Assembly: GCA_002269645.1 (NCBI GenBank)
Contig: NIVC01004454.1
Location: forward strand, 1-45,288
Direction of reading: 5' to 3'
Length of the DNA: 45,288 bases
Origin: Macrostomum lignano
Lineage: Eukaryota
A program made the translations under genes and the position numbers. The notes below the pieces were generated by a model. The model was not told where the DNA came from and searched no databases. It was given only the letters and a program-made list of their open reading frames with translations. Below, one piece after another: positions 1 through 45,288 of the stretch; position 1 is the first letter of the stretch; each line of letters begins with the position of its first letter.

Positions 1-200
1 ATTTTTATAAAAAAGTGTTATATATATGAACACAATTGGGCCCACAACTAGTTTATTATACTGCACTAATTTCCATTAAAGTTCCACATGTTGCATGGCA
101 CCTTTTGAAACCCTGAATCCCAGATTTAAATTTGAAATTTATTCTAATGTATATTTTGATATATGATTAGCTTCATTACTACTAGTTACTTTTATACTAC

Positions 201-520
201 TTAATTAAAGAGAAAAAAAGAAAAAAAGAGAGAAAAGAAAAAGAGGTGAAAGAAAAGATCTAAAAAGGAAAAAGAAGAAGACAGAAAAGGGAGAAGAAAG
301 AGATTGGGAGAAAGGAATGATGAAAGAAAAAGAAATGTGAAACAATGTGAAGGGAAAAGAGAAAAAAAGAGAAAAGAGAAGGGAAAAGAATAAAAAGGAA
401 AGAAAAAAAGAGAAGAGAACAAAAAAGAAAGGAATGAAAAGACAAGATGATAGATAAGATAGGAAAAGAAAAGAAAAAGGAAAAAGGCAAAAAAGTAAGA
501 AGAGGAAGAATTTCATGAAG
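201..520 (+). repeat. A/G-rich low-complexity purine tract
   Basis: About 320 bp almost entirely of A and G. The F/L/S-rich minus-strand ORFs at 201-516 are by-products of it. Confidence 0.9.
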
Positions 521-3500
521 AATTTTCTACTATATAAATTTTAATATTTTGGGACAAATTCAAAATGATTTATACAAAAACAGAACTATATAATTGGCTA
601 GTTTGAATTATTTTTCTAAAAGTATAAGATCTTGTAATCTTTTTATTTTTATGATAAAATATTGAAATATATAAAATGTATTTTAATTTTTTTACAAATT
701 AATATTATAAAGTACTTATTGTCACTAAAATAACTAACTCACTAAATTTTCCATTTTTACCAATAGTGAAATGTCTATCATAAAAGCAACTTGTCATTGA
801 TTGTTATTTTTTGTCATTAAAATATTAGAAATAACATTTTTAAAACAATTTATACCCATAGATTCCAATAGTGATTTTAGCAATAATACTAACAAGTTTT
901 TAGCATTATGGTATAATACTTGGGTCAAGTGTATAAGGTTGTGAGTTTGATTTTTTAGCTGTTACTATTGAGAATTTTTTATTGATTACAATTACAAAAC
1001 ACTTTTTGTTAATACACTTAACTTTATAAAAAATATTTATAATATTTACAATTTTTTTGTGCAACAACTGCTACATAAATGCTATATAATAGTTAAGCCA
1101 ATATATATCAAAAGAAACTTTTTCTTCTTAAGAAAGACATTTTTAAATAAATAAGCCATATACTATTACAAAATATTTATTAGGCCTTTTACTTTTCTTT
1201 TATTCAATAAATCATTAATCAATATTGAATTAATATAGGCCTACAATGATGAATTGTTTAGTATATTAATATGATAAAGTAGCAAATCCTTGAAATTTGT
1301 AGGCTATTGATTAAATAGTAAGCCACAATATACACATATTTTATTGCTTTATTTGTAAAACATAAATGGTTTTATATTGTAACATTTAACATTCTATATT
1401 TTACTTTATTTATTTGTTTATGGATAGGGTAATTGATTGATTTAAATGTTTTGCATTTTAACATTAATTATTATACTTTTTTATTTGTTTATTGTATTTA
1501 TTTCTTTTGGCAAAACAACCTGCTTTTAGCAAATTGACTTTTGGCAAATTGACTTGCTACTTTACAAAGTATTTATAAAAAAAAACATTTAATTTAGGCA
1601 TTATCTTTAAAATAAGACCTTAAAAGCAAATTAAAGTACTAAAATTATGATAATCAAGGGCAAAAAATGCATAATAAAAAAAATGTCAATGAAATTAATG
1701 AGATACATTAGGCCTACTCATGTTAACTTAATCACAATGATTCGCTTTTAAGAGTAAGTGATCATTAAAAAGAAATCGACAGTATTCCTACAAACTGCGA
1801 ATTATTGCAGTGAATTCACTGAATTGTTTAATTTCTTTGAACTCAGCACTGCTAGGGCCTATTGTGTAAACTTACCTTGTAGAGATGCTCTCAAACAAGT
1901 TGCTCATCGTGCATTGTGGTTAGAAATTCTTCATTGCAAAATAAGCTCTTCTTAATTCTCTTAATCTAAAACTTGGTGAAAATTTGCAGACAATATTTGC
2001 TTAAGCCACAGGATTAGAATTTAATATAGCAGATGGAATTTATAAATGGATTACCGACAAGAAAAATATTGAAATCGTAATAATTGACGAGTAGAGTTCT
2101 AAACATTTTATCGCCTTCGAGGTAAAACTAAATTGTGTTAAAAATATGCTTTTGAAAACTTTTTTTTATTAAAGAGAACCAACAAAATAAATCGAGTAGA
2201 CTATCTTAGACTTTTAACGTTTAATATTTTGCAGCAGTGATTCCAAAAGACGAATGATTGAAAATGACATGCTTTTCGTATCGCGTCGTATTTAGGCAAT
2301 AATCTACAGCCATCAATGCGATCACAAACCTAATATATAATAATAATACTAATTACTAGAGCTAATTCATACTTTTTGCGATGTTGTTTATATGCCTTAC
2401 AGATATTTTTTCTTGTTATTTTTACTTGTGTAGCGCTTTAACAATTGAGCAGTTGGATTGCATTGGACCTACCTAAGCGCTAAGCCTAAGCCTCTAAGGT
2501 CAAGGCTAGCCCTAAGTTCTTAGAATTCCTTCCAAGTTCCAACTGCCTAGACGCCGGCGCCATAATAGCGATCATGCTAAAGTAAAAAAATATACCAGAA
2601 CAAAAACAATAGATCAATATTTTACATCAATCTATAAGCCTACCAAGCTCTATATGACAGACTTATTATGCTAGGGCTAGGCCTAGGCTAACTGGCTAAT
2701 GTGATAGCCTATGCTAGGCCAGGCCCTAATAAAAAATATATGTATTTGCATCAGTTTGGTTCTATGTTGACAACTAAGCAAGGATTATAGTCATTTTGCT
2801 GATTGTCATTTTGGTGACAAACAAAATTCATTTGGTAATATCTAGGCCTATTATCAAATTGTTGTTTCAAGCCCTAGGCCTATAGCTATCATATCGTAAT
2901 GTAGCCCCGTTGCTCTATGTGAAATTCCCAAAACAAACCTAAATTTATTCTGAAAATTTTTGGCAATCTTATATGATAGCTATTTTTGTTGATTTTAATT
3001 GTGGCTTAAATAAAAAAGTTTTTTTTTGTTTAAAGTGTCTTTTAAGTCAGCTTATCAAGTAATCATGAATCACTTGATTTTTAATTTGATTGGTTTTCTT
3101 AGAGGAGGGGCTTGTTTCTAGTAAACTTTCATTATCTAAAAAGTTATGATAACAATTGATCAAGGCTTACATTGATTTGTAAGCCTTTAATATGCTATAA
3201 CTAGGCTTAGGCCTACTGTCAAATTAAAAAATGATTTCTAAGCCTAAGCCTAGGCCTTTGTTTATTAGATTTTTATATGATTTTGATCAAATAAACACTA
3301 GTTTCTAGTAGCATATTGTTCAACTGCTGAAGATATATATCTATTGATATATATATACCTTAGTAATCTATGCCTCCTCATATTCAAATATTTTTGGATC
3401 TGTACCTATCCCATGCTACACCTATTTCCCAAGAAACAAATAGTTTCCAAAGAAAAAGGCATTTTGTCTACTTAGCAGATAAACTATCAGCAGACAAATG

Positions 3501-5816
3501 AACTAGAACTAGCAACTACCTCCTGCCTAATTGTGGGCCTTTTCATATTGCTTGCTCTGGTTCCAGAACCAGAACCAATTTGTGAAGTATAACTTTTTGT
3601 CTCCATAACTAGAGGGAGATACGTGCTATAAAGTTTTTATTATTGAATGACAATCGCCAAGAAGAAAGTGAAAAATTGTGCTAAGTTAGGTTGTTAAGGC
3701 AGTCAAATATTAACAGAGTTTAATAGTTATACTGCTGTTTTTCTTGGAATTCCGAACCGATTCTGGTTCTGGAATTGGTAATATGAAAAGGCCCTGTGTC
3801 ACTGCATAGGGCCATTATCAAAGTCCATTCGTTAGTATAAAATCTAAAGCATATATATACTCTATTGTGCATATGTATATGATAATATGTATTTTCTATA
3901 TAAAAAATATAAAATTCTAATCTAATGGGTGCATGCCTTATGCCTTTTTCCCTAAGTCTACCACTAGCATGGGAATAGGGTAGGTAGCCACTTAAAAACA
4001 ACTCGAATTATATTGTTAAAATACTATGGGCTTCATTATTTTAACAAACTATTTGATTATATATTTTTCTTTCTGTAGATATATATATCTACAGAAGGAA
4101 AAATAAGCTTGATTAGAAACTAGTTAAACCAAAACTGTTGAAAATTTTCAAAGGAAAAAAATCCAAAAATATTTTTCTTATTCAACAGTTCTTATATGCA
4201 ATACATCTTCTGTGTCATTTCAAATCTAGTATTGTTGCATACTATGTCTCTCCCTCTTTAAACCCTTCTTTCTAATGGTAAATTTATAAACTAGTGTAGA
4301 TTATTATATTTGAAAAGACCAACCCCTACAGCATTTTAACAATATCAAAAAAGAGATTGTTGGCTATCTCCCATCTTACTACATGTTCCCACCTTTATAT
4401 CCCAATAGACAAACAGTTTTAGAAATAGAAATATGTTTATCTACTTAGCAGATAAAATGACTAACACTTGTAGTTGCCTCCCTCCCAGATGTAAACTAAA
4501 AGAAAACTAAAGGGGGGCAAGCTAATTTTGCCAAAATGCAGAGCCACCCCTGGGTCTTTAAATTCTAAAATACACCTTCCCCCATTGGAATTTTTTTGGT
4601 TATACTACTAGTCCCATGACTCCAATTATGCATACAAAAGTAGAGGCTTGCTATAACCAAATATTTTTATGAATACTGGGTATTTATTGATGTAGCCAAA
4701 GATTTAAATCTCTTTCTATAGCATATATATACTATAGCTATTTTTTCTTATGATTATTTTTTAACTTTGAAAAACATTAGACCTAGATCTAAATCTAAAT
4801 GGTATCAGTTCTATAATTCAACCTATTTCAAATTAATGGGTCTTATTTTGTACTATAAATCTATAAAAAGAATGGCTAGGTCTATGTTTATCTTAATTTT
4901 AGCCCTATCATCCCAACCACATAATATATTTATAAAAAAAGTCATTTTCTTAAGTTTTTCCTCTCTTCTTCTCCTCTTGCATCTTATTCTCTTGCCTTTG
5001 CTTTCTCCTATCTATCTTCACTTTTCTCTTTTCCCTCTCCTCTCTTTTCCTTTGGCCTGCAGTTAGGTGCTAGGTTCTCTTTCTAGCCCCAAGGTAAAAA
5101 AGTTTGCCAACCCCTGATCTATAATGATATAAGAGCTTAATTTTTTACAAACCCAAAAGCCTTTTAAATTTGTATTCATTCTGATTCTATGACTTTTTTG
5201 TTTTTATTTCTACCATATTTAATCCCTAAGCATAAATGCCTATGCTACAAGTATAAACACAAAGGCTTCAATCATTTATATGCAGTGTCTTAAGTTTCAT
5301 TGGATAGAGAACAGGTATTATAAAAGATGCAGCTTAAGAGCTGTTTAAGTGGCTAGTTACAGAGGATAGCTAGACAGAGTCTTTTAAAATGCATTTTTCC
5401 TTTTCATGCTAAGAAGCAGACCAAATAGCATGCTGGGTGTGGCTATGCATTGGTGCCTGCCAGTCTCAAGTTTGGTTAAAAGTGCACAGATTACACAATT
5501 ACTTGGGGTTGCAACTCCAACCCCAAGTAAATCCAAGTAGATTGCGATGTGACTGAGACAGTTTGGCTGAAAAAAGCGGCGCCACGCTCGTCCCATGCCA
5601 TTTCTCGCAAAGAGCCACACAAGCATCTCAATTTTTCTTTCTTACTGCGCCAATTGGACAGACAGCTACTAGTCTGTATAGTTCACCTCAGTCTCGTAGA
5701 CAAACGCTGTGCAGAGTTTGCCCAAAAAGAATAAAAGGAGAGAAAGGTGTTTTGCACAGTAGTGTGTCGGTCTAAGCGTTTGCTAGACTTTAGTGGGCAA
5801 CATCTCGCTATTAGCC

Positions 5817-6561
5817 ATGGCAGCTTGTTCCTCAGAGATCGACTCTACTGTGTTCCTGCGCTGGCGACAGCCGTCACCGGCTCCGGCAGCCGAGACTGAG
5901 CGCCGACGACAACAACTGCGCGAAGATTTCCGGCGAAAATTTGGCGCAATTGAGCAGACTCAACCTGCAGGTGATTATAACCACGGAACTGCCAAGTCTT
6001 TAATTTTTTTAAAACTTGTTAAACGTACTCACTTTCTACATTTTGCAGTTGCTCAACCAAAACAGCAGTCGCCATCAAAAGTCGTTAGGCCTGACCAAAT
6101 TAAATCTGATACAAAGGCGTCCAGAGTGCAGCCAGTGCGAGTAAAATCATTGCCTCGACAAGAGTAAGCTGTGGTTTGAGCTTGACTAGTTTGCAATGCA
6201 ATATGTTGGCTTGCTGCAGATTTAGATTCTATATTTCTAACTGCTGAATTATAGCTGTCAGGCGGCTGCTGGCGTTTCGGTGTCACCGAAGTCTGCCGCT
6301 CAAGCTCCTGTGTCCGTGCCTTCGCAGCTGCGTTATATTCGTCTGCTGTCGCCTGACACCCGGGCCAACCGATGGATGCACACCACCTGGCACCACCTGC
6401 CGCCTAATCCGGACACTAGCCGGGGCAATTGTCGGGCCTCCCATTTTAGCACTGCGTTGTCTAGCGGCTCCGACTGCGGCCATTTTCGAATACATCCTGA
6501 CTGGGGCTGGGACGCTCCGCCATCTCAGACCGCTGGCGAGCCAGACTGCGCCAAGCATTAA
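5817..6561 (+). CDS. Putative 3-exon orphan gene, about 191 aa (exons 5817-5970, 6049-6163, 6255-6561); further upstream exons possible
   Basis: ATG at 5817. Intron 1 is CAG|GTGATT...TTTTGCAG (phase 1) and intron 2 is GA|GTAAGC...TATAG (phase 2). The joined exons total 576 nt, stay in frame and end at TAA 6559-6561. GC-rich exons in an AT-rich background. No family recognised. Confidence 0.5.
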
Positions 6562-7174
6562 CCTGTGACGTTGTGGCGCATTATTAAAACGCTTGACGAA
6601 AACTGTTTCGCTTTTTTGTTCGACCTTCAAGGTCTGGAATATGAATGAAAATATTTTTAAAAGATATATTTTTATCTAGGTATAAGTTATACGAGTCTTG
6701 GCGACTGGCGTAACACGATTAACCGAGCATGATTAGGTACCACCAGCTAATGGTTGAACTGGCAATGTTATTGACTTATAAGCTGCATAATGCCGCTTTT
6801 AAAAATCTGTAAACAAAACTAGGTACCATAAACAAGACTACTAACATTCCGAAAATACAAAATAAGTTACAAACTTTTATTGTAAGAAGACTCGGAATGT
6901 TTATTTTTGATAATTACTTTGACGTGGATGCGTTTTATACTACTTAAACATGCCTTGGATGGATATTTCGTACAAAGAGAAGGGGGTCTATTTCCGTTTT
7001 AGAAAATACATTATAGCGCGGTTATGATTAAACCGAGAGCGCATTATGAAGTGTCAAGTCAATATAGTCTAAGTTAATCAACTGAATCTGGGTTTTCGTT
7101 AAACCTGAATGTTAGTAACGGTCTGATGGAGTAAGTTGTTTACTGTTGGCTTCATTACAGCTCTGTCTAGCTTA

Positions 7175-8480
7175 TTAGCTAAAACTAGGGTCATGGTGGC
7201 AGCCCAGATGTCTCTTCGCGAGAGGCGCAAAAGGAGCCACTGGAGCTGATGAGAGGGCTGGGGAACAGCGCCTCTGGATTGCCTGCAGGTAGTGCAGTGC
7301 TGGGTCCTGATCCACGATTTTATGTAATTTTGGGTAATCATGGATAATTTTGTCGGTAGAACCCAACATGTGGAAGAGTTTGATACAGTCGAGGACTGTA
7401 GCAGAGTTTACGCTGCAGTCACCATGATGGCGTGCAAGGCAGCTTGACTGTCTGAAAGGAAAATGATCGAGGCTTTTTTGGCATTCCGCTTGAGTTTCTC
7501 CAGCTCCGGGTTCCACGTACCACGGCGCCGAGGTGCAAGGTCTTGCCTTTGTAGGCACGGACAGGGCAGGCCGCTTCATTACTACAGCCTGTCAGCGTCT
7601 CAGCCGTATGATCCAATTAACATCTTCCCAGGTCTCAATCGGACATACCTCCGTGAGTTCCTGCAAGTGAAGTTCAAAGGGTGTAGTCTTATAGGCCGCC
7701 CAATCGGTGTTGCAGATATTACGCGCCTCCAAGTGATCGAGGACTGGGGTTTAGTGTCCGCGATATTGAAGGCGATGAAGCATTCGTCAAACAGGGAGGG
7801 CTCCTCAGATCAGACTCTCCACTCCTCAACTCTGTCAAGATCTCAAGGTAACGAGTGTGGCATCGAGAACATCAGCCCATCTGTCATTGTTGAAGGTAGG
7901 AATGCTTGCACGGTTGTAGAGCTTGAGATTTGTGTTAGAGATGAGGGCCAGAGTCTCCTCCCCTCTACATTGGTGTCTTTGCTGCCCCAGTGCTAGTGCT
8001 TATGGATGGTTTGCATTAAGGTCGCCCCCAAGCTCAGCGTTCTGGAATTCTGCGCAGCAGACTCTCGGGGTATATAGGGTCCTGTCATCTGAAATATATA
8101 GATGACATATCTCCATCTCAGAGATCAGTCCTCAGCCAAGCCTGGAGATGCTGGCAGCGAGAGGATGTAGAGCCACCTGTTCCAGGGCCACAATTAAATC
8201 AGAGTAACCAGAAGGAATGTTGGGCAACTTACCGGTTGCGCATCCATGAGGGTTCCTGGATCAGGATGAAGTCTGGCCTGTACAGCTCAGTAACCTTCAT
8301 CAGATTAACTGATGCAGATAGACATGCTATAAATTTATGTGTAGAAAGGATTTCGCTTCTTTAGCAGCGTGAAGCTTAGCCATACTAAATGCAAAACTGG
8401 CTTGAACCTCGGGCCATCAAGGAGACTTCCATGGTCTCCTCACCCCGCCAGCTTTCTTGAACTCATCAACAAAACCGATT
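7175..8480 (-). mobile_element. Decayed, internally deleted non-LTR retrotransposon (LOA/Lian-like, APE endonuclease plus RNase H remnants)
   Basis: Minus-strand fragments across frameshifts and stops: FILIQEP (~8260), GDLNANH..WGS (~7985-8020), NRASIPTF, EWRV..EEPSLFD, NTDWAAYK, ACPV..PWY..LEKLKRNAKKA, then IIFLSDSQAALHAI (RNase H) and CRQSR..WLLLRLSRRDIWAATMTL. Confidence 0.8.
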
Positions 8481-10079
8481 TGAGCTGAAGGTCGACTTAA
8501 ATTGGGTATAGATTTAAGTGAAAAATCCGAGCTGAAATGTCAGACTCGGAGCGGCCTCAAGAGATCTTGAGCTTTGCTAGAGCAGCCAAAGGAGGCTAAA
8601 TCTCCGAGGGAGAAGTAAACCAATTGGTAAGCCTTAGTTAAAGTCTGTCTGTCTGATACTTCACTGGCATGCTGAATACGCCTTTGGGAACCGTACAATG
8701 TATCTGCAATAAGACTCATGCAAATAAAATCCGGGGCACGAAAATCAGTCTTATCCTGAGTGCACTGCATGATTGTTGATTCCGTTTTATCAAATCATTT
8801 TTATTTGTTGCTATATACGAGTATATATCGACGGTCATGCAGAAGCCTATAAGCTCGTCTCTGTAAACTTTCTCAGACGATGTCAACACTAAGTGGCAAC
8901 TTTATCCAATCCTAGCCATAACTCTCCGCTCTCTCCTCACCAGCCTAAGCTGGGATATTGTGGACTGAGATCCGGGAAAAGTTGAACAAGCTGATTTCGG
9001 GGTGGGAAACTTTGACATGTTGCTGAGAGTGCACGTATGTACCTTTGTCTGCTGACCCCGAGCTTCCCACAATATTTTGAGCGTGCGTTTTTGTTAAGCT
9101 TACCAAATATAGAAGCGCCGTTGGAAGTCGTCATCGAATCAAATTTGGAAGCTTATAAGACGTCCAACGCCAGCCAGAACACTGCATGGCTGAGCTAGCG
9201 GCCAAGTTCTCAGCTGTGCACCCCCCGACTGTCAAACCGCTGCCAACTGTAGCTATAGCCATATGGCCTATGGGAGAGTCAGTACTCAGATCGAGACGAC
9301 AATTTTGAGTAATTGGGCCGGGAAGCCATACAGCGATATGTGGCGGAACTGGGGTATATTTTACGGGCTGACGCAGCCGTTATTAATGCTCTACTATATT
9401 GTGCTAAGGATTCTCGATCAGAAGCCAGTATATGCATGTACTCACACTATAGCTTGAAGTTGAATTTGTTTGTACAAAAGCAATCGCACGCTACTGCCAT
9501 GCTCTTAGCCGCTTATCGTGACACCTAGCTTGCTGCTGGGTTATAACAACAAAACCGGGGCGTCTGCCCGTTTAAAACCATGGCTTAAAAGAACGCGCTA
9601 AAACTTTGCGCCCCGCGTAGCCTGGTGGCGAGAAAATTTTTAATCATGCTCGACTTTCGTCGAGCCAAGCGGAAACAGCAGGCTGCTCTCGTCAGCGTAG
9701 GAACGGAAGAGGACCTGTCCCAGCATTTTGAATTGCGAACTACTCCTTTTCCAGTGAGTACAGCTATAGGCTTCCTGTTGGCCGAGGTTTTCAATTTTTG
9801 AATGGATTGGAAGTGATTGAAGATTTGTGAAATTTAGCCTCTCATACTCTTACATTACGAGTCGAGTACAATAGTTTCTATATCATATCAATGCTATTAC
9901 GCGGGGGCATCCGGAAAGTTCTGACACTTACAGTCCCGGAGCAAAAACGAAAGTAAAACAAACAACTTTTTTGGTTTATTTTAAAGCGGCGAGTTTCTTT
10001 ATTGGAATAAATTAATTGAATCTCGTATATTTTAGTCATTCCATTCAAACTTTTATGCTTGAAAAAGCATCGCAATGCC

Positions 10080-10324
10080 ACTTGACTTACATGTAGCTGC
10101 AGGGGGCTATGGGCATCCGGATACAGAGGGGAGGCGTCGACATTCCGCTAACCCCCTGGCAACCACGGGCAGCTGGTGCTGCGGTGTCACGCAGGGAGAC
10201 CCGGTGGTGCCGGTGTCCGCAGCGCGGTCCCCTCCGGAGAGTCCAGAAGGTGGATGGTCGCTCGCCCGGTAGCCCTTCGGTAGCGGAAGAGCTGACAGAG
10301 ATTCTCGGGCTTGGGCCGAGGTAG
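10080..10324 (-). mobile_element. 5'-truncated LINE 3' end, same family as 43443-44072
   Basis: The reverse complement aligns with 43833-44068 (ggaccgcgctgcggacaccggcaccaccgggtctccctgc...tgtatccggatgccc...cccctgcagct) and ends in the same gtaagtcaag tail. Confidence 0.85.
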
Positions 10325-10634
10325 AAAATGTTATTGCTTTCGATAGAACGGATTGGAGACACAATGTTCATTTTTTAATATGTTTTGCCTTTCCTATAGC
10401 TCTCTTGATATTCATAGAGCTTTTAGTTTAGAAAATTAGGATTATGTCAGTTTTATATCCTACGTTAAACATGTCATGTGCCTAAAAATCATAAAAATGG
10501 CACAAATCGACTCGTTGCTTTCTGAATCTAATTTATCATTCTGTTACACATTTTCTACCCAGTCATTAAGCTAAGAAAGTTTTGAATTGCCTCAAAGCGT
10601 AGGTTTCAAAACAATCGCATTTCATACTGGTATT

Positions 10635-11039
10635 GTCACTTTCACTTTCAGACGATTAGCGGCATTGAAATGGCTTTTCAAGCATGCAGTCTTTGAGAAT
10701 AGAATGACCAAAGTAAACGAGATTGGGGATTTATTAGAAATAAGAAATGTGACGCTATAATTTGAAATGACATCAAGTTATTTAGCTGCTTTTGCTCTGG
10801 GACTGAGAGAGTCTGGAACTTCGAAAATTAGGGAATTTGCTTGGGACCCCTGGTACGTACGAGTATAGTTTATAGTAGAAAATGATTGAACTTATTAGTT
10901 ATTACAGCTTTATTGATCGAATTTGCATTTCTTTTATTCATTATAGATACTTAGATATCAGCTTTAATTATCCCAATACAGAAGTTGCTTTTCGAAGATT
11001 TGTCAGCCAAGAAGCTATAGATTCTTGGTGCTTATTTAG
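10635..11039 (+). repeat. 405-bp direct repeat, copy X1
   Basis: Near-identical to 11802-12196 (gtcactttcactttcagacg...ttatttag) with about ten small differences including a 10-bp indel. Confidence 0.95.
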
Positions 11040-11801
11040 TGTCACGTTATTGGCGTAGAGGCTATGACCCTTAGAAGGGCCGTTTTACGAGAGTTGTCGT
11101 AAGTCGTAGTCCCAAAATGAATCGAGTCAAGTCTTGATAAGCGGATTGTGTAGCGGAGCACTTGGCATACAAGGCAGGTAACTGCCGTAGTTGTTTTATT
11201 GTTGAGATCAATATTCAAATTTGGTTAATGCTAATACAGAACTTATTGTGCTTTTGGGACACTGGCGGCTGCAACAATGGTTTTGAATTGAAGGTGAATT
11301 AGAAATTGTAGTCGGGTGGTAGGCGAGTGATGCAAGGCGATGCAACGTGGTGAGTAACGGCGATGAGCACAGCAGTGGCAGAGGCGTAGTGGTGAGATTG
11401 GCGCTAGCCGTGGCAGACAGGCTGGCCCAGACAGAGGAGCCGTGGCGAGAGATAAGGAGGCAGATAGAAGGCAGGAGAAGGAAAACAAGAGCCGCGAAGT
11501 GAGGAGGCCCCCAGCCCGCCGCCAGGCGGGGGTTAATAAAGAGCGCAAAAGGGGGTAGCGTAAAACACGGAGAGTTTTCATTGGCTGGCGAGAGAACTTG
11601 AAATTATCGATCGTGCCAAAATTCACAGATGAGCGCAAGGCCTACCAAATACACAGTGAATTAGCAGTTGATACAGATTATTTGCACGCTACTATAAGTA
11701 AACGTTAAAATAAACTATTGGAGAAATTAAAATGAGAAATTGCAAGGGAAACTATAGTCCAACGGCCCTTTTGCGGGACCATTTAAACTAGCAACGTCAC
11801 A
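11040..11801. mobile_element. 762-bp TG...CA element, probable solo LTR
   Basis: Starts TGTCACGTT and ends AACGTCACA (8/9 inverted match). A subterminal 10-bp inverted pair lies at AAGGGCCGTT 11075-11084 and AACGGCCCTT 11761-11770. Internal AATAAA. No conventional short TSD. Confidence 0.5.
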
Positions 11802-12196
11802 GTCACTTTCACTTTCAGACGATTAGCGGCATTGAAATGGTTTTTCAAGCATGCAGCCTTTGAGAATAGAATGACCAAAGTAAACGAGATTGGGGATTTA
11901 TTAGAAATAAGAAATGTGACGCTATAATTTGAAATGACATCAAGTTATTTAGCTGCTTTTGCTCTGGGACTGAGAGAGTCAGAACTTCGAAAATTAGGGA
12001 ATTTGCTTGGGACGCCTGGTACGTATAGTTAGTAGAAAATGATTGAACTTATTAGTTATTACAGCTTTATTGATCGAATTTGCATTTCTTTTATTCATTA
12101 TAGATACTTAGATATCAGCTTTAATTATCCCAATACAGAAGTTGCTTTTCGAAGATCTGTCTGCCAAGAAGCTATAGATTCTTGGTGTTTATTTAG
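11802..12196 (+). repeat. 395-bp direct repeat, copy X2
   Basis: Partner of 10635-11039. Confidence 0.95.
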
Positions 12197-12348
12197 ATTA
12201 TAAAATATGATTTTTAGTGTACCCTTTCCTTAATTATTCATAGAGAACGATCTTAATAATACTTCCAAGGTTCTGCGATCTCTCTGCGAGATACTGCGAG
12301 ATTATTTCTAAGATTATCAAAGATTAATAAGTTGCGGCAAATGTTACG

Positions 12349-12409
12349 TTAAACCAGTGAGACGAAGTCAAGGCAGTTGGCACGAGAGGCGCAGGTTCGA
12401 GCCTGGCCC
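12349..12409 (-). repeat. Split direct repeat B2 (61 bp)
   Basis: Identical to 12667-12727. Confidence 0.97.
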
Positions 12410-12491
12410 TATTGTACGAGTATTCGAGCGTATTTATTAACTTTAATTTACCGGACTAAAAGCCAAATAAAAACCTTGGAGACTTAAAAGC

Positions 12492-12666
12492 GAGAAAAAA
12501 AAATCAATACGCGCTTGGCGGGTCAGCGACAGCCCGCACCGCATTAAAAAACCGCCACCCAGGCCGCGGGCACGCGACCAAGGCCCGGCCCACCACCCCC
12601 GCACCAACGCACAAGAGCCACGCCCCACTGGTTTAACACCCAACCAAGCTACGCCCGGTCGGACCA
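12492..12666 (-). repeat. Split direct repeat A2 (175 bp)
   Basis: Matches 16584-16757 except for three homopolymer-length differences. Confidence 0.97.
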
Positions 12667-12727
12667 TTAAACCAGTGAGACGAAGTCAAGGCAGTTGGCA
12701 CGAGAGGCGCAGGTTCGAGCCTGGCCC
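12667..12727 (-). repeat. Split direct repeat B1 (61 bp), abutting A2
   Basis: Identical to 12349-12409. The junction reads ...GGACCA|TTAAACCAG... on the plus strand. Confidence 0.97.
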
Positions 12728-12771
12728 AACCCAAACCAGAAAGTTCGACATAGAGAGAGAGAGAGAGAGAG

Positions 12772-13815
12772 TTAGAGCGCGCCAACCCGACGAGCCAAGC
12801 CATGCACAGCCGCCCTGGCATCCGAGTCCCGAACAGATAGATAGCGAAACACTGAGTTGCCCTTCCAGTCGCCCAGCTTCTTGATCATCGGCAGTGGAAC
12901 ACCGAGCTGCATGGCTGCCGTAGCGCCGCCCCGCCGCAGCCCGTGGCCAGTGAACTCGCGTGGCGACAAACCCGCCGATGTGCAGAGCGAACGAAGCCGG
13001 CTATCAAACCTGCTAGCCGTCAGAGGCAACCATCCCGCGGACGACCACGTGGAGAACAGGTGAACCGGACGCGGCGCCTGGCCGATTCGGTTTGTCCGTA
13101 GCTGCCGCTCGAGCGCACGGAACGGACACAGGACACACAAGCTTCCATCAGGCAGTTTCGGAAGAAACACTCGCTGAACTCGATCGCCAAACTGGTTGGT
13201 CTTCGAATGCCGCACAGTGAGCTCACAGTCGTACTCTGAAAAGACGATGCTCGATGCTGCCAGGTCGCACCACAGATCGAGCTGCCCCGATTGCGTCGTC
13301 ACATTCGCTTTTCGCAGCATACCCCACCAGGCTGCCAGAACTGCTGCCCAGAACGCGATGTCACTCTTCAGACGTTGGTCCAGGTGGGCGTGTAGCTTGA
13401 GGAGATCCGCGACTCTGAATGGCTCCCTTGAGCGCTGCTGCCGACTGAGACACCGGCGAAGACCACGAAGCACCAGCTTAACCATCGGCGACTCGCACGG
13501 GTCCGGCCGGCCGAGAGCTCTGAAGTACAGCGAGACCGCGTTAGCATACGCCTGGCAACTCCGAAAGGCTGACAGCCGGGTGGACAGCTCAGCCAGGTAT
13601 TCAGCCACGTGCACAGGCTCTGCCCGCAGCGGCGTCAGGTGCCGGGAATTGCAAAATCGCAGCCAAGACGCGAGCTGCGACCGGTAACTCCGCTTCGTGC
13701 GGGGCGCGTAGGCATTGCCCAGGATAAATGCGCAACGCTTGCTGAGGCGGTCGGGAGTCTGGCGCGGAGGGCCTGTAAAATGAGAAAAACGGAGGCAGCA
13801 GGGCAGAAAGCATGG
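12772..13815 (-). CDS. Tyrosine recombinase (phage-integrase family) of the retrotransposon; open frame with no ATG start
   Basis: The frame stays open upstream of the tracked GTG as far as a TAG at 13816-13818 and includes the SAM-like N-domain (AYAPRTKRSYRSQLASWLRFC). Catalytic set intact: R (MLRKAN), K (HSKTNQ), H-x-x-R (HGLRRGG), W (GDWKG), Y (FRYL). Confidence 0.95.
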   Translation of the reverse strand, partial: PCFLPCCLRFSHFTGPPRQTPDRLSKRCAFILGNAYAPRTKRSYRSQLASWLRFCNSRHLTPLRAEPVHVAEYLAELSTRLSAFRSCQAYANAVSLYFRALGRPDPCESPMVKLVLRGLRRCLSRQQRSREPFRVADLLKLHAHLDQRLKSDIAFWAAVLAAWWGMLRKANVTTQSGQLDLWCDLAASSIVFSEYDCELTVRHSKTNQFGDRVQRVFLPKLPDGSLCVLCPFRALERQLRTNRIGQAPRPVHLFSTWSSAGWLPLTASRFDSRLRSLCTSAGLSPREFTGHGLRRGGATAAMQLGVPLPMIKKLGDWKGNSVFRYLSVRDSDARAAVHGLARRVGAL

Positions 13816-13839
13816 CTAGCGATCTCGTTAAAACAGCAG

Positions 13840-15447
13840 TCAACAGAGCCATACACCCGAAATAAAAAAATCGCGCATTTTGTCCACGGCGTGCAGCCTA
13901 GAGCACGGGTCCGCAAAGACATGGTACCAGCCAGGCACATGAAAAGCGCGCACCTCAACCCCACGCCTAACAGCAATGAGCATGGCAGTCTGGAACAGCG
14001 GCTGCAACTCAGGCTGCCGACAGCAACCTCTGTTAATCATGCCAACAGCCGCACTAGAGTCGGAGTAGACCACGACCGAACTGTCATTTAAAAAGGCACC
14101 CCAGCGAACCATAGCCAGCAGCGGAACAATAGCTTCTTTGTACGTGATATGCTTGTCTTTAAACTTTCCTCCAGCATCCAGATCCCAATTGACGTACAGC
14201 CAATCCACCATACCGCTACCATTGCGCAAAATGGCTCCGCCACCAGCACTGCTCGCATCGGTTTCGATGATCCAGCCGTTTGTGCAACTTCTCCAAAGCT
14301 GAAAATCAGGCAGCTTCAGAAGGGCACCTCGCCACCAGAGTAAAATACGCACAGTGTCAGCGGACACACGCACTTTGTGATGTGGCTTTTCCAGGGCATT
14401 AAGCAGGTCGAACAGGGGTCTTAGGAAGCAACTCCCAGCGTGCACCACCTGGACGACCCAGCTGAGCTTGCCACAAAGCGACGAAAGCTGTCGTTTCGAG
14501 AGACGCCTGCGCTGCGAAAAGTTAAGCAGTGTGGTGCGCATTTCCTCACACTTTTCCGCCGGCACACTAAGAACTCCACGGACAGTATCAATCTTCACAC
14601 CGAGATACACCAAGCATTGCGTAGGTTCAACCACTTTATTCCAATTGACACCAAAACCTAACTGGCGAACCAGCTTAATCAGCTCTTTCAGAGCATCCAT
14701 ACACTCTTTCTCGCTCTCGGCTGCAACCAGAAAATCATCCAGGTAAACCGAAATATTGGCCACGCCGCGTCGCACCATCATCCTCTTGACCGCTTGAGTA
14801 AGCCGGTAGAAAATCTCGACCGAGGCGCAGCTACCAAAGGGTAGCCGGGTGTCGACAAGCCATGTCAGATCACGGTTGCCTTTAAAACGCCAACCAATGC
14901 CGGTCGCCTGGTAATCATCCGGATGGATCGCCACGCTTCTGTAAGCTTGCGACAAGTCAAGCTTTGCCATGAACCAGCCCTTGCCGATAGAGGCTGCAAC
15001 CTTCTTGACGGACTCAAACCTGGGGCTCAGCTTCTTCGTATAGTTGTCATTTACCGAGTAGCCCGGAGGCGTGCTGCAGTCATGAATAAGTCGAGCCTTC
15101 CCGTTATCCTTGGGAATTGCTCCCAGAGGGCTGACCATCGTAGGCTTCTTAGGCACAATCAAATACCTGCCATTCTCAATCTCTTCCTTAATTTGCAGCT
15201 CAACAGCGCGATGAAAAGTAGAAGTAGACATGTAATTGGCATTAAAAGTCTCACAAAGCCCTTTGCCATCAGTAATGCGAAAACCATTTGCGATGCCGTC
15301 TAGGATAAAATTCCGATCAGGGTCATTCTCAAGCTCAGAATCCCACGAACAAAAACGCAGGCGACCCCCTGCACTGCCAACGACAGGATTGTTAAAATTT
15401 AAAGCAGGCTGAGCATTAGGCAAAATTTTAGGATTAAAACAGAGCAT
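13840..15447 (-). CDS. Reverse transcriptase / RNase H (pol), 535 aa, uninterrupted
   Basis: RT motifs RLIHDCS, KLDLSQAY, LPFG and YLDDF. RNase H motifs TDAS, KEA, SDS and ADPCSR. The frame is open upstream to 15480 and overlaps the gag end in the -1 frame. Confidence 0.96.
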   Translation of the reverse strand: MLCFNPKILPNAQPALNFNNPVVGSAGGRLRFCSWDSELENDPDRNFILDGIANGFRITDGKGLCETFNANYMSTSTFHRAVELQIKEEIENGRYLIVPKKPTMVSPLGAIPKDNGKARLIHDCSTPPGYSVNDNYTKKLSPRFESVKKVAASIGKGWFMAKLDLSQAYRSVAIHPDDYQATGIGWRFKGNRDLTWLVDTRLPFGSCASVEIFYRLTQAVKRMMVRRGVANISVYLDDFLVAAESEKECMDALKELIKLVRQLGFGVNWNKVVEPTQCLVYLGVKIDTVRGVLSVPAEKCEEMRTTLLNFSQRRRLSKRQLSSLCGKLSWVVQVVHAGSCFLRPLFDLLNALEKPHHKVRVSADTVRILLWWRGALLKLPDFQLWRSCTNGWIIETDASSAGGGAILRNGSGMVDWLYVNWDLDAGGKFKDKHITYKEAIVPLLAMVRWGAFLNDSSVVVYSDSSAAVGMINRGCCRQPELQPLFQTAMLIAVRRGVEVRAFHVPGWYHVFADPCSRLHAVDKMRDFFISGVWLC

Positions 15448-15455
15448 CGCAGACT

Positions 15456-16573
15456 TCAGTTTTTTGTCGAATGGTTGGCCTCAGGGTGGGCCTCGAAACA
15501 GATGCGGCAGACGTGCCGGAATTTGCAGCTCGACCGGAAGCACCCCCGGCGATTAAAGTGCAAGCAGATCTCTTCCCCGTCTGGCGTTCTGAGGCTCTTG
15601 GGGTCTATTGGTTTTTGAAAACGCTGCTGCCGTGGCTGGGGCAATGACTTGCTGACTCCATGGTTTGCTGGAGTTCCAGTTCTGATTAAGTGCTTAGCAA
15701 CGAGTTGGAAAGACTCCTTGCCCCATCGCATGCCAGTTTCAGCTTGCCTAGTGCGGTAGTCCTCGTCAAAACGATTCACCTGCGCCAGGCCGAAGCCCCG
15801 TCAAACAGCTCGCCAATCTGTATTGAGTAGCGTAAGTAATTCATCAAATCAGTCGTGTCGGCAGTTCCATTTCTACTAGTCACCAGGGCACCATCCTTGA
15901 TCATCTGCATCATCAGCCTGCAATTGCCTACCAAATACTGCGCTGCCGTGATGCTATCTGGATTAGGTTTTCTGCTCTTGTAAGTGATTCGGCCACCAGA
16001 ACCATTAGCCAGCACCTCTTCCTGCTCAAAGCCGTCGAGGAAATCACGAACCAGGAGAGCCTTACGTCTACCAGAAGACTCCATCCGTTCATTGGCCCTG
16101 TTCTGTGACAACAATCTGTCAAGCAGCTCATTGCCATTATCTTCTTGGTCTAATCCAGCATCATCACACCCATCAGGAAAGTAACTGGGGCCAGCAGGCT
16201 TGGCACACTCACCGCGATTCATAGGACGCGTGGATGGACACTCGCGCTGCAGATCTCCGATCTCCCTCTTGAGTTGAGCGGCTTCCTTGCGTAGCTGCAA
16301 CAGTCTGATCTCCTTCTCCGCCTTCGCGATGTCCTCGTCCAGGCCCGCCGCCGACTCCCGAGCCGCCTCCGTACTGATGTTGTCGTCTGCTTCGGCTTCT
16401 TGCTCAGATTGCTCCATGTTCTGCAACAGCGAATCTGTCCACGACTGGTCTGGGGCTGCGAGAAGGGCGCTGACAAGGTCGGCCTTGTTGCCCCGACTGC
16501 TTATGTTAGCGTGGGCACACAAGGCTTGCAGAGCCACCTTGCTCAGGTGCATAAGTTTGTCGCGGTCAGCCAT
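15456..16573 (-). CDS. Gag-like ORF1, about 372 aa, with one 1-bp frameshift near 15784
   Basis: N-terminal SAP/HeH-like motif (LMHLSKVALQALCAHANISSRGNKADLVSAL) and a coiled coil at aa ~79-110. Restoring one base (TGG nCG CAG GTG) joins the two tracked ORFs into W.QVNRFDEDYRTRQAETGMRWG, followed by a C/H zinc-finger-like tail (CLHFNRRGCFRSSCKFRHVCRICFEAH). Confidence 0.85.
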
Positions 16574-16583
16574 TGCAAAAATT

Positions 16584-16757
16584 GAGAAAAAAAATCAATA
16601 CGCGCTTGGCGGGTCAGCGACAGCCCGCACCGCATTAAAAACCGCCACCCAGGCCGCGGGCACGCGACCAAGGCCCGGCCCACCACCCCCCGCACCAACG
16701 CACAAGAGCCACGCCCCACTGGTTTAACACCCAACCAAGCTACGCCCGGTCGGACCA
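16584..16757 (-). repeat. Split direct repeat A1 (174 bp), 5' end of the element
   Basis: Matches 12492-12666 and ends 10 nt before the gag ATG. Confidence 0.97.
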
Positions 16758-17085
16758 AAAATCTTCGAAAAATCTTGCAAGACGTTGAAAATAAGATCCT
16801 CTTTAAAGCAACACTTCTATATATAGAAGCCTAGCTCGTGGTCAGCACGCAGGAATCGTGTCTCCTCTATTTTTTGTTTTTTTTCAAGATTTTTGTTCTT
16901 AATTTTTAGCGTAGCTACAGCTATAGTAACAGAATAGTGGTTTTTCGGACTTTGAGTTTTTAAACGTTTTGTTGGCATATAATTGGAAAATAGCAATATA
17001 TGTAAGCGTACTTCTTATATTAATTCGTAGTTGTTTTGTAAGAGTCGTTACATGTATAGCAGGCTTGTGAATTTAATGAGTATAT

Positions 17086-17389
17086 AATAATAATATTAAT
17101 TGATTACACTTGCCCTAGTGGGCAGATGTGCAACCGACAGCTCAGCCGCAGCTATTGCGCGGTGCATCTGAAGGCTGCGTACGGCTGTTCAGTCCAAGAA
17201 CTGGGGGGGTCGCCACACAGCCTCAATTACCCCAGCTAATGCTGGCACCCATTTTACAGCTGGGTGAACTGAAGCAATGCAGAGTTAAGTGTCGTGATCA
17301 AGGACACAGATTGTTCTGAGTGGGTCGAGAATGGAACTCCCGACGTTTCAGTCGTGAGTCCGACGCTCTAACCACTGGGCTACAGCCCC
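17086..17389 (-). mobile_element. tRNA-derived SINE, copy 1
   Basis: tRNA-like head (GGGGCTGTAGCCCAGTGGTTAGAGCG), central tgtgtccttga...acacttaactc...ctgtaaaatgggt block and an (A/T)-rich tail. Aligns with four other copies in the window. Confidence 0.9.
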
Positions 17390-18526
17390 AAAAATTATTA
17401 AAGCTTTTATTGCAATATAATATCGAAGCAGGCTGTTCGCCTAGCAGTAAACAGACAGGTACATGTCCATCTATAACGACTGATGGTACGCTCGTACATG
17501 TAAATTTTTAGTAGGTGCCCATACTACTTAAACACGCGGGTTTCCCTTCATCACTGCAGAAAGCTTTTGAAAACCCGGCATATCTGGGTGTGAAATGTTG
17601 CAATGCTCCCACGACAGCTAATTTTCACATGCCCTTTCAACATGGTAGAAAGTTGTGTCACTATGGCTCCTGACAACAACAACAACAACTAAATACATTG
17701 TCAGCCAGTCAAGCATGGAACAATGTCACAGGGCGAGTTTGAATCGAAGATAAGCCCCTCTAAACCAGAGTATTATCATCAAGCAGACTAGCTCTTTGAC
17801 TAAAAGTCCGCTTCTTAAGGGAACCACGATTTTCTGCATTTGCTACTGGAAGTAGAGCTGTGTCATATTATTATGCAATTATATTCTGTAGCTATCCCAC
17901 TTGCATCAAATATCGAATTGCAGCCTGCCTCCTTGCATTATGAATACTGAATTTTACTCTCGAGCTGCGCGGATGGCAACTCTTACTTGATCGTATTGCT
18001 CTCAGGAGTAAGGAGTATTAAAAATCGAACTGCTACACATGCTAGAGCGCATGGTAAGCCGAATAGTAAGTCGATACGCCTACGTAATGTAATGTATAGT
18101 CGCATAGACCCAACGTCGATACGCTTTTGTGGTTTCCCCCCCCCCGGCTTAAACAATTCAAGAGCATGATACTTTCTATCTGTGCTTGCTAAGAACTTGG
18201 GACAGCTGCTTTTAGTGGGGGCGTTCGCTGGCTGGGCGCGTCTCTTCCTAGCTCTTTCTTTTTTGCTCCGTGGCTTACGACCCATTCGCCTCAAGCCTTA
18301 ATGGGAGTTCTTTACTTTCCGAGTACAAAGCGGACGGGGGCTGGCTGATATTGGGAATGGCTGGGCTGCCCTACTCTTCCCAATGGTAGCGCTGTGCCCA
18401 GTGAAGGACAAGGGAATAATTAGCAGTTCAACTTGCAGTCGCTGTTGCAGGAGCCGAACCAGCCGCTGAAGAGCCCAGCCAGTGAAATTCTTAGAAACTA
18501 GATACACCATTTCGGACTTTTATTAG

Positions 18527-24559
<6,033 letters not shown>

Positions 24560-26047
24560 TGTCATGGATTAACTTCTGCGAGTTGATGTCAGTTGTGTCT
24601 GGCCCAAAGTGCATGAAACTGCATGTACATAGATTAATTCGAACTCATTAATGTTAACCGTTAATGTTTAGAAACTTCTGGAGCTCTCGTTAAGAGTCTG
24701 ATTTGCGCAATGAAATTTACTAAAACTGCTCAAAGGTACTGAAGAGCTTTGTCTGCATCTTCATTATAACTGCCGTTTTGCGTAATCCAATGTCTGAAAA
24801 TATGATTATAAAATACGAGTCGTCTGGGAGTGTCCTTCTCTCAAACTCAATTTGCTAATTGTTAAGTGGACTCGTAAAAAAACTTAGTGTGAATCCATCA
24901 TCGCTTTTTAATCTGGTAATTTCAACCAAGTTTCTCGTTTGAAATTAAATTGTACTTTTAATTCGATAAATGTAACGATGTGTATTAACAATACTAGGAA
25001 TAGAGAAGAACCACAAATAAATGAGTTACCATTACAGACGCGTCAATGTATTATGTATATATATAGTTATAGCCAAGTACAAATTCAACCCGACAGATCT
25101 GGTAGGTTTATAAAAACAACTAAGCAATATCATATAATTCTTACTCACAGCAATAGGCAGTCATATGTACAACACTGCCACAAATACACAGGGTTGGTGG
25201 CGTAGCTAAAACAATAATATATTGAATAGGAATGTTTGGGCTGAGCCATATTTATACTGATTATGTTATGTTTAATAATTGTAATTGCAGAACAGCATTG
25301 TTTTTGAGAACAGATTGTACACACAAACTCGGGACGAGCCGTAGACATAGCTCGTACGAGTATTTGGTAAAGAAACGCATTGCCAAGAGGAGGGCCAAGA
25401 GGACAATCAAGCATGCACAATCTTGTACCTACACAAAAGCAAGCCGAACCATTGCCTGTCAATGCTTCACCTACAAGAGACACAGATAGGTAGATAAAAT
25501 ACTTAACTATAGCTGAGTCATAGAGGCCAAGTGTGCTGAAGGTGAGAGATACGCAAATATAGGGCCAGGCCACTCCCGCCTTGTAAGAGCTTCCAAATTA
25601 GAGTTTGCTTGTGTGTGCACCGTGCGTTGTGTGTGTGTGTGCCATGGGAGATAGCTAAAATAGCTCTAATAGCTTTAGTCCAATCCAATATACTAAAAAG
25701 GAAGTCGACAGGTAACACGCAATTGCAACTCTTAGACGCAATCATTTAAACAAAACTTTTGTAGGAATAAAAAATTTGGCTCAAAAATTTTCCTAATTAG
25801 TATCACAAAAATGAGTAAAAGGCACAGCAGCAAACCTTAGAAACTTTGGAATGTTATATAATGTATGAAATATTGACAAAACAAAACAAGTTGGAATGTA
25901 TCAAAGTGCATTCGAGTATTAAAGTGCAAAACAGTTGCATAAACTAGGTTAACTACATGAACTTTACATTTGCAGCCTACGACTACTATTCCATAAAAAA
26001 CACAAATAAGAATCACAAGATAATGCCATATAATCAATGACAGAACA

Positions 26048-26151
26048 CATTGGAATGCTTCTATTTAACAAGACCGGCACATGTACGCAACTGGCATTGA
26101 CATTGGAATGCTTCTATTTAACAAGACCGGCACATGTACGCAACTGGCATT
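26048..26151 (+). repeat. 53-bp tandem duplication just 3' of the hillarin-like stop
   Basis: cattggaatgcttctatttaacaagaccggcacatgtacgcaactggcatt occurs at 26048 and 26101. Confidence 0.95.
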
Positions 26152-26205
26152 CACAGATTAGCACAGGGATTAATGCCAATGTTAAAGCAGAGGTTTACAC
26201 CAGGC

Positions 26206-29200
26206 TCAGGACTTACTAACATTGGACAGGCGCTGCACAATGTCATAGTCCAACAGTTTGTTAAACTTGCCATCTTCGTCGGTGTCGAACTGGCCATAGA
26301 CCGACAGCTCGCCCAGCTCTTCGCCAACGTTCAGCTTCTTGGACCAGACCCCGTTACCCGACCGGCCCTGCTGCAGGTCTATCCAGGTCTGGCCGTTCAG
26401 CACAACAGCCACCGCCCTGCAATGCTTGGCCTCCAATCTGAAGGTGTACTTTCGGCCAACGTCCAGGTGTTTCTGCATCGGGTCGTGCAGTAAGCAGCCA
26501 CTGAACAGGCTGGTCTGGTTCGGGTAAGGCGGCACCTTGCCCATGCCGCGCCGGCAGTCAATCAACAGGCGATACACACATTCCAGCTCTTCGCCGCCGC
26601 CAGCTTCGTCGTCGACACTTTCGGCCGTGGAAGCATCGCCACCGGCGCCTGCTGCTGCGGCTATCTCGGCGGCGTAGACCGTGAAGAAGTAGTAGCCGTC
26701 GGCAGGGCAGGCGATCCAGTACTCGGACTGCTGCTTACCGCGGCACTGCAGCAGCGCATAGTCGTCGCACTGTTCGGTGCTCTTGCCGGCCCGCTGGTAG
26801 CACTTCATCTGGTGAGCGATTTTCAACCCGGGCGAGAACACCAACGGCATGCGCAGCACCTCTTTGGAATTGTGCACGTAGTACGGATCCATCGGAGTTT
26901 TGGCGCCGTGCGAGGTTAAAAAGCTCACCCCGTACTTTTGTGCGGCCGGTGTAGCGCCAAGGAAGCCGACCTCCGGGTAGCGGCCGAGAGCCAGACGGTC
27001 GAAGTTGTTTTCAGCGCATTTTACCTGGCAAAATTGGTTGTTAAAGGTGTGTGCGTGTATTAAAGGCACACCTTTAATGAAGGCTGCGTACGGCTGTTCA
27101 GTCCAAGGACTGGGGGGTCGCCAAAAACATACCCCAGCTAGTGCTGGCACCCATTTTACAGCTGGATGCACTGAAGCAATGTACAGAGTTAAGTGTCTTT
27201 CTCAAGGACACAAATTGTTCCGAGTGGGTTGAGAATCGAACCCCTGACCTTTCAGTGGTAGAAGGACGCGATCGTAGAAAGCTTGCAGCTGCTCTCATAC
27301 ACACGATCAGAGTCGGGGCGCAAAACAATCTCACCTGAAAGCTAGCCGCTAATTCGTGCTCATTCGACGTCCAGTCCGGCGTGACGAACACGTTGAGAAA
27401 GTAAGTGCCCGGCTGAGCAGGCGAGGCCAGCACGTGCAGGACATCCCCGATGAGGCGCACCAGCGTCTTTCCCCGCATAGCGGACATGTCCGACCGGTTC
27501 TGCAGCTGGCAGCTGACGCCAACAAATTTAGTGAGGCCGATTTTCAAGCTGATCGGCCGTTCTGCGTCACCAAAGTGTCGTCGTATTTGCCTTTCTTTAA
27601 ACGCATTCCGGCGTTGAAGAATGGCGACTTGAGCAGCGGCAATTTCATGAAGTGGCTCAGCGCAATCGGCGAGCGCAATAATTGCCAACGCTTCTCGTCC
27701 GGATAGTGCTCAAAGATGTGCTCGTCAGGCTCTGTCAAGAAGTAGAAATTGTCGCAGCCCAGTCGAAGAGTTGTCTCGCCGCCCTGTTGACGAAGCCGAC
27801 GCCCGCCCCAGGCGACGTTGACAAAGCGCCAGCAGCCTTGGGTAGAAAATGCGGAAAATGTCCCTCGATCATACAATTGTTTTATTCAGCCCACGAAGCT
27901 TCAGGCCTATTTGTGAGTCGTTCAGAGAGTGCTATCTACTCTGATCCCTTGTTAAGCACTGCTATCTACTCTGATCCCTTGTTAAGCACTGCTATCTACT
28001 CTGATCCCTTGTTAAGCACTGCTATCTACTCTGATCCCTTGTGCACTGCTATCTACTCTGATCCCTTGTTAAGCACTGCTATCTACTCTGATCCCTTGTT
28101 AAGCACTGCTATCTACTCTGATCCCTTGTTAAGCACTGCTATCTACTCTGATCCCTTGTTAAGCACTGCTATCTACTCTGATCCCTTGTTAAGCACTGCT
28201 ATCTACTCTGATCCCTTGTTAAGCACTGCTATCTACTCTGATCCCTTGTTAGGCACTGCTATCTACTCTGATCCCTTGTTAGGCACTGCTATCTACTCAG
28301 ATCCCTTGTTAGACACTGCTATCTACTCTGATCCCTTGTTAGGCACTGCTATCTACTCTGATCCCTTGTTAAGCACTGCTATCTACTCTGATCCCTTGTT
28401 AAGCACTGCTATCTACTCTGATCCCTTGTGGGCACTGCTATCTACTCTGATCCCTTGTTAGACACTGCTATCTACTCTGATCCCTTGTTAGACACTGCTA
28501 TCTACTCTGATCCCTTGTTAGACACTGCTATCTACTCTGATCCCTTGTTAGACACTGCTATCTACTCTGATCCCTTGTTAGACACTGCTATCTACTCTGA
28601 TCCCTTGTTAGACACTGCTATCTACTCTGATCCCTTGTTATGCTACTACTCTGATCCCTTGTTAGGCACTGCTCTAATTCTCTTCTTTGATCATTTATTA
28701 TAGTCATCTGGTCATCAACTTGACGCAGTAACTCCCAACGTATAATCTCACCCTCAACATAGACGGCAGTCCAAGTATTGCGAAACATCCTGTTATCCTT
28801 GACATTCATCCCGGGCCTATAACCGGCGCCTTTAGAGTAGCCGTGCAAGATCTCGCAGTGAAAGCCGGCGTAAGCGCACATCCGTTTGAAGAGTTCGTGC
28901 GGCGAAACTTCGCCCATCTGAACGGCGCGCAGGCAGCCAATCAGAGTGGTCACCGGCGCCTGCGGATCGTAGGACAGCGGCTGGTTGGCTCGGGCCGTTA
29001 GGAAACGGAATATTGCTCGGCATTTCTCCACATCAGACTGGTAGCGGCCGCACAAGCTGTTCACCTGCTCGGCGAATGTATTACAATCCACGTCAAACAG
29101 TTCCATCACGTGATCGTCGATCGACTTCCAACCGTCCGGCGGCACCGTCTTGGACAGGCCGGGCGGCATCGGCTTCGGCGGCGGCCGCATCGCCGGCGGC

Positions 29201-32200
29201 GGCGTCTCCGGCACGCCGGGATTCCAGAACACGGAGCGGACCGGCTCAAGCGGACGCTGCAGAGTCGCATATCCGGCTGTACCGTCGCGCAAAGTACCCT
29301 CCGGGCCGAGGTACACATTGGTGACGCCCGGGTCCAGGTTATTCAGCAGAGTCGATGTCGAACCTACGGCCCGGAGCTGGCTGGCGTACATGCGCGGGAT
29401 TTGACCAGCATCGACCCCGGCACCTAGCAGGTCCTCGTGCGAGGCGGCCCGCATCCTGCCGGGTGCCGCATCGAGCATGCCCAGCTCGTCCTTGTATTGA
29501 GACGTCAGAGCCGCGTACTTGGCCGGGTCCTGGCTGCGCAGCGCCAGCATCATATTATTGATCTTCTCGTCTCGCTTCTGAGCCAGGTACCGTTCCAGCA
29601 TCAAGGCCAGCTCGGCCGGGTCTTTGCCGCCAACATTCATCGTCATCATGCTGGACACGACGCTGCCGGGCCCGCCTGTGGAGACGGAACCGCCGGGCAG
29701 GTCCGGGCCAAGAAGGTCCAGACTGCGGGTCCGCTGATGCTGACTGGCCGCCGAGTTTGGCGGGTACACCACCGGGGCGTAGGCCGCGGTCTCCCCAGCG
29801 CTCACTAGGAAGTCTTCCTGGGTGTCGCCCGAGCCGAACTCGTCGTCCTCAGTCTCGCCGCCTCCTTCCAGCAGGTTGCCGGAGCTGGCAAACTTCTTTC
29901 TTGGTTGGCGAGGCTGCAGCAACTGTTGTTTCTGTTGCTGCTGAAACATCTTCTGCTGTTGCTGCTGCTGCAGTTCCATCTGGGTTGACTTCGGCTGCTC
30001 CAGATCGACGCCTTTGTAGCGCTCGTCGGCCAACTCTGCCGATTTGGTCTTCTGCCGACGCCGCTCCTTCGGCCCGAGGGATCGAGAAGCTCGTTTAGCC
30101 CGGCTGAACTCGGCGTCGCGTTCCTGCTCTCGTGCGCGCCGGATCACCTGCATGGCCGCGCCGCTACCGCCGCCTGCCGCTGTGGACGAGGCTAGCGAAG
30201 AAGCGGAGGCCGCGTACGCATCCAGCGTGGCCACCTTTTTGCTGTACTTTCCCCCGCCGAACGGCTGGGCCCGGCCGGCCTGGCCAAATTCGTCGCTGTC
30301 GGCCTCGTCGTCTAGATCGCGACTGCGCGGCTTCGGCGGAGGCGGCGGCGGCGGGCGCATGTCGCGTGGCGCGGGAGATGGCGCCGGAGCGACTGCCACT
30401 GCCGTCGATTCCTCTTCCTCAGTCTCCGTATCGCTGTCCGTTTCTGTAGCCGTGCTACCGTCGGTATCTTCGTCATCCTCGACAGCAGCTCCGCTTCGAT
30501 TGTGTCTGCGAGGTGGCGGCTGCGGTTGCGACTGGGGCGGAGGCGTCGGCTGCGGCGGCGACTGCCGTTGCGGCACGTTCGCGTAGATTGGCTCATCCCG
30601 CTGCTGCTTCGGGCTCGGAGCCTGCTGATTTGGCGGCCGCTGCTGCGAACTCCTGGCTGCTACTCTGGGAGTGGCCTCTGGCGGCGCCGAAACGCTGGTG
30701 GCAGCGTCTGGCGTGACAGTCGGACCGCGCGGCTTCGGCATAGGCGGAGGTGCAGCCGGCTCGGTGGCGGGCGGTTCTGGCGTGGCGTACTGGTGCTGCC
30801 TGCCCGTTGCCTCAAAGGACTTGATCTTCTCCTTCAACGACATCTTTGACGGCGTTGGCAACGGCGGCTGCTCAGCGGAGCTGTTATCGGGGGTCAGGCT
30901 ATCCTGACTGATCCGACTGAACTTGTCGGCTAGGCTGGGTCGCGATGGAGCGGCTGCGGAGGCTGTTGCCTTCTCCGCCGGTTGAGGCTTTTGAGTAGCA
31001 GTCGTAGCGGATGACGATGAAGTTGGCGTGGTGGCGGCAACTGAAACTGCAGGTGGAGCCGGTTTCGATGGAGCAGCAGGTTCCTGTACAGCTTCTTCTT
31101 CTTCTCTACCTTCATCGTCGTCATCGTCGTCAGATGAGGACTCAAAGCTTGACGAGCTGCTGCTCTCTTCTTCAGATTCCTCTTCTTCCGAGTCAATGGA
31201 AGTCTCTTTGACTGCAACGGCAGCCGCTCTGGATTTAACAGGCGTCGGCGTCGGCGGGTCCTCCGTCTGCACCTGCATGTCGCCAACGGCAACGTCGACG
31301 TCCAGCTCTGCGTCTCTGCTCAGATCCGGGTTGGACAGCAGCAACCGATTGGAATTGGCCATGCGGCCAAGGGTTTTGTCGATGTGACCCAAGTCCTCGT
31401 CCACGTGGTCGATCGTGTTGTCCATGGAGATCAGTTCGCGAACAACGTCGTCAGCGTGCTGCTTCTTGCCAGCGCTAACCAGTCGGGCCGCTTCGGCCAG
31501 ATTCTCGTCCGATTTAGCCGACGGAGCCGCTGCCGAAGATGCCTCGGCTGCCGGTTGTCGGAACGGCTGCGGCTGCGAGGCGGCCCTGCTGGCACCAAGC
31601 GGCGGGTTCAGGCCCAGGCGTTGGTTCATTTGAGTTGAAAGTTCTCTCGATTTCGGCGCCGGTTGCGACTGCAACTTGGCACCGGGCAGAGCGCTCAGCG
31701 TCGGCACCCGGACGTAGCTGCCCGGACCCTCGTCCTCCGATGATTGCTCCGATGCCTGGGGCTGCGGCTGAGGTTGAACAAACTGCGGCGGCGTTGCGGG
31801 TTTCTTAGCCGGCTTCGGCGGCGGCGGCGGCGGTTTCTCTGGACGGCCGCGGTCTTCCATGCTGGCGATGAGGGCGCGCACACCCGGGTTCCGCTTCGAT
31901 TCAATGGCGCTACCATCTGCCGCGGCGTTGGCGCCTGCCGCCTGCGATGTCTGCGGCGGAGTTTGCCTCTGCATTTGAGCGTTTGTGACAACTGGCGTCT
32001 CCTCTATTGGTGAGGGCGGAGCAGCCTCGGTGGCGAGCTGCTTCTGCTGTTCCTGTTCGGCTTCTTGGAAGCAATCGGATGGGGCGCCTTAGAAGGCGGC
32101 GGCGGAGGCGGTGGACGCGGCCGAGCGATTTGCTGAGCTGCACCAGCCGCACTGAACGGCTTTGGGCCGAGCGGCAGCGGCGAGTATTTGGAGGCGGCGG

Positions 32201-33229
32201 CTTTTGATGCGGCTAACTGGCGGGTGAGAAGTTGACGAAGATTGTCCGGATCGTTGGGATCAGGCGGAGCGGCCGATGGGGATGCGGAGCTGTCAACTGT
32301 GTCCGCTGTCTTCTCCGGCTCAGTGGCCTCCTCGACAATGCTGTCTACCTTGCGCTGCTTACCGGCGGCGACTGCGGCGGCTGCGGTGGTTACGCGAGAG
32401 TCGGATTTGCCGAAAGATGAGCCAACGCTGGAGCTGCGACTTAGCGAAGACTCAGACTCTGAGTAGTACTCGGAGTTGCGCTCGGTTATGGTTGGCAGCC
32501 CGGCTGGATTCTGCTGCTGGGGCGGCGGCCTCCTCAGCTGGGCGGATTTGGCAGCGGCTGCTGCTTCTTTTTCTTCTGTTGCTTGGCTCTGGCCTGGGCC
32601 AATTGCTTTGTCTTGGTTTCGTGAAGTCGCTGGGCCGCTGGCCTCTGGTCACGTGATCCTGAGAGTACTTTACCAAGTCTTCTATGGAAGCGATCTGCAG
32701 CGTTTCAATCTCAGCGTCCAAGTCCTGGGTGTACAGGTCCCTGCCGACCTCCTCGTCCTCGTCCGACTCAGAATCGTCGTCAGTAGATATGGTCGAAGAT
32801 CGCTGACTCTCGTTGACGGGCTCCTCCGGCTGCTGCTCAGCTTCAGGCTGCTCCAGGTAGCACTCGCCTGAGTCGTCCGAATCGTCCGAGTCGTCCTCCG
32901 ACGAAGATGACGAAGATGAATAGCCAACGGCGATCGGCGAGTTCGTCGATTCGGAGGCGGCTGTTTCGCTTTGGCTGACAACGCCGAATTATTAAAGTCC
33001 GCCTTCCAGCGGCCGGGTTGGCCGAGCGAGTCTGCTCGTAGTCCGTGTAGAATTTGTCGCCTGGTCGCTCAGCCGTTTGCGTCGATCGTCTACGGACTGC
33101 TGGATGCCGGCTGGCGATTCGTCATTACGGCGAGGCCGGATTGAAACAGACGGCGGCTGCTGCGGGCCTCTGCCAGCCACCAAAGCGTGCGGGGACCGGC
33201 CTGCGCTCAACTTCGACTCCAGATTTTGC
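26206..33229 (-). CDS. Hillarin / KY (kyphoscoliosis peptidase)-like transglutaminase-fold protein. Exons ~33229-28752, 27836-27335, 27024-26206; start uncertain
   Basis: Core ELFKRMCAYAGFHCEILHGYSKGAGYRPG...RNTWTAVYVEG|CWRFVNVAWG...DNFYFLTEPDEHIFEHYP..WQLL is typical of hillarin-like proteins, followed by beta-rich C-terminal repeats. Introns 28751-27837 (phase 1) and 27334-27025 (phase 0) are GT-AG. There are 1-bp frameshifts at ~27554 and several in 32050-33000. Confidence 0.85.
27078..27270 (-). mobile_element. Partial tRNA-derived SINE, copy 4 (in hillarin-like intron)
   Basis: Aligns with the SINE body (ggctgttcagtccaag...ctggcacccattttacagctgg). Confidence 0.88.
27930..28673 (+). repeat. 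30-bp minisatellite, about 25 copies (intronic)
   Basis: Unit tgctatctactctgatcccttgtta(ag/gg/ga)cac, with variant blocks. Confidence 0.98.
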
Positions 33230-34876
33230 CTGGGTGCGCCGGGTGAAAATTTGTTTGTTTGATTGCTTTTTTTATCGCTTTACTACGCTTCAGTAACCAG
33301 GAGCTTTGAAGGTTCTCTTTGCTGCTGACCAAGCAGACAGAAATTATTGGGTGTGGGAAGCTGAAACATGCAATAATTGGAGCCTAATTTTACATATCAT
33401 TATAGTTTAAGTCCAATAGCAGAATTAAAAATAGCAATGAAAACTCAACCCAACTGAGCATGTTAGGGCTAATCCCCTTTTCTAGACTTCTATATCCTCT
33501 TTAGAATATATAAAGTTAATAGTAACATTAAAATTTTATTTATAATATCATATATCAACCCACAGTCAAAAAGGTGCTTTCATGATAGATTTCTCCAATG
33601 TATATTTTTATGTTATATACTTGTCCTAGTGTACTCTGGCATAAAAAATTACAGCTTGCAAACTTGGTATACATTTTGACTTGAATGCTTTTTGACACCA
33701 ATACAAGCATTTGCCATTTTGCCTATGTCAAAAAAGTGCAAAATTCGAAATTGTGCTAGAAATTTCTTAGTTACAGTTTTGCAATGCTGATAACTTTTTG
33801 CTAGGTGTATGGTATTGCTGTGAAATTTAATGCTTTAATAAAACAAATGTGAAAGAGAATGTAGGTATATTTTGTACTTATTTAAACAAACCTGCTATTT
33901 ATAGTGAACATAGTATAGAAAAAATTTGCAATACCCCTTGTAAATTAGAGTGAATTTGGCTAGATTTAAGTCAAGAGACACTTGCCTAAGTTGAATGACC
34001 TTTTAAGGAAAATTTAGGAATACACTTATCCTTTTGGGATATATTTTGTAATTTATAAAGTTCAGATATTAAATATAAATTTGTTTGCTTATATACACAC
34101 TTGTAATTTTCATGAAAAATGGAAGAGAGATATTGTAGGTTACTAATCTACCTTTACAGTTTACAGTTTGGCCTGTTTTGCTATCATTTTATTGAATAAA
34201 CTAACTGGCCATTCTTTTGAGCTTCAAAAATTTCCTGATTTTATGTCCCTTATAGGGATTTGCATGCATTTTGACGATTTCTGTTAAGTATACTGCAGCA
34301 AGAGTTACACTCATCCTGTTTGCCTAAAAGTTTCATTTTGTCACTAGAAGTAAGTAGCAAAAAGAATTAGGGTGGCCACTCTTTCCATCAAAAGTTATGG
34401 CCATTTTAAATTTTACATGTACATGTACATATTTTTGAACAAAAAATTCACTTAAAATGACCTGTAGGAAGTTACCTATACCCAATTGCAAGCATTCTTA
34501 GCAGTTATGCACTCATTTACTAAAAAAAATCTCCCGACCCCATATTTTCAAGCAAATTTGGCACAGTTTTGAAAATGTACAAAAATGTACACGATGTTTG
34601 ACAGTCTGTATCTTTGTAATCGTATGGCTTCAATATGAAAACTATATGTCATTTGAAAGATCTATTGTCTATTTTTCAATGAATGTAAGAACATAGCCAA
34701 TCTAAAAAATTAAAAAGTTATAGCCATTTAAAGAAGACCACTTTTTCACTGTTTTTCATTTTTGCACATGATAAAAATAGGCACACTGGACACCCTAGCC
34801 AAAGTGATCAGTGGACAAAAATGAGAGCAAAAAACTGATTGTGTCAAAACTGTTATATATACAATATATATATTTC

Positions 34877-35386
34877 AATTTCAATCAATTTTTTTCATTT
34901 TTTTTAATTTTATAAACATAGAAGCAGCAATTTATTATATTGTTTGTTTTCATTAGAAAAATAGTACAATATAGTTTTTAGCATAGTTTTTATTGTATTT
35001 TGAGATTGGGAAAAATACCATTTTGAGACAATAAGAATAATATTTTTATTACTTGATCAATTTTCAAAAGTTTGGTATCATTTCACTTGTAATATCCAGG
35101 GCTACAACATAGCATGATCTTGAACATGCTGATCACTGTTCACTAGACACCCTACTTAGTATAGTTCCACTGCCAATAAGGCAAAAAAACTTTGATTTTA
35201 CTATTACATAATGTGATTGATATAACATAACAATATTGAATGATTTAACATGTTTTTCCCAATCTTAAATACAATAAAAACTATGCTAAAACTGTATTGT
35301 ACTATTTTTCTAATGAAAACAAACAATATAAATTGCTGCTTCTATGTTTACAAAATTAAAAAAAATTGAAAATATTGATTTCAATT
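34877..35386. repeat. Long inverted repeat: arms ~34877-35015 and ~35253-35386, spacer ~240 bp (foldback/MITE-like)
   Basis: taaacatagaagcagcaattta...gcatagtttttattgtattt...gattgggaaaaa is mirrored by tttttcccaatc...aaatacaataaaaactatgc...taaattgctgcttctatgttta. Confidence 0.9.
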
Positions 35387-37085
35387 AGGCCAAATATAAC
35401 TCAAGGCTGAATTATTAAGAAACTTTTAAAAATGAAGAAATAGTACTATATTGGCATAGTGGCATATCACATATGTTGGGATATACTAGATATAGCTTTT
35501 TAAATTGCCTGGGGATGATAGAGGTCTATAGTGCAACAGTGGTTTGTCAGCCAGTGTGCACCCCTAGGCCCCAGTCTGTTAGCTCATACCCACCTCTAGC
35601 ATGCTTATGACCTTCCATTAGATAGGCCTACCCATATGACTAGCATATACTAATCATATACTAGCATACACTATTATCAGTCTATATAATATATCAAATT
35701 ATATTTATATATACAAACTAAATCTAGAAATAGATTATTTCTATTTCTAAAATATAAAATATAAAAATCAGACAAAGTATTAGTGACAGTGTGAGTTTGG
35801 TAAATGTATGTACTGTAATTTTTCGTGCTTCTATAAACAAACAAGGAAGTTAACATGATTTATCTTTTATCCTAATATACATGTATAACATTCATAGCAT
35901 TTATACCCATTATATGACCAACTTTATGATCAAAGACCATTTTACTGTAAAATTATTTTACTCAAACTGGAGTATTAAGTTTCATAAAAATACGCCCCTA
36001 TTGTATTCTAAATTTTTATAAGGTAATTTACACTCACAAGCAAAATTTTAGAGCGAGGATCAAGATTCAAGATCACGAGATAAAACTAAAAAAGCGGAAC
36101 AATTTTCAACTTAAATACTATTGTAGAAGCAAACGAAAGATCTAGCGCTTGTTTATATTAGGGAAAGTTATAACATGGCAAACTGATTTATGAATGCTTT
36201 GTTTGAAACTCTTAAACTTAGTTCAATAATTCGACTAACAGAGCTAGTAATTTTTGTTTTACCGAACTTTAAAGACGTAAAGCTGTTAACGCACTAATTT
36301 CTGATGTTTTTGTTTGCATCTAAAGGCTAGAATTCGTTAATAGTAAATATACTCATGTAAATCAGGGTCAAAACTACTCAAACATAGTGTTATATGTAGT
36401 CCCTTGGTAAATCAAATAAAAATAAATGAAATAAAAGAAATAGAAGCATATGAAATTCGGTCCAAACATGCGCATGACTCAATATACCCTACTGTACTAT
36501 ACACTCGATCGATGATCGGATGTACACTGTATGTAGCGTCAGCTTAATATCTACTATAAGCATTATTATTGTAGTTTATGGTGCCTGGATATAAAATTTA
36601 AGTGATCTCGCACTCAACCAAATTGTACATTTATTTTTCATCACAAAGCAAGAGATAAATTGCAGAATACACATTAATACCAAGGACCACTGTAAGGACC
36701 ACTCTACCACAGTGGTCCTTGATTAAGACGTCCAAGGTGAACAATATACATATGCGTTTGTTTTACAACTAATAATAACATGTTCAGAAAAGTACATTGG
36801 AAGCACGAGGTGTTAAGCTTTAAATAAAAGTGCAAACTGCAGAACCTTAATAATTGATCAATATAAATTCGATAACTTTGTTAAGTGTGATCCCATGTTA
36901 TATAAACGCTAGTTGTCCAATGATTCAATATGGTAAACTGCTCAGGTTGTTTGGATTGACAGCTACGAAGAATGACGTTGCAATGACCAAAAACTGTAAT
37001 ATATGCTACCCAAATTCCTATCTACAAACAGCAGCTTGCTGCATTCCGTCCTAAAGAAGTCGATTACGTCTGGCTCCCTTAGCTT

Positions 37086-37448
37086 CTATACGGAATCAGA
37101 ATTCGCCAGCAACGGCTGCTGAGGCAGCGACCGGTGCGGATAATACCCGATCAAGTCGGCCGCTTTGACTCCGGGATCCAGCATCCCCGGCTCCATCATG
37201 GCCAGGCCGCCAGTTGGCTGATGCCCGGTTGGTTGGTAAATCATCTGGTGCCTCCCCATCGGGCCCGCACCTGGCTGCTGCCATCCAAACCCGATGGCTC
37301 GCTGCTGCGCCCTCTGATGTCGCGGATTTTTATTGTCAATCCGGTACTTGCGGAAGCAGACGAACAGCATGGTTAGGAGAGCCAGCAGACCCACGCCGCT
37401 TCCAAGGAGAATTATCAACAGCCGCTCTTCGTACGGATCCATGCCCAT
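37086..37448 (-). CDS. Small single-pass membrane protein (120 aa), or the last exon of a type I membrane protein
   Basis: Hydrophobic run LLIILLGSGVGLLALLTMLFVCF followed by basic RKYR and a Q/P/G-rich tail. GC-rich ORF. An acceptor-like CCGCAG lies 15 nt upstream of the ATG, in frame. Confidence 0.65.
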   Translation of the reverse strand: MGMDPYEERLLIILLGSGVGLLALLTMLFVCFRKYRIDNKNPRHQRAQQRAIGFGWQQPGAGPMGRHQMIYQPTGHQPTGGLAMMEPGMLDPGVKAADLIGYYPHRSLPQQPLLANSDSV

Positions 37449-37511
37449 GACTGATGGCCTGATCTGCGGTGCGAGATTGTACAGAAATCTTACTCAAATT
37501 TCCTTTCTGGA

Positions 37512-37761
37512 TTGTGATGAAGTTTCGAGCTTGTGATGAAGTTTCGAGCTTGTGATGAAGTTCCGAGCTTGTGATGAAGTTTCGAGCTTGTGATGAAGTT
37601 TCGAGCTTGTGATGAAGTTTCGAGCTTGTGATGAAGTTTCGAGCTTGTGATGAAGTTTCGAGCTTGTGATGAAGTTTCGAGCTTGTGATGAAGTTTCGAG
37701 CTTGTGGTAAAGCCTCGAGCTTGTGAAGCTTCGAGCTTGTGATGAAGCTTCGAGCTTGTGA
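37512..37761 (+). repeat. 19-bp minisatellite, about 13 copies
   Basis: Unit ttgtgatgaagtttcgagc. Confidence 0.97.
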
Positions 37762-38299
37762 AACGCCTCAATGTACAGAGTTGGACACGGGAAATCAATT
37801 GTGCTGTCACTCTCCGCTAATCAGCCGTTTGGAAAGTTTTACAATGAAATGAGTACAATTCTGGAAACCTGTCGATTAGCTGGGAACTCAGCTGTAACTA
37901 AAATTCTAGAAAGGATATACTTAAAAGTAAATTTTGGTTCTTTGTTTGAATCCAGCAGCTCCTGTTAATGGTAACCTGTATTGCAAGCCAGCTAAAGTCA
38001 ATAATTTTCAATCACGTAAAATCGATGTCTATATGTACTTTCTAGGCAAGTAGTCGAGTGACGTATCAATTCTTGCTCCGCATTTACGCTCGTAATCGTG
38101 TGTTCACTAATTCTCCCTCACAATGTACAACCCATTGTGCGTACACTCACTACAACTCTACTTCACTCCACTACAGGGTGAGCAGTTGGCTCAGTGTTTT
38201 TAACTTGAAGCACTGCAACAGAAGTTAGACAGCTGTGCATACTTCCTGCTTGCTATTCTAATAAAGTTTTATAGCCGAAAGTCGCAGCTGTTACAACAC

Positions 38300-38371
38300 G
38301 GGGGCATAGCTCAGTGGTAGAGCATTCGACTGCAGATCGAGAGGTCCTTGGTTCAAATCCGAGTGCCCCCT
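38300..38371 (+). tRNA. tRNA-Cys(GCA): tRNA-Cys (GCA), 72 nt, intronless
   Basis: Acceptor stem GGGGGCA/TGCCCCC, D-arm GCTCAGTGGTAGAGC, anticodon loop CTGCAGA (GCA at 38332-38334), T-loop GGTTCAAATCC, discriminator T. Confidence 0.97.
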
Positions 38372-38376
38372 CGCAA

Positions 38377-38383
38377 TTTTTTT
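38377..38383 (+). terminator. Pol III terminator (T7)
   Basis: Seven T residues 5 nt after the tRNA end. Confidence 0.85.
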
Positions 38384-38520
38384 AGCTTTTTGGTTAGAAA
38401 ATTTACAGACCTTTTGGGAGTTTTTAAGCCTATAGTTTGTGAGTTGCGATTGTGTAAGTGCCCGAATCCCCCATCCTGCAGCCCCGTTACTATGGGCTGA
38501 GAGTTCGGGCAAGGGGTCCG

Positions 38521-39406
38521 AGTTGCTGAGATGCAAAGGCTCAATGGGGGAGTTGCTGAGATGCCAATTGGTTCAATGGGGGAGTTGCTGAGATGCCAAT
38601 TGGTTCAATGGGGGAGTTGCTGAGATGCCAATTGGTTCAATGGGGGAGTTGCTGAGATGCCAATTGGTTCAATGGGGGAGTTGCTGAGATGCCAATTGGC
38701 TCAATGGGGGAGTTGCTGAGATGCCAATTGGCTCAATGGGGGAGTTGCTGAGATGCCAATTGGCTCAATGGGGAGTTGCTGAGATGCCAATTGGCTCAAT
38801 GGGGGAGTTGCTGAGATGCCAATTGGCTCAATGGGGAGTTGCTGAGATGCCAATTGGCTCAATGGGGAGTTGCTGAGATGCCAATCGGCTCAATGGGGGA
38901 GTTGCTGAGATGCCAATTGGCTCAATGGGGGAGTTGCTGAGATGCCAATTGGCTCAATGGGGGAGTTGCTGAGATGCCAATTGGCTCAATGGGGAGTTGC
39001 TGAGATGCCAATCGGCTCAATGGGGGAGTTGCTGAGATGCCAATTGGCTCAATGGGGGGGAGTTGCTGAGATGCCAATTGGTTCAATGGGGAGTTGCTGA
39101 GATGCCGATTGGTTCAATGGGGGAGTTGCTGAGATACCAATTGGCTCAATGGGGAGTTGCTGAGATGCCAATTGGCTCAATGTGGAGTTGCTGAGATGCC
39201 AATTGGTTCAATGGGGGAGTTGCTGAGATGCCAATTGGTTCAATCGGGGAGTTGCTGAGATGCCAATTGGCTCAATGGGGAGTTGCTGAGATGCCAATTG
39301 GCTCAATGGGGGAGTTGCTGAGATGCCAATTGGCTCAATGTGGGAGTTGCTGAGATGCCAATTGGCTCAATGGGGAGTTGCTGAGATGCCAATTGGCTCA
39401 ATGGGG
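38521..39406 (+). repeat. 31-32-bp minisatellite, about 28 copies
   Basis: Unit agttgctgagatgccaattgg(c/t)tcaatgggg(g). Confidence 0.98.
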
Positions 39407-39865
39407 TGAATACGGTGCAGAGCTGATGACAAAACTCATTAAATGATTAAAAAAGCACTCACATTAAACCTTACCTGTTCTGTTTAGCCTGCTTAAAGAA
39501 ATATATTATTGTGTCCACCTGTACCGATTGAGTTGGTTCAGGCCTCTCTTATGCTTTCACAAGCGCGGCTGTGTGGTACCTACATGTATAACGCCTCCAT
39601 GCTAATAGCATTGCATTTATTTGGAGATTTCGCACTGCACACTCGACACTCAATGCTAGGCCTGGCTAGCGCAGTTTCTGGCTAAGCTTATCAGAGAAGG
39701 TATTTTGCAGTATATCGCATAGCATTGACTATCTCTGTCTAGCTCTCTAGTGTAATTGCGCACATTGCCCAACTGGAATAAGGCCTATGGTCAACTAATA
39801 TTGTAATGTTGGAATGCTATGTTGCATTTTCTTACAGTCTTATTAATGCTACATTAATAGCTAAT

Positions 39866-39989
39866 GAAGGTACATTAGCTATACCTGACCAAGGAAGGTA
39901 CATTAGCTATACCTGACCAGGAAGGTACATTAGCTATACCTGACTAGGTACATTAGCTATAACTGACCAGGTACATTAGCTATACCTGA
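39866..39989 (+). repeat. Short 22-27-bp tandem repeat, 5 copies
   Basis: Unit ggtacattagctatacctgacca with variable linkers. Confidence 0.92.
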
Positions 39990-40462
39990 AGACCAGCTAC
40001 TTAAGCTTTCGATAACATTGTTATTCGAATACATTAGCTTAAATTTCCTTATGTTCTTTTCGTTATCAACATTCGTTGCTAAATTGGAAATCTAGGAATT
40101 ATTTAGCCGTATATCTTCAACAGAGAAACGGCTCAACGGCTCAAAACACCTGAACGCTGTACTACTCACAAAAACAATGATTAGTAGTTGCAGTGTGCAT
40201 AGGACTACAGCTACCTTTCACAACCTACTACAGGTGAACACGTTTATTAGGAGTAATTAGCAGGCATTTTAAAACTCTTAGCGTTACAAATAGAGTAAAA
40301 ACACAATAAATATGAGCGTAGTTTGTTTGAGCTGGTCAGTTTCGACCACAGAACGTTTTATCATTACAATACGAGTACCTAAGAAAGTTAAGACATACTG
40401 TACTTATAGTTCGTATGGGAATAGTACAATGATTAATTTGGCTTGCTAAAACTCTTCTTCAT

Positions 40463-40930
40463 TCACTCGCAAGGCTTGGTGGGGTCGGACTTGTCCACCT
40501 TGTGCCGCCGGCAGTCGGGGCCCAGCACCATCTCGCACTTCAGGCTTCTGGCCAGAGGCGAAGGAAGGCAGTAGTAGCCCGAGCCGCGGGACCTGCAACG
40601 CGAGCAGCTGCCAGCGGTGGTGTAGTCGTCCGGGCTGCCGCCCTTCAGCACGCGGATGCAGCGGCCACGGACGGAGATGTTCTCGGTCTCCTGGCGGATC
40701 TCCTTGCCGCCCAGGGTCTTGGTCTCGGTCTTCGGCTCCGGTGAGCACTCTTCCTTCTCCTCATCTTCATCAGCTTCGTCGGCCTCATCGGCCTCATCGA
40801 CATTGTCTAAGAACTCGGTCCCGTCTTCGATGGAATCGTCGTCGGCGTTTTCAAAGTTGGCATAGTCAGCGCGCACCGTCGCCGCCAGTAGGGCGAAGGC
40901 GAGGGCGAGAGAGAGCAGGGCGAAGCGCAT
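40463..40930 (-). CDS. Secreted cysteine-rich protein, paralog 1 (155 aa; true start is Met69 of the tracked ORF)
   Basis: Signal peptide MRFALLSLALAFALLAATVRA, D/E-rich spacer and a 94-aa domain with 8 Cys. The start is supported by alignment with the paralog at 45052 and by a TATA-like element inside the tracked N-terminal extension. Confidence 0.88.
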   Translation of the reverse strand: MRFALLSLALAFALLAATVRADYANFENADDDSIEDGTEFLDNVDEADEADEADEDEEKEECSPEPKTETKTLGGKEIRQETENISVRGRCIRVLKGGSPDDYTTAGSCSRCRSRGSGYYCLPSPLARSLKCEMVLGPDCRRHKVDKSDPTKPCE

Positions 40931-41011
40931 GGCTGGTTGTGCTGGGCTGTTGATTGTGCAACTGAAGAGGCAACTGCCTTTGCTTGGCCGGGGCCTTTCT
41001 GCAGCGCTAGC

Positions 41012-41018
41012 ATATATA
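41012..41018 (-). promoter_or_regulatory. TATA-like box of paralog 1
   Basis: CTATATATG on the minus strand about 85 bp upstream of the ATG, at a similar distance to the TATA box of paralog 2. Confidence 0.55.

Positions 41019-45288: not shown

Follow-up and report, generated by a model that had tools for sequence, protein, structure and literature searches.

Results

Layout of the element

We detected a Ngaro-type tyrosine-recombinase (YR) retrotransposon in the window (the whole stretch of DNA analysed, 45,288 nt), identified by the layout and domains of its sequence. Positions are those of the whole window and all features of the element are on the (-) strand (Table 1). A gag-like ORF is followed on one strand by an RT/RNase H ORF and the YR ORF. 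The internal repeat pair B1/A2 lies downstream of YR, the same split-repeat arrangement was found in other copies, and the comparison of copy termini showed TG directly before A1 in every copy keeping the 5' end. The pol frame extends in most copies to about 13635, overlapping YR. In the window copy the gag frame is broken near 15795 and the end of pol is shifted near 13864, two defects absent from the contigs of four runs and from most copies; both breaks are inside the intron described below, so the spliced product is untouched.

The element resembles the Ngaro superfamily (order DIRS) in its layout, the missing methyltransferase and the YR/pol-end overlap in -1, structural features of YR retroelements being homoplastic according to a warning in PMC4157794. 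The Ngaro definition, in the relevant passages of PMC4157794, PMC13465315, PMC9210276 and PMC8547959, is A1-gag-pol-YR-B1-A2-B2 with no methyltransferase and with YR overlapping the pol end in -1. The profile search gave no Dam methyltransferase match in pol of the window copy, and the open copy L004 has a short tail after RNase H with no PP[FWY] motif. PAT-like and DIRS1-like identities were rejected, both by the lack of a methyltransferase after RNase H and the latter also by the lack of inverted repeats and ICR.

Table 1. Features of the Ngaro-type element in the window
Feature	Position	Strand	Basis
A1 split direct repeat, 5' end	16578..16757	-	97% identical to A2
Exon 1: gag codons 1-120 + 1 base, common to Gag and the YR fusion	16213..16573	-	sequence, RNA joint, gene models
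SAP domain, aa 7-38	16460..16555	-	Pfam PF02037; leader profile against solved SAP domains
Long amphipathic helix, predicted coiled coil, aa 70-111	16241..16366	-	AlphaFold2, heptad scan, alignment A3
Splice donor GCG/GTGAGT, phase 1	16207..16215	-	RNA joint; used in models P0012, P0001, P0011
Second, weaker phase-1 donor-like site GAC/GTAAGG, cut 16066/16065	16060..16068	-	sequence
Retained/alternative intron, 2440 nt, rest of gag + pol	13773..16212	-	one X6 contig lacks it; contigs of the other six runs retain it
Rest of gag: core + C-terminal Cys/His zinc-binding motif, frame broken in window copy	15456..16212	-	
Slippery heptamer A AAA AAC just ahead of gag stop	15459..15465	-	motif comparison across families
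pol: RT + RNase H, without methyltransferase	13840..15465	-	domain search
Acceptor: pyrimidine tract + CAG, phase 1	13773..13800	-	sequence, RNA joint, conservation
Exon 2: complete Cre-like tyrosine recombinase, core-binding + catalytic domains	12772..13772	-	domain, alignment and fold comparison
B1 repeat	12667..12727	-	100% identical to B2
A2 repeat	12486..12666	-	repeat comparison with A1
B2 repeat, 3' end	12349..12409	-	repeat comparison and copy termini

A spliced RNA joins gag to the recombinase

The gag ATG is at 16573. The donor, ATGAATCGCG/GTGAGT, is cut at 16213/16212 and the acceptor, ...CTCCGTTTTTCTCATTTTACAG/GC, at 13773/13772; the acceptor is the most pyrimidine-rich YAG of the element (14/16 Y, 10 T). 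Both sites are in phase 1, and the exons (361 + 1001 = 1362 nt) encode 453 aa and the stop. The only GTRAG sites in gag are this donor and the second site in Table 1. The preliminary description proposed that the second site also fits; its phase is right, but it has no RNA support among the matches listed for the sequencing-run contigs, and it was rejected as a used site. The YR frame, described there as having no ATG, does contain ATGs (codons 111, 166, 302 and 310 of the stop-to-stop frame), but none at or ahead of the start of the core-binding domain. The first Met of exon 2 in the window family is residue 96, within this domain.

One contig of run X6 omits exactly the 2440 nt between the two sites (13773-16212), a stretch bounded by GT..AG, and further contigs of this run terminate at 13773 and 16212. 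Among the matches listed, the junction was found in one of the seven runs, in one contig of depth 4.3 whose shorter side of the joint spans 28 letters. In the remaining six runs the contigs pass unspliced across the acceptor; unspliced RNA coexists and most contigs are of this kind. X6 is RNA, as its contigs lack two host introns and leave 7255-8156 uncovered. Of the seven runs (X1, X4, X6, X9, X10, X14 and X15), RNA status was established for X6, X9, X14 and X15 only, the run records naming none as RNA. The contig depth of YR is above that of pol in some runs; it was left out as evidence because the YR stretch itself had served to select the runs and the depth of contigs gives no ranking of the parts.

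The junction is also contained in the GenBank flatworm models P0012 (453 aa) and P0001, and the full fusion is deposited as PAA89852.1; according to the description in PMC5730564, the flatworm annotation was derived from RNA-seq rather than from ab initio prediction. In model P0011, which belongs to a truncated copy, the same phase-1 donor is joined to a flanking AG about 15.6 kb off, and model P0013 (237 aa) begins at an internal Met of YR. None of the 43 genomic matches, a lower bound on the copies (at least 43), ends at the donor, which rejects genomic deletion as the origin of the joint. The GT-AG intron, the matching phase, the junction in RNA and its absence from genomic DNA are the properties of a spliced subgenomic mRNA. 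The donor, acceptor, phase and 2440-nt intron predicted by the preliminary description agree with both sequence and RNA contig, its uninterrupted 453-aa product has the length of P0012, the joint reads ...MNRGPPRQ... in both P0012 and P0001, and the exact junction that it suggested searching for in RNA is present in X6.

Conservation of the splice sites

In the Macrostomum lignano genome the acceptor is no more than 11 nt from the colinear position in 41/41 loci and in phase 1 in 39 of them, with YR identity down to 34% (11 clusters at 60% identity). An early Met is absent from YR in 11/12 flatworm families. In degenerate copies the acceptor region or the bases behind the acceptor are missing (L021-L026, six copies), or the GT is (L164/L165). 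Loss of conservation of the sites, or an in-frame ATG or pol-YR fusion in other copies, had been named as grounds against the splice. None of these held: both near copies and diverged families retain the sites, near-identical copies have no N-terminal ATG, and an in-frame pol-YR fusion occurs in a single copy (L057) among 40 diverged loci and not in its five cluster mates. Word-indexed protein searches brought up no spliced model for the diverged flatworm families; in model P0044, which comes from such a family and has a SAP start, YR is preceded by Gag plus a portion of pol, and the joint is not at the predicted donor. Gags were identified with a loosened SAP pattern, the strict version having missed the majority; families L042, L053/L065 and L066 were read by eye, and for L065 the scripted site choice fell later than the site following the coiled coil.

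Of 80 metagenome loci, nine were dropped before counting (four too near the contig start, five without the YR N-terminus). The best acceptor at the YR start is in phase 1 in 43/51 metagenome families and not in the remaining 8/51; the most biased control window has phase 1 in 30/51 (Fisher p=0.008), and pol windows are near even. Acceptor position and phase persist, in many cases within a non-coding spacer, across families whose YRs are only 21-38% identical. In 17/51 families an in-frame Met lies close to the start of YR, and the phase-1 acceptor is kept with or without it. The strongest gag donor, by rough in-house scores like those of the acceptors and in a window set after the data were seen, is in phase 1 in 26/28 families (19 metagenome and 9 flatworm gags of sufficient length) versus 69% in synonymous shuffles (p=0.003), with the RNA-supported donor of the window family ranking second in its own gag. 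Donor phase alone is weak evidence, because an open frame cannot contain GTRAG in phase 2 and the shuffles are already 69% phase 1. The strongest donors sit 129-214 codons ahead of the zinc motif in 25/28 families, and the donors leave 97-315 gag codons on the leader, falling behind a helical module at the Gag-core border.

Amphioxus model P0166 fuses YR to the N-terminal 173 aa of Gag, and in P0190 the sequence beyond this point is that of the Gag core; similar fusions were found in RefSeq models, as annotated, of amphioxus, Glandiceps (hemichordate) and Patella (limpet). Leaders vary by lineage (SAP and coiled coil, SAM-like, Cys/His motif and coiled coil, basic stretches). A quick YR-only tree without Ngaro references united the flatworm families (SH-aLRT 91) and separated them from all others.

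Recoding signals at gag-pol and pol-YR

A AAA AAC is in the -1 phase in 8/8 families with pol in -1 and likely directs, on this motif comparison, a -1 frameshift from gag into pol; the gag-pol border keeps either this heptamer or a stop-readthrough context. YR overlaps pol in the -1 frame in 11/12 flatworm families, with an in-phase T-run heptamer within the overlap in five of the 12 and no in-phase slippery heptamer in the other seven. The window family is among these seven, and the sequence test did not find in it the published mode of expression, YR by -1 frameshift in the pol overlap. The relative frames of pol and YR are 0/+1/+2 = 10/9/10 in the 29 intact metagenome families, a count that leaves out 22/51 families (not intact or without pol); 15 of the 29 have no pol-YR overlap and only 7 overlap in -1.

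Domains of the fusion protein

P0012 scores 23.9 bits against PF02037 (cutoff 23.9), and a profile of the leader hits SAP domains of known structure (best E 3e-9). Seven of eight flatworm leaders are above the PF02037 cutoff, with the window family just below at 23.2, and Foldseek of the leader has SAPs among the top matches, none at E<=0.001. The SAP-like motif noticed previously matches the Pfam and solved-SAP profiles in flatworms, but 0/19 leaders outside the flatworm lineage pass the PF02037 cutoff. Since SAP is confined to the flatworm lineage, the general feature is a Gag leader fused to YR, not SAP. AlphaFold2 predicted the helix 70-111 with pLDDT 93-98 across aa 81-110; the complex prediction for two copies of aa 68-120 scored 0.02 and was counted neither for nor against helix contacts.

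Exon 2 keeps the catalytic R-K-H-R-W-Y residues (R274, K311, H397, R400, W423, Y431 in P0012 numbering) and the lambda/Cre fold, with Cre as the best Foldseek match (E 3e-13, TM 0.72-0.76 on target). On the predicted fold, exon 2 alone is a whole Cre-like enzyme.

Discussion

We consider it highly probable that this Ngaro-type element splices the gag donor to the acceptor before YR and that the spliced RNA is the main source of the integrating enzyme, predicted as a 453-residue SAP-coiled-coil-recombinase fusion. The gag-YR splice and its SAP-coiled-coil-YR product, proposed in the preliminary description, are backed by the RNA contig, the RNA-derived models and conservation. A single promoter region would yield two transcripts: the unspliced one would be the genome and make Gag and, by -1 frameshift at A AAA AAC, Gag-Pol, and the spliced one, beginning at the gag ATG, would encode the fusion enzyme. 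We infer that translation of the spliced transcript yields the functional integrase, that only part of the RNA is spliced, which leaves genomic RNA intact, and that the same plan is used in other animals. The shared leader may draw the enzyme into the Gag particle via like-with-like helix contacts, and SAP may contribute non-specific DNA/chromatin binding for capture of the circle or target.

The published route to the enzyme is a programmed -1 frameshift off pol, producing Gag-Pol-YR, with the splice a minor side product. Poulter and Butler 2015, as quoted in PMC13003380, proposed frameshifting, and the -1 overlap in nearly all flatworm families, the T-run heptamers of five of them and the mostly unspliced RNA contigs agree with it. 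Seven flatworm families nevertheless have no in-phase slippery heptamer while gag-pol keeps its recoding signals, the metagenome families spread evenly over the pol-YR frames with more than half lacking the overlap, and the conserved phase-1 acceptor would be left unexplained. We regard this route as unlikely, and splicing as the likely way to the enzyme in these elements on the sequence comparisons. Expression of YR from its own internal promoter/ATG or by readthrough of the pol stop, with incidental splice signals, would fit the Met near the YR start in a third of the metagenome families, the 10/29 families in which pol and YR share a frame with a stop between, and model P0013. It seems more doubtful still, as the first Met of the window family is inside the core-binding domain, 11/12 flatworm families have no early Met and the phase-1 acceptor is independent of Met. 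We give the least credence to cryptic host splicing of an abundant repeat, or a host means of inactivating the element. The low apparent junction level and the joining of the P0011 donor to a chance flanking AG could be read in this way; the spliced product is an open, complete enzyme, and the position and phase retained between such diverged families, often in a non-coding spacer, largely refute it.

A stronger competitor accepts the splice and questions the leader: exon 1 would merely give the start codon and dose, with SAP and coiled coil as passengers. Leaders differ widely among lineages and exon 2 holds the whole Cre-like enzyme; against this, the donor is never directly behind the ATG, and the long stretch of Gag that is kept is cut past the helical module at the Gag-core border. 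We consider passengers a real possibility, though one we lean against. For the broader proposal we see an even chance: the animal Ngaro-type recombinase would be the second exon of gag, with one ancient phase-1 splice adding an exchangeable leader (SAP + coiled coil in flatworms, SAM-like or other coiled-coil elsewhere) that packages the enzyme together with Gag and guides it to DNA. Every element would then combine frameshift or readthrough for pol with splicing for the recombinase.

Recombinase expression in YR retrotransposons has so far only been guessed (frameshifting). No earlier report of gag-YR splicing in Ngaro elements was found in the literature searched, the main reviews being beyond the reach of the search, in line with the preliminary description, whose author knew of none for the family. 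Gag influence on target choice has been suspected for protist Ngaros, in a passage of PMC8547959, and a spliced Gag-leader fusion would provide a route for it. The annotated 'YR ORF' would be a second exon without its leader, and the complete protein, which GenBank already lists without a name, could be expressed and assayed, making integration chemistry, packaging and target choice testable for a widespread, little-studied retroelement class. The elements would also carry a strong donor and acceptor able to splice into host transcripts, as in P0011.

Comparison with known systems

Retroviral env and foamy-virus pol are expressed from subgenomic spliced mRNAs, and avian leukosis virus env carries a few Gag codons. 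The element is similar in the partial splicing of genomic RNA and expression of a 3' gene from the 5' promoter; unlike these cases, the spliced gene is the integrating enzyme and the leader is a folded Gag portion of 100-300 residues, not a non-coding or few-codon one. In Drosophila copia and Arabidopsis EVD a splice removes pol and yields extra Gag. These retrotransposons likewise set protein ratios via splicing, whereas here Gag core and pol are removed to give the recombinase. Among Cre and the lambda and Tn1549 integrases, exon 2 is closest to the Cre fold. Lambda-type integrases also have an extra N-terminal module, a DNA-binding arm; the module here is in contrast a eukaryotic SAP and coiled coil taken from Gag by splicing.

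SAP is an accessory domain of transposon proteins in Chlamys Penelope-like elements and Zisupton too, as a section of PMC8557442 states, but fixed there in one ORF, and here common to two proteins. Ngaro elements as published have three separate ORFs with YR probably expressed by frameshifting (in the account quoted in PMC13003380), whereas here a splice from gag reaches YR and, unlike the published description, Gag of the window element begins with a SAP domain.

Results

Structure of the element and its splice sites

On re-reading the sequence we found the donor and acceptor as the preliminary description had placed them, both in phase 1, so that removal of a 2440-nt intron leaves exons of 361 + 1001 = 1362 nt. 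The claim that the YR (tyrosine recombinase) frame has no ATG held in part: internal ATGs exist, the earliest at residue 96 of exon 2, but none lies ahead of the core-binding domain. RT and RNase H are both present in the element, the YR catalytic residues are conserved by sequence comparison, and the structure model of the YR matches Cre; no methyltransferase was found in the element.

All intact 5' ends (window 16757-16759 and the genomic copies L001-L017) are directly preceded by TG, and the same two bases stand between B1 and A2 (3' end at 12349 in the window). No target-site duplication was evident at the ends of these copies, and such ends would fit a circle junction recombining with a target of short homology.

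Features of the element and of the surrounding window
Feature	Position	Strand	Remarks
Element	16757-12349	minus	repeats A1, B1, A2, B2
gag ATG	16573	minus	start of exon 1
Donor GCG|GTGAGT	16213/16212	minus	phase 1
A AAA AAC	15459-15465	minus	gag-pol border
Acceptor ...TTTTACAG|GC	13773/13772	minus	phase 1
Host transcript	5405-6976	plus	expressed; two short GT..AG introns, ~5966-6043 and ~6164-6254; RNA control
Short dispersed repeat	17084-17393		presumably SINE-like; copies near 22380, 23929, 27078, 41465; very abundant in RNA contigs
Host gene	26206-32988	minus	multi-exon; long low-complexity exons; globular C-terminal part
Two duplicated genes	40463-41245, 44540-45109	minus	~80% alike; encode small proteins whose start resembles a signal peptide, with an acidic stretch and a Cys-rich end

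The junction in RNA and gene models

The predicted junction was detected in RNA. Assembled contigs, which lose rare RNA forms, were examined for seven runs drawn from six studies; among the joints listed, one of the seven runs (X6) holds the junction, in a contig with the exact 2440-nt skip, GT..AG ends, a depth of 4.3 and a short side of 28 letters. Neighbouring X6 contigs terminate at 13773 and 16212, and unspliced contigs span the acceptor in the six other runs. X6, X9, X14 and X15 are RNA because their contigs skip the two host introns and leave a flanking stretch uncovered; this test covered these four of the seven runs. The junction is also contained in the GenBank models P0012 (PAA89852.1, 453 aa) and P0001 (PAA84308.1), whose annotation, according to passages of PMC5730564, used mapped RNA-seq, de novo transcripts and TransDecoder. 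In the genome, 43 stretches match the donor region (a lower bound on copies), none of which stops at the donor; a genomic deletion is therefore ruled out as the origin of the junction.

In gene model P0011 the same donor is joined to a flanking AG ~15.6 kb downstream of a 3'-truncated copy (L155 / L169, M. lignano contig G000:C1081), which contributes gag exon 1; the element can thus act as an exon trap.

Conservation in the M. lignano genome

Among 32 related loci, the donor reads GTGAGT in all 17 loci aligned there and the acceptor YAG|G in all 23 aligned there, which bears out the proposed conservation among copies, degenerate ones excepted. Copies L021-L026 have deletions at the acceptor or just beyond, the gag-only relics L161-L163 carry GTGCGT at the donor, and L164/L165, likewise gag-only, have lost its GT. 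The ATG-to-donor distance is in phase 1 in 12 of 14 copies (exceptions L025, L031). In most copies the gag frame is open across the site of the window copy's gag break, and pol continues past the YR start in a different frame.

Three single copies differ in structure. In L017 (G000:C2140) an internal deletion joins A1 to the pol end, with the acceptor and YR exon intact and gag and donor gone, while L013 and L057, unlike their families, have gag-pol or pol-YR in one frame.

Forty diverged loci (YR 34-46% identical) and L004 were sampled; clustering the long exon-2 frames among them at 60% identity gave 11 groups. In 41/41 loci the best YAG falls no more than 11 nt from the colinear position, and in 39 it is in phase 1 (exceptions L035, L064). 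Gag in these families runs from SAP through a linker to a conserved long helix, and a phase-1 GTRAG after the helix in 12 families (three judged by eye) would give introns of ~2.3-2.4 kb; candidate donor, acceptor and phase are conserved in related families. Fusion of pol to YR, named beforehand as an argument against splicing, is present in L057 and absent from its five cluster mates. The SAP motif attributed to the leader, the N-terminal part of Gag, was recovered above the Pfam cutoff in seven of eight flatworm leaders, but not in the window's family (23.2 vs 23.9) or in any of 19 leaders outside flatworms.

Relatives in other animals and metagenomes

The metagenome set comprised 80 loci, 71 of them scorable and grouped at 70% into 51 families. 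At the YR start, the best acceptor-like AG is in phase 1 in 43/51 families, compared with at most 30/51 for any one phase in control windows of equal size inside the YR (Fisher p=0.008); in pol control windows the phases are near even. The donor comparison used 28 full gags (9 flatworm, 19 other): the strongest donor is in phase 1 in 26, vs 69% with synonymous shuffling (p=0.003), and in 25 it lies 129-214 codons ahead of the zinc motif, where the leader meets the core. A combined shuffle test returned p ~1e-8, with a test window chosen after the data had been seen and scores of our own devising. Identity between the flatworm YRs and the others is 21-38%. Most outside leaders have a coiled-coil-like helix; six (L082, L123, L125, L133, L149, L152), without a Pfam match, appear by eye to be SAM-like in place of SAP plus coiled coil.

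A profile search yielded RefSeq models with 130-310 residues before the YR in amphioxus, the hemichordate Glandiceps and the limpet Patella, and in other models of the same list pol is joined to YR. The predicted models P0166 and P0190 are identical over 173 residues, after which P0166 passes directly to YR and P0190 to Gag core, RT and RNase H. Partial model P0197 continues through a pyrimidine-type stretch at the site of the junction in model P0095.

The first and last 27-127 bases are identical in metagenome contigs L090, L100, L102, L115 and L125, as would follow if a split-repeat element was assembled into a circle or if the source was a DNA circle.

Discussion

The splice is real and supported by RNA, in a structurally typical Ngaro element; it is conserved far beyond the window's family and is hard to reconcile with the published guess of frameshifting. 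Poulter and Butler (2015), in the words quoted in PMC13003380, have the Ngaro YR ORF overlapping RT/RH in -1 and 'probably' expressed via programmed frameshifting. A pol-YR overlap does exist in 11/12 flatworm families, and five of the 12 have T-runs possibly usable as slippery sites, but an in-phase slippery heptamer is absent from seven, the window's family among them. Across 29 intact metagenome families the pol-YR frames are distributed 10, 9, 10; 15 are without overlap, and the -1 overlap occurs in seven. The gag-pol border served as a positive control: where pol lies in -1, A AAA AAC is in phase in 8/8 families, and where pol is in frame, 15/17 have TGA-C. Recoding at the gag ends of 28 families takes two conserved forms, either the heptamer A AAA AAC in -1 phase or an in-frame TGA with C after it (frequently CTA), the latter a readthrough-like context. 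What counts against a strict need for splicing is that 17/51 outside families have a Met in frame close to the YR start.

Full-text literature searches gave no account of a splice from gag to YR; an earlier remark in the founding paper, the 2005/2015 reviews or Repbase is possible.

We propose that unspliced RNA would be both the genome and the mRNA of Gag and Gag-Pol, and that a minor spliced RNA would encode the leader-YR protein; branch-point-like motifs nearest to the acceptor, 59 and 71 nt upstream, may help splicing stay partial. No intron-less genomic copy was found, and the spliced RNA therefore seems rarely retrotransposed. That the leader is a passenger is a fair rival explanation; the donor consistently spares the helical module and removes the core, a pattern pointing to a role for the leader. 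That role may be like-with-like assembly with Gag and, in flatworms, DNA binding through SAP. Subgenomic splicing has precedents in retroviruses and copia.
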